Source: Thermoanaerobaculia bacterium (GTDB lineage Bacteria; Acidobacteriota; Thermoanaerobaculia; Gp7-AA8). Taken from it: a DNA stretch of 49,879 nucleotides. Location: contig JBBRMQ010000001.1 in NCBI GenBank assembly GCA_038230775.1, positions 1 through 49,879 of the forward strand, given 5' to 3'. This document shows positions 1 to 49,879 of this stretch, in pieces; within the stretch, counting starts at the first letter, position 1, and every line of letters begins with the position of its first letter. A program made the translations under genes and the position numbers. The notes beneath the pieces are model-generated. The model was not told the DNA's origin, made no database searches, and worked only from the letters and a program-made list of their open reading frames with translations.

Positions 1-471
1 CATCCCTGCCGGATCCGAATCTTCCAGAGCCAATTGAAGGTCCACGACTACGGAACGCCCCGCCGCGCCGGTTGGGCCGCCCGTGGCGACCGTCAGCGGC
101 GTTGTTACCTCAAACGGCTGGAAGAGCCCCGCTCCAGCTCGCCACTGCAGACGGGAAAGCGGTACGATCCTCCCCGAAGCGACGAGCGAGGAGCTCTTGG
201 AGACCAGTCGTAGAGTCCATCGGCCAGCACTGAACACCCGAAGCCTGAGCGCACCTGGAACGACGGCCGTCTGCCCCGGGGTCACATTGCCGAACCCCAC
301 AGGATCGGATTCGACCTCATAGGTGGCCTGGGTAAAGGGCTCGGGAGTGCGGACGGACCGCGCGCGACGCCCGGTCACGCCTTCGGCGAAACCGCTGGTG
401 GCGAAGGCGATAAACGCCAATGCGCCAGCGACACGAATAGCGTACTTGACAGGATTTAGCACTTTTTTCAC
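1..471 (-). CDS. hypothetical secreted protein (partial; C-terminus lies outside the window)
   Basis: The minus-strand frame is open from GTG at 471 to position 1, with no tta/cta/tca triplet in register. It is missing from the ORF track because it has no stop. The N-terminus MKKVLNPVKYAIRVAGALAFIAFATSGFA looks like a signal peptide, and the rest is beta-rich in G/T/V. Confidence 0.4.
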   Translation of the reverse strand, partial: MKKVLNPVKYAIRVAGALAFIAFATSGFAEGVTGRRARSVRTPEPFTQATYEVESDPVGFGNVTPGQTAVVPGALRLRVFSAGRWTLRLVSKSSSLVASGRIVPLSRLQWRAGAGLFQPFEVTTPLTVATGGPTGAAGRSVVVDLQLALEDSDPAGM

Positions 472-541
472 TGAAGCCGGGGCAGAGTCTAACGGATCTT
501 GCTAAGGTGAATTGTGACATAGCTCATCTGTTTTCGGTCAC

Positions 542-997
542 TTAAGGAAGCAGGCGCGAAACGCGGATTCGCACCGGCCATGCGTACCGGCCACTCTTCG
601 CCGCAGATTTCAAAGCCAGCCGGATCGACAGTGGCTCCGCTCGGAGCGAATGTTTCCGCGTGATGAAGCCACCACCAGGACCCACGGTCACAGTCGCTCC
701 CGCGAAGTCCGCCTGCGCTTCGGAAAACGGGGACGGTGCGATCTGGAAAATGAGCAGAAATCCCCTCTCGTCGTTGGTGCGGACGTCAAGGACAGACGTC
801 GTGACTTCGACGAAGCCTCGCTGAATCGCTTCGTCCGTGATCTCGATGGTCTCCGGCTGGCCCTCAACGCTCCATCGCAAAAACGGAACGACGGTTGCCG
901 ATACGCTGACCCCGCGTGACGTGGCGCTCGCACTTGTGACGAAGAGCGCTGCAATGACCAGCCATTGAGCCGTTCGGATGTGCACGCGCCGACACAC
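542..997 (-). CDS. hypothetical secreted protein
   Basis: 151-aa ORF with a signal-like N-terminus (WLVIAALFVTSASA). Its composition resembles small beta-sandwich or fimbrial-like proteins. It sits in tandem with the partial ORF at 1..471. Confidence 0.45.
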   Translation of the reverse strand: MCRRVHIRTAQWLVIAALFVTSASATSRGVSVSATVVPFLRWSVEGQPETIEITDEAIQRGFVEVTTSVLDVRTNDERGFLLIFQIAPSPFSEAQADFAGATVTVGPGGGFITRKHSLRAEPLSIRLALKSAAKSGRYAWPVRIRVSRLLP

Positions 998-1114
998 CGC
1001 ACGGCACCGGCCATGAGGCTGGGGTCCTGAAGCGCCAGTCAGTCCAGTGGGTTAGCCGAAACACGGCGCGTGACCGCCGCCCGAGAAGCAGACAGGCGTC
1101 CAGACTTGGAACGC

Positions 1115-2056
1115 TCAGTGCGCCTTCGTCTTCTTCACTTCCTCGGTCAACGCCGGCACGATCTGAAACAGGTCGCCCACGACGCCGAGGTCCGCGACGC
1201 GGAAGATCGGCGCTTCTGCATCCTTATTAATGGCGACGATGTGCTTCGACGACGTCATCCCGGCCAGATGCTGGATCGCACCCGAGATTCCGCACGCGAT
1301 GTAGAGGTTGGGGCTGACGACGCGTCCGGTTTGACCGACCTGATGCTGATGATCGATCCAGCCCGCGTCGACGACCGCCCGCGATGCGCCGACCGCACCG
1401 TTGATCGCATGCGCCAGATCGCGCACCACCGAGAAGTTCGCCGCTTCCTTGAGGCCGCGACCGCCGGACACGATGATGTCCGCTTCGGCAATCGACATCT
1501 CGCCCGCCTCCGGCGATTTCGTCTCGAGCAGTCTGGCCTTCGAATCGGAGGATGCAGTGATCTCCACGACTTCCGCCGCGCCACCACCCGCTTCCTCGAC
1601 TGGAAACGCATTCGGGCGCGTGGTGGCGATCGCGGGAGTCGAGCTGACCTCGACCGTAGCGAACGCTTTGCCCGAATACACCGGCCGCCGTGCGCGTAAC
1701 TTTCCGTCCGACATCTCGAGGCGATCGACATCGGACGCCACTCCGGCATTCAGACGCGCAGCGAGCCGCGGCGCGAGATCGCGTCCGTTTGAAGTCCCGC
1801 CAAAGAGGATGACGGCCGGCTTTGCCTGCTCGGCCGCCTTCTGCATCGCGGACGTGAAGGTTTCCGTGAGGTAGGCCCCCGCCGGCGCGACGAAAAGCCG
1901 CTTCGCGCCAAACTTTCCGGCCTCGGCAGCCACCGCCTTGTCGTTCGCAAACGCGACCACGTCGTCGCCAAGTTTCCGCGCGGCGGACAACGCTTCGAGC
2001 GACGTCTTGCGGATCCTGCCGTCCCTGGTTTCGAGAAATACGAGGATGGTCGCCAT
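1115..2056 (-). CDS. etfA: electron transfer flavoprotein subunit alpha
   Basis: 313 aa. It has the N-terminal ILVFLE..DG..K.SLEAL and the C-terminal FAD-binding motifs ([24 protein letters not shown]) typical of EtfA. Its start overlaps the etfB stop. Confidence 0.93.
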
Positions 2057-2811
2057 CAGAGTGCCTTGGCCTCTTCGCGAATGTATTTGAGGATTTCCTT
2101 CGCTGCCGCTGCCGGATCGGAGCCGTCGATCTTGCGGCCCCCGCTCTTCTCCGGCGGAAGCTCGAGCTTCACGAACGTCACCGACGGCGTCGCAGCTTCG
2201 GCCGGCGTCTGCGTGTCGATCGCGATCTTCTTGGCCGCCATGATTCCCTTGAGCGACGCGTAACGCGGCTCGTTCATGCCTTTCTGAGCCGTAATCACCG
2301 CGGGCAGCGGTGCTTCGATCACTTCCTCGGCGCCTTCAATCTCTCGATGCGCAATCGCCTTGCCGTCCGCCACTTCCAGATGCGTAACCACATTCACCTG
2401 CGGATAGCCGAGGAGCTCCGCGACCATCGGACCGACGAGGGAGTTGTCCGTTCCGACGCCCTGCTTGCCGAAGAAAACCAGGTCGTGCGGCACATTCTTG
2501 ATCGATGCTGCGAGCGCTTTCGCGATGACCAGCGAATCGGGAGTGGCGTCTCCTTTGATGTGAATCGCCTTCGTTGCGCCGCGCGCAAGACACTCGCGGA
2601 GCGCCTGCTGAACGCGATCGGGTCCGAATGAGATGACGGTGACGTCCCCACCCTGCGCTTCCTTGAGGCGAATCGCGGCCTCGAGCGCGAGCTCGTCGTA
2701 GGGCGAAACGATGAACTTCAGCCCGGTTTCATCGATGTTCTTGCCGTCTCCGGCAATCTTGATCCGCGCCTCGGTGTCGGGCACCTGAGCGATGCAGACT
2801 ACGGAATTCAA
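2056..2811 (-). CDS. etfB: electron transfer flavoprotein subunit beta
   Basis: 251 aa. It has the typical EtfB N-terminus (VVCIAQVPDTEARIKI...NPYDELALEAAIRLKE) and lies immediately upstream of etfA with a 1-nt stop/start overlap. Confidence 0.93.
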   Translation of the reverse strand: MNSVVCIAQVPDTEARIKIAGDGKNIDETGLKFIVSPYDELALEAAIRLKEAQGGDVTVISFGPDRVQQALRECLARGATKAIHIKGDATPDSLVIAKALAASIKNVPHDLVFFGKQGVGTDNSLVGPMVAELLGYPQVNVVTHLEVADGKAIAHREIEGAEEVIEAPLPAVITAQKGMNEPRYASLKGIMAAKKIAIDTQTPAEAATPSVTFVKLELPPEKSGGRKIDGSDPAAAAKEILKYIREEAKAL

Positions 2812-2864
2812 AGGGGCCTCCCGATGAAAAATCGCGACATTCTACATGCGCCGCTGCGCGACGC

Positions 2865-2925
2865 GTTGACGGTTGACGGTTGACAGTTGACCCCGCCGAC
2901 ACCGTCCACACTCAACCGTCAACCC
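2865..2925. repeat. tandem GTTGACN heptamers (x4) with two inverted copies
   Basis: GTTGAC occurs at 2865, 2872, 2879 and 2886. The inverted TCAACCGTCAAC lies at 2913-2924. The array sits in the divergent etfB / Sm-like intergenic region. Confidence 0.8.
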
Positions 2926-3015
2926 GCGGCGCACCCGCGGGCCACAGGCACGCGCTCTGCAGAGGTCCCGCTCAAGAAAATTCCTGTCAGTCGAACGGTA
3001 AAACGGAGGATGCCA

Positions 3016-3348
3016 ATGCCATTTTCGAGTCGGCCGCGCGAGTGGGATCCCCAAACCAGCCCGAGCAAGATGTTCCGCACGGCCCTCGACTTCAAGCGAG
3101 CGCCCAAAAACAATGGCCGCTCGATGAGGCAGGCCCCGCCAGAGATCACGAACGCCGAGAATTTCTATTACGTGAAACAGATGCATGCGAAGACGCCGAT
3201 GGTCATCGTGATGAACGACGGCGAGACCATCCGCGGTTGCATCGAGTGGTACGACAAGGGTTGCCTGAAGGTGAATCGCGACGGCGCCCCCAACCTGCTG
3301 ATCAACAAGAACTGCATCAAGTACCTCTTCAAGCAGGACGAGGAGTAG
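3016..3348 (+). CDS. Sm-like (Hfq-related) RNA-binding protein with a disordered N-terminal extension
   Basis: The C-terminal 60 aa (TPMVIVMNDGETIRGCIEWYDKGCLKVNRDGAPNLLINKNCIKYLF) match the Sm1/Sm2 layout of Hfq (V.I.L.NG..L.G.I..FD.F...L ... YKHAI). GGAGG at 3005-3009 lies 6 nt before ATG 3016; ATG 3010 is an alternative start. The ORF-track start at 2887 lies inside the repeat array and is unlikely. Confidence 0.55.
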   Translation: MPFSSRPREWDPQTSPSKMFRTALDFKRAPKNNGRSMRQAPPEITNAENFYYVKQMHAKTPMVIVMNDGETIRGCIEWYDKGCLKVNRDGAPNLLINKNCIKYLFKQDEE

Positions 3349-3476
3349 TTGGGCGGTTGGGACGTTAGGCCGTTGGGTCGTGTGACGGCGTTCAGCAACT
3401 TTCCAACGTCCTGACAGGAATCGACTCGCCGCTCCGATGGAAAACCGTTGACGTCCGCACTTCCCAACTTCCCAAC
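3348..3476. repeat. tandem GTTGGGNN octamers (x4) with two inverted copies about 85 nt downstream
   Basis: GTTGGG/GTTAGG occurs at 3348, 3356, 3364 and 3372. CCCAAC (the reverse complement) occurs at 3463 and 3471. The element lies between the Sm-like gene stop and pdxA. Confidence 0.7.
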
Positions 3477-3497
3477 TTTCGTTTCATACTCCCGCGC

Positions 3498-4394
3498 GTG
3501 AAGCCGCTCGCGATCACCCTCGGCGACCCCGCCGGTATCGGCGCCGAGGTGGTGTTCAAGGCGATCGAGACGATGGACGTGCCGGTCCGCGTCTTCGGCA
3601 GCCGCGCGTACAGCAATCCGCCGGGCGGCCTCGAGTTCGTCGATGTCGGCGGATCAGGCGCGATTCACTACGGCGAGATCTCTCCGGATTACGGCCGCAT
3701 CGCGCTTGCGTCGCTCGACGCCGCGCTGTCGGCGATCGAAAGCGGCGAGTGTTCGGCGCTCGTGACCGCCCCGATTCACAAACAATCGATCGCCGCGGCG
3801 GGAGCGCACTTTCCCGGTCACACGGAACTGCTCGCCGATCGCGCCGGCCTGACCCGCTACGCACACCAGTACGCGATGTACTTCGATTCGCCGCGATTGC
3901 GCGCGGTGCTTCTCTCGGTTCACCTGCCGCTTCGTGATGCCATCGCGCAGATTGCCGCCGAAGACATCGCGGCTCTGGCTCGATTGACCTCGCGCGAGTT
4001 TGCACGCATCTACGGACGCGCGCCCAGCATCGCTGTCGCCGGACTGAATCCGCACGCCGGCGAAGGTGGACAGTTCGGCGATGAGGAGGTCGAGATCCGT
4101 CGCGGCATCGAGCTATGCACCGGCCTCGATGTCACCGGACCGCATTCCGCCGATACAATTTTTCGACGAAAATACGACGTGGTGATGGCGATGTACCACG
4201 ACCAGGCATTGATCACCATCAAGACGCTCGCATTCGAGGAATCGGTGAACGTGACGCTCGGCCTTCCCTACCTCCGCGTTTCCGTCGATCACGGCACAGC
4301 GTTCGACATCGCGGGCAAAGGCATCGCGGACGCCGCTCCCATGCGTTACGCGATCGAGTGGGCGGTACGCCACGCGGAGAAGTTCAGCCGATGA
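3498..4394 (+). CDS. pdxA: 4-hydroxythreonine-4-phosphate dehydrogenase PdxA
   Basis: 298 aa with PdxA signatures: ITLGDPAGIG, TAPIHK, FPGHTE, GLNPHAGEGG, MYHDQ, and VSVDHGTAFDIAGKG. The start is GTG. Confidence 0.9.
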   Translation: MKPLAITLGDPAGIGAEVVFKAIETMDVPVRVFGSRAYSNPPGGLEFVDVGGSGAIHYGEISPDYGRIALASLDAALSAIESGECSALVTAPIHKQSIAAAGAHFPGHTELLADRAGLTRYAHQYAMYFDSPRLRAVLLSVHLPLRDAIAQIAAEDIAALARLTSREFARIYGRAPSIAVAGLNPHAGEGGQFGDEEVEIRRGIELCTGLDVTGPHSADTIFRRKYDVVMAMYHDQALITIKTLAFEESVNVTLGLPYLRVSVDHGTAFDIAGKGIADAAPMRYAIEWAVRHAEKFSR

Positions 4395-4522
4395 ACCGCT
4401 GGTCCATCCGCATCCTCGGCATCTTTCTGATCATCGCGTTCCTGCTGCTGATGGCGAACCTGCAGAAGCAACTGGTCATGATTCAGCGGCAGCGGCCGGC
4501 CACGACAACGACCACGCGTTGA
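4391..4522 (+). CDS. small hypothetical membrane protein (43 aa)
   Basis: Its ATG overlaps the pdxA stop (ATGA) and its own stop overlaps the TTG start of the next gene. It has a single hydrophobic helix (ILGIFLIIAFLLLMA). There is no homology evidence. Confidence 0.3.
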   Translation: MNRWSIRILGIFLIIAFLLLMANLQKQLVMIQRQRPATTTTTR

Positions 4523-5385
4523 AGAAGCACTGGATCGCGATCGTCATCCTCTTTCTCGTCGCCACAGCGTGGGGAGCGACGTTCACGCTCATCAAGTCCA
4601 TCCTCGCGCAGATCGCGCCCGAGCCCTTCATCTTCTGGCGGTTCACGATCGCCGGCATCGTGCTCATGATCGGCGCCATTGCGACCCGCCGTCTCCGTCG
4701 CCAGTCCTTGTGGCCGGGAGCGCTCCTCGGCTTCCTGGTGTTCGCGGGGTACTGGGCGCAGACGCACGGCCTGCTCACGATCAGTCCCTCGCGCTCCGCG
4801 CTGCTCACCGGCGTGTACGTGGTGATGGTTCCCTTCGCCGATCGGGTCTTGTACCGCGCGCGCATCGCGCTGTCGGCGTGGATCGGATCCGTGCTCGCGG
4901 TGGCGGGAACGTCGTTGCTGATCGGCGGTTTTCAGTCGCGGCCGCAATTCGGTGACGTGCTCACGCTCTTTTGCGCCGTTTGTTTTGCGCTGCACGTCGT
5001 GCTCTCGGCAAAGTACAGCGCGAGCATCTCCGCGCTGGGTCTCGCTGCCGTGCAGATTCTTTGCGTCGGGTTGTTTGCCGCGGTTCCGGCCGCGTTGGCG
5101 AAGAGGCCTCAGCCGACACGTCTGGTGGTCGGCGTGGTTCTCTTCACCGCCATCGTGACGACGGCGATCGCCTTCGTCGGTTTGATGTGGAGTCAGGCCC
5201 GCGTGACGGCGACCGAGGCGGCGGTGATGCTGGCGTTCGAGCCGGTGGCGGCGTCGTTCACGTCGGTCGTTTTCTACGGCGAGCCGGTGACGATCGCGTT
5301 CATCGCCGGCGCCGCTCTCATTCTGGCGGCAATGGTCCTGTCGCAACTGCCGGAGAGCCCGCGCCGCGATCCGATCGCGATGTGA
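4519..5385 (+). CDS. DMT superfamily (EamA-like) permease
   Basis: 288 aa with about 10 predicted TM helices. The N-terminus is typical of EamA proteins (AIVILFLVATAWGATFTLIK). The two-half repeat architecture also fits. Confidence 0.85.
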   Translation: MKKHWIAIVILFLVATAWGATFTLIKSILAQIAPEPFIFWRFTIAGIVLMIGAIATRRLRRQSLWPGALLGFLVFAGYWAQTHGLLTISPSRSALLTGVYVVMVPFADRVLYRARIALSAWIGSVLAVAGTSLLIGGFQSRPQFGDVLTLFCAVCFALHVVLSAKYSASISALGLAAVQILCVGLFAAVPAALAKRPQPTRLVVGVVLFTAIVTTAIAFVGLMWSQARVTATEAAVMLAFEPVAASFTSVVFYGEPVTIAFIAGAALILAAMVLSQLPESPRRDPIAM

Positions 5386-6517
5386 TCTCGTCCGCGATCT
5401 CGATGATCTCTGCGCGGATCGCGCTGACATCGAGGCGTCGCATCATCAGACCTTCGATCGTTTCACTCACCAGCAGCGCGCAATATCCGAGGAGCGGAAG
5501 GATGACGATCATGTACGCGCGCGTGAATGCGGCGATGAGAATCCACATCAGCGGATAGAACGCGATGCCGGCGAGAAACTTCACGGTCGCCGCCATCTCG
5601 CGATCCGAGCGGCGCGCGATGAGACTGATGAGCCGGTAGACGGGCCAGTGAATCAACGCGCCGGCGATTCCGAATGGCAGCAGGAGCACATGCGCCGCGC
5701 GCACCCCCGCGGTTCGCGGCGGCGGATCGATCTTCGCGATCGCCACCGCAAGCCGAGCCACTCTTGCCGGGTCGCGCTCGCACAGATACGTGTAGCCGTC
5801 GACGAATCGCTTTCGTAGCGCGAGCTCCTGCGCCAGGCTCACGTTCCGGCCCGCGGAGAAGATCCGCTCGGCGCGGTCGATCAGTTCGAGCGCCTCGTGT
5901 GAGTCCGCCTGCAGCGTGACGTCCGCGATTGCCCGCTCGATCTCATCGGTGAGCGGATTCACGAGCTCTGGCGGGGGTTCCCCTTCGCCATGCGCCTCCA
6001 CGATGATTGGCGGCCCGAACAACACGAGCGCCGAGCTGCGGAACGTCTGCTTCGATGTGTAGTACAGACCGGTAGGCACCACCAGCACTCGAATCGCGGC
6101 GCCTAACGCGATCCGCGAGACGCCGGTCTTCATCTCGCGCATCTTCGGATCGCTATGCGTCGTTCCTTCTGGAAAGATGGCGACGGCGCCTCCGTTCGCG
6201 AGGATCTCGCGCGCGCGGGCGAAGGTCTCGCGATTCGACTCCGTCGACACGTTGTCCTGCTTGCGATAGACCGGAATCGTATCGAGGGCGCGGGCGACCC
6301 AGCCGATGATCGGCATCCTCAGCAGCGGTGCCTTGGCCAGAAACGAAACGCGGCGCGGCGCGAAGCAGAGCAGGAACAGCGGATCGATGAGTGCGTTCGG
6401 ATGATTGACGGCGAAGATCACGGGCGCGTCGCGCGGGACGTCGCCGACGATCTCGATCCGGCGGAAGAAAATCTTCGCCAGCGCGCGCAGCAGCGCGGTG
6501 ATCAGTCGGCGCGCCAC
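5318..6517 (-). CDS. PlsC-family (lysophospholipid) acyltransferase with C-terminal membrane domain
   Basis: It has the H(X4)D acyltransferase motif NHPNALID and FPEGTTH block III. I place the start at GTG 6517 (VARRLITALL...). The upstream 111 codons of the track ORF overlap the MFS gene and are Arg/Gly-rich junk. Confidence 0.78.
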   Translation of the reverse strand: MARRLITALLRALAKIFFRRIEIVGDVPRDAPVIFAVNHPNALIDPLFLLCFAPRRVSFLAKAPLLRMPIIGWVARALDTIPVYRKQDNVSTESNRETFARAREILANGGAVAIFPEGTTHSDPKMREMKTGVSRIALGAAIRVLVVPTGLYYTSKQTFRSSALVLFGPPIIVEAHGEGEPPPELVNPLTDEIERAIADVTLQADSHEALELIDRAERIFSAGRNVSLAQELALRKRFVDGYTYLCERDPARVARLAVAIAKIDPPPRTAGVRAAHVLLLPFGIAGALIHWPVYRLISLIARRSDREMAATVKFLAGIAFYPLMWILIAAFTRAYMIVILPLLGYCALLVSETIEGLMMRRLDVSAIRAEIIEIADEITSRSDRGAGSPAVATGPLPPE

Positions 6518-7719
6518 GCGGCCACCGTCCAGATTACGCCCGCGACCAGAATCGCCGCCGGCACCACGAGAATGCCGCGCGCCAGCGAGCTCGTATCCGA
6601 AATCGCGCCGATGAGTGGCGGCGACGGGATGTCGCCCAGGACGTGAATGATGAGCACGGACAGGCCGACGGCGCTCGCGCGCTCCACCGGCGCCACGGCG
6701 TTGATGATGGCGGAGTTCACGGGTCCGGTGGACGTGAAGATGAAGATCTCCGCGATCACGATCGCCGGCAGATACACCGCCTTCCGCGGATCGGACAGAC
6801 AGATGTACGTCGCCGGCGCGGCGATCAGCGTCGCGATTCCCGAGACCCACAGATACGACTGCTTCGTTCGTTTCAGGAAAAGGTCGCCGAGCCAGCCGCC
6901 GAGGAACGTGCCGGTGAAGCCGGTGATGAGCGTGATGACGCCGAACGTCACCGTCGCATCATGACGGCTCATGCCGCGCACCCGCTCCAGGAACGCCGGC
7001 ATCCAGAACGCCAGCCCGCCTAACGCGAACGTATACGCCGCATAGCCGAGGACCGTCAGCAGATACGGTCGATTGCGCAGCAGGTGAAGGTATGTTTCCT
7101 TCGCGCTTCGTCCCTCCATCGAGGCTCCGGCATCGTGTTGCCCGCGCGGCGGATCCTTCACCTTCAGCACGAGCAGCGACAGAAGAACGCCGGGAGCACC
7201 GGCAATCCAGAACGCCGCACGCCAGCCAAAGTGCTGATCGACGATTCCGCCTAACACGTATCCCGCCGCCGATCCGAGCGGAATGGCGGCGAAGAACACC
7301 GCCAGCACCCGTCCCCGTGTCTCGTATGGAAAGGCATCGGCGAGCAGCGCCGGTGCGATGGTTCCGTACGCGGCCTCGCCCACGCCGACACCCGATCGCG
7401 CAATGAACAGCGACGTGAATCCGCGCGCGAACCCTGCCAGTGACGTCGCCAGGCTCCAGAGGAAGACGCCGAGGGCAATGAGTGGAGGGCGGGACCGGCG
7501 GTCCCCTAACGTTCCGAACAGCGGCGACGTCAGAGTGTAGACAATGATGAAGCCCGTCCCCACCAGACCGAGTTGCGTGTCGGAAAGATGCAGCTCCGAG
7601 CGCTTGATCGACTCGACCACCGCCGCCACGATCCAGCGGTCGAGATAATTGAACATGTTGATGAGCGTGAGGATCAGGAGGGCGTAGGTTGCGGCGCGGT
7701 CGCGCTTTTCGAAACTCAC
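6502..7719 (-). CDS. MFS transporter (Spinster-like)
   Basis: 405 aa with 12 TM-like segments. It carries MFS signature loops (GTLGDRRSRPPL, ARSGVGVGEAAY). Confidence 0.88.
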   Translation of the reverse strand: MSFEKRDRAATYALLILTLINMFNYLDRWIVAAVVESIKRSELHLSDTQLGLVGTGFIIVYTLTSPLFGTLGDRRSRPPLIALGVFLWSLATSLAGFARGFTSLFIARSGVGVGEAAYGTIAPALLADAFPYETRGRVLAVFFAAIPLGSAAGYVLGGIVDQHFGWRAAFWIAGAPGVLLSLLVLKVKDPPRGQHDAGASMEGRSAKETYLHLLRNRPYLLTVLGYAAYTFALGGLAFWMPAFLERVRGMSRHDATVTFGVITLITGFTGTFLGGWLGDLFLKRTKQSYLWVSGIATLIAAPATYICLSDPRKAVYLPAIVIAEIFIFTSTGPVNSAIINAVAPVERASAVGLSVLIIHVLGDIPSPPLIGAISDTSSLARGILVVPAAILVAGVIWTVAAWRAD

Positions 7720-7766
7720 GTGTTACACGATCGTAATCACACAGCCGCTATCATGGAAGTCATCGC

Positions 7767-9374
7767 ATGAAACGTTTCGTGCCTGCTCTCGCGTTCGTCG
7801 CGGGTCTGGTCCTCATTTACCTGCTGCTTCCGCAGTTCAACGCGGCGCAGCCGACGGGCATCCGTCTCACGCGCGGCGATGCCGCGCCGCATGCCGACGC
7901 CGCCGCGAAGCAGATCGGAATTCCCGTCGATCGATCGTGGACGTCGTTGACGTGGGTCGAGTCGCCGCTGCTCGACAAGGAGTTCGAGGGGCGACCCGAC
8001 CTCCGGCGTGCCGCGTCGACCGACCCCGTCCTCGGCCCGCGGCTCGGCGCGTATCGACGCGTTTACTACCGCAAGGACCTCGAGAAGTTTCCGCCGTACG
8101 GAACGGTCATCATCGATCGAAGGACCGGAGAAGTGCTTGGCGCGCGGCTTCAGCTGCGCAACGAGGAAGCCGGCGCGCAGCCGACCGAGGCGCAGTTGCG
8201 GGCGCGGGCCGATGAATTCGTGCAGTCGCGCACGTTCGGTGGCGCGCCGTCGTTCAAGTTTGAATCGGCGCGTCCCTTTGCTCTGCGCCTGCGGACCGAC
8301 CACACATTTCGCTACCGGGTCCATTCGAATTTTCCATCAGGCAACGTCGTGCCCTACCTCTATGTGTACTTCGCCGGAAACCGGTTCGCTGGCTGGCAAC
8401 TGGCGGAGGAGTACGCGGACGGCAGCGCCTATCGCGGCGAGACGGGGATCGGCACCATCATCGCGCGCTACGCCACATTTTTCGCGCTGCTGGTCGTGCT
8501 GCTGATCATCTTTCTCAAAAAATATCACGCGGGAGAAGTCGGGATCGGCACCGGATCGATGCTCTTCACCTGCATCGTTCTTCTCGCGATTGGCATCAAC
8601 GTGGCCATCGGATCCTCTGCCGCGGAGGGCAGCCAGACCGGCGGGCTCGACGCACAACAGACCTCGCTCCTCTACCTCGTTTTCAAGTTCATGTTGTACG
8701 ACCTCGTCATCGCGGTGCTGGTGTTTTTCGCCTGGGCCGTCGGCGAGAGCTACGCGCGCGAACGATGGGGCGATCGTCTCGCCTCGTTCGATTCGTTCCT
8801 GCGCCGCGATCCGTTGAATGCCACTGCAGGCCGCTCGGTGCTCAACGGCGTTCTGTTCGCTCCGGCTGTCGCGGCGGCGGCGTTCGTCGTCGGATTCATT
8901 CCGCTCGCGTTGAAGCTCGCGCATCTCACAACGGGAATCGGCGCGGACACCGAGCTCTATCTCGGCGGCCCGGCGTTGCTTCTGCTTTTCTCGGCGTTCG
9001 ACGCGGTCATCTATCCGATTCTCATGCTTTTCCTGCTGGCGGCAACGCATCGGCGGCGGGTGCTCTGGGCGGGCGGGCGTGCTGGCGATCGGGCTGGTCG
9101 GCATGATCGGATCGGTTTGCGATGTCCCGACCGATCCGTTCTCCATGCGCCTGCTCTTCGACTTCGGAGGGATGGCCACCGTCGTCGCCATCTTCCTCGG
9201 CTTCGATCTTCTGACGTCGGCAGTGGCGCTCTTCGGCGGCTCCCTGATCTCGCTGGCCGCGCCGCTGTTGTCCGTGGCGCAAGGGCACGAGCGTACCCAA
9301 CTGATCGTCGTTACGGTCGTCCCGCTGGCACTGGCAACCGCGTTCGCCATCGCCGCGCTCCTCACACGCCGTGA
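7767..9374 (+). CDS. N-terminal sensor/polytopic membrane portion of a SpoIIE-type phosphatase (frame becomes implausible after about 9060)
   Basis: It has a signal-anchor, a periplasmic domain of about 200 aa, and multiple TM helices up to ...YPILMLFLLAATHRRR. From about 9060 to the stop at 9374 the translation is R/G/D-rich and overlaps the next ORF by 296 nt. See the frameshift finding. Confidence 0.6.
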   Translation: MKRFVPALAFVAGLVLIYLLLPQFNAAQPTGIRLTRGDAAPHADAAAKQIGIPVDRSWTSLTWVESPLLDKEFEGRPDLRRAASTDPVLGPRLGAYRRVYYRKDLEKFPPYGTVIIDRRTGEVLGARLQLRNEEAGAQPTEAQLRARADEFVQSRTFGGAPSFKFESARPFALRLRTDHTFRYRVHSNFPSGNVVPYLYVYFAGNRFAGWQLAEEYADGSAYRGETGIGTIIARYATFFALLVVLLIIFLKKYHAGEVGIGTGSMLFTCIVLLAIGINVAIGSSAAEGSQTGGLDAQQTSLLYLVFKFMLYDLVIAVLVFFAWAVGESYARERWGDRLASFDSFLRRDPLNATAGRSVLNGVLFAPAVAAAAFVVGFIPLALKLAHLTTGIGADTELYLGGPALLLLFSAFDAVIYPILMLFLLAATHRRRVLWAGGRAGDRAGRHDRIGLRCPDRSVLHAPALRLRRDGHRRRHLPRLRSSDVGSGALRRLPDLAGRAAVVRGARARAYPTDRRYGRPAGTGNRVRHRRAPHTP

Positions 9375-10212
9375 AGTCGTGTACAGGTACGAAGATCTTG
9401 CGCCGCACGTGAAGCGCATCGTGGAGCGCGAGCGCGTGAAGGCGGAGATCGATGCCGCAAATCGGATTCAGGCCGCTCTGCTTCCCCTTCAGGCGCCGAA
9501 CCTCTCCGGTGCGTCGGTCGCATCGTCCTATCGCGCGGCGACCGAAATCGGCGGCGACTATTTCGACTTCCTTCCGTTAGGCCAGGGCGATGTAGGCATC
9601 GCGTTCGGCGACGTCGCCGGCCACGGTCTGACGAGCGGCATCGTGATGGCCATGGCGAAGGCGGCGCTGCTGGTGCAGGTGCGTCACGACGCATCGCCGC
9701 GCGCGGTCATGAACGCCCTCAACGACATCGTGATCCAGACCGCTCCGAAGCGGATGATGATGACGTTCTTCTTTGGCCTGCTGGATCCCTCGTCGCAACG
9801 GCTGCGCTTCTCGTCCGCGGGCCATCTCGATCCCTACGTTTTCCGCGCGCGCGATCGCCGTCTCGAGCCGCTCTCGTCCTGGGGATTCCCACTCGGCGTC
9901 CGTCGCCGGGATCCGTTCCGCGAGCACGACGTCGACTTCCTCCCCGGCGATCGCCTCATTCTCTATAGCGATGGGCTGATCGAGGCCATCGACGACGACG
10001 GCGAGCCCTTCGGCTTCGATCGTTTCGAGCGCACGCTGCTCGACTGCGGCCACCAATCCGCCGAAGAGATGAAGAAGAGCCTCCTCGGCTCGATCCGCAA
10101 GTTCACCAGGAACAGGCCGCCCGAGGATGATCAGACTCTAGTGATCGTCTCGTTCGAGGGCGTCGCGTCGAACGTTGCACCTGTTGGCGCCGCACTCGCA
10201 GCTGCGAACTAG
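9079..10212 (+). CDS. SpoIIE/PP2C family protein-serine/threonine phosphatase domain protein (C-terminal portion of the same gene)
   Basis: Three TM helices are followed by SpoIIE motifs: EIDAANRIQAALLP, EIGGDYFDF, AFGDVAGHGLTSG, FSSAGH, YSDGLIEA, and DDQTLV. Confidence 0.8.
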   Translation: MLAIGLVGMIGSVCDVPTDPFSMRLLFDFGGMATVVAIFLGFDLLTSAVALFGGSLISLAAPLLSVAQGHERTQLIVVTVVPLALATAFAIAALLTRREVVYRYEDLAPHVKRIVERERVKAEIDAANRIQAALLPLQAPNLSGASVASSYRAATEIGGDYFDFLPLGQGDVGIAFGDVAGHGLTSGIVMAMAKAALLVQVRHDASPRAVMNALNDIVIQTAPKRMMMTFFFGLLDPSSQRLRFSSAGHLDPYVFRARDRRLEPLSSWGFPLGVRRRDPFREHDVDFLPGDRLILYSDGLIEAIDDDGEPFGFDRFERTLLDCGHQSAEEMKKSLLGSIRKFTRNRPPEDDQTLVIVSFEGVASNVAPVGAALAAAN

Positions 10213-10218
10213 GGAGAA

Positions 10219-10316
10219 CGAGGAATGTTTAATGTTGAATGTTTAATGTTGAATGTTTAATGTTGAATGTAAAGGTCTGCATTTAACATTCAACATTCAA
10301 CATTCAACATTCCTCG
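10219..10316. repeat. AT-rich long hairpin built from AATGTT[T/G] heptamers
   Basis: The left arm holds about 6.7 heptamer units (10224-10270). The loop is AAAGGTCTGC. The right arm holds about 4.5 inverted units (10281-10316). The outer 11 bp, CGAGGAATGTT/AACATTCCTCG, pair perfectly. Confidence 0.85.
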
Positions 10317-10335
10317 TCTACCCTCCTCCCACCTC

Positions 10336-12012
10336 ATGGCCACCGCCGAACCCAACAAGATCATCTACTCGATGATCGGAGTCTCGAAGTTTCACGCGAA
10401 GAAGCAGGTCCTCAAAGACATCTATCTCTCGTATTTCTACGGCGCGAAGATCGGCGTCCTCGGTCTGAATGGATCGGGCAAGAGCTCGCTGCTCCGCATC
10501 CTTGCCGGCACCGACAAAGACTTCCTCGGCGAGACCGTTCTGTCGCCCGGGCACACCGTCGGATTCCTCGAACAGGAGCCGCAGCTCGATCCGACAAAGA
10601 CCGTCCTCGAGATCGTGCAGCAGGGCGTGCAGCCCGTCATCGACCTGCTCAAGGAGTTCGACGAGATCAACAACGCGTTCGGTGATGCCGACGCCGACAT
10701 GGACAAGCTGATGGACCGTCAGGCGAAGGTCCAGGACAAGCTCGACGCGGCCGGCGCGTGGGACCTCGACTCGAAGCTCGAGATGGCCATGGATGCGCTG
10801 CGCTGCCCGGCGGGCGACACTCTCGTCGGGACGTTATCGGGCGGTGAGAAGCGCCGCGTCGCGCTGTGCCGCCTCTTGTTGCAGCAACCCGGCATCCTGC
10901 TGCTCGACGAGCCGACGAATCACCTCGATGCCGAGTCGGTGGAGTGGCTCGAGAAGCATCTGCAGCAGTATCCCGGCACCGTCATCGCGGTCACCCACGA
11001 TCGCTATTTTCTCGATCACGTCGCGGGCTGGATCCTGGAGCTCGATCGCGGAGCCGGCATTCCGTTCAAAGGAAACTACACCTCGTGGTTGGAGCAGAAG
11101 AAGGGCCGCCTGCAACAGGAAGAGAAAGTGGAGTCGCAGCGACAGAAGACGCTCGAGCGCGAGCTGGAGTGGATTCAGATGTCGCCGAAGGGCCGCCATG
11201 CGAAGGGCAAGGCGCGCATCACCGCGTATGAAGATCTTCTGAGTCAGGAAACGCAGCAGAAGATTCAGGATCTCGAGATTTACATTCCGTCCGGACCGCG
11301 GCTCGGCAATGTGGTGGTCGAGGCCGACGACGTCACGAAGGCGTACGGCGAGAAGCTGCTGATTGATGACATGACGTTCGCGCTGCCGCCGGGCGGCATC
11401 GTCGGCGTGATCGGACCGAATGGTGCGGGCAAGACGACGCTCTTCCGCATGATCGTCGGAGAGGAGAAAGCCGACGAGGGAAAGATCCGGATCGGCGAGA
11501 CGGTCAAGATCGCGTACGTCGATCAGAACCGCCCGCTGGACGGCGACAAGTCGATCTTCGAGGAGATCTCGGGCGGCCTGGACATCGTGCAACTCGGCAC
11601 GCGCGAGATGCCGTCGCGCGCGTACGTGGCGCGCTTCAATTTCTCCGGTCAGGATCAGCAGAAGAAAGTCGGAACGCTGTCGGGCGGTGAGCGCAACCGC
11701 GTGCATCTCGCGAAGGTGCTCAAGGAAGGCGCGAACGTCCTTCTGCTCGACGAGCCGACGAACGACCTCGACGTGAACACGATGCGCGCGCTGGAAGAAG
11801 CGCTCGAGAATTTCGCTGGATGCGCGATCGTGATCTCGCACGATCGCTGGTTCCTCGATCGAGTGGCGACGCACATCCTGGCCTTCGAGGGCGACAGTCG
11901 CGTGTACTGGTTCGACGGCAACTACAGCGAGTACGAAGAAGACAAGCGAAAGCGGCTGGGTGTCGAGGCCGCGGAACCCCATCGCATTCGTTATCGCCAG
12001 ATGACGAGGTAG
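10336..12012 (+). CDS. ettA: energy-dependent translational throttle protein EttA (ABC-F)
   Basis: 558 aa, collinear with E. coli EttA from memory. Shared motifs include GAKIGVLGLNGSGKSSLLRI, LSGGEKRRVALCRLLL, ITHDRYFLD, GNYSSWLEQK, MPSRAYVARFNF, and ISHDRWFLDR. Confidence 0.94.
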   Translation: MATAEPNKIIYSMIGVSKFHAKKQVLKDIYLSYFYGAKIGVLGLNGSGKSSLLRILAGTDKDFLGETVLSPGHTVGFLEQEPQLDPTKTVLEIVQQGVQPVIDLLKEFDEINNAFGDADADMDKLMDRQAKVQDKLDAAGAWDLDSKLEMAMDALRCPAGDTLVGTLSGGEKRRVALCRLLLQQPGILLLDEPTNHLDAESVEWLEKHLQQYPGTVIAVTHDRYFLDHVAGWILELDRGAGIPFKGNYTSWLEQKKGRLQQEEKVESQRQKTLERELEWIQMSPKGRHAKGKARITAYEDLLSQETQQKIQDLEIYIPSGPRLGNVVVEADDVTKAYGEKLLIDDMTFALPPGGIVGVIGPNGAGKTTLFRMIVGEEKADEGKIRIGETVKIAYVDQNRPLDGDKSIFEEISGGLDIVQLGTREMPSRAYVARFNFSGQDQQKKVGTLSGGERNRVHLAKVLKEGANVLLLDEPTNDLDVNTMRALEEALENFAGCAIVISHDRWFLDRVATHILAFEGDSRVYWFDGNYSEYEEDKRKRLGVEAAEPHRIRYRQMTR

Positions 12013-12240
12013 CGGCCCCCCTGTAGTTTCACCATCGAAACGGCTCCGTAACATCGGCCCATAAATCCGATTCAAAGAAGCGATAGCGGCTCTCCGCAAT
12101 TTTGAATTTGCAAGAGGTCGCCGTTTTGTAAGCAGAACGTTCACAACGACTTGTCGGATCGGCATGTCGGCTCTCCGCGTGCAGTGGTCGCGATCAGTTC
12201 CAAACCATCGACACAACCGCAACATAGGAGAATTTGAGAG

Positions 12241-15200
12241 ATGAGGACAGTTAAACGTCTTGCTCCGTTGTTCGCGGCTCTTCTTCTGATCGCCGTGCCG
12301 CTCGTCGCCCAGACGACCGCGGATCTCACGGGCCAGGTTACAACGGAAGGAAAGCCGCTCCCCGGCGTCACGGTGACGATTTCGTCGGCGACACTCCAGG
12401 GTGTTCGCACCACAATCACCGGCGAGAACGGGGGCTATCAGATTTCCGGCCTGCCGCCGGGCGACTACACCGTGAAGTTCGAGCTGTCGGGCCTGCAGCC
12501 GGTGACGAAGCATGTGCCGATGCAGCTCTCGCAGACGGCACGCGCCGACGCCGATCTCAAGGTCAGCGCGGTGACCGAGGCCATCACGGTCACGGCGAGC
12601 ACACCGTCGGTGCTCGAGACGCCGCAGGTCGCCGCGACCTTCACCTCAAAGCAGATGGAATCGCTGCCGGTTGCGCGTACCCCGATCGCCGCCGCGCTTC
12701 TCGCGCCCGGCGTCAACAACAACACGCTCTCCGCCAACCAGTTCTCCATCTCGGGGAGCCCGGGATACGACAACCTCGTCATGGTCAACGGCGTTGTCGT
12801 CACGGAGAACGTTCGCAGCCAGGTCCAGAACCTCTACATTGAAGATGCGGTGCAGGAGACCACCGTTCTCAGCGGAGCGATCTCCGCGGAGTACGGCCGC
12901 TTCACCGGCGGCGTGGTCAACTCCATTACGAAGTCGGGCGGCAACAACTTCAGCGGGTCGTTCCGGGACAGCTTGAGCAACCCGTCGTGGACCGGGCTGA
13001 CGCCGTACGTCGGCCAGGCCAAGCCCGTCGACCACCTCGACAAAGTGTTCGAGGAAACCCTCGGCGGCTACATGCTGAAGGACCGGCTGTGGTTCTTCGG
13101 CGCCGGTCGTCAGGCCAAGACGGGTGTGCAGCGCTCGACGACCGCGGTCACGTCGACGACGAACCCGTTCCGCAACCTTGCGGCGCTCAACTACACGAAC
13201 ACCACCGATCAGAAGCGCCTGGAAGGAAAGACTACCGGACAGATCACGCCGAAGCACAGCCTCGTCGCTTCGTACCTCCGTATCAAAGAGAACGAAGGCA
13301 ACAACGCATTCACGCCGATCTACGACGCGGCCAGCCTCGTGCAGCGCTCGCTGCCGAACGCTCTCTACTCGTACCATTACAACGGCGTGATCAACTCGAA
13401 CACGCTCCTCGAAGCGCAGTACTCCCGCCGCACGTTCGCGTTCGTCAATAGCGGCTCGACTTTCACGGATCTCGTGAAGGGAACGCTCCTTCTCGATCGC
13501 AGCACCAGCCCTAACACCCGATTCAACTCCCCGACGTTCTGCGGGGTGTGCGCGACGGAGACCCGCGACAACGGCGAATACGTGGTCAAGGGCAACTACT
13601 ACCTGAACACCAAGGCCGTCGGCAACCACAACTTCGTCGGCGGTCTCGACAACTTCAAAGAGAAGCGCTTCGCCGAGAATCACCAGTCGGGAAGCGACTA
13701 TCGCATGTTCGTCACGACCGCGTTCTTCGACACCGCGGGCAAGATCTATCCGCAGTTCAACCCGTCGAACACCTTCATCCGCTGGACGCCGATCTTTCGC
13801 AAGGGATCGAACGACAAGATCACAACGCAGTCCGCATTCCTGAATGACAAGATCGACTTCAACCAGCACTGGAGCTTCAACCTCGGCGTTCGTTACGACA
13901 AGAACGACGCGCTCGACGCTGACGGAACGGTCGCCTCGAAGGACTCGGCGATCAGCCCGCGCCTGACAGCCATCTTCGATCCGTTCGCCAACGGACGTCA
14001 TCGCTTCACGGCTTCGTACAACCAGTACGCGTCGCGCATCGTCGAGGGCATCGCCACGTCGAATCAGAACGCCGGCAACCCCGGTGCGATCGACTACGCC
14101 TACAAAGGCGACATCATCAATCCGACCTCCAATCCGACCCAGACCCCGCTGGATCAGGCCATCACGCAGGCGTTCGCATGGTTCGCCAGCCAGTGTGGCG
14201 GCATCGTCAACGGCACGATCGACGCGAGCAAGTGCCCGTCGTCGCTGCTCCGTCCGGGCGGAGCGCGCAACATTCCGGGATACAACGCGGTGTTCGAGAA
14301 TCGTCTGAAGTCGCCGTCGGTCGGCGAGATTGCCCTCGGTTACGGCGCGCAGCTCGGCAACTCCGGATTTGCCAAGATCGATCTCATCAGCCGCAAGTGG
14401 AAGGACTTCTACGGCTCGCAGGTCCTGCAGTCGAATCCGAAGGCCAACACTCCTCTGGGCATCCCCGTCGACCTGCAGCGCATCATCAATACGAGCGACA
14501 TCAAGCGCTCCTACAAAGCCGTTCAGCTGCAGGGGCAGTGGAATCCGCACCGCTCACAGATCGGCCTCAATTACACGTGGTCGAAGCTGCGCGGCAATGA
14601 CGAAGGTGAGAACGCGGGCAGCGGCCCGATCGCGAACCTTCCCCTCGCGCAGTACTACCCCGAGTACGCCGGCTATTCGCAGCGCCTGCCGGAGGGTTAC
14701 CTGACGGCCGACCAGCGCCATCGTCTCCGCACCTGGTTCGCGTATGACGTGCTCGCGAGCCGTTACGGAAACCTCAATGCGTCGGTGCTCCAGTCGTATG
14801 ACTCCGGCCGTCCGTACGCCACCGTGTTCTCAGCCGACCTGCTCAATTACACGGGCGCACCGAAGCTGGCGGGATATGTTGGCGGCGGTCCGTCGACCGG
14901 CAACTACTACCTCTGCCGCGACTGCAATCGCACCGCTGGATCGACGCACACCGACGTGGCCCTCAATTACGCGCTGCCGATCTCGCGCGCGCAGCTCTTC
15001 ATTCGCGCGACGGTCACGAACCTCTTCGACGAGCACGCGCTCGTCGGCTACGACACCGGCCGCGCCGCGGCGACGGGCATTCTCTCGCTGGGTACGCAGG
15101 TGCAAGCGGCTGGCAACGCCGCCGGATTCACAGCGTTCAACCCGTTCACGACCACTCCGGTCGCGGGGACGAACTACGCGAAGGCCTCGAACTTCGGTCA

Positions 15201-15267
15201 GGCCACCGCCTTCACGGCCTTCCAGGTCGCCCGCACGTACGGCGGTTCGGTGGGCATCCGCTTCTAG
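12241..15267 (+). CDS. TonB-dependent receptor with N-terminal carboxypeptidase-regulatory-like domain
   Basis: 1008 aa with a signal peptide. It has a CarboxypepD_reg motif (GKPLPGVTVTISS...TGENGGYQISGLPPGDYTVKF), a plug region, and a long beta-barrel ending in a terminal F. AGGAGA SD lies upstream. Confidence 0.9.
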   Translation: MRTVKRLAPLFAALLLIAVPLVAQTTADLTGQVTTEGKPLPGVTVTISSATLQGVRTTITGENGGYQISGLPPGDYTVKFELSGLQPVTKHVPMQLSQTARADADLKVSAVTEAITVTASTPSVLETPQVAATFTSKQMESLPVARTPIAAALLAPGVNNNTLSANQFSISGSPGYDNLVMVNGVVVTENVRSQVQNLYIEDAVQETTVLSGAISAEYGRFTGGVVNSITKSGGNNFSGSFRDSLSNPSWTGLTPYVGQAKPVDHLDKVFEETLGGYMLKDRLWFFGAGRQAKTGVQRSTTAVTSTTNPFRNLAALNYTNTTDQKRLEGKTTGQITPKHSLVASYLRIKENEGNNAFTPIYDAASLVQRSLPNALYSYHYNGVINSNTLLEAQYSRRTFAFVNSGSTFTDLVKGTLLLDRSTSPNTRFNSPTFCGVCATETRDNGEYVVKGNYYLNTKAVGNHNFVGGLDNFKEKRFAENHQSGSDYRMFVTTAFFDTAGKIYPQFNPSNTFIRWTPIFRKGSNDKITTQSAFLNDKIDFNQHWSFNLGVRYDKNDALDADGTVASKDSAISPRLTAIFDPFANGRHRFTASYNQYASRIVEGIATSNQNAGNPGAIDYAYKGDIINPTSNPTQTPLDQAITQAFAWFASQCGGIVNGTIDASKCPSSLLRPGGARNIPGYNAVFENRLKSPSVGEIALGYGAQLGNSGFAKIDLISRKWKDFYGSQVLQSNPKANTPLGIPVDLQRIINTSDIKRSYKAVQLQGQWNPHRSQIGLNYTWSKLRGNDEGENAGSGPIANLPLAQYYPEYAGYSQRLPEGYLTADQRHRLRTWFAYDVLASRYGNLNASVLQSYDSGRPYATVFSADLLNYTGAPKLAGYVGGGPSTGNYYLCRDCNRTAGSTHTDVALNYALPISRAQLFIRATVTNLFDEHALVGYDTGRAAATGILSLGTQVQAAGNAAGFTAFNPFTTTPVAGTNYAKASNFGQATAFTAFQVARTYGGSVGIRF

Positions 15268-15291
15268 TCAACTCCGCATTGGTTGTTTGAG

Positions 15292-15317
15292 CCCCGGCTT
15301 CGGCCGGGGCTTTTTTC
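15292..15317 (+). terminator. Rho-independent terminator
   Basis: GCCCCGGC-TTCG-GCCGGGGC is followed by TTTTTT, 25 nt after the receptor stop. Confidence 0.8.
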
Positions 15318-15427
15318 TACCCCGTTCGTTTCCGCGCTGGTGTTGCCCGAGCAGGATGAAATCGGGCCACTGCCGAGCGAGTGGTTTGTGCGATATCTGC
15401 GTGAACGCGGACTGGGGCGGTAGCCCC

Positions 15428-15480
15428 GAGTGGGGGCCAGCCCTCTGGCTGGCCGGCCAGCCGGAGGGCTGGCCCCACAC
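15428..15480. repeat. REP-like palindromic element, type U (head-to-head pair)
   Basis: GAGTGGGGGCCAGCCCTCTGGCTGGCC is immediately followed by its inverse GGCCAGCCGGAGGGCTGGCCCCACAC. The same unit recurs at 29920-30005 and 37046-37142. Confidence 0.85.
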
Positions 15481-15823
15481 CTCGGCTCCGCCGCAAATCA
15501 AAATCGGTAGGGCTTTTCTCCGCTGTTCGCGAACTCAAGTCCGACTCCCAATCGCATCCAAACCAATACCGCATGTAACCCCTGCAAATTCATCCTTCCG
15601 AACGTCTTCCACCACATTTCCGAAGCGGTTCGTCCCACACAACAGCGATTTGTCACGTAAGCGCTTGATTCCACACCGCGTGTCGAAGTGGCCCCGATGG
15701 CCAGAACAATGCTTTACCGTACAGTGACTTTTCCTACACAAACGGAAACATCAGTCCAGGAAAAGACGGCGGAAACCCCTCCGTCGCGTTCTCGCATTCA
15801 ATCGATCTAACCGAGGAGGAGAG

Positions 15824-18799
15824 ATGAAAAGTAGGTTTTTAGTTTTGGCAATGGTGTTGTCCGTCCTGACTGCCGGCATCGTCTATGGGCAGGGCACGCA
15901 GACGGCAAACCTGGAAGGGACGGTGACCGATCAGTCGGGCGCCCCGCTTCCGGGAGTCACAATCACGGTGTCGTCGCCCTCGCTGATGGGCCAACGCACC
16001 GCGGTTACCACACGAGCAGGCGATTATCTGTTGCCGGGTCTCCCGCCGGGCGATTACAAGATCCAGTTCGGGCTCGAAGGAATGCGGGCGGCTGACGTCA
16101 AGAAGACGCTCAACCTGGGATCATCGACGCGCGTGGACGCAACGATGAAGATCACCTCCGTCAGCGAGGCCATCACCGTGACGGCGAGCAGTCCGTCAGT
16201 CCTCGAGAGCACCACCGTCGGCGCCAACATCAAGAAGGAAACGGTGGACGCGCTTCCCATCGTTCGTACCCCGGTAGGGATCGCGTCCCTCTCCGGCGGC
16301 GTCACCGGCGACATGGCCGGCCGCTCGCGAACCCCCGTCGCCAATCAGCTTTCGATCAACGGCGGAATGGCTTATGACAACAACATGCTGATCAACGGCG
16401 TCAACGTCCAGGACAACATCTTCGGGACGACCAACAACCTGTTCATCGAAGACGCCATCCAGGAAACGCAGGTGCTGACCTCCGGCATCTCCGCCGAGTA
16501 CGGCCACTTCACGGGCGGTGTTCTGAACGTCATCACGAAGAGTGGCAGCAACCAGCTCCAGGGTTCCTTCCGCGACGACCTCACGAAGGCGGGCTGGCTT
16601 GCGCTCACGCCGTACGAGAAAGGGTTCCGCGGAAACGGCGTAACCGCGGCGGCCCTCGTTCCTCACAAGGGCAAGCTTTCCCAGGTCTACGAGGCGACCC
16701 TCGGCGGGCCGATCATGCGCGATCGGATCTGGTTCTTCCTCGCCGGCCGCGACGCTAAGACGACCGTACCCAACTCGCTTGCGGTCACGGGCATTCAGGT
16801 CCCGGTCACCACGAAAAACCGCCGGCCTGAGTTCAAGCTGACCGCCAACCTCGGTTCCGGCCAGACGATTCAGGGCGACTACATCAATAATCCGGACATC
16901 CGAAACTACACGCTGCAGGTCGGTCCGATCGACCTCCCCGCGGTCGCTTCCAATCCGACCTTTCCCAACAAGGGCTACGCGGTCAACTACTCGGGTGTCC
17001 TCACCAGCACCCTCTTTGCAGAAGCCCGTTATTCGGCGAAGACATTTGGTTTCCGCAACACCGGCGGAACCTTGCGAGGGATCGTCGACAGCCCCTTCCG
17101 CAGCCTCGGCAAGAAGACGATCGACATCACGACCGGCAAGCTGCTGGCCACTACGTCCGGCACGTACAACGCGCCGTACTTCGACGGCACCGACCCCGAA
17201 GACCGGAACAACAAGCAGGCGTTCCTTGCAGGCTCCTACTTCCTGTCGAGCCAGAGTTTCGGGACTCACGACATGAAGGCGGGCCTGGAGCGGTTCGTCG
17301 ACACGCGCACGGGCGGCAACAGCCAGACGGCGACCAACTTCGTCTTCTACACGCCCTACGCCCTCTCGGACGGGAAGCCGCTGCTCGACGCCCAGGGACA
17401 TCTGGTTCCGGTGTTCACGCCGGGCACGAACACGACCTTCGGAAACAACAGCTACACGGGAATCGGCAACTGGATCTCGACCCGCGGAGCGAAGCTCGAC
17501 ACCACGACCAATTCCTTCTTCATCAACGATCGCTGGAATCTGAACAGCCACTGGTCGTTCAACCTTGGCGGGCGTTACGAAAAAGCAAAATCGAACGCTA
17601 CCGGCGGCATCATCGGCGTCGACACTTCGAACGCCGTTCCGCGTCTGGCCGCCTCGTTTGATCCGGCGGCGAACGGCCGGTTCAAGTTTGATGTGACGTA
17701 CGCGGGCTAGGTCGGCCGCTACAACCCGGCACTCGTCGGCTCCAATACGCCCGTCGGCCACCCTGCTCTGCTCTACGGTTACTACAATGGTCCCGCGGGA
17801 CGTGGCCGTGATTTTGCGCCGGGCTTTGACCCGAAGAATTACGTCTTCTATTACGCCAGCGTCCCGACCGCGAACGTCTTCGTCGCCAACAACCTCCACG
17901 CGCCGATCAGCCGGGAGTGGACCGTTTCCGGCGGCATGCAGATTTCGTCAACCGGCTTTGTCAAGGCTACGCTCACCGACCGCAAGTATTCGGACTTCAT
18001 CATCGCCGGCGTGGCGATCAAGAGCGGCTGCTCGGAGGTGATCTTCTCGGGAATCGACGCGGGCTGTTTCGACAACATCACCTACCAGAACAGCAACGGT
18101 CCGAAGCGCGATTACCAGGCTCTCGAGGTGCAGTCGCACTACGGCCTGACCCGCAGCTGGTCCATCGACGGGAACATCACGCACCAGTTCAAGAATGACG
18201 GCAATTACGAAGGAGAGGCCGGACAGTCGATTCCGACCGGCGCGTACGGCGTCCGCTCCGAGATCCAGAGTCCGCGCGAGCTGACGACGGGGCGTCTGGC
18301 CCAGTACGAAGCCAATCGCGTCCGTCTCTGGACCGTCTACAACTTCGACATGCATCGCGCGGGGAACCTCAGCGCTTCCATCCTCTGGAAGTATGACTCG
18401 CCGCTGACGTTCAGCTACAGCGCGAGCGTCGCGCGCTCCGCGGCGTCGAAAGCCCTGAATCCCGGCTACAAGAATTCGGGCAACAGCGTGACGATTTTGT
18501 TCGGCGATCGCGGCGCGGGGCAATTCAACGCCTCTTCGATCTTCGACGCCTCGATGCAGTACAGCCTGCCCATCGCCAGCAGAGTCACGCCGTGGTTCAA
18601 GTTCGACGTTACGAACCTTTTGCATAGCCAGAAGCTCATCACACACAACACGGCGATCACCGCCGATGCGACCAGTGCCAAGGACTCGCTCGGATATGCG
18701 ACCGGCTACACGAAGAACGCAACGTTCGGCCGGCCGGCCAGCGCGAACAGCTACGTCCAGCCACGTCAGTACCTCGCCTACGTCGGCGTGCGTTTCTAA
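15824..18799 (+). pseudogene. TonB-dependent receptor paralog (CarboxypepD_reg type) interrupted by one in-frame TAG at 17708-17710
   Basis: Track ORFs 15824..17710 and 17936..18799 are in the same frame, and 17711-17935 has no further stop. The read-through sequence stays receptor-like and ends in YVGVRF. GGAGGAG SD lies upstream and a terminator lies downstream. Confidence 0.8.
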
Positions 18800-18824
18800 T
18801 CGCTTCAACCCTACGGAGCTTCAC

Positions 18825-18857
18825 AGCGGGGCGGCCTGTCCGCCCCGCTTTTTTTTG
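18825..18857 (+). terminator. Rho-independent terminator
   Basis: AGCGGGGCGG-CCTGT-CCGCCCCGCT is followed by a T8 run. Confidence 0.8.
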
Positions 18858-18882
18858 ACCAGCGATCGACGAGGAAGACATC

Positions 18883-20427
18883 ATGCGTTTCATCAACGTT
18901 TGCGTCGCGGCGGTACTGCTCGCCACGCCACTAAGTGCGCAGCTCATCAAATATGCGGAATGGGCGGACGGGCCCGAGCGGCACCTCATGACCAAGGAAG
19001 AGATGGCGGAGTGGAAGACCCTCAAGAGCGACGATCGCGCACAGGCGTTCATCGATCTGTTCTGGGCCCGACGCGATCCGACGCCCGACACGCCGCGGAA
19101 CGAGTTTCGCGAGCAATTCAACGCGCTGGTCGCGCTGGCCAACAAGCAGTTCACATCCGCTCGTACGCGCGGGTCCATGAGCGATCCCGGAAAAGTCCTG
19201 CTCCTCCTCGGGCCGCCCTACCAGATTTCGAGCCGCGGCGGCAGCGCCTCGCGAGCGTCGGCCGCGGTGGCAGGCGGAAGCGCACCCACCGATGTAGACG
19301 GAGGTCTGTCGTTACCGCATCCCGTGGCGGAAGCGCCACGGCAGATCTGGAGTTACGCACACGACAAGAAGCCGAAGTTCGTCCCTTATCCCGACTTTGT
19401 TCTCGTCTTCACCGATGAAGGACAGAATGAATGGCAGCTTGCCCATACCGAGCGAGTCAATCCGGACGCTCTCCTCACGATGGCGGTCAAGGCGTACATC
19501 GTCTCTCCCAACCTGACGCAGCCCCGGTTCGGGTCCGCTTCCGCGTCGACTCCCGCGGCCGCCGCTCCTGCCGCATCCTTTCAGAGCGCTGAGCTCGCGA
19601 CCGCCTACAAAGAGTTTCGCGCCAGCCAGAAGCCCGTGATCGGTCCCGCGTCCCTGACCTACGGCGAGTTCGTCACTCCCGAGGGCGACTCGTTCGTTGC
19701 ATCGCAACTGTATGTTCCGGCTGGATCAGGCATTTCGTCCGGCCAGGACGTCACGTTCTTCAGCGTGGTTGAAAATGAGGGTGGCGATCCGGTCCTCATC
19801 CATGAAGAGCCGGCTAAGGTCATGGCCACGGGCAACGACTCTTACGTTGACGGATCGGTGCACCTGCCGTCGGGACACTACCGCGCGACATTCGGCATCG
19901 CCTCCGGCAAGACGATCCTCTCCGCCACGCGCACCGAACTGGAGGTCGAGCCACTCGATCCGGCGAAAAGCGCCGTTTCCCCTCTCCTCCTTTCCAGCAG
20001 CATCACCCCGCTGAACAACTCGTGGCACGCTGACGACCCGTTCACGTTCGGTGGACTGAAAGTCGTTCCAAAAGGCAACGGCGTGTTCACCACGCAAGAC
20101 AATCTCTGGTATTTCGTGGAACTGCGGAATCCGGGACTGAACGAACAGAAGACGCCTGCAGTCGACGTCCAGGTTGAGATCTCCGGGACGACGGCTAAAG
20201 GACCGATGCACGTGAAGTTGCCGAAGGCGTCATCCGCCGAGATCGCGCCCCTCAAGGGAACGAAAGACCGCTACGCGCTCGGAGTCGCCATTCCGCTCGA
20301 TACCTTCAGGCCGGGGCAGTACACGATCAGGGTCCATGTTGTCGACATGGTGCTTGCGAAAGCCTATGACCTGGAAAAGCCCTTCAAGATCGCCGCATCG
20401 GTCGCACCTGCTCCGGCCCGGCCATGA
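18883..20427 (+). CDS. GWxTD domain-containing protein
   Basis: It has a signal peptide followed by the family motif block FIDLFWARRDPTPDTPRNEF...F......G..SDPGKVLLLLGPPYQI. This corresponds to FW.rRDP.P.T..NE ... GW.TDrG.vyi.yGpP. Confidence 0.75.
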   Translation: MRFINVCVAAVLLATPLSAQLIKYAEWADGPERHLMTKEEMAEWKTLKSDDRAQAFIDLFWARRDPTPDTPRNEFREQFNALVALANKQFTSARTRGSMSDPGKVLLLLGPPYQISSRGGSASRASAAVAGGSAPTDVDGGLSLPHPVAEAPRQIWSYAHDKKPKFVPYPDFVLVFTDEGQNEWQLAHTERVNPDALLTMAVKAYIVSPNLTQPRFGSASASTPAAAAPAASFQSAELATAYKEFRASQKPVIGPASLTYGEFVTPEGDSFVASQLYVPAGSGISSGQDVTFFSVVENEGGDPVLIHEEPAKVMATGNDSYVDGSVHLPSGHYRATFGIASGKTILSATRTELEVEPLDPAKSAVSPLLLSSSITPLNNSWHADDPFTFGGLKVVPKGNGVFTTQDNLWYFVELRNPGLNEQKTPAVDVQVEISGTTAKGPMHVKLPKASSAEIAPLKGTKDRYALGVAIPLDTFRPGQYTIRVHVVDMVLAKAYDLEKPFKIAASVAPAPARP

Positions 20428-20445
20428 CCTTTTTCCTCGGCTCTT

Positions 20446-20495
20446 GTGTGTGAACCGGCTTCAGCCGGTCGACCGGCTAAAGCCGGTCCGCACAC
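20446..20495. repeat. REP-like palindromic element, type V (head-to-head pair)
   Basis: GTGTGTGAACCGGCTTCAGCCGGTC is followed by GACCGGCTAAAGCCGGTCCGCACAC. A near-identical pair lies at 24194-24249. Confidence 0.85.
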
Positions 20496-20561
20496 CGAAA
20501 CCGCGGGCCGTTTCAAGATGATGTTTTGAGACAACGATCGCGTCCCATACCATCGACATCG

Positions 20562-22694
20562 ATGTTCCGGTTCCGATCGTGGATGGCTGCATTGGTGCTG
20601 ATGGCTGGTCTCGCATCCTGCCATCGGTCTTCCCCCAGCCAATTCCCGAAGGCCCCGATCATTCTGATTTCCATCGACACGCTTCGCGCCGACCACCTCT
20701 CGGTTTACGGCGCGAAGCTGGTCGAGACCCCGGCCATCGACCGGCTGGCCGGCGACGGTATCGTCTTCGAGAACGCGTACTCCCACGTTCCGCTCACCTT
20801 TCCGTCGCACGTCACCATGATGACCGGGCGGCTGCCGTACGAGAACGGAGTGCGCAGCAACATCGGCTACTCCATCCAGCGGGACGCACAAGCGACTCTG
20901 CCTCGCCTTCTGGCCGCGAACGGCTACGCGACCGGAGCGGCCGTCTCCGCGTACGTGCTGCGAGGCGAGACCGGTTTGCGCGCGCTCTTCGATTTCTACG
21001 ACGACTCGATGGAAGTGTGGGACTCGGCGACGTTAGGCGCACTCCAACGCCGCGGAGACGAGACGGCGCGTGTCGCGCTTGGGTGGGTGGATCGGGTGCA
21101 GGCGCGTCCCTTTTTTTTGTTTCTGCATCTGTTCGAGCCGCACACACCCTACGAGCCGGTGGAACCGTTCAAGTCCAAGTACGCCGATCCCTACGACGGC
21201 GAGATCGCCACCGCCGATGCGATCGTTGGCCGGTTCCTCGCCGATCTCGATCGACGCGGCCTTTACGACAAAGCGATGATCGTTCTGGTCGGCGACCACG
21301 GCGAAGGGTTGGGCGATCACGGTGAGGCGGAGCACGGCGTGTTGTTGTACCGCGAAGTCCTCCACGTGCCGATGATCGTGAAGCTGCCCGGACGAACGCG
21401 AGCGGGTTCGCGCGTAGCGGATCCTGCGCAGCTGATCGATCTTCTGCCCACCATCGCGGCGGCATCCGGCACGAAGGTTCCGGACGGCCTCCCCGGCATG
21501 TCGCTGCTCGAATTGGGGCAAGCGGGCGCACACGCAGAGCGTTCGATCTACAGCGAGACCCTCTATCCACGGCTGCACCTCGGATGGAGTCAACTCCGTT
21601 CACTCACCACCGCGCGCGACCATTACATCGAGAGTCCCGCGCCCGAGCTGTTCGATGTCGTCAACGATCCACACGAGAAACAGAATATCCGCGACAACAG
21701 CCGCCGCGAGGCTCGCTCGCTCGCCGATGCGCTGGCGAAAGTGCCGCTCAATCTTCAGGCCCAGAGCGCGGTGAGCAGCGAGGAGATGGCGCGTCTGGCC
21801 GCGTTAGGCTATCTGTCCGGCGCGGCTTCGCAGACCGCGGGACCGCTCCGCAATCCACGCGACAACATCGGTCTCCTCGCGCGCGTGCAGCAGACGTTCG
21901 TGCTCAATCAGCAGGGGAAGTATCGTGAGAGCGTCGCCCTCTGCCGCGAAATCCTGCGCGATGACCCTGATCTCGTCGATGTCTACATGCAGATAGCCGG
22001 CAATCTGCGCCGGCTCGGCAGACTCGATGACGCGCTCGCGGCGTATCGGGAAGCCATTCGACGCTCGCCGCAGCTCGTCGATTCGGTGGCGATCGAGGTG
22101 GCGAACCTCGAGCTCGATCGGGGCGATCTCAAGGCCGCGGAGCTGAACGCACGGCAGGCGATCAAGCTCAATCCCGATGACGCGCATCTCGTGCTGGCCG
22201 CGATCGCGGAGGCGCGCGGCGATCTGCCGGCGGCGGTACGCGAGGCGCGGCTGGCCCTCGGTCCCGCAGATCGACCGCGCGTTCCCGCTCTCATCGCGCT
22301 CGCGCGTCTTCTCACCACGCAACTGAAACTGGATGAAGCACTCAGCGTTGCGAACCGCGCTGCCGAACGTGTAGCAGAGAATCGTGCGCATCCGGTCGCC
22401 ACGCTGGCGTCGACCCGTGGCGACATCCTCGCGCGCATGGGCCGCAACCAGGAAGCGGAGAACGCGTTCCGTAATGAGATCCGCAACTTCCCGGCGACGA
22501 CCGATGCCTACACTCGCCTCGCATTGCTGCTGGCTGCGGAACATCGATTCGGCGAGATCGAGCCAACGCTGGAGTCGATGGTGAAGGCATCGCCCTCTCC
22601 GGCCACTTTTCTCCTCGCCGCGCGGGAGATGCACGACCTCGGCAACGAAGCGGGCGCAGCCGCGTTTCGCCGGCGCGCCGCATTGGTCCGCTGA
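20562..22694 (+). CDS. sulfatase-family (alkaline-phosphatase superfamily) lipoprotein with C-terminal TPR repeats
   Basis: I chose the start at ATG 20562, which gives MFRFRSWMAALVLMAGLASC (a lipobox). It has sulfatase motifs (ILISIDTLRADHLSVYG, LFEPHTPY, GDHGEGLGDHGE). The C-terminal 280 aa or so are TPR-like helical repeats. Confidence 0.85.
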   Translation: MFRFRSWMAALVLMAGLASCHRSSPSQFPKAPIILISIDTLRADHLSVYGAKLVETPAIDRLAGDGIVFENAYSHVPLTFPSHVTMMTGRLPYENGVRSNIGYSIQRDAQATLPRLLAANGYATGAAVSAYVLRGETGLRALFDFYDDSMEVWDSATLGALQRRGDETARVALGWVDRVQARPFFLFLHLFEPHTPYEPVEPFKSKYADPYDGEIATADAIVGRFLADLDRRGLYDKAMIVLVGDHGEGLGDHGEAEHGVLLYREVLHVPMIVKLPGRTRAGSRVADPAQLIDLLPTIAAASGTKVPDGLPGMSLLELGQAGAHAERSIYSETLYPRLHLGWSQLRSLTTARDHYIESPAPELFDVVNDPHEKQNIRDNSRREARSLADALAKVPLNLQAQSAVSSEEMARLAALGYLSGAASQTAGPLRNPRDNIGLLARVQQTFVLNQQGKYRESVALCREILRDDPDLVDVYMQIAGNLRRLGRLDDALAAYREAIRRSPQLVDSVAIEVANLELDRGDLKAAELNARQAIKLNPDDAHLVLAAIAEARGDLPAAVREARLALGPADRPRVPALIALARLLTTQLKLDEALSVANRAAERVAENRAHPVATLASTRGDILARMGRNQEAENAFRNEIRNFPATTDAYTRLALLLAAEHRFGEIEPTLESMVKASPSPATFLLAAREMHDLGNEAGAAAFRRRAALVR

Positions 22695-22838
22695 GGTCGC
22701 TGACAGGTTCAAGAACGCAGACCAAGGGCTACGTGAGCACAACCGATTTCGGCGTTGTTCCGTAGCTACGAAAACTCAGCGCAAGTGCGAGAAACCCGCA
22801 TTTGTGCAGAGCTTCCCTGATCCCGCGCCCACAGAAAC

Positions 22839-24182
22839 CTAGTCGTTCGCCAGAATCCAGGACAACGCTGCAATCGCGGCGCTGTCCTGCGCGAGCTCTT
22901 TCGGATCCACCTTGTCCAGCGTGTCGGCTGGCGAGTGGTGGTAATCGAAGTAGTGCAGCGGATCGGGCACGAACCCGAAGCTCGGCACGCCCGCCTCGGT
23001 CAGCGGCGAGATGTCCGCTCCCGTCTCCGCCTCGGTCTCGAATCGGTTCGCGTTCAAAGCAACCAGCGATGACGTGCGACGCTCGAGCGCGGCGAGCGCA
23101 TCGCCTTTCAGTGTCGTGGAGAAACCGGTCGGCGCCGCGGCACCGGCATCGGTCTCCAACGCGGCGACGTGATGTTCACCTTTGTGACGATCCGCATAGG
23201 CGTGCCCGCCGCGCAGCCCGTTCTCTTCATTCATGAACAGGACGCAACGGATCGTGCGACGCGGCTGCAGGTTCATCTCCTTCATCAACCGCATCGCCTC
23301 CATGGCCATCGCCACGCCGGAGCCGTCGTCGATGGCGCCGGTGCCGAGGTCCCAGGAGTCGAGGTGAGCGCCGATGAGGACGATCTCGTCGGGCTTCTCG
23401 CTTCCGCGAAGCTCCGCAATCACGTTCGCTGACGCGACATCGGGCAGCGTGCGCGGAGTCAGCACGAGATGCATGCGTACGCGCTCACCTTTCTTCACCA
23501 GGCGATGCACGAGCATCGCATCTTCCGCCGTCATGGCAGCCGCGGGGATCTTCGGCTGCTTCGCGTCGTAGCGCAGCGCGCCCGTGTGCGGCGTGCGCAA
23601 TGAAGCGGATCCCACCGATCGGATGACCACCGCCAGCGCGCCGTACTCCGCCGCCCGGCTCGCGCCGTTGCCGCGGAACTCCACCGCGATGCGGTAGGCC
23701 TCAAAGCTGCGGTGCGAACGCACGAGCTCCATGTCCATCGGGTTGTCGAAGAAAACGATCTTCCCTTTGATCTTGGGGCCGAGGCCTTTCAACTCATCGT
23801 AGGAGTGGACTTCGACGACATCGGCCGTCATGCCTTTCGCCGGCGTGGCCACGCTTCCGCCTAACGCCGTGAGAACGATCTTCTGGTTGTGATGCGAGAC
23901 GAGCGACGCCCGCTCTTCGCCGCGGACCCAGTGCGGCACCATGATCGGCTCGTTCGTGACGGGAATGCCCCACGCGCGGAACTGCGCGGTCGTCCATGCC
24001 ACCGCCGCAGCGGCGTTCCGCGATCCGCTGAGACGCGGGCCGATGTTGTCGCTGAGGTACGCGAGCGTCTCGTACGCTTTCGAGGAGGCGAGCTCGCGCT
24101 GGATGAGGTTGTCCGGCGTGCTCTGAGCGGACGCGCTCGACGTAATGGCGAGCGCCGCGATGAGGTGCGCGTAGCGTTTCAT
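22839..24182 (-). CDS. M28 family metallopeptidase with PA domain
   Basis: It has a signal peptide and M28 zinc-ligand blocks (IGAHLDSWDLGTGAIDDGSG, FMNEENGLRGG, DYHHSPADT). Confidence 0.88.
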   Translation of the reverse strand: MKRYAHLIAALAITSSASAQSTPDNLIQRELASSKAYETLAYLSDNIGPRLSGSRNAAAAVAWTTAQFRAWGIPVTNEPIMVPHWVRGEERASLVSHHNQKIVLTALGGSVATPAKGMTADVVEVHSYDELKGLGPKIKGKIVFFDNPMDMELVRSHRSFEAYRIAVEFRGNGASRAAEYGALAVVIRSVGSASLRTPHTGALRYDAKQPKIPAAAMTAEDAMLVHRLVKKGERVRMHLVLTPRTLPDVASANVIAELRGSEKPDEIVLIGAHLDSWDLGTGAIDDGSGVAMAMEAMRLMKEMNLQPRRTIRCVLFMNEENGLRGGHAYADRHKGEHHVAALETDAGAAAPTGFSTTLKGDALAALERRTSSLVALNANRFETEAETGADISPLTEAGVPSFGFVPDPLHYFDYHHSPADTLDKVDPKELAQDSAAIAALSWILAND

Positions 24183-24193
24183 ACGTTGTTTCT

Positions 24194-24249
24194 GTGTGAG
24201 GACCGGCTTCAGCCGGTCGCTCTCGACCGGCTGAAGCCGGTCCTCACAC
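24194..24249. repeat. REP-like palindromic element, type V (head-to-head pair)
   Basis: GTGTGAGGACCGGCTTCAGCCGGTC, a GCTCTC spacer, then GACCGGCTGAAGCCGGTCCTCACAC. It lies downstream of the YHS gene. Confidence 0.85.
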
Positions 24250-24261
24250 TACTACAGCGCA

Positions 24262-24438
24262 TCAGTGATACTTCTTCGGATCCTTCTCGAATTCGTCCTT
24301 ACAGCGCGAGGAACAGAAGTAATGCGAGTGCTCGCCGTGCTCGATCTTCGCCGGCGCGTTGTCGACATCGACGATCATTTTGCACACCGGATCGATCGCC
24401 TGGCGCGACGTGCGCCGCTTGGAAGGATCTTCAGCCAT
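24262..24438 (-). CDS. YHS/TRASH domain-containing small protein
   Basis: 58 aa with DPVCKM.VD......H.....YFCSSRCKDEF..DP..Y, the YHS metal-binding motif. Its ATG overlaps the stop of the upstream dehydrogenase (TGATG). Confidence 0.75.
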   Translation of the reverse strand: MAEDPSKRRTSRQAIDPVCKMIVDVDNAPAKIEHGEHSHYFCSSRCKDEFEKDPKKYH

Positions 24439-25979
24439 CAGATTTCCTCCGTATCGATTTGCGCGCGCTGGAGCGAGCCGGAGTAGTCGACGTAGATCGA
24501 CTTCCACTCGCTGAACACGTCGATGCCGGCGATGCCCGCCTCGCGATGTCCGTTGCCGGTCTGCTTCGTTCCGCCGAACGGCAGGTGCACTTCGGCACCG
24601 ATCGTCGGCGCGTTGACGTAGAAGATGCCCGTGTACATGTCGCGCATCGCGATGAACGCGTTGTTGATGTCGCGCGTGTAGATCGAGGACGACAGCCCGT
24701 ACTTGACGCCGTTGCCGATGGAAATCGCCTCTTCCAGCGAGTCGCAGCGCATGACGGCGGTGACCGGGCCGAAGATCTCCTCCTGCGCGATGCGCATGCC
24801 CGGTTTCACATCGGCGAACACCGTCGGCTCGTGAAAGTGCCCGCCCGCATGCACACCGGTCGTAAGCGCCGATCCGCCCGCGACCACTCGCGCGCCTTCG
24901 TCCTTGCCGATCTTGACGTAACTCTCGACGGTCTTCACCTGCGACGCCGAGACGTTCGGTCCCATGTCCGTCTTCTCGTCGAGCCCGTTGCCCACGCGCA
25001 GTTTTTTGGCGCGCCCGGCGAGTTTCTCGACGAACTGATCGTAAATCTTGCGATGGGCGACGATGCGCGAGGCGGCCGTGCAGCGCTGACCGGCTGTGCC
25101 GAACGCGCCCCACAACGCGCCATCGACCGCGAGGTCGACGTCGGCGTCATCCATCACCATGATGATGTTCTTGCCGCCCATCTCCAGGTGAACGTGCTTG
25201 AACTGCGGCGCGCACGCCACCGAGATGTCGCGGCCGACGTCCGTCGATCCGGTGAACGAGATCACCGCCACCTTCGGATGATGCGTCATCGGCTCGCCGA
25301 CTTCGCGTCCGCCGCCGGAGACGACGTTGAACACGCCCTTCGGCAGCCCCGCCTCTTCAAACGCTTCCGCCAGCATCACGACGGACAGCGGCGTCAGCGA
25401 CGCCGGCTTGATGACGACGGTGTTGCCGCAGATCAGCGCGGCCATCGACTTCCACGCCGGAATGGCGATCGGAAAGTTCCACGGCGTGATCAATCCAACT
25501 ACGCCTAACGGCATGCGCACGGCCATGTTGAACTTGTTCGGCAGCTCCGATGGAGTGGTCACGCCGTGCAGACGACGCCCTTCGCCCGCCATGAGGAGCG
25601 CCATGTCGATCGCTTCCTGCACGTCGCCGCGCGTCTCGGTCAGCACCTTGCCCATCTCGCGGGTCATCTCGCGCGCAATCTTTTCCTTGTCCCGCTTCAG
25701 GATGTCTGCCACGCGGTAGAGATACTCCGCGCGCCGCGGCGCGGGCGTGAGACGCCAGGTGGCGAACGCGCGATCCGCCGCTTCCACCGCGGCATTCAAA
25801 TCATCCGCGTTCGACTCCGGGAACGTGCCGATGAAATCGTCGCGATCGGCGGGATTGCGGTTCTCGAACGTCTGCCCGCTCTTCGACGCGATCCACTTGC
25901 CGTCGATGTAATTCTTGTAGTCGCGAGCGGAACGCAATTCTCCGAACTTGGTTTTCTCCAGCGTTGCGGTCTTGGACAT
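24438..25979 (-). CDS. NAD(P)-dependent aldehyde dehydrogenase family protein
   Basis: ALDH motifs are present: [16 protein letters not shown], the catalytic Cys in GQRCTA, and EEIFGPV. The start is ATG 25979, preceded by GGAGAG. The 22 upstream track-ORF codons lie in the repeat hairpin. Confidence 0.9.
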
Positions 25980-25987
25980 GAACTCTC

Positions 25988-26053
25988 CGGTTATCGGTTG
26001 TCGGTTGTCGGTTGTCAACGGCTTCTGACAACCGACAACTGACAACCGACAAC
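25988..26053. repeat. hairpin built from CGGTTGT heptamers
   Basis: CGGTTAT CGGTTGT CGGTTGT CGGTTGT (25988-26015), a loop CAACGGCTTCT, then GACAACCGACAACTGACAACCGACAAC (26027-26053). It lies between the bactofilin stop and the ALDH start. Confidence 0.85.
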
Positions 26054-26478
26054 TATTTCTTCAAGGCAGCCGGCTCGGCGCCGGGCACAGGCTTCGCCGA
26101 TCCCATGTCGACGTTCCCGCGGAATCGCGCGCCTTCCGCCACAATGATCTTCGGCGCCTTGATGTTCCCGTCGACCGCGGCGCTGGCAATCAGCTCCACG
26201 CGATCGTCCGCCGAGACGTCGCCGTTCACCTTCCCCTCGATCGTCACATTGCGGGCGTGCACGGTCGCTTCGACGCGCGCCTTGGTCCCGACGCGCAGAT
26301 CGCTCTGCAGATGAATCTGTCCCTTCACCGTTCCTTCGATCAGCACCGCCTCGGTGCCGCTGATGGTGCCCTCGATGACGACGTTGGGTCCGAAGAACGT
26401 GCCGTCAAATGGGGATTGGCCATCGGATTGACGGGGCTGGGGACGCGGAGGTGGAGGATCCTTCGTGAAAAGCGCCAT
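26053..26478 (-). CDS. bactofilin family polymer-forming cytoskeletal protein
   Basis: 141 aa. It has a Pro-rich N-terminus followed by the beta-helix repeat pattern characteristic of DUF583/bactofilin ([15 protein letters not shown]......V...A.VEA.V.A..V.IEGKV.G.V). Confidence 0.88.
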
Positions 26479-26589
26479 GGGCGCCGAAGAATAGCAAACA
26501 TTCGGGGAACGGCGAACGGTGCGTTCGGAACTCGATTAAACTCCGCCCCTTCAACGTTTGGCTCACGTTGACGTAAGTGAGAAAGGATT

Positions 26590-27921
26590 TTGCTTATCGT
26601 GCGACGTTCTTTCACTGTTCTCTCGGTCATCGCCACCCTTGCCTGCCATACCGGCACCAAGAAAGGCGACCAGTTTCGCGTCGAAAAAGCGGAGAAGGGC
26701 GACATCACCATGACGGTGACCGCCACCGGTACGCTCTCGGCGGTCACCACCGTCCAGGTCGGCAGCCAGGTCTCCGGCGTGATCGCCCAGCTCTTCGCCG
26801 ATTTCAACAGCCGCGTGAAGAAAAGCCAGATGCTGGCTGCGATCGACCCCACGCCATTTCGGCAGCAGGTCGAACAGCGTCAGGCTGACGTCACCAAGGC
26901 CAAGGTCGAAGCGGCGAACGCGAAGATCAATTACGACCGGCAGCTTCGACTGGCCAGGTCGGGCCTCGCTCCTCAATCGGACGTCGACGCCACGCGGTCG
27001 CAGTACGAGTCCGCGAACGCCCAGGTCCAGCAGGCCAACGCGGCGATGCAGCAATCGCTCACCAACCTTCGCTACACGAAGATCCTGTCGCCGATCGACG
27101 GCATCGTGGTCGACCGGCAGTACGACGTCGGCCAGACCGTCGCCGCATCCTTCTCGGCTCCAACGCTTTTCTCCATCGCGCAGGACCTGACGAAGATGCA
27201 GGTGCAGGCGGACGTCGATCAGTCGGACATCGGCCGCATCCAGGTCGGCCAGACCGCACGCTTCACCGTCGACGCCTATCCCGATCAGGAGTTCCGCGGA
27301 CGCATCGCGCAGATCCGGCTCAACGCCACTGTCACCCAGAACGTCGTCACGTACCCGGTGGTCATCGAGGTGCCGAATCCAGAGGAGAAGCTGCGGCCGA
27401 AGATGACGGCGAATGTGACGATCGATGTGGCGACCGTGAAGGACGTTCTCCGCATCGCGAACTCCGCGCTGCGATTCAAGCCCGATAGCGCGGATATCGA
27501 AGGCGGCGCAGCTCCCGCCACCGGGACCGGTGGGTCGCCGGTCGCCGGTCGCCGGTCGCCGGCCCAGACGGGCAGCGCATCCGCAGATCAGCAAACCAGC
27601 ACCGAGCGCTCCATGGCCGGGTTTGGACGCGGACGCGGTGCCGCCGGCGCGGCGGGCATGTTAGGCGGCCGCGCCGGACAGCGCGAGGCGAAGCTGCAGA
27701 CCATCTATCTCCTCGGCGACGACAAGAAGCTCAAGCCGGCGCAGATCCGTAGCGGAATCAGCGACGGCCGTTACACCCAGGTCGTCTCCGGCGATCTCAA
27801 GGTGGGCGATCCTGTCGTACTGGGCGTGGTCACATCGAAGGTCGAAGGAGCTCCCCCTCCCGGCTCGAACGGCGGTCCGATGGGCGGTGCGCGGCCCGGT
27901 GGCGGAAGGCGCGGGATGTAA
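26590..27921 (+). CDS. efflux transporter periplasmic adaptor subunit (MacA/HlyD-like)
   Basis: It has a lipobox (IATLAC) and a barrel-sandwich/coiled-coil pattern (VQVGSQVSGVI, SPIDGIVV, ARFTVDAYP, VVTYPVVIEV). Its stop overlaps the next start. Confidence 0.88.
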   Translation: MLIVRRSFTVLSVIATLACHTGTKKGDQFRVEKAEKGDITMTVTATGTLSAVTTVQVGSQVSGVIAQLFADFNSRVKKSQMLAAIDPTPFRQQVEQRQADVTKAKVEAANAKINYDRQLRLARSGLAPQSDVDATRSQYESANAQVQQANAAMQQSLTNLRYTKILSPIDGIVVDRQYDVGQTVAASFSAPTLFSIAQDLTKMQVQADVDQSDIGRIQVGQTARFTVDAYPDQEFRGRIAQIRLNATVTQNVVTYPVVIEVPNPEEKLRPKMTANVTIDVATVKDVLRIANSALRFKPDSADIEGGAAPATGTGGSPVAGRRSPAQTGSASADQQTSTERSMAGFGRGRGAAGAAGMLGGRAGQREAKLQTIYLLGDDKKLKPAQIRSGISDGRYTQVVSGDLKVGDPVVLGVVTSKVEGAPPPGSNGGPMGGARPGGGRRGM

Positions 27922-28679
27922 TGCCCGAACCGGTCATCGACATTCGCGATCTGACGAAGGTGTATCAGATGGGCGAAGTCGAAGTCCGCGCGCTCGCCGG
28001 AGTGAACCTGATCGTGGAGCGCGGCGAATTCGTCGCCGTCATGGGCCCATCCGGCTCCGGCAAGTCGACGCTCATGAACATCCTCGGCTGTCTCGACCGG
28101 CCGAGCGCGGGAACGTACAAGCTCGACGGCATCGACGTCTCGACACTCGATCGCGATGAGCGGGCTGTGATCCGCAATGCAAAGATCGGCTTCGTCTTCC
28201 AGAGCTTCAACCTCTTGTCGCGGACATCCGCGATGGAGAACGTCGAGCTGCCGCTGTTGTATGGCGAGCTGGGTTGGACGCGCGAGCAGCGGCGCACCGC
28301 GGCGAAGAGATCGCTCGCGCGCGTGGGCCTGGCAGGCCGCGAAGGGCATTACCCGTCGCAGCTCTCCGGCGGCCAGCAGCAGCGCGTGGCGATCGCTCGA
28401 GCGCTGGTGACCGATCCCGCAATCCTGCTCGCCGACGAGCCCACTGGAAACCTCGACTCAAAGACCTCGGAAGAGATCATGGCGATTTTCCAGGAGTTGA
28501 ACGACACGGGAAAAAACGTCGTTCTCATTACCCACGAGGCGGACATCGCTCAATTTGCCAAGCGCGTCGTGCACATGCGCGACGGTGTGATCCAGCAGGA
28601 TAAATTCATCGAGCAGAATCGGGTGAGGTCGAAGGGCACTCCGCCGCCGGTGCTCACCGTGAAGGAGGCCCGATCATGA
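27921..28679 (+). CDS. ABC transporter ATP-binding protein (MacB/LolD type)
   Basis: It has Walker [10 protein letters not shown], a Q-loop, the signature [15 protein letters not shown], Walker [12 protein letters not shown], and the H-loop ITHE. Confidence 0.93.
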
Positions 28680-29905
28680 AGAACTCGCTCAACCGGCTGG
28701 GCAACATCGCGATCGTGGGCCTGAAGGCGATCTCGCGCAACAAGCTCCGCTCGTTCCTGACGATGCTCGGCATGGTCATCGGCGTTGGCTGCGTGATCGT
28801 CGTCGTCGCCATCGGCAACGGCGCTTCGCAATCGATCCAGTCCACGATCAACTCGCTCGGATCGAACTTCATCATGGTCTTCCCTGGCGCGGCGACCAGC
28901 GGCGGCGCTCGTCTTTTCACAGGAAGCTCGACGCTCACACCCGAGGATGCGGCGGCACTCAAGACGGAGGCGCCGGACGTTGCGTACGTCTCCCCCAGCG
29001 TACGCAGCAACGGCCAGGTCGTTGCCGGCGAGCTCAATTGGGGAACGTCGATCCTGGGCGTGGACGTCGACTATCCGAACATTCGCGCATGGAACGTAGC
29101 GAAGGGCGACTACTTCACGGACGCCGATGTGAAATCCGCCGCGAAGGTCGCCGTGCTGGGCAACACCGTTGTCGACAACCTCTTCCCGAACGGCGATGCC
29201 GTCGGTCAGATCATCCGCATCAAGAACGTGCCCTTCCGAGTGGTCGGCGTCCTGGAGAAGAAGGGCGGCAACATGATGGGCCAGGATCAGGACGACACCA
29301 TCGTGGCGCCGTACACCACGGTGATGAAGCGGCTCAGCGGCAAGACGAAGCTCGACATGCTCTATGTTTCGTCGTCGTCGGCGAGCAACGTCGCCGCAGC
29401 GCAGACCGAGATCGATTCGGTGCTGCGGCAGCGCCATCGCATTCCGCCGAATGGTGACGCCGACTTCCAGATGCGATCGCAGGAAGAGATCGCGGCCGCC
29501 AGCGCATCGCAGATGAACACGCTCAAGACGCTTCTGCTGGCCATCGCCGCTGTGTCGCTGATCGTCGGCGGCATCGGCATCATGAACATCATGCTGGTCT
29601 CGGTCACCGAGCGCACGCGAGAGATCGGCATCCGCATGGCCATCGGCGCCAAAGGCCGGCACGTGCTGACGCAGTTCCTGTTCGAGGCCGTCACCATCTC
29701 CATCGTCGGCGGCCTGATCGGAGTCCTCCTCGGCGTCGGAGTCTCCCGGCTCGTGGCGGCGAAGGCGGGGTGGCCGATCGTCATCAGCCCGCAGTCAGTC
29801 ATGCTGGCATTCGGCGTGGCCGGTTTCGTCGGCGTGTTCTTCGGGTTCTATCCCGCGCGGAAGGCCTCGCGGCTCGATCCGATCGAAGCGCTTCGCTACG
29901 AGTAG
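28676..29905 (+). CDS. ABC transporter permease (MacB/FtsX-like)
   Basis: 409 aa with a MacB_PCD periplasmic domain between TM1 and TM2. The C-terminal FtsX block is present (GGIGIMNIMLVSVTERTREIGIRMAIGA ... YPARKASRLDPIEALRYE). Confidence 0.93.
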   Translation: MKNSLNRLGNIAIVGLKAISRNKLRSFLTMLGMVIGVGCVIVVVAIGNGASQSIQSTINSLGSNFIMVFPGAATSGGARLFTGSSTLTPEDAAALKTEAPDVAYVSPSVRSNGQVVAGELNWGTSILGVDVDYPNIRAWNVAKGDYFTDADVKSAAKVAVLGNTVVDNLFPNGDAVGQIIRIKNVPFRVVGVLEKKGGNMMGQDQDDTIVAPYTTVMKRLSGKTKLDMLYVSSSSASNVAAAQTEIDSVLRQRHRIPPNGDADFQMRSQEEIAAASASQMNTLKTLLLAIAAVSLIVGGIGIMNIMLVSVTERTREIGIRMAIGAKGRHVLTQFLFEAVTISIVGGLIGVLLGVGVSRLVAAKAGWPIVISPQSVMLAFGVAGFVGVFFGFYPARKASRLDPIEALRYE

Positions 29906-29919
29906 AGCGCGGGACGAGC

Positions 29920-30005
29920 GGCCAGCCGGAGGGCTGGCCCCACACCTGCGCGTCTGACGAACGGGCGCAGCCCGAAGTGTGGCGCCAGTCCTCTGACTGG
30001 CGGCC
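29920..30005. repeat. REP-like element, type U (inverted pair with 31-nt spacer; second unit degenerate)
   Basis: GGCCAGCCGGAGGGCTGGCCCCACAC lies at 29920-29945. GTGTGGCGCCAGTCCTCTGACTGGCGGCC lies at 29977-30005. Confidence 0.8.
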
Positions 30006-30045
30006 ATCGCCGCCGATCAGGGCACAACATTACAATCGCTTCATC

Positions 30046-30480
30046 TTGAGCAAACAGAGTCTCGCTGCCATCGCGGCGTGCCTGCTCCTTCTGGCGTCGC
30101 TGGTCCAGATTCTCGCCGCTCGCGGCGGGCCGTACTTCGATCGCCCCGCCACTGTCGTGGAACACGTGTTTCCCGAGCGGCACGAGGCGCGCGACGCGCT
30201 CCTGGCCCTTCCGCTGGCTCGCCGGCTGCTGCCGCGCGGCGCGACGGTGGTGTGCTTCTATCCCATCAAGGGCAAATGGCGGCTCGACGTCCCGAACCTC
30301 CACACCGCGGTCGCGGAGCTTCCCGATCAATTCATCGTCCCGGCGTATGCGGCGTCGGAGGACATCCCGAAGTCGAACCTCGCTACGTATGTTCTGGCGA
30401 TCGATGGCGAGTTTACGCATCCCGGTTACCGTGTCATCGCCGAGTTCCCTACCGGCCGTCTGTATCAGGTGATCCCCTGA
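30046..30480 (+). CDS. hypothetical membrane-anchored protein
   Basis: TTG 30046 gives (M)SKQSLAAIAACLLLLASLVQILAA, a single anchor helix, followed by a soluble domain of about 115 aa. Earlier in-frame starts lie inside the REP element or the macB permease. The start is uncertain. Confidence 0.4.
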   Translation: MSKQSLAAIAACLLLLASLVQILAARGGPYFDRPATVVEHVFPERHEARDALLALPLARRLLPRGATVVCFYPIKGKWRLDVPNLHTAVAELPDQFIVPAYAASEDIPKSNLATYVLAIDGEFTHPGYRVIAEFPTGRLYQVIP

Positions 30481-30542
30481 AGAACGTCTTCTGGGTCATT
30501 GCGATCGTCCTGCTCGCCGCGCCCGGAACCATCGTGTGGAAG

Positions 30543-31766
30543 ATGCCACGCATCGCGCGAATGAGTCGCAGCGCACGATGGGCGTTCGCGTTCATCGCAG
30601 GGCTGCTCATCGGCACACTTCTGCTCTACGGGTACGCGCTGGTGGGCATCCACTGGACGCGCTCGAACATTTCCTTGCCTCTCCTTGCGCTCACCATCTG
30701 GAGTGCGTTGACCAGGAAGCAGTCCGATCCCGAGGCCAGTGCGCGCTGGACACCGGCGAGCGCCGGCATCATTGGTGGTTTTCTCGCCGTGACGCTCTAC
30801 GCGATCGCCGATGCGCGCGCGACGTGCGGCGATCTCATGTACATCTGGGCGCCCAAGGCACAGAAGTTCTACGCCGCCCGAACGATCGACACGAAGTTCT
30901 TGAGCTACGTCTTTTATGTCGTGATGCACGCCGACTATCCGCCCCTCGTTCCTCTGATCTACGACGTCGGATCGATTTTCACGCATCACTTTTCCATGTG
31001 GAGTCCGCTCTTTCTGAGCCCCATCATTCTGCTGAGCATCGTCGGCGTTCTCCGCGGATTCGGTGGATCGCCTGCCGCGGCGGCGCTGCTGATGGCCGTG
31101 TTGTCGTGCGGGTTCGTCATGGCGTATCTCCCGGGCGGTGCCGACCCGTTCCTGCTCCTCTTCGAAGCGGTTGCGCTGATCGCGTTGACGTTCGAGCCGG
31201 AGTCGGCTGAATCGCGCTGGATCGCCGCTGCGGCGCTCGCCGGCGCGGCGTTCTCCAAGGTGGAGGGCGCGACTTTCGCGATCATCATCGCCGTCGCGTT
31301 CGTCCTGACCCAGCGCCGCATCGTTCGCGCGATCACGCTCATCGTTCCCGCTGCCGCACTTCTCGCGACCTGGTTGTTGTTCGTGTGGCACAACAAGCTC
31401 TTCGATCAATACGCCCGCGCACACCAGACGATCCGTTGGAGTCTGTTGTCGAGTGTGGCGAACGCCGTGATGGATCGCGCGGCGTATCGGGTGTTCTGGC
31501 TGCCGTGGATCGCGGCGGCGGCACCGCTGTTCGTCACGCGCTTCCAGCGCCGGGCGGCACTCCCGCTCCTCGTTGCCGCCGGCTCGATCGCGGCGGCGAT
31601 CTTTTTCTATCTTCACGATCCCGGCGACCCTGCGTTCTGGATCGCCACCTCCGCCAATCGCGTTCTCGTCACCCCGCTGATGTGCATCGCCATTGCGTCC
31701 GCTGCAACGTGGGACGACCGCCAGCCGGACGCCGGCGGTTCGCGGTTATCATCGCGCGCGCCATGA
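30543..31766 (+). CDS. polytopic membrane protein, GT-C-like (putative glycosyltransferase or polymerase)
   Basis: It has about 10-11 TM helices. The first 155 codons of the track ORF are Arg-rich and overlap the previous gene. Candidate starts are ATG 30543, GTG 30534, ATG 30561 or CTG 30477. Its stop overlaps the next ATG (ATGA). Confidence 0.55.
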   Translation: MPRIARMSRSARWAFAFIAGLLIGTLLLYGYALVGIHWTRSNISLPLLALTIWSALTRKQSDPEASARWTPASAGIIGGFLAVTLYAIADARATCGDLMYIWAPKAQKFYAARTIDTKFLSYVFYVVMHADYPPLVPLIYDVGSIFTHHFSMWSPLFLSPIILLSIVGVLRGFGGSPAAAALLMAVLSCGFVMAYLPGGADPFLLLFEAVALIALTFEPESAESRWIAAAALAGAAFSKVEGATFAIIIAVAFVLTQRRIVRAITLIVPAAALLATWLLFVWHNKLFDQYARAHQTIRWSLLSSVANAVMDRAAYRVFWLPWIAAAAPLFVTRFQRRAALPLLVAAGSIAAAIFFYLHDPGDPAFWIATSANRVLVTPLMCIAIASAATWDDRQPDAGGSRLSSRAP

Positions 31767-34135
31767 ACGGCACGTGGATTCTGGTGGGCGTCGTGTACGC
31801 GATCGCCGTACACATCGCGCGGAGAGTGGGCGCCCGCTTTCCGTGGCGCATCGCCGCGCTCTTCTACCTGCTGGTGCTCATCTTTCTCTTCCGCCCCATG
31901 ACCGGTCCGTACGTCAACGTCCCCGCGGACTTCCTGACGAACTTTCCTCCATGGTCTTCCATCGTGCATCACACGCCGATCTCGAACTTCGAGTTGAACG
32001 ACGTGGTCATGCAGATGGTGCCCTGGGCCCATCAGGTGCGCGACGCTTACCTCACCGGCCACTTCCCGTTGTGGAACGCATTGTCCGGCTCGGGGTATCC
32101 GCTTCTCGCCAACGCGCAGAGCTCAGCACTGTCGCCGCTGCGAATTCTCACGCTGCCGCTCCCGCTCGGATACGCGTTCACGGCCGAAGCCGCGATGAAG
32201 ATGCTGATCGCGATGTCGTTCATGTTCGGCTTCTGCCGCCGCAGGTGGAGCGAGTTGCCGAGCGCGATCGGCGCGGTCTGCTTTGGATTCTCCTCCTTCA
32301 TGATCGTGTGGCTGCACTTTCCGCATGTGACGACGGCGGCGTGGATCCCGGCGGCGATCCTCAGCATCGATCTGCTGATCGAGCAGCCCAGCGGACGCCG
32401 GATCGCCGGAACCGCAGCAGCATGGGCGCTGCTTCTGATCAGCGGGCATCCGGAGACGGCGGCGCACACCGCGTTCGTCGCCGCCCTGTTCCTCATCTGG
32501 ATCCTCTTTGTCGAACGGCCCGTGACGGGACGCGACGCGCTTCGCAGCATCGGCGCCCTAGCCGTCGCGGCTGTGCTGGCGACGATTCTCGCCTCACCGT
32601 TTCTGGTGCCGTTCGCCGAGGTACTTCACAAGTCCAAACGATTTCAGGAGCTTCAGGCACGTCCGATCCCTGTCGCCTACTGGCGTGACTGGCCGGCGAT
32701 CATCCTCCTCTTTGAGCCCCACTTCCTCGGGCACCTTCCGGAAGACAAGGCGGTGGCATGGCCGCAGGCGAGCGCCGAGTCGATCACCTCGTTCGCTGGC
32801 GTCATCGGTGTCGGCGCATGGCTGGGCCTTCTGCTCCGCGCGATCAGAAAAAAGAGCTGGCGTCAGCGCGAGATGTTTTTCATCCTCGTCGTTCCCATCC
32901 TCCTCGGAATCATCCTGGCCTGGCCGGGAGTGAGCACGCTCTTTCACCTGGTGTTCAAGTTTGCGGCGAACGACCGGCTGCGCCTGATGCTCTGCTTCAC
33001 GTCGGCGGCTTTGACGGCCGCCATCGTCGACACCGTTCTCGTCGAGGGACCGCTCTACCTTTTCATCGGCAATGCCGCTACAGCGACGGCTTTGCTGCTG
33101 CTCAGCAAGCTCGTGCCCCTCTCGCCCGTCATGCGCGATCTGTCGTTGTTAGGCGTGCTGCCGAGCCTCGCCGTCATTCTCGTCTCCCTGTTGCTGAGTC
33201 TCGATCGCTATCGACTGCAGGCCACGTGCATTCTCTTCGTAGCGATCATCGCCGAGCTGTGGTCCGCCACCCGCACATGGAATCCGGTCCTTCCCGTGGA
33301 CAGCATGTTTCCCTCCACGCCGCTGATTCGCTTCGTGCAGAAGGGCGCGCCTTCGATGAAATATCGAGTGGTCGGCATCTCAGGAATGCTCTTCCCGAAT
33401 ACGCAGGCGATGTACGGTCTGGCCGACATCCGCGCGCACGATCCGATGGCCGGCGGCCGTTACATGGGCATCCTTCGCGGCCTCGCGGACTACGCCGCCG
33501 AGGAGTATTTCGAAACGTGGAGCAACACCGAGACCACGCTGCTCAATTACCTCAACGTGAAATACATCCTCGTCGAGCCGGGCACGGAGATCGAAAAGAC
33601 GCGTCACCGCCTGGTGTACGAGTGGAAGGACGGCCGGGTCTACGAGAACCCCGACGTCCTCCCGCGCTTCTTTCCGGTCCGCAACGTCATCCTCGAGTTC
33701 CGGCATGAACGATTCGTGCGAGAGCTCCTCAAGCACACGTCGTGGAGCGATACCGCGATCCTCGACCGGCTGCCCGTGGACAACGATCAGATGCGGCAGG
33801 ATTTCCTGCGCGCATGGCCGCTCAACTCACCCGAGGCCTCGATGACGATCGTGAGCGCGAGCGATACCGACTACACGATGCACGTGCGTGCGCCGCGCTA
33901 CACCATGATCGTCAGCAGCATCCCGTTCTGGCCCGGATGGCACGTCGAGCAGAACGGAAAAACGATTCTGACCCGCCCGGTCAACGGCGCATTTCTCGGT
34001 TACACCGTCCCGCCCGGGGAGTGGAACGTACGGGTGTATTACCGGCCGACCAGCTTCTATCTGGCGCTGGCTGCAGCGGCGATTGCGGCCGTTGTCGGAG
34101 GACTCATCGCTACCGAGCGTTTGCGTTTGATGTAA
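31763..34135 (+). CDS. YfhO-family-like large polytopic membrane protein
   Basis: 790 aa from ATG 31763. The N-terminal two-thirds is multi-TM, with the YfhO-like early motif (MQMVPWAHQVRDAYLTGHFPLWNALSGSGYPLLANAQSSALSP). It also has a C-terminal soluble beta-rich domain and a final TM helix. Confidence 0.65.
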   Translation: MNGTWILVGVVYAIAVHIARRVGARFPWRIAALFYLLVLIFLFRPMTGPYVNVPADFLTNFPPWSSIVHHTPISNFELNDVVMQMVPWAHQVRDAYLTGHFPLWNALSGSGYPLLANAQSSALSPLRILTLPLPLGYAFTAEAAMKMLIAMSFMFGFCRRRWSELPSAIGAVCFGFSSFMIVWLHFPHVTTAAWIPAAILSIDLLIEQPSGRRIAGTAAAWALLLISGHPETAAHTAFVAALFLIWILFVERPVTGRDALRSIGALAVAAVLATILASPFLVPFAEVLHKSKRFQELQARPIPVAYWRDWPAIILLFEPHFLGHLPEDKAVAWPQASAESITSFAGVIGVGAWLGLLLRAIRKKSWRQREMFFILVVPILLGIILAWPGVSTLFHLVFKFAANDRLRLMLCFTSAALTAAIVDTVLVEGPLYLFIGNAATATALLLLSKLVPLSPVMRDLSLLGVLPSLAVILVSLLLSLDRYRLQATCILFVAIIAELWSATRTWNPVLPVDSMFPSTPLIRFVQKGAPSMKYRVVGISGMLFPNTQAMYGLADIRAHDPMAGGRYMGILRGLADYAAEEYFETWSNTETTLLNYLNVKYILVEPGTEIEKTRHRLVYEWKDGRVYENPDVLPRFFPVRNVILEFRHERFVRELLKHTSWSDTAILDRLPVDNDQMRQDFLRAWPLNSPEASMTIVSASDTDYTMHVRAPRYTMIVSSIPFWPGWHVEQNGKTILTRPVNGAFLGYTVPPGEWNVRVYYRPTSFYLALAAAAIAAVVGGLIATERLRLM

Positions 34136-34192
34136 ACGAGTCCGAAACGCAAACGTCCTGGACATCACTACGGAAAAAACCGTAAGTGATGC

Positions 34193-35539
34193 ATGCGACG
34201 CGCGGCGACGATCCTTCTTGCCCTCGCTCTCTCGAGAAACGCGGCCTTCGGCTCCGACTGGCCGAAATACTGCGCCAACCTGGCCATGACTGGCGTCGCG
34301 GAGTCCGGCGGGTCAATCTCCCCCGCAACGGCCCGAAATCTCACCCTCCGATGGTCGACGGTGCTCAGCGGTCCCATCGCCTCGTCCCCCACCGTCGTCA
34401 ACGGCCGGCTGTATGTCGGCGACTGGTCGGGGTACGAGTGGGCGATTGACGCCACGACCGGTCGCCAGATCGCAAACATCAGCCTCGGCACCACGACGCA
34501 AACGCAGTGCAATCCCGAATCGCTCGGCATCACATCATCGGCCGCCATCGATCAAGGCACGCTCTTCGTCGCCGGCGGCGATGACTACTTCTATGCGCTC
34601 GATCCCGAGACGCTCGGCGTCAAGTGGAAGTACGCGTTAGGCGATTCGAAGAACGGCTACTACGGATGGTGTTCCCCTGCCGCCGTCGGTTCGTATGTCG
34701 TGCAGGGCGTGTCGAGCAACTGCGACGAACCGTTCGTTCCGGGTCGCGTCGTGGCGTTCAATCGCGACGCCGGCGGGCTCGTCGCCGACGAAGCGCTCGT
34801 GCCGAAGGGCAACACCGTCGGAGGCGGAGTCTGGACCTCGCCGGCAATCGACATCATCAGCAGGAAGGTGTTCGTCACGACCGGTTCGGCATACAGCCTC
34901 TACGTTGGTCAGGCCTTCTCGATCGTCCGCATGTCGCTCGACGAATTGCAGACCGAAGATTCATGGCGACTGGAGGCGGCGGACTGGTTCGACTCCGATT
35001 GGGGTACGTCGCCAACGCTGTTCGCGGACGCTAATCAACGCCAGCTCGTCGGCGCGGGACAGAAAGACGGCGCGTACTACGCGTTTCTTCGCGACGAGCT
35101 CGCGCACGGCCCGGTGTGGACGACGCAGATCGCACGCGCCGGGAGCTGTCCCCAGTGCGGCAACGGCGTGCTGTCGACCGCGGCCTTCGACGGCCATCGC
35201 CTGTATGTCGGCGGCGGACAACCCGTCGGCGACGACCGCCACTGGGGTGCAGTTACCGCACTCGATCCGTGGGACGGACACATCCTCTGGCAGACTCCAT
35301 TCGCAAAGCCGGTCATCGCGCCGATCGCTTTTGCGAACGGCGTGGTGTTCACGACGACCGGCGCTTCCATCGTTGCCCTCGATGCGGAGACGGGAGAAGT
35401 GCTCACAACCTTCCATACCCGCTCCGAATGTGTCGGCGGCGTCGCCATCACCGACCTCGGCATCTTCGCCGGCGACCTTTCAGGAACTCTCTACCGCCTG
35501 GCTCCGGCAACGCGTCGTCGCGCGGTGGCCACTCGTTAG
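34193..35539 (+). CDS. PQQ-like beta-propeller repeat protein (secreted)
   Basis: It has a signal peptide and repeated (A/S)SP.V.dG.(L/V)(Y/F)VG...G..YAlD..TG..(L/K)W blades, for example SSPTVVNGRLYVGDWSGYEWAIDATTGRQI and GGDDYFYALDPETLGVKWKY. Confidence 0.8.
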   Translation: MRRAATILLALALSRNAAFGSDWPKYCANLAMTGVAESGGSISPATARNLTLRWSTVLSGPIASSPTVVNGRLYVGDWSGYEWAIDATTGRQIANISLGTTTQTQCNPESLGITSSAAIDQGTLFVAGGDDYFYALDPETLGVKWKYALGDSKNGYYGWCSPAAVGSYVVQGVSSNCDEPFVPGRVVAFNRDAGGLVADEALVPKGNTVGGGVWTSPAIDIISRKVFVTTGSAYSLYVGQAFSIVRMSLDELQTEDSWRLEAADWFDSDWGTSPTLFADANQRQLVGAGQKDGAYYAFLRDELAHGPVWTTQIARAGSCPQCGNGVLSTAAFDGHRLYVGGGQPVGDDRHWGAVTALDPWDGHILWQTPFAKPVIAPIAFANGVVFTTTGASIVALDAETGEVLTTFHTRSECVGGVAITDLGIFAGDLSGTLYRLAPATRRRAVATR

Positions 35540-35547
35540 GAACGCCC

Positions 35548-36270
35548 CTACGCCGAAATCACGATCGCGATTCCCAGCGCGACGAGCAGGCCGGAGACGA
35601 AACGGCGAAACAGCGGCTCCGGAATGCGTCCGAAGATGCGCTTGCCGGTGACCGTGCCGAGGAGCACGCCGAGCGTCGCGGCAAGGAGGATCGGCCAGAT
35701 CGCGCGCAGATCTTTTCCGACGCTCCACGCATACACGGGCAGGCGCGCGCCATCGACGATCACAGCCAGCGCGACGGCAGTGGCGACGAAGACCTCCTTG
35801 CGCACGTCGAGTGCGAGCATCGCGGCGGCGCGCAGACCGCCTTGAAAACCGATGAGCGCGCCGAGGAATCCGGAGGCGCCGCCGGCCACCGCCGCGCCTT
35901 TTTTCCCGACGCGCAACCGGTCTGTCCATCCCATGACGCCGAGGATGCCGGCGATCATGAGTACGACGGCGAGAGCGATCTTGAGGACGCCGGCATCCGC
36001 GCGGGCGTGCAGAAACGCGCCGATGAGCGCACCGGCGGCGCTCATTGCTCCGAACGTCTTGAGTACCTGCTTGTCGACGCGATCGCGCAACGTCCACAGT
36101 CGCAGCGCGTTGCCCGCGAAGTGCGGGATCGCCGCGGCAGCGACCGCCAGGCGGACACCAATCGACAGGCTCAGCAGCGGAGTGAGAATGCTTCCGATTC
36201 CCAACCCGGCGACCGCGGAGATCGCGCCCGCGAAAAATGCGATGAGCGCTACGAGGAAGACGAACGCCAT
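35548..36270 (-). CDS. TauE/SafE family sulfite-exporter-like permease
   Basis: Starting at ATG 36270 (MAFVFLVALIAFFAGAISAVAGLGIGSILTPLL) gives the typical DUF81/TauE N-terminus and about 7-8 TM helices. The ATG overlaps the arsR-like stop. Confidence 0.85.
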   Translation of the reverse strand: MAFVFLVALIAFFAGAISAVAGLGIGSILTPLLSLSIGVRLAVAAAAIPHFAGNALRLWTLRDRVDKQVLKTFGAMSAAGALIGAFLHARADAGVLKIALAVVLMIAGILGVMGWTDRLRVGKKGAAVAGGASGFLGALIGFQGGLRAAAMLALDVRKEVFVATAVALAVIVDGARLPVYAWSVGKDLRAIWPILLAATLGVLLGTVTGKRIFGRIPEPLFRRFVSGLLVALGIAIVISA

Positions 36271-36680
36271 CAGATCGCGGAGGGTCTCGCCAGTTCCGGC
36301 CGTGGCGCATTTTGCAGAGCGGCGGGGAGTCGGACTGCGCAACACGTTCGTTTCAGCGCGATGCGGTCGCGCCGCGCGTCGCGGTCGGATTCCATCGCGG
36401 ACAGCGTCGCGTCGAGGACTTCAGCGTGACGCGGGTCCGCCGGGCGCACGAGGCGGTAGTGCATCCACTTGCCTTCCCTTCGCGTGGCCACCAGACCGGC
36501 GCGGCGCAGGTAGCCGAGATGGCGCGAGATCTTCGGCTGCGATTCGCCGAGGATCTCGACGAAGTAGCAGACGCAGAGATCGCCAGCGGCCAGCAGATGA
36601 AGAAGGCGCAGCCGCGTGTGATCTGCCAGAGCCTGGAACAACGTCACGAGATCCGGAGTCTTCACAATCGGAGTATACAT
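36270..36680 (-). CDS. ArsR/SmtB family metalloregulator
   Basis: It has a winged HTH (LFQALADHTRLRLLHLL...GESQPKISRHLGYLRRAGLV) and an ArsR-type CVC motif (GDLCVCYFVE). The start is ATG 36680, or alternatively 36731. Confidence 0.85.
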   Translation of the reverse strand: MYTPIVKTPDLVTLFQALADHTRLRLLHLLAAGDLCVCYFVEILGESQPKISRHLGYLRRAGLVATRREGKWMHYRLVRPADPRHAEVLDATLSAMESDRDARRDRIALKRTCCAVRLPAALQNAPRPELARPSAI

Positions 36681-36707
36681 GTGCCTTCGCGAATGCGTTT
36701 TGCAGGT

Positions 36708-37013
36708 ATGCTCCAGCAACGCATGCGGCACCTCATCATCGCGTTTCTGCTCCTCTCGGCTTGTGGGAAAAAGGACGCGCCGGCGCCCGAGAAAACGTAT
36801 CCGATGACGGCGACGATCGTGTCACGCGAGGCGCGAGGGAACACGTTGAATCTCGACAACGATGATGTGCCCGGCGTGATGGCGCCCATGAAGATGGATT
36901 ACCAGGTTCGCGGCGTGAAGGTCGACACGCTTCCGCCCAATGGGACCAGAGTCAACGTCACGCTTCACGAACGCGACGGCGAATATTGGGTCACCGACAT
37001 TCGCAGCAAGTGA
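36708..37013 (+). CDS. CusF-like copper-binding periplasmic lipoprotein
   Basis: It has the lipobox LLLSAC. The pattern T..IV........L.LDNDDVPGVMAPMKMDYQV......L..G..V.V.L.......W.TDI resembles the CusF-type H..IPG.M.AMTM.F.V fold. The start is ATG 36708, or alternatively 36693. Confidence 0.55.
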   Translation: MLQQRMRHLIIAFLLLSACGKKDAPAPEKTYPMTATIVSREARGNTLNLDNDDVPGVMAPMKMDYQVRGVKVDTLPPNGTRVNVTLHERDGEYWVTDIRSK

Positions 37014-37045
37014 TGCAGGGCTGAAGCGCGCCCCCTCCGATGGCT

Positions 37046-37142
37046 GGCCAGCCAGAGGGCTGGCCCCACACTTGGGCTACGCCCTGGAGTCAAAAGCTTG
37101 CGCGCACAGCGCGCTCGTGTGGGGCCAGCCCTCCGGCTGGCC
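37046..37142. repeat. REP-like element, type U (inverted pair with 45-nt spacer)
   Basis: GGCCAGCCAGAGGGCTGGCCCCACAC lies at 37046-37071. GTGTGGGGCCAGCCCTCCGGCTGGCC lies at 37117-37142. The element fills the convergent gap between the CusF-like and PagL-like genes. Confidence 0.85.
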
Positions 37143-37147
37143 GTCCT

Positions 37148-37744
37148 CTACTTCCAGATGCGAAGTCGCGTGCCCAACAGAATCGTGTTCATGTCCCACC
37201 CCGGGTTGCGCTTGCCGCTGCCAGGGTTGTGCGGGCCGAACACGAGGTTCGAGATGTGCGAGAAGCGGTACTCGACGTACATCGGATGCGCGGTCGCATT
37301 CAGCAGGCGGACGCCGATGCCGAGTTGCGAGTGGAAGTTGAAGCGCGCGGTCGCTGCCGGAACGCGGCGGTTCGACCACATTGGACCGGTCCCCAGCTCC
37401 GCGTAGACATTGCGCCATCCGCGCCGAAGAAACAGATATGCCCACTCGCCGCGGACGGAATCATCGGGATCGCCAAACTGATGGCCGAACCAGCTGCGCG
37501 GCTGCCGGATGTCGCTGTAGGCGATGGAGACGCCGGCGTCCGTCTTCGGAATCCAGTGCGCGATCCAGTTCGAGTGGCCGACCAACTCGAGCTGGATGGT
37601 GCGAAAGCGCGCCTGCCCGTGTGCAGCAGAGGTCAGGCTTCTGCCGCCACCTGCATCGATGTTGAGCTCATGCGGCCGGAAGTCGAACGCGGCCGCGGGC
37701 GAGCACAGCGACGCCGCGAGAATCGTGATGGTGAGAAAACGCAT
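37148..37744 (-). CDS. acyloxyacyl hydrolase (PagL-like lipid A deacylase family) outer-membrane protein
   Basis: Starting at ATG 37744 gives a signal peptide (MRFLTITILAASLCSPAAA). It has beta-barrel-like alternation and the family catalytic motif YRFSHISN. The longer track ORF upstream is Arg-rich. Confidence 0.7.
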   Translation of the reverse strand: MRFLTITILAASLCSPAAAFDFRPHELNIDAGGGRSLTSAAHGQARFRTIQLELVGHSNWIAHWIPKTDAGVSIAYSDIRQPRSWFGHQFGDPDDSVRGEWAYLFLRRGWRNVYAELGTGPMWSNRRVPAATARFNFHSQLGIGVRLLNATAHPMYVEYRFSHISNLVFGPHNPGSGKRNPGWDMNTILLGTRLRIWK

Positions 37745-37763
37745 GCAATACAAATGATAGCGG

Positions 37764-38450
37764 TTACGAGCGCGGCGTGAGCAGATAACGGCACGCCGAC
37801 TCGCCGCGAACGAAACCGGTGGCAACGAGCCCGCGGTCGAATGCACTCTCGAACTCCGCGCGTGTCTTCGCGCGCCATTCGCGCGCCTGTGCCTCATCGA
37901 CGGCAGCGATGTTGGACGGGATCTCGATGCTGACGGAATCGGACGGCGATGTACGCGCCCGATCATGGGCAATGAACCACGTCGCCCACAGCCGATCGGT
38001 GCCCAGCATGTGAAGTGGACTCGTCGTCTCGCCGTAGAAATCGCGCAGATAGCGGCTGGCGGTGACGCCGAGAAGCACGAGGTTCAGGTAGGCGTTCCGC
38101 GCTTGCAGCGGATCGAATGTCCACGTGATCCGATCGACGCCGCGCTCCAGCGCGGCATCACGCTGCGCCATCTTCAGCGCCCGCCCCACGCCCTGATCGC
38201 GATACGCCTCGCGAACGGCGAGCATGTCGGAGTGAATCACGCGATGCTCGCCCTCGAAGCCGGGGAAACCGTACACGAAGCCGAGCATCTCCCCGCCGTC
38301 GAACGCGCCGATGAGAATCGCGCCAACCTCGCGGGCGGCGATCATGTGGATCGCCGGCAGCACCTCGAGGTCGGCGACGCTCCACACTTCTTTCTGCAAC
38401 CGCTCGACAGCGTGCAGCTCGTCCGCGCCGCGGATCTCACGAAGCTGCAT
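37764..38450 (-). CDS. GNAT-fold acyltransferase-like protein (COG3375-like)
   Basis: It has a GNAT core ([26 protein letters not shown]) and the conserved [17 protein letters not shown] block. It overlaps the upstream OSBS/NSAR gene by 14 nt, so the two share an operon. Confidence 0.7.
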
Positions 38451-39369
38451 CGATGATCTTCTTTCTCACGGTCAGGGAATCGAGTCGGCCCCGTTTCACT
38501 TCGAATCCGATTCCCGGCTTCGCGAGTGGAACGATCGTCCCACGCGGTGTGACCGTCACCGGCGGATCGATGATGTCCTCGTCCCAGTAGCGCTCACTGG
38601 CCGAAACGTCGCCGGGCAACACGAATCCGGCGAGCGTCGAAAGCGCGATGTTGTGGGCGCGTCCGATTCCCGCCTCCAGCATGCCGCCGCACCACACCGG
38701 GATGCCGCGCTCGCGGCACAACGCCTCGATCCTGCGCACCTCGACATGCCCGCCGACGCGACCGAGCTTGATGTTGATGTCGAGCGTGTAGGCCGAGTTT
38801 GCGTCGGCCATCAGCTGGATGTCCGGAAAGCGGTTGCGTACTGCACGCACGAGGTCGATGTCGTGGCCGGGCTTGATCTTGATTTTGATGCGCTGGTACC
38901 CGCTGGCGATCTCGCGCTCGATCTTCGTCAGCAGCGCGTCGATTGACGGCTGCAGACCGATGGACACGCCACACGCGATCTCGGTTTTCGTTCCGCCGAG
39001 CAGCTTCCAGAGTGGCTGGCCCTGACGTCTGGCGTCGAGATCCCAGACCGCGGTTTCGATCGCCGCCTTGGCCATGCGATTGCCGCGAATGTGCTCGAAG
39101 ATCGAATGGATCGCCGCGGCCGACGCGAGGTCGACACCGATCGCCATCGGCGCAAGAAAGCGCTCCAGAACCGGCCACGCGCTTTCCGTCCACTCTTCGT
39201 TGTAGTGCGGCTTCTCATCGGCCACGCACTCGCCCCATCCCTCGGCTTCGTCCGCGTCCTCGACCCGAATGAGAATGATGTGGCGCTCGGTCGTGCGGCC
39301 GAAGCTGGTCTCGAACGGATGCAGCAACGCGAGATGGATCTCGCGCAGCTCGATGCGCCGGATCAGCAT
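38437..39369 (-). CDS. enolase-superfamily o-succinylbenzoate synthase / N-succinylamino acid racemase homolog carrying an internal in-frame deletion
   Basis: It is strongly collinear with the NSAR/OSBS family on both sides: [39 protein letters not shown], then [26 protein letters not shown], and PGDVSAS.RYW. The IEQP and DES blocks are missing. Confidence 0.8.
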
Positions 39370-39538
39370 CCGGCGATTCTACGGCGGATGTTCAGAACGG
39401 CGCGCGGATGCGCTCGCGGCGCGGCGGCAAGAAACGCAACGATCGTCGGTCTCCTGCACGGAAGCTCTACCAAGGCAGCGGGTTCTTGATGTGTTCTTTG
39501 GCTGCCGCGCCGCCGTTGTGTGGTCTAGTTCCCTCTGG

Positions 39539-40993
39539 ATGAACGTCGTGAAGTGGGGGTTGACGATCCTCTCCATTGCGATCGTGACGACGGTCGGAAC
39601 GTTTCTGCACCTCGCGCCAACGACCGTCGGATTCCTGTACCTCATCGTCGTTCTGCTGATTTCGCTCCGCGGCGGCCTGCTGGTGGGCACCGTCGCCTCG
39701 TTCATCGCCACACTTTGCTATAACTTTTTCTTCTTCGCGCCCCTGTACACGCTGACGATCGCGGAACCTGCAAACTGGTTCGCGCTGGCAGCGTTCCTCG
39801 TCGCCTCCGTCACGGTCAATCGACTGGTCGTCGCAGCGCGCGTGCAGGCGGAGCATGCCGAACAGCGGCGCACCGAGCTGGAGACCCTGTATGGACTGAG
39901 CATCGACCTCTTCACCGCCACCAATCGAGTGGGAGCGCTCGGCGAAGCGGCCGGGCGTGCGCTGCAGCTTCTCGGTGCGCGTGCCGGAGGCCTCGTCCTG
40001 TTCGACGGCAGCAGCTACCGGCAGCGCGTCATCTCGTGGAGCGGCGAGAAAGGGGATGAAGTCGAAGATCTGATTGCCGGCGTCGGCCGTCACAAGACAC
40101 CGCTGGAGTTCCCATCCCCGTTAGGCCGCGACGTCTATCTGCCGCTTGTCGTCGGTGGCAAGCCGTCGGGCGCGCTCGTGGCACGCGGAACGGCGGCATC
40201 GACACAGTCGCTGGAGTCTGCGGCGCGCCTGGTCGCCCTCGCGGTCGAGCGCGAGCGCTTCATCGAAGAGAATGCACACGTGCAGGCGCTGCGCGAGAGC
40301 GAGAGCCTCAAGACGTCTCTGCTTCGGGCGATCTCCCATGACCTGACGACGCCTCTCACCGCGATCACGATCCGGACGCAGTCGCTGCGCCGGCAGCCCG
40401 CGGCGGACGCAGAAATGGTCAGCGACATCGATTCCATTGCCGAGGAGACGTCGAGACTGCGCCGGCGAATCGAGAACCTGCTGTCGATGGCGCGACTGGA
40501 AGCAGGGAAGGCAAAGCCGCGGCGCGAGCCGACGCCGCCCGCGGACCTGTTCCGTGCGGCTCGTGAAAACCTGCCGATCGTGTTCTCGACGCGAACGATC
40601 GAGACCCACGTCGACAACGACTGCCCCGATGCGAACGTCGATCCCGCCTTGACGCTCGAGATCCTCGTCAATCTTCTGGAGAACGCGCATCGCGCGTCAC
40701 CGCCGGAGACGACGATCGAACTGCTGGCCCGCAAACATCCGATCGATGCTGACAAGGTTCGCCTCGAAGTGCTGGACCGCGGGCCGGGGATTCCCACCGC
40801 CATCGCGGACTCCGACGGGAACGTGGCCGCGGAGACGACCGACGTCGCACAACGCGGCCTGGGCCTGGAGATCGCGCGCGGGCTCGCCGCCGTCAACCTC
40901 GGCAGCATCGGCCTCGCGCCGCGGCCGGGCGGCGGCACCATCGCACGCATCGACCTTCCGGCGGCAACGCTGCAGACGGAGGAGACGGCGTGA
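39539..40993 (+). CDS. sensor histidine kinase, KdpD C-terminal-core type (DUF4118 + HisKA + HATPase_c)
   Basis: Starting at ATG 39539 gives the DUF4118 four-TM block (TTVGFLYLIVVLLISLRGGLLVG...YNFFFFAPLYTL). It has the H-box LRAISHDLTTPLT and N/G boxes (NLLENAHR, DRGPGI, GLGLEIARG). Confidence 0.85.
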   Translation: MNVVKWGLTILSIAIVTTVGTFLHLAPTTVGFLYLIVVLLISLRGGLLVGTVASFIATLCYNFFFFAPLYTLTIAEPANWFALAAFLVASVTVNRLVVAARVQAEHAEQRRTELETLYGLSIDLFTATNRVGALGEAAGRALQLLGARAGGLVLFDGSSYRQRVISWSGEKGDEVEDLIAGVGRHKTPLEFPSPLGRDVYLPLVVGGKPSGALVARGTAASTQSLESAARLVALAVERERFIEENAHVQALRESESLKTSLLRAISHDLTTPLTAITIRTQSLRRQPAADAEMVSDIDSIAEETSRLRRRIENLLSMARLEAGKAKPRREPTPPADLFRAARENLPIVFSTRTIETHVDNDCPDANVDPALTLEILVNLLENAHRASPPETTIELLARKHPIDADKVRLEVLDRGPGIPTAIADSDGNVAAETTDVAQRGLGLEIARGLAAVNLGSIGLAPRPGGGTIARIDLPAATLQTEETA

Positions 40994-41679
40994 CGATCTC
41001 GAGCGTGATTCTGGTCGTCGACGACGATCCCGCCATTCGCGAATCGCTGGCGCGCGAGCTTCGCGCCACAGGCTACTCGGTGACGACCGGGAGCGACGGC
41101 GTCGAGGGATTGAGCTCGTTTCGGACGCGCGCGCCTGATCTCGTCCTCGCGGATCTCGCCATGCCGGGCTCCGACGGTTTCGAGATGATCTCCGCCATCC
41201 GCGCTTCGTCCCCGGTTCCGATCATCGTTCTCTCCGTTCGTGGCGTCGACGCCGACAAAGTGCGCGCTCTCGACCTCGGCGCCGACGATTTCGTCACCAA
41301 GCCATTCTCACTCAACGAACTGCTGGCACGCGTGAGGGCCCAGCTCAGACGCACCGGCGCTGCACCGCCGAGCTTCCTCCGCTTTCCTGATCTGACCATC
41401 GACATCGAACGCCGAAAGGTCATTCAGGGAAGCCGCGAGGTGCGCCTGACCCCGACAGAGTTTTCACTGCTCGAGCTCTTGTCGACGAACGCCGGGAAGC
41501 CCCTGTTCATCGATCAGATCATCGCGCGTGTCTGGCGCTCGGCCCCCGGCACGACGGCCGATACGGTGCGCGTGCACATGAGCTCCCTGCGAAAGAAGGT
41601 GGAGCCCGATCCATCGGTGCCGCGATACATCGTCACCGAGCCGTGGATCGGGTACCGCTTCATCGCGGAGCCCGTCTAA
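40990..41679 (+). CDS. OmpR/PhoB-family response regulator (KdpE-like)
   Basis: It has a receiver domain (VVDDDP, DLVLADLAMPG, the S/T and K residues) and a winged-helix output (LTPTEFSLLELL...VRVHMSSLRKKVE...I.TEPWIGYRF). The GTG start overlaps the kinase stop. Confidence 0.92.
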   Translation: MTISSVILVVDDDPAIRESLARELRATGYSVTTGSDGVEGLSSFRTRAPDLVLADLAMPGSDGFEMISAIRASSPVPIIVLSVRGVDADKVRALDLGADDFVTKPFSLNELLARVRAQLRRTGAAPPSFLRFPDLTIDIERRKVIQGSREVRLTPTEFSLLELLSTNAGKPLFIDQIIARVWRSAPGTTADTVRVHMSSLRKKVEPDPSVPRYIVTEPWIGYRFIAEPV

Positions 41680-41793
41680 CGAGCGGCCAGATCTTTCGAC
41701 ACTCTTAATCCACTCTTAACAGGATCTCCCTCGCCCTTTCGGCCTTTTTTTGCGAGGCTTGATCGTGTCAGTTGTGATGATACGGAGAGGTTC

Positions 41794-42192
41794 ATGGTCG
41801 CGATCATGTTGAAGCGCGAGTCTCAGCACTACTCAGTAGTCTTCGCATCCGGCGCCACGGTCTGGGCCGTGGCGGCCGGGCTCGTTCTGATGGCCGATCA
41901 GAGGCTCGCGCACGTCTCTCCCGGAGCATGCCTCGCGGCGAAAGTAATGATCATCATCACCAGCGCGCTGGTGTGTGTGCGTTGGGGAGCGGGGGACGCC
42001 ACTCTCGAGCGTGCATTGTTCACGGGCATTGGCTGGGCGGTCCTTTCGATCATCGCCGAGATGATTGTGGTGTCGAACTTCAACCAAACCTGGCATCCGC
42101 TGATCGGCTCACCCGCTCAACCAGGCTACCGCGATGTACTGCTGCTGACGTGGGTCGGCGCGCCGGCGATGTTCACGCGGAGTCTCTCATGA
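41794..42192 (+). CDS. hypothetical membrane protein
   Basis: 132 aa with four hydrophobic segments. I recognise no motif. Confidence 0.4.
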   Translation: MVAIMLKRESQHYSVVFASGATVWAVAAGLVLMADQRLAHVSPGACLAAKVMIIITSALVCVRWGAGDATLERALFTGIGWAVLSIIAEMIVVSNFNQTWHPLIGSPAQPGYRDVLLLTWVGAPAMFTRSLS

Positions 42193-42230
42193 GCGGCCGT
42201 GGCTTCGATCTCGTCATCGGGGACGTGTGA

Positions 42231-42485
42231 TCAGGGACGCATCAACAATCCCGCGGTGATCAGGATGACACCGATGATCAGGGCGACGGGAGCGAGCACT
42301 GGCCGGTGCAGGTAGTTGTTGTAGATGACGCGATGCGTTCCGAGAACGTGCAGGCCGACCGAAGCCAGGTAGACGCCCAGCACGACGATCGTGAATCGTT
42401 CCAGCGGGGAGAGGCGCTCAGAATTCGATCTGGGCGCCAAGCTCCACCACCCGATTCGGCGGTAACCGGAAGAAGCGCGCCGCAC
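42231..42485 (-). CDS. possible small two-TM membrane protein (start uncertain)
   Basis: The C-terminal 50 aa are hydrophobic (FTIVVLGVYLASVGLHVL ... VLAPVALIIGVILITAGLL). The N-terminal part overlaps the kup 3' end by 68 nt, so the true start, if the gene is real, is internal. Confidence 0.25.
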   Translation of the reverse strand: MRRASSGYRRIGWWSLAPRSNSERLSPLERFTIVVLGVYLASVGLHVLGTHRVIYNNYLHRPVLAPVALIIGVILITAGLLMRP

Positions 42486-44331
42486 TCTCCGCGTTGCGCA
42501 TCATGGACGCGAAGATCTTCTCGCGCCACGTCGCCATTCCGCTGGGGCGCGACGTCAAGATCAGCGTTTCACGTCCGAGGAAGTAGGTCGTGTCCATGGG
42601 CGGAACGGCCAACCCATGCTCATCCGCAACCCGTTGCAGGAGCGCCGGAACATCCGGCTCCTCCATGTAACCGTAACGACCGGTGACGCAGACGATCCCT
42701 TCCCCGAGATCGTCGATCTTCACGCGCTCGGCGTCACTTAGATGCGCGACTTCCTCGATGAAAATCGTGAGGAGGATGACCTGCTTGTGCAGCGCTTTGT
42801 AGTGTTTCAGGCTGTGCAGCAGAGCGGGAGGGATGACCTCGTTCGTGCGATGCATGAACACCGCGGTTCCCGGAACGCGCACCGGTCCTCGCATGCGCAA
42901 CGACGCCACGAACATCGAGGGCGACAGGGCACCTTCGAGCAAGCGCGAATTCAGAATGTGACGGCCGCGCCTCCACGTCGTCATCAACGTGAAGACGACC
43001 GCTCCGATGAGGAGCGGAACCCAGCCGCCATCGGCGATCTTGGCCAGGTTCGCGCCGAGAAACGCGGTGTCCGCGATGAGAAATCCGATGGTGACCGCGA
43101 TGGCGACGGAGCGCGGCCAGTGCAATAGGTCGCGCGCCACGACACCCGCGAGAATCGTCGTGATGATCATCGTCATGCTGACCGCGACGCCGTAGGCTCC
43201 GGCGAGACTCGTCGAGCTTCGGAACGCGATGACCAGCAGGATCGTCGCCGCCATCACCGTCCAGTTCACCGCCGGCATGTACACCTGCCCGATCTCCGCG
43301 CTCGATGTATGGACGACCTGCATTCGAGGGAGATATCCGAGCTGGATGGCCTGGCGGGTGAGCGAGAAGACGCCGGAAATGATCGCCTGCGACGCAATGA
43401 TCGCGGCGACCGTGGCCAGGACGACCAGTGGATACAGCGACCACTTCGGCGCAAGAAGATAGAACGGGTTGTGTGCCGCTTCCGGATTCCGGATCAGCAG
43501 CGCGCCCTGACCAAAGTACTGCAGAACGAGCGATACACCGACGAGACTGAACCAGTCGATCTGAATCGCCCGTTCCCCGAAGTGCCCCAGGTCAGCGTAG
43601 AGCGCTTCGCCGCCGGTGGCGACCAGAAAGACACCGCCGAGTACGAGAAAGCCATGAATCCCGTTGGTCGCGAAAAAGCGATAGGCATGCACCGGGTTGA
43701 TCGCCCACAGAACGGATGGGGCCAGGATGATGCCGCGCACGCCCATGACCGCCAGCGTTCCAAACCAGAAAATCATGATGGGACCGAAGATCGCGCCGAC
43801 CCCCGCAGTCCCCCGGCGCTGAAACAGGAAGAGCCCGATCAGCACGATCACCGTCAGCGGAACGACGTACGGCTTGAAGAACGGTGTGGCGATCTCGAGA
43901 CCCTCGACGGCGCTGAGCACCGAGATCGCGGGAGTGATCATTCCGTCGCCGTAGAGAAGCGCGGCGCCGAAGACCCCGATGCCGAGGAGAACCGCGCGCA
44001 CCGCTCCGCGGCGCGACTTGTCCATCCCGACCAGGCTCATGAGCGCGAGAATGCCGCCCTCGCCGCGGTTGTCGAATCGAAGAACGTACACGTGATACTT
44101 CACGGTCACCACGATCACGAGCGACCAGAAAATCAGAGACAGGACGCCGAACACGTTCGCCTGGGTCACCGGAACAGGGTGTGACCCATAGAAGCACTCG
44201 CGCAGCGAATAGAGAGGACTGGTACCGATGTCCCCGTACACGATGCCGAGGGCCAGCAGCGCGAGCGAGACGACGCGCTTGCCCGAGGCGTTCCCGTGCT
44301 GCTCGAGTGGTGCAGTGCGATCCGCGCTCAA
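42418..44331 (-). CDS. kup: KUP/HAK/KT family potassium transporter
   Basis: 637 aa with the Kup signature N-terminus (LALGIVYGDIGTSPLYSLRECF), 12 TM helices, and a C-terminal cytoplasmic domain (VPGTAVFM...P.ALLH.LKH.K.LH). Confidence 0.93.
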   Translation of the reverse strand: MSADRTAPLEQHGNASGKRVVSLALLALGIVYGDIGTSPLYSLRECFYGSHPVPVTQANVFGVLSLIFWSLVIVVTVKYHVYVLRFDNRGEGGILALMSLVGMDKSRRGAVRAVLLGIGVFGAALLYGDGMITPAISVLSAVEGLEIATPFFKPYVVPLTVIVLIGLFLFQRRGTAGVGAIFGPIMIFWFGTLAVMGVRGIILAPSVLWAINPVHAYRFFATNGIHGFLVLGGVFLVATGGEALYADLGHFGERAIQIDWFSLVGVSLVLQYFGQGALLIRNPEAAHNPFYLLAPKWSLYPLVVLATVAAIIASQAIISGVFSLTRQAIQLGYLPRMQVVHTSSAEIGQVYMPAVNWTVMAATILLVIAFRSSTSLAGAYGVAVSMTMIITTILAGVVARDLLHWPRSVAIAVTIGFLIADTAFLGANLAKIADGGWVPLLIGAVVFTLMTTWRRGRHILNSRLLEGALSPSMFVASLRMRGPVRVPGTAVFMHRTNEVIPPALLHSLKHYKALHKQVILLTIFIEEVAHLSDAERVKIDDLGEGIVCVTGRYGYMEEPDVPALLQRVADEHGLAVPPMDTTYFLGRETLILTSRPSGMATWREKIFASMMRNAESAARFFRLPPNRVVELGAQIEF

Positions 44332-44508
44332 CGCAACCGCGGAGTGTACGGGCAGGCGATCATGGAACGGGCTTAAGAAAGTCTAAAGAAGCGCAGCGCC
44401 CGCGTCGCCTGCGATGAAATGTGGGGACCGGCTTGAGGCCTTCCCTCATGACGTCGAGCTGTTCACGATGGCGGTCCCGGCCGGGCATCGATGAACAACG
44501 GACTCAAC

Positions 44509-44615
44509 CTGTCATTCCGACGCTGAGCGAAGCGAAGGGAGGGACCGGTGGGGCTGGGAGGGGCGATGAGCGAGCCGCCCGCCCACACCGGTCCTCGCTA
44601 CGCTCGGAATGACAG
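44509..44615. repeat. long imperfect inverted repeat of the GTCATTCCGA...TCGGAATGAC type
   Basis: The left arm is 44509-44550 and the right arm is 44586-44615. The outer 12 bp (CTGTCATTCCGA/TCGGAATGACAG) and inner 8 bp (GACCGGTG/CACCGGTC) pair perfectly. The loop is G-rich and about 35 nt long. Confidence 0.8.
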
Positions 44616-44717
44616 CACCAAAAAACGACAGGCCAAATCTTCCAGCCACCTCCGTTCATCGCTGAAAATCCCCCGCCCGTCGCAAGACGGTTTCGCTCGC
44701 GCGAACTGGGCTCAATA

Positions 44718-45146
44718 GTGGTGATCACTATGGTCACCGCCTTCCGCCTGTACCTCCTCCGCGCGACATACCTGATGATCTTTCTGTTTCTGACGACACA
44801 AATCTGGCCGCAGGTCATCGACCAGGCCACGCGCTATCCACTGATGAGTGGTGTCGCCCGCTGTCTGCTCGCGGCGATGGCGCCATTTTTCCTCCTCGGT
44901 CTCCGCCATCCGCTCAAGATGCTCCCCGTGCTTCTGTTCGAGCTCGCGTGGAAGGCGATCTGGGTCGCGGCGGTCGGCATGCCGCTGTGGTTCGCGCATG
45001 CGATCGACGCCAGCAACTACGCGACATTCAAAGCCTGCCTGATTGGGGTCATCGTCATTTCCGTCGTCATCCCGTGGCCGTACGTCATCGACGCGTATTT
45101 CCGGGCCGCCGGTGACCGGTGGAAACGTGCTCCGTCGGGCGCATAG
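44718..45146 (+). CDS. hypothetical four-TM membrane protein
   Basis: 142 aa, hydrophobic. It sits 24 nt upstream of the LytS-type kinase and is probably co-transcribed. The start is GTG 44718, or alternatively ATG 44730. Confidence 0.5.
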   Translation: MVITMVTAFRLYLLRATYLMIFLFLTTQIWPQVIDQATRYPLMSGVARCLLAAMAPFFLLGLRHPLKMLPVLLFELAWKAIWVAAVGMPLWFAHAIDASNYATFKACLIGVIVISVVIPWPYVIDAYFRAAGDRWKRAPSGA

Positions 45147-45169
45147 CCGGCGCGAGTATCCTGAGTGCG

Positions 45170-46240
45170 ATGTCCGACGTTGCAGCAGGTGCGAAGCCGA
45201 TCGGCGTCCTTGCGAAGACCCTCCGACGCTTCGCGGTCGCGCTGACGATTTCCATCGCCGCCGGCCTGCTCCTGGTCAGGGGGTGGCACAGTCCCGCAAC
45301 CTCGCTCTTTTTTCGCACGATCACGGTCGGGCTTACGGCTACGTTGGTGTTCGCGCTGTTCGAAGCGTGGCCCAGACGACTGCCCGATTGGCTGCAAAGG
45401 TGGGTGCTGCAGGTCGCTGCGGTCGGCGTCGCGATGCCGGTGACGACCCTGTTGCTCTGGGGCCTCTCGACCGCTCCGGGCGCGCCGCCGTTCTGGAAAG
45501 ACCGCGACCGCATGGATGGCTGGATGATGGTGACGTTCCTCTCCATCCTGCTCGCTCCGTGGACCGCGCTGGCAGCGATCGTCAGACAGAAGGAAGCGCT
45601 CGCGCGGCATCAGAAACTGGCCTTCGCGCTCGAACGCAGCGAGCTCGAACGACAGGCGCTCGACGCCCGGCTGCGTCTGCTGCAGGCGCAGGTCGCGCCA
45701 CATTTTCTCTTCAACACGCTCGCCAATGTGCAGGCGCTCGTCGACACCCGCTCGCCGTACGCATCGACGGTCCTTCGCAGCCTGGTCGCCTACCTGCGCG
45801 CCGCGGTCCCGGTGCTCGATGAACCGGCGGCGACGGTCGAGCGCGAGCTTCAACTCGTTCGCCCTTACCTGGAGCTCATGCAGATGCGCATCCCCGATCG
45901 TCTGCAGTACGCGATCAACATCGATCCATCCGCGCTCGAGGTGCGCTGCCCTCCAACCACGCTCCTGACACTGGTTGAGAATGCGGTTCGTCACGGCATC
46001 GATCCGAGCGAGGAAGGAGGGCGGATCGACATCGACATCCAGCGCCGCGGCGGTCGTTGCCTCATCCGCGTTACCGACACCGGAGCCGGCCTGCACCACT
46101 CCGCCAGGGGTTTGGGGACTGGTCTCACCACGCTGCGGGAGCGGCTGAAACTCATTTTCGGCGACGACGCACAACTGCGCCTGACGACAGCAGAGCGTTC
46201 GGGAGCGCGCGCCGAGGTCGAAATGCCGGCCCGGATATGA
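45170..46240 (+). CDS. LytS/AlgZ-type sensor histidine kinase (His_kinase PF06580 type)
   Basis: Four TM helices are followed by LQAQVAPHFLFNTLANV (the family H-box region) and an HATPase_c domain (LVENAVRHGI, DTGAG, GTGL.TLRERL). ATG 45170 is chosen because it lies after the upstream stop. Confidence 0.85.
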   Translation: MSDVAAGAKPIGVLAKTLRRFAVALTISIAAGLLLVRGWHSPATSLFFRTITVGLTATLVFALFEAWPRRLPDWLQRWVLQVAAVGVAMPVTTLLLWGLSTAPGAPPFWKDRDRMDGWMMVTFLSILLAPWTALAAIVRQKEALARHQKLAFALERSELERQALDARLRLLQAQVAPHFLFNTLANVQALVDTRSPYASTVLRSLVAYLRAAVPVLDEPAATVERELQLVRPYLELMQMRIPDRLQYAINIDPSALEVRCPPTTLLTLVENAVRHGIDPSEEGGRIDIDIQRRGGRCLIRVTDTGAGLHHSARGLGTGLTTLRERLKLIFGDDAQLRLTTAERSGARAEVEMPARI

Positions 46241-47028
46241 GCGGGCATCCGACGGCACTGATCGCGGACGACGAGCCGCTGCTGCGCGAATCCCTGCGGA
46301 CGCAGCTGGCGGACGCCTGGCCCGAGCTCCAGATCGTCGCCGCGGCCCGGAACGGACGCGAGGCCATCCGCCTGTTCGACGAGCGTCATCCCGACATCTG
46401 CTTCCTCGACGTGCAGATGCCCGGCCTGTCCGGCGTCGATGCTGCCAATCACATCGGGCGCCGCGCGCATCTGGTCTTCGTCACCGCTTTCGATCATTAC
46501 GCCGTGCAGGCATTCGCGCAGGGTGCACTCGATTACCTTCTGAAACCGGTCGAGCACGCGCGGCTCGCGGAGACGGTGAGTCGTCTCAAAGAACGCTTGC
46601 GCGCGGCGCGGCCTGCGATCAACACCGAGCATCTATTGCAGCAACTCGCCGCTCAGCTCGACAGGCTGCAGTCCGGCGGTACGAACAGCGAGCCGCTCCG
46701 CTGGATCCGCGCGCAGGCCGGGAAAACCGTTCGCCTCATCTCGACGGACGACGTCGACTATCTGCGTTCCGATGCGAAGTACACGCTCGTCGGGTGGAGG
46801 GATGGCAGCAAACCCGCCGAAGCGGTGGTGCGGACACCGCTCAAGGAGCTCCTTGCGCAACTCGACCCCGGGCAATTCGTGCAGGTCCATCGGTCCGTCG
46901 TCGTGAACCTGCGCGCAATCAGCCACGTCAAGCGACACGACAACGAGACGGCCGAGATTCACGTCAAGGGACGACCCGATGTGCTTCCGGTCAGCCGAAA
47001 TTACATGCACGTCTTCCGGCAGATGTAG
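46237..47028 (+). CDS. LytR/AlgR family response regulator (receiver + LytTR DNA-binding domain)
   Basis: It has a receiver domain (ALIADDEPLLRE, DICFLDVQMPGLSG, VFVTAFDHYA, DYLLKP) and a LytTR domain (DDVDYLRSDAKYTLV ... FVQVHRSVVVNL). Its ATG overlaps the kinase stop (ATGA). Confidence 0.9.
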   Translation: MSGHPTALIADDEPLLRESLRTQLADAWPELQIVAAARNGREAIRLFDERHPDICFLDVQMPGLSGVDAANHIGRRAHLVFVTAFDHYAVQAFAQGALDYLLKPVEHARLAETVSRLKERLRAARPAINTEHLLQQLAAQLDRLQSGGTNSEPLRWIRAQAGKTVRLISTDDVDYLRSDAKYTLVGWRDGSKPAEAVVRTPLKELLAQLDPGQFVQVHRSVVVNLRAISHVKRHDNETAEIHVKGRPDVLPVSRNYMHVFRQM

Positions 47029-47122
47029 TCGCCGTTCGTCGGCGAGAATCCTCTCTTCACGCAAAACTGATTGCTCGGATCATGAACGTCTTCGAAGTCG
47101 ATTGTGGCTTGAGCGCGCGAAT

Positions 47123-47168
47123 TGGAGCGGGCGACGGGGTTCGAACCCGCGACCTTGAGCTTGGGAAG
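47123..47168 (-). repeat. 46-nt perfect copy of the 3' half of tRNA-Gly(CCC) (att-like direct repeat / tRNA fragment)
   Basis: TGGAGCGGGCGACGGGGTTCGAACCCGCGACCTTGAGCTTGGGAAG is identical to 49381-49426, in the same orientation. It covers CCA, the acceptor 3' strand, the T-arm, the variable loop and the 3' side of the anticodon arm. The 5' half is absent. Confidence 0.9.
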
Positions 47169-47290
47169 ATTCCGTGCCGCTTGCGGACGCTTCCATACGA
47201 GAGGAGTTCTCTTTTGCAGATGCCGTCCGCAAGCATCCCCGAGCGTCTGCTGATCGGTTGATGGTTTGTAGTCGATGTGTTCCCGGTCCG

Positions 47291-48799
47291 CTACTGTTTG
47301 ATGACGATCGCCTTACCGTTCGCTTCCCACGTGAGGTGCTGTTCGCGAAGGATGAGGTCGAACGCTTCGTCCCAAGGCATGTCTTTGACGTCGAGCGTGA
47401 CCTTTCCTTCCAGGGATGGCGGGTATTGGATGTCGGTCCCGGTGATCTTGGCGAACGTCTTCAGAACATCTTTGATGTCCGCCGCTTTCAGGTTGAGGCT
47501 GATCAAGGCGCCGGTATAGCGAGACTCCCGGGGCCTGTCGGTTTGCGGCGTTGCGAAGTACGTCGACTCCTGCTGCGGTACTCCGCCCTGTGAGACGCGC
47601 AGCACCGCGCTCACCTTGCTTCCGGTGTCGCGGACCTCGACCTGGATGTCGCGATCGCCGGCCACAGTGCGCGTGCTCGCACTCGACCCGCGGGGAAAGA
47701 TGACATTCGGTTGCGCGATGAGGTGGTCCGTCGACACTTCGATCACGCGGCCGAAGAAGGCCAGCGTGTTTGGCTCCTCACCGGGACGGATGTAAAAGTT
47801 GAGCTTGAACGGTTTTTCGTTCGAGTCGGAAGACGTGGCGGCGTGCAGTCCGCCTCCGATGGTCACGCCGAGGACGGCGATGGTGGCAAGAGTCATGACG
47901 AGGCGATGGGATAGAGCACGGGTGCGGAGAAGTTCGTAGCGCATGATGTGATTCAACCTTTCTTGTAGATGCGCGCTGGCCATACACGACACGCCGGCGA
48001 GGCGCGACGCGAGGACGGCGCGGCAGATTTTGGAGAGAGCGGAGATGTATGTGTCGACGGCGTCTGCAGTGGCGGCGGCCGTTTCATCGCACGCCTCCTC
48101 GCGTGCGGTGGAAAGGGCGCGCTGCGCGATCCAGACGAGCGGATGAAACCAGAAGACGGAGACGATGGCCGATTCGAGGAGACCGACAAGGTTGTCGCGC
48201 CGCGCCACATGCGCGCATTCGTGGCGGAGCAAGGATTCGAGCTCGTCGTCGTCGAGCGCATCGCAGCCGCCGTCTGGAAGGACAACGACGGGACGGATGA
48301 TGCGGACCACCGCCGGAGCCTCGCAGATGCTGGAGCGTGTGACCTCCACGCTGGTCCGCAGCCCCAGTTGCCGGCGTGCATCCGCAAGCGCGGCGCGCTC
48401 GCGTGGCAAAGCGGGATGGCTTGTGCGCAACGCCGAGGAGACGAGCCGCCGTCGAGCGATGGCCCAGCCGATTGCCAGCGCCGCTGCCGGCACCATCCAG
48501 CCCATGGCGACGGCTTGCGGCCAGCGGCTTGCCGGCTGCGGCATCATCGTGCGGAGGGTCACGGGGCCGCCTAACCACTGCATCGAGATCGCGCCTGCCG
48601 GCCGGCCGATGTTTGCCAGATCGATTCCCAACCACCGCAGCGGCGTTGTGATCACAGCAGCAGGAATCGCAAACTTGAACAGCGCGCAGAGCAGGACCGC
48701 ATGACGCGTTCTGGCGGTGAGAGGGAGCACGCGCACTGCAGCGAGCGCGACGAGCAGGACGAGGGTGGAGCTCCAGAGATGCGTGACGATGACGTTCAT
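47291..48799 (-). CDS. BlaR1-like M56 family membrane metallopeptidase/signal transducer
   Basis: It has four N-terminal TM helices and the zinc motif HECAHVARRD, followed by FWFHPLVW. The C-terminal extracytoplasmic region ends in a secretin-N/STN-like module. Its start overlaps the blaI-like stop. Confidence 0.85.
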   Translation of the reverse strand: MNVIVTHLWSSTLVLLVALAAVRVLPLTARTRHAVLLCALFKFAIPAAVITTPLRWLGIDLANIGRPAGAISMQWLGGPVTLRTMMPQPASRWPQAVAMGWMVPAAALAIGWAIARRRLVSSALRTSHPALPRERAALADARRQLGLRTSVEVTRSSICEAPAVVRIIRPVVVLPDGGCDALDDDELESLLRHECAHVARRDNLVGLLESAIVSVFWFHPLVWIAQRALSTAREEACDETAAATADAVDTYISALSKICRAVLASRLAGVSCMASAHLQERLNHIMRYELLRTRALSHRLVMTLATIAVLGVTIGGGLHAATSSDSNEKPFKLNFYIRPGEEPNTLAFFGRVIEVSTDHLIAQPNVIFPRGSSASTRTVAGDRDIQVEVRDTGSKVSAVLRVSQGGVPQQESTYFATPQTDRPRESRYTGALISLNLKAADIKDVLKTFAKITGTDIQYPPSLEGKVTLDVKDMPWDEAFDLILREQHLTWEANGKAIVIKQ

Positions 48800-49227
48800 T
48801 TGCGACTCCGTTTGGCGAGGGCGCGACGCGATTCAGGCCGCCTGCGAGCGTCGGACTCCTCCGCACGCTTTTCGAGGGCCTTGATGTCTTCCAGCGTCAG
48901 CTTGCCACTCTCGAGGAGGTGAGCGACGACAGGCTGGGCCGATCCGCCAAAGAGGTCCAGAAACTCATCGATCAGGCGCCGATAGACCGATTTGCGGGTG
49001 ATGAGCGGCTCGAACATCAGCGCGTTGCCGATCTTGCGGCTGCGGCGGACCGCCTCCTTCTGTTCCAGCCGCTGAATGATCGTCTGCACCGTCGTATAGG
49101 CCGGCCGGCTTTCCTCGGGGATCTCTTCCTGGACCTCACGCACCGACGCTTCGCCAAGGCGCCAGAGGAGGTCCATGATCTCGAGCTCGAAAGGGGTGAG
49201 ACGAATCGTTGTTTTCATCGCCAGCAA
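48796..49227 (-). CDS. BlaI/MecI/CopY family transcriptional repressor
   Basis: It has the Penicillinase_R winged helix (LTPFELEIMDLLWRLGEASVREVQEEI....AYTTVQTIIQRLEQKEAV.R). The start is TTG 49227, or more likely ATG 49218 (MKTTIRL). Confidence 0.88.
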   Translation of the reverse strand: MLAMKTTIRLTPFELEIMDLLWRLGEASVREVQEEIPEESRPAYTTVQTIIQRLEQKEAVRRSRKIGNALMFEPLITRKSVYRRLIDEFLDLFGGSAQPVVAHLLESGKLTLEDIKALEKRAEESDARRRPESRRALAKRSRK

Positions 49228-49251
49228 TACCTACCTCAGTTGACGTTCACT

Positions 49252-49280
49252 AAACTACATCCGTAGTAGACAAATGTCAA
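49252..49280 (-). promoter_or_regulatory. candidate sigma70-type promoter with embedded palindromic operator upstream of blaI-like gene
   Basis: On the minus strand: TTGACA (49280-49275), a 17-nt spacer, then TAGTTT (49257-49252). The palindrome ACTAC-N4-GTAGT (49254-49267) overlaps the spacer and the -10 element. Confidence 0.35.
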
Positions 49281-49380
49281 GGGGCAAGCGCTCGATCGCT
49301 TCCTGCGGCGCGCGGGCGCAATGAGTTGCCTTTGGAGCGCCGGCGCGGCGGCCTCGCCGAAGTCGTTCTAAGAGGAAGTC

Positions 49381-49456
49381 TGGAGCGGGCGACGGGGTTC
49401 GAACCCGCGACCTTGAGCTTGGGAAGCTCCGACTCTACCAACTGAGCTACGCCCGC
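49381..49456 (-). tRNA. tRNA-Gly: tRNA-Gly (anticodon CCC)
   Basis: The reverse complement folds as a 76-nt cloverleaf. The acceptor is GCGGGCG/CGCCCGC and the D arm is GCTCAGTTGGTAGAGT. The anticodon loop TTCCCAA reads CCC. The T arm is GCGGGTTCGAACCCCGT. The discriminator is U and CCA is encoded. Confidence 0.92.
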
Positions 49457-49568
49457 TCGCGAGATCCCGATTCTATTACATCGGCTCGGCGTGAGGCGCC
49501 GGAGCAACTTCAGAGCGCCGGCAGAAATTTGCGGTTAACCATCGTCACCGTAGCGCGTATTCGCTTCC

Positions 49569-49879
49569 ATGCGAAGACTGGCAGCAGCAGCGCTGTTGCT
49601 CTTTCCCTGCGCGGCTCGTGGTTTTCAGGTCGAGATCTTCCCGGCTCGAGTGCTCTACGTGCAGCGCATCAACCCCGATCACCACTACGTCGATCTGGTC
49701 CTTCACAACATTCTCCTGGTGAACGACTCCACGAAGCCGCTCTCCATCGACAGGGCCGAGGTAGAAGTCCTCGACGGCGATGCGATCGTGGAGACGCGAA
49801 CGATCAGCGCCCGAGAAATCCGCGACACCACTGCCGCCATCGGCAAGAACGGACAGGTGGCCAGCGCGCAGATGGACAC
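49569..49879 (+). CDS. hypothetical secreted protein (partial; continues past window end)
   Basis: ATG 49569 opens a frame with no stop to the window end. The N-terminus MRRLAAAALLLFPCAARG is signal-like. It is not in the ORF track because it has no stop. Confidence 0.4.
   Translation, partial: MRRLAAAALLLFPCAARGFQVEIFPARVLYVQRINPDHHYVDLVLHNILLVNDSTKPLSIDRAEVEVLDGDAIVETRTISAREIRDTTAAIGKNGQVASAQMD

Follow-up and report, generated by a model that had tools for sequence, protein, structure and literature searches.

A blaI/blaR1-like operon enclosed by a direct repeat of the tRNA-Gly(CCC) 3' part in a Thermoanaerobaculia contig

The operon and its bounding repeat

According to ARAGORN, the window (the whole stretch of DNA that was analysed, 49,879 nt) contains a single tRNA gene, an intact tRNA-Gly(CCC) with an encoded CCA end at positions 49381–49456 on the minus strand, which is also recognized by Rfam (RF00005, 61.7 bits, E 2.7e-12). 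The last 46 nt of this gene, tRNA positions 31–76 (49381–49426, minus strand), are repeated in direct orientation at 47123–47168 (minus strand) with identity at 46/46 bases, as found by reading of the sequence, by a repeat search and by a DNA pattern search. A preliminary description of the locus had proposed a perfect direct repeat derived from the 3' portion of tRNA-Gly(CCC), and both points are borne out. The repeat starts with the final base of the 5' anticodon stem and runs through anticodon loop, 3' stem, variable loop and T arm to the 3' strand of the acceptor stem and the CCA. The identity had been described as stopping inside the anticodon loop, but all 7 nt of the loop are identical, and so is C31, the adjoining base in the 5' strand of the stem, where the identity ends; 5' of this block the similarity is lost abruptly and completely. 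With up to 3 mismatches allowed, the 46-mer has two matches in the window against 0.00 expected from 100 dinucleotide-preserving shuffles, and the DNA search detected no additional or degenerate copies of either half of it in the window. The distal copy is a displaced 3' tRNA fragment of attR type that neither ARAGORN nor Rfam calls as a tRNA. It is followed by the chromosomal flank, which opens after the CCA with an A-rich AAT, as does the native flank of this tRNA in most of the metagenome contigs.

The 2,212 bp between the two repeat copies are made up of one self-contained operon, with a promoter/operator, blaI and a blaR1-like gene encoding M56 and STN domains, and of two unique ends of 97 and 122 nt. 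blaI (48796–49218, minus strand, ATG start at 49218) encodes a winged-helix repressor of 140 aa (PF03965 Penicillinase_R, 1.7e-28, 114/115 profile positions), and its stop codon overlaps the start codon of the second gene (47291–48799, minus strand), the product of which is a BlaR1-like membrane M56 metalloprotease of 502 aa with a HECAH motif (PF05569, 2.1e-26) and a C-terminal STN domain (PF07660, 4.7e-09). The Pfam assignments PF03965 and PF05569 thus confirm the gene content given earlier, a BlaI-family repressor and an M56 gene with their promoter. The designation of the second product as a BlaR1 sensor-protease is correct for the protease, with PF05569 and HECAH, but not for the sensor, where STN takes the place of the penicillin-binding domain. 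The matches of its C-terminal 160 aa are confined to STN and GspD-N0 (PF07660, 4.7e-09, and PF21305, 1.5e-4), and no penicillin-binding, transpeptidase or beta-lactamase domain was found in this protein in the Pfam scan.

The promoter/operator of blaI is located at 49252–49280 (minus strand), in a block that is near-invariant in 7/7 aligned loci and present in one copy in the window. It has a -35 region TTGACA (49280–49275), a spacer of 17 nt and the hexamer TAGTTT (49257–49252), and the operator dyad CTACTACGGATGTAGTTT (49269–49252) overlaps the spacer and the -10 box. The promoter was assigned from conservation alone among these 7 loci, and a scan for terminator and promoter consensus sequences gave no match.

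Alignment with the corresponding regions of orthologous operons delimits the two unique ends. The 97-nt end (49284–49380, minus strand), between the tRNA 3' end and the -35 box of blaI, is dissimilar to the upstream regions of 6 orthologous operons, and is possibly an attP arm or a remnant of the donor context. The 122-nt end (47169–47290, minus strand), between the blaR1 stop codon and the distal repeat, shows no similarity to the downstream regions of the orthologous operons, and contains a hairpin with an 11-bp stem (47234–47224/47189–47179) and a fold z-score of only -1.8. No arm-type integrase-binding repeats are common to both ends, the longest shared motif being 7 nt, which is typical of shuffles. 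Joined with the core the two ends measure 265 nt, the size of a typical attP of the lambda type.

No integrase, recombinase or transposase domain was detected by Pfam in the approximately 45 ORFs scanned across the 49.9-kb contig, which upholds the earlier statement that the islet has no integrase and extends it to these ORFs. Within the islet there is no integrase pseudogene either, and no space for one.

Flanks, relatives and composition

The last gene before the distal repeat, outside the islet on the left chromosomal flank, encodes a LytTR response regulator (RR; 46237–47028, plus strand; PF00072 and PF04397). A GTDB scan with this regulator gave 80 genomes in which the HK-RR pair is conserved and is the only syntenic part; tRNA-Gly, blaI or blaR1 adjoins the RR in 0 of the 80 loci. 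The closest RR homologue found anywhere in the protein search shows 86% aa identity and is located in other contexts, and in the two nearest RR contexts (L099 and L100) the RR is followed by DUF4386. The gene to the right of the tRNA, present as a 103-aa N-terminus, has no homologue. The contig extends for only 423 bp past the tRNA, and the absence of an integrase refers to the contig alone.

A comparison with relatives had been proposed as a check for an empty site, but none was found for this islet in public data by way of the left flank, the right flank or contigs with the same tRNA, because the lineage is unsampled, as indicated by the 86% identity of the best flank homologue. The identical 76-nt tRNA is present in 9 soil metagenome contigs, all with flanks unrelated to those of the window. 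The search for further copies of the 46-mer, also proposed earlier, gave no copy in viral contigs and 9 copies in JGI metagenomes, all of them intact tRNAs with unrelated flanks, and none outside intact tRNA genes.

The blaR1-like orthogroup is found with 50–75% identity in metagenomes of Thermoanaerobaculia/Acidobacteriota. There is no near-identical copy of the operon in public data, the best being 75% identical at the aa level, and therefore no sign of recent spread; an exact-sequence look-up of the BlaR1-like protein of the window gave no match. Nine orthologous operons are located in unrelated contexts without tRNA, integrase or flanking repeat, indicating that the tRNA association is specific to the locus in the window. 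The similarity to the orthologous operons reaches precisely to the -35 box on one side and to the stop codon on the other. Apart from the tRNA, no relatives of the operon or the islet were found in viral (IMG/VR), phage or plasmid collections.

A foreign composition of the islet was considered and rejected, since GC (0.629 vs 0.632), GC3, codon log-likelihood and tetranucleotide distance are all in the range of the contig. The comparison of GC and codon usage with the flanks that had been proposed thus gave no difference, and neither codon usage nor tetranucleotide composition sets the islet apart from the contig.

Other small inserts are located at tRNA genes. The soil contig L089 (Ga0066706_10013634), from a different population, has an integrase-less insert of 3,360 bp at the identical tRNA-Gly(CCC), bounded by a perfect direct repeat of 29 nt that extends from the T loop to 4 nt past the CCA. 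This insert carries a gene for an AraC-type HTH protein and three ORFs without Pfam match, and the precise empty site is present in L086, L091 and L093, so that its gain or loss is polymorphic between strains. In L050 an integrase-less, repeat-bounded insert of 1.6 kb is found at tRNA-Gln, and L058 has two full tandem tRNA-Val(TAC) genes with about 1.8 kb between them.

Origin of the islet

A complete tRNA gene with a 3' fragment downstream in the same orientation is the layout used for delimiting tRNA-integrated islands (Islander, PMC4383910; RNA Biol 2023, PMC9897764). The recognised crossover subsites are the anticodon loop, the T loop and the T/acceptor junction, and among the Islander islands 2083 of 3919 are anticodon-centred and 3760 of 3919 have a 3' fragment (PMC4383910). 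In the window the complete tRNA and its cognate fragment share one replicon and one orientation, with 46/46 identity, and the fragment is 3'-terminal with its inner end at such a subsite, running from C31 through the anticodon loop to the CCA. This is the canonical attL/attR pattern of islands inserted by tyrosine integrases, and the reading of the structure given in the preliminary description holds. If the operon were native and located next to the tRNA, the displaced fragment would lie between the tRNA and the operon; as the fragment lies beyond it, the operon must, judging from this geometry, be cargo of the inserted DNA.

The islet is probably a non-autonomous, CIME-like remnant of an integrative element, where a decayed element, a cargo mobilised in trans and a deletion remnant are not distinguishable here. 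A circular DNA, with an attP containing a 46-bp copy of the tRNA-Gly(CCC) 3' part, would have recombined with the chromosomal tRNA gene, presumably catalysed by a tyrosine-type integrase that exchanged the strands in or at the anticodon loop. The intact tRNA-Gly(CCC) would be the integration target, with its 3' part supplied by the inserted DNA, so that the complete tRNA would have been regenerated beside the insert on the attL side and the original 3' half displaced 2.26 kb downstream as attR. The blaI/blaR1-like operon would have been carried in with that DNA, the integrase and other genes would most likely have been deleted after integration, and the islet should now be fixed unless a compatible integrase acts from elsewhere. 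What would remain is two att cores, approximately 100 nt of unique DNA per end and one self-regulated repressor/protease operon. Because the islet is without a recombinase of its own, it would be an ordinary remnant, either stranded or helper-dependent. The attP-like size of the ends with the core, the tRNA-free contexts of the nine orthologous operons and the L089 insert with its empty sites, a precedent at the identical tRNA gene, speak for this reading. The host-like composition, the two ends without common arm-type motifs, the lack of relatives in the viral, phage and plasmid collections and the absence of an empty site and of an excised form from the available data speak against it.

The very compact layout without pseudogene debris, and islet ends of the size of attP arms, might also be expected of a functional miniature cassette that never had an integrase, consisting of an attP of about 265 nt and the operon, and mobilised in trans by an integrase specific for tRNA-Gly, the gene for which would lie at another place in the genome or on an incoming element. 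Such cassettes are supported by two further very small tRNA inserts, in L089 (3.4 kb) and L050 (1.6 kb), which are likewise bounded by repeats and without integrase, but the three islets differ in repeat extent and cargo and are therefore not one family. Such a cassette is unlikely here, where arm-type repeats were undetected, a second copy of the islet or of its ends was not found in any collection searched, and no partner integrase is known. It is quite improbable that no integrase was involved at all, the distal 46-mer being a second tRNA-Gly(CCC) that has lost its 5' part, or the product of a RecA single crossover through the 46-bp homology. Tandem full tRNA duplicates do occur in the group, as shown by the two tRNA-Val(TAC) genes of L058, and an insert with the composition of the host is compatible with a native origin. 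Against this, the breakpoint is within one base of the anticodon-loop boundary that integrases use, the similarity does not fade 5' of it but is cut off, and a decaying duplicate is expected to gain substitutions, yet no base of the 46 has changed. For the RecA route, 46 bp is near the lower limit for recombination, and the donor circle would still require a tRNA segment.

The window is a complete metagenomic contig and the feature is less than 2.8 kb from its right end, as might be the case in a chimeric contig joined through a short shared tRNA segment. Each repeat copy is, however, bordered left and right by unique sequence over a distance that a normal read would exceed, so that a tRNA fragment without the 5' half has to be present in the sample irrespective of how the contig was joined; the composition is also uniform across the junctions, and there is no terminal overlap or hairpin. 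An assembly artefact is thus highly improbable.

On a wider view, soil Acidobacteriota and their neighbours might harbour a class of integrase-less tRNA-gene cassettes of 1.6–3.4 kb, with 1–4 genes and about 100–400 nt of att-arm DNA, inserted and excised in trans by integrases encoded elsewhere and shuttling small regulatory or envelope modules, as an integrase-dependent counterpart of MITEs or integron cassettes. The islet of the window and those of L089 and L050 would be members, but the existence of such a class is improbable.

If the interpretation as a remnant of an integrative element is correct, a stand-alone pair of repressor and membrane protease has travelled as cargo of such an element in a poorly sampled lineage of Acidobacteriota, and tRNA-Gly(CCC) would be a recurrent insertion site there, with two different sublocations used. 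In annotation the distal 46-mer is not to be taken for a tRNA gene, and islets of this type will escape island finders for which an integrase is obligatory. The understanding of site-specific integration is unchanged, and a wider interest would arise solely if the islet were a cassette mobilised in trans.

Comparison with known systems

Like the BlaI/BlaR1 (MecI/MecR1) pairs of Staphylococcus and Bacillus on Tn552 and SCCmec, the operon has a Penicillinase_R gene followed by an overlapping gene for an M56 zinc protease, with an operator dyad within its own promoter, and the pair is located on inserted DNA. It differs in the M56 protein, which has an STN domain and not a penicillin-binding sensor of the class D beta-lactamase-like type, and in that no beta-lactamase or PBP target gene (blaZ, mecA) is linked to it; the islet has no third gene, and the operator is found once in the window.

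With the islands of Islander and similar ones, for example PYG1 of Pyrococcus yayanosii with repeats of 44 bp (PMC9897764), the locus shares a complete tRNA with a 3' fragment in the same orientation and about 45 bp of identity, centred on the anticodon loop and extending through the tRNA 3' end. In contrast to the Islander islands, there is no tyrosine integrase (PF00589) inside the interval, which would thus not pass the integrase filter, and the islet is 5 to 10 times smaller and without phage or conjugation genes. The islet of L089 is more similar in being small and integrase-less, with the same target tRNA, a perfect repeat of the tRNA 3' end and a transcription regulator in the cargo. 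Its 29-nt repeat, however, indicates another crossover subsite, the cargo is unrelated, and empty sites are known for L089 but not for the window.

The concept of the CIME, in which the att sites are kept and the integration and transfer genes are lost, is established (PMC5704250). The islet differs in its host, an uncultured member of the Acidobacteriota, and in its 2.2 kb with one operon and no tandem partner element. No remnant of an ICE or IME gene was found in the islet, and no related intact element in the public, viral, phage and plasmid collections. As in a CIME, two att-type direct repeats flank the islet, one of them being the 3' end of the target gene; judged from sequence, attL and attR are retained as two perfect 46-bp cores. 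Genes for integration, excision (an excisionase included) and transfer are absent, and only cargo, blaI and the blaR1-like gene, lies between the repeats. The finding is real but belongs to a known category, as integrase-less, att-flanked remnants have already been described under the name of CIME (PMC5704250).

The tRNA-Gly(CCC) gene and the distal copy of its 3' part

The window is a complete metagenomic contig of 49,879 nt with a single tRNA gene, tRNA-Gly(CCC), predicted by ARAGORN on the minus strand at 49381–49456 and matched by Rfam RF00005 with 61.7 bits; only 423 bp lie beyond its 5' end. The previously described 46-nt identity between 47123–47168 and 49381–49426, in direct orientation, was confirmed by both a repeat search and a sequence search of the window, and the expectation by chance is 0.00 (100 shuffles). 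No third copy is present in the window when each repeat half is queried with up to three mismatches. The repeat reads CTTCCCAAGCTCAAGGTCGCGGGTTCGAACCCCGTCGCCCGCTCCA on the tRNA strand; it takes in the final base of the 5' strand of the anticodon stem, the entire anticodon loop and all sequence 3' of it including CCA. The preliminary description had correctly assigned it to the 3' portion of the tRNA, but had the identity ending inside the anticodon loop, an error of a few bases. Nine soil contigs with differing flanks carry the complete 76-nt tRNA unchanged, and the perfect repeat is therefore uninformative as to the donor. No tRNA selection acts on the distal copy, and the 46/46 identity limits neutral divergence since insertion to about 6.5% or less per site (5% level).

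Genes and operator of the islet

Between the repeats lie 2,212 bp (47169–49380) with two overlapping genes on the minus strand. The first, blaI (48796–49218), encodes 140 residues with a PF03965 domain (1.7e-28), and the second, a blaR1-like gene (47291–48799), encodes 502 residues with a PF05569 domain (2.1e-26), an HECAH motif and a C-terminal STN domain (PF07660, 4.7e-09). A BlaI repressor and an M56 protease had been proposed from the sequence and both assignments stand, but calling the latter a BlaR1 sensor-protease goes too far, as the Pfam scan shows the STN (secretin/TonB N-terminal) domain in place of the penicillin-binding sensor of the beta-lactam-sensing BlaR1, and no penicillin-binding domain. 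There is also no linked resistance gene in the islet, indicating that the pair is BlaI/BlaR1-like in predicted mechanism but falls outside the beta-lactam-sensing systems. The M56 plus C-terminal STN architecture is common to the whole blaR1-like orthogroup.

The blaI promoter/operator at 49280–49252 on the minus strand (TTGACA, N5, CTACTACGGATGTAGTTT) occurs once in the window and is near-invariant in an alignment with the upstream regions of six orthologous loci (L081, L082, L084, L095, L096 and L097). A dyad, ACTAC-N4-GTAGT, overlaps the spacer and the -10 box, and the conserved element is likely the BlaI autoregulatory site. Two further orthologous loci, L101 and L102, have a Kelch-repeat gene that is transcribed divergently from the operator region and is a candidate regulon member.

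In alignments with the orthologous operons the similarity reaches no further than the -35 box on one side and the stop codon on the other, leaving private ends of 97 nt on the tRNA side (49284–49380) and 122 nt on the distal-repeat side (47169–47290). The latter can form a hairpin with an 11-bp stem, whose fold z-score is just -1.8, and no motif longer than chance is common to both ends.

Flanks, relatives and composition

In about 45 ORFs spanning the contig, Pfam detected no integrase, recombinase, transposase, phage or conjugation domains, so that the lack of mobility genes noted earlier for the islet holds contig-wide. The ORFs encode ordinary chromosomal functions, among them ETF, PdxA, ABC and MacB transporters, TonB-dependent receptors, aldehyde dehydrogenase, a Kup transporter and two two-component systems. 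A comparison of GC and codon usage with the flanks had been suggested, and no deviation from the contig was seen: the islet has a GC content of 0.629 against 0.632, GC3 and codon log-likelihood of both genes are within the range of contig genes, and in tetranucleotide composition it lies at the 30th percentile of distances from the contig profile among segments of the same size. None of these measures gives a signal of foreign origin, and any donor was compositionally alike and probably belonged to a related Acidobacteriota lineage.

To the left of the islet is a two-gene module of a LytS-type kinase and a LytTR regulator, present with 73–86% amino acid identity in 80 species-level genomes, for the most part Vicinamibacterales and Thermoanaerobaculia MAGs. 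Synteny does not extend beyond the pair in any of the 80, and tRNA-Gly genes, blaI and blaR1 are absent from the neighbourhood in all of them. The closest homologue of the regulator among 5.8 billion proteins is 86% identical, and in both the best and the next-best context the regulator is followed by DUF4386 with no tRNA. For the gene on the right of the tRNA no homologue could be detected, and together with the 86% ceiling this indicates that the lineage is unsampled in public data, which accordingly offer no empty site for this locus. The kinase/regulator pair itself (45119–47028; L001–L080, L099 and L100 in the compared loci) is conserved and very widespread: over 5,000 protein clusters match at E ≤ 1e-100, identity levelling off in a plateau of 83–86%, and it occurs in MAGs labelled Acidobacteriota, Gemmatimonadota, Gammaproteobacteria and Acidimicrobiia with non-syntenic neighbours; it could be a mobile module or under strong constraint, or the spread could reflect binning errors.

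The BlaR1-like orthogroup shows 50–75% identity in the protein search. Nine orthologous operon contexts (L081, L082, L084, L095, L096, L097, L101, L102 and short duplicates) contain no tRNA, tRNA-Gly fragment, flanking direct repeat of at least 14 nt or adjacent integrase, and their neighbours are largely unrelated, except that L101 and L102 both have the divergent Kelch gene. Apart from the tRNA itself, phage, plasmid and IMG/VR collections hold no relatives of the islet. In L084 the orthologous blaI is preceded, at a distance of about 80 nt, by a perfect 31-nt inverted repeat with a 33-nt gap (L084:1–95). This repeat is right at the terminus of the ENA contig and represents either a hairpin produced there by assembly or one end of a MITE or IS.

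Small inserts at tRNA genes and origin of the islet

Among the nine contigs that carry this same tRNA-Gly(CCC), L089 (JGI soil contig Ga0066706_10013634; 57% GC, a different organism) has a 29-nt perfect direct repeat at 1098–1126 and 4487–4515, TATTTGGAGCGGGCGACGGGGTTCGAACC, which starts in the T loop and ends 4 nt beyond CCA. The 3,360-bp insert encodes an AraC-type HTH protein and three ORFs with no Pfam match, and no integrase. Its precise empty site is seen in L091 (170–320), L093 (813–963) and L086, where the same left flank (92–98% identity) is joined directly to an intact tRNA with one copy of the 29-mer; insertion or excision of the L089 islet is thus demonstrated. L094 carries this islet too, in DNA of a different sample. 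In the MAG contig CAWJVW010000005.1 (L050:3592–5259), tRNA-Gln(CTG) is followed by a 1.56-kb insert and then by 24 nt that repeat the 3' end of this tRNA perfectly; the insert has one membrane-protein ORF (4096–5025, minus strand) and no integrase. Small integrase-less inserts bounded by tRNA fragments hence recur in these soil bacteria, with no claim on their frequency since 9 of the 28 tRNAs were picked through the 46-mer, which biases the sample. The right flank of the L050 insert is 96% identical to L064:18482–19264, from a MAG labelled Acidimicrobiia, and a Gemmatimonadales MAG carries two tandem tRNA-Val(TAC) genes about 1.8 kb apart (L058:2784–4654).

The order in the window is complete tRNA, insert and same-orientation 3' fragment, with identity from the anticodon loop onward. 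This shows that the operon is part of the inserted DNA, because a native operon would have left the displaced fragment between itself and the tRNA. The islet is probably a CIME-like, non-autonomous remnant (att sites kept, integration and transfer genes lost; PMC5704250) left by tyrosine-integrase-mediated integration. That it never had an integrase and was moved in trans as a cassette is unlikely, and a class of such miniature integrase-dependent cassettes in soil Acidobacteriota is doubtful. An origin with no integrase, by degradation of a duplicate tRNA gene or by homologous recombination, is also unlikely, being disfavoured by the position of the breakpoint and by the abrupt and complete loss of similarity. 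Misassembly is very improbable.

The feature is real and, except for the end-point in the loop, had been described accurately. Islands integrated in tRNA genes are delimited on this very basis, a complete tRNA with a same-orientation fragment; in the Islander resource, 3' fragments occur in 3760 of 3919 islands, and 2083 of the 3919 are anticodon-centred (PMC4383910). Fragments of this type are reported to be pervasive attR sites, the 44-bp repeats of PYG1 being one example (PMC9897764). The islet belongs to a known category; it comes from an uncultured lineage, is unusually small and carries a purely regulatory cargo.
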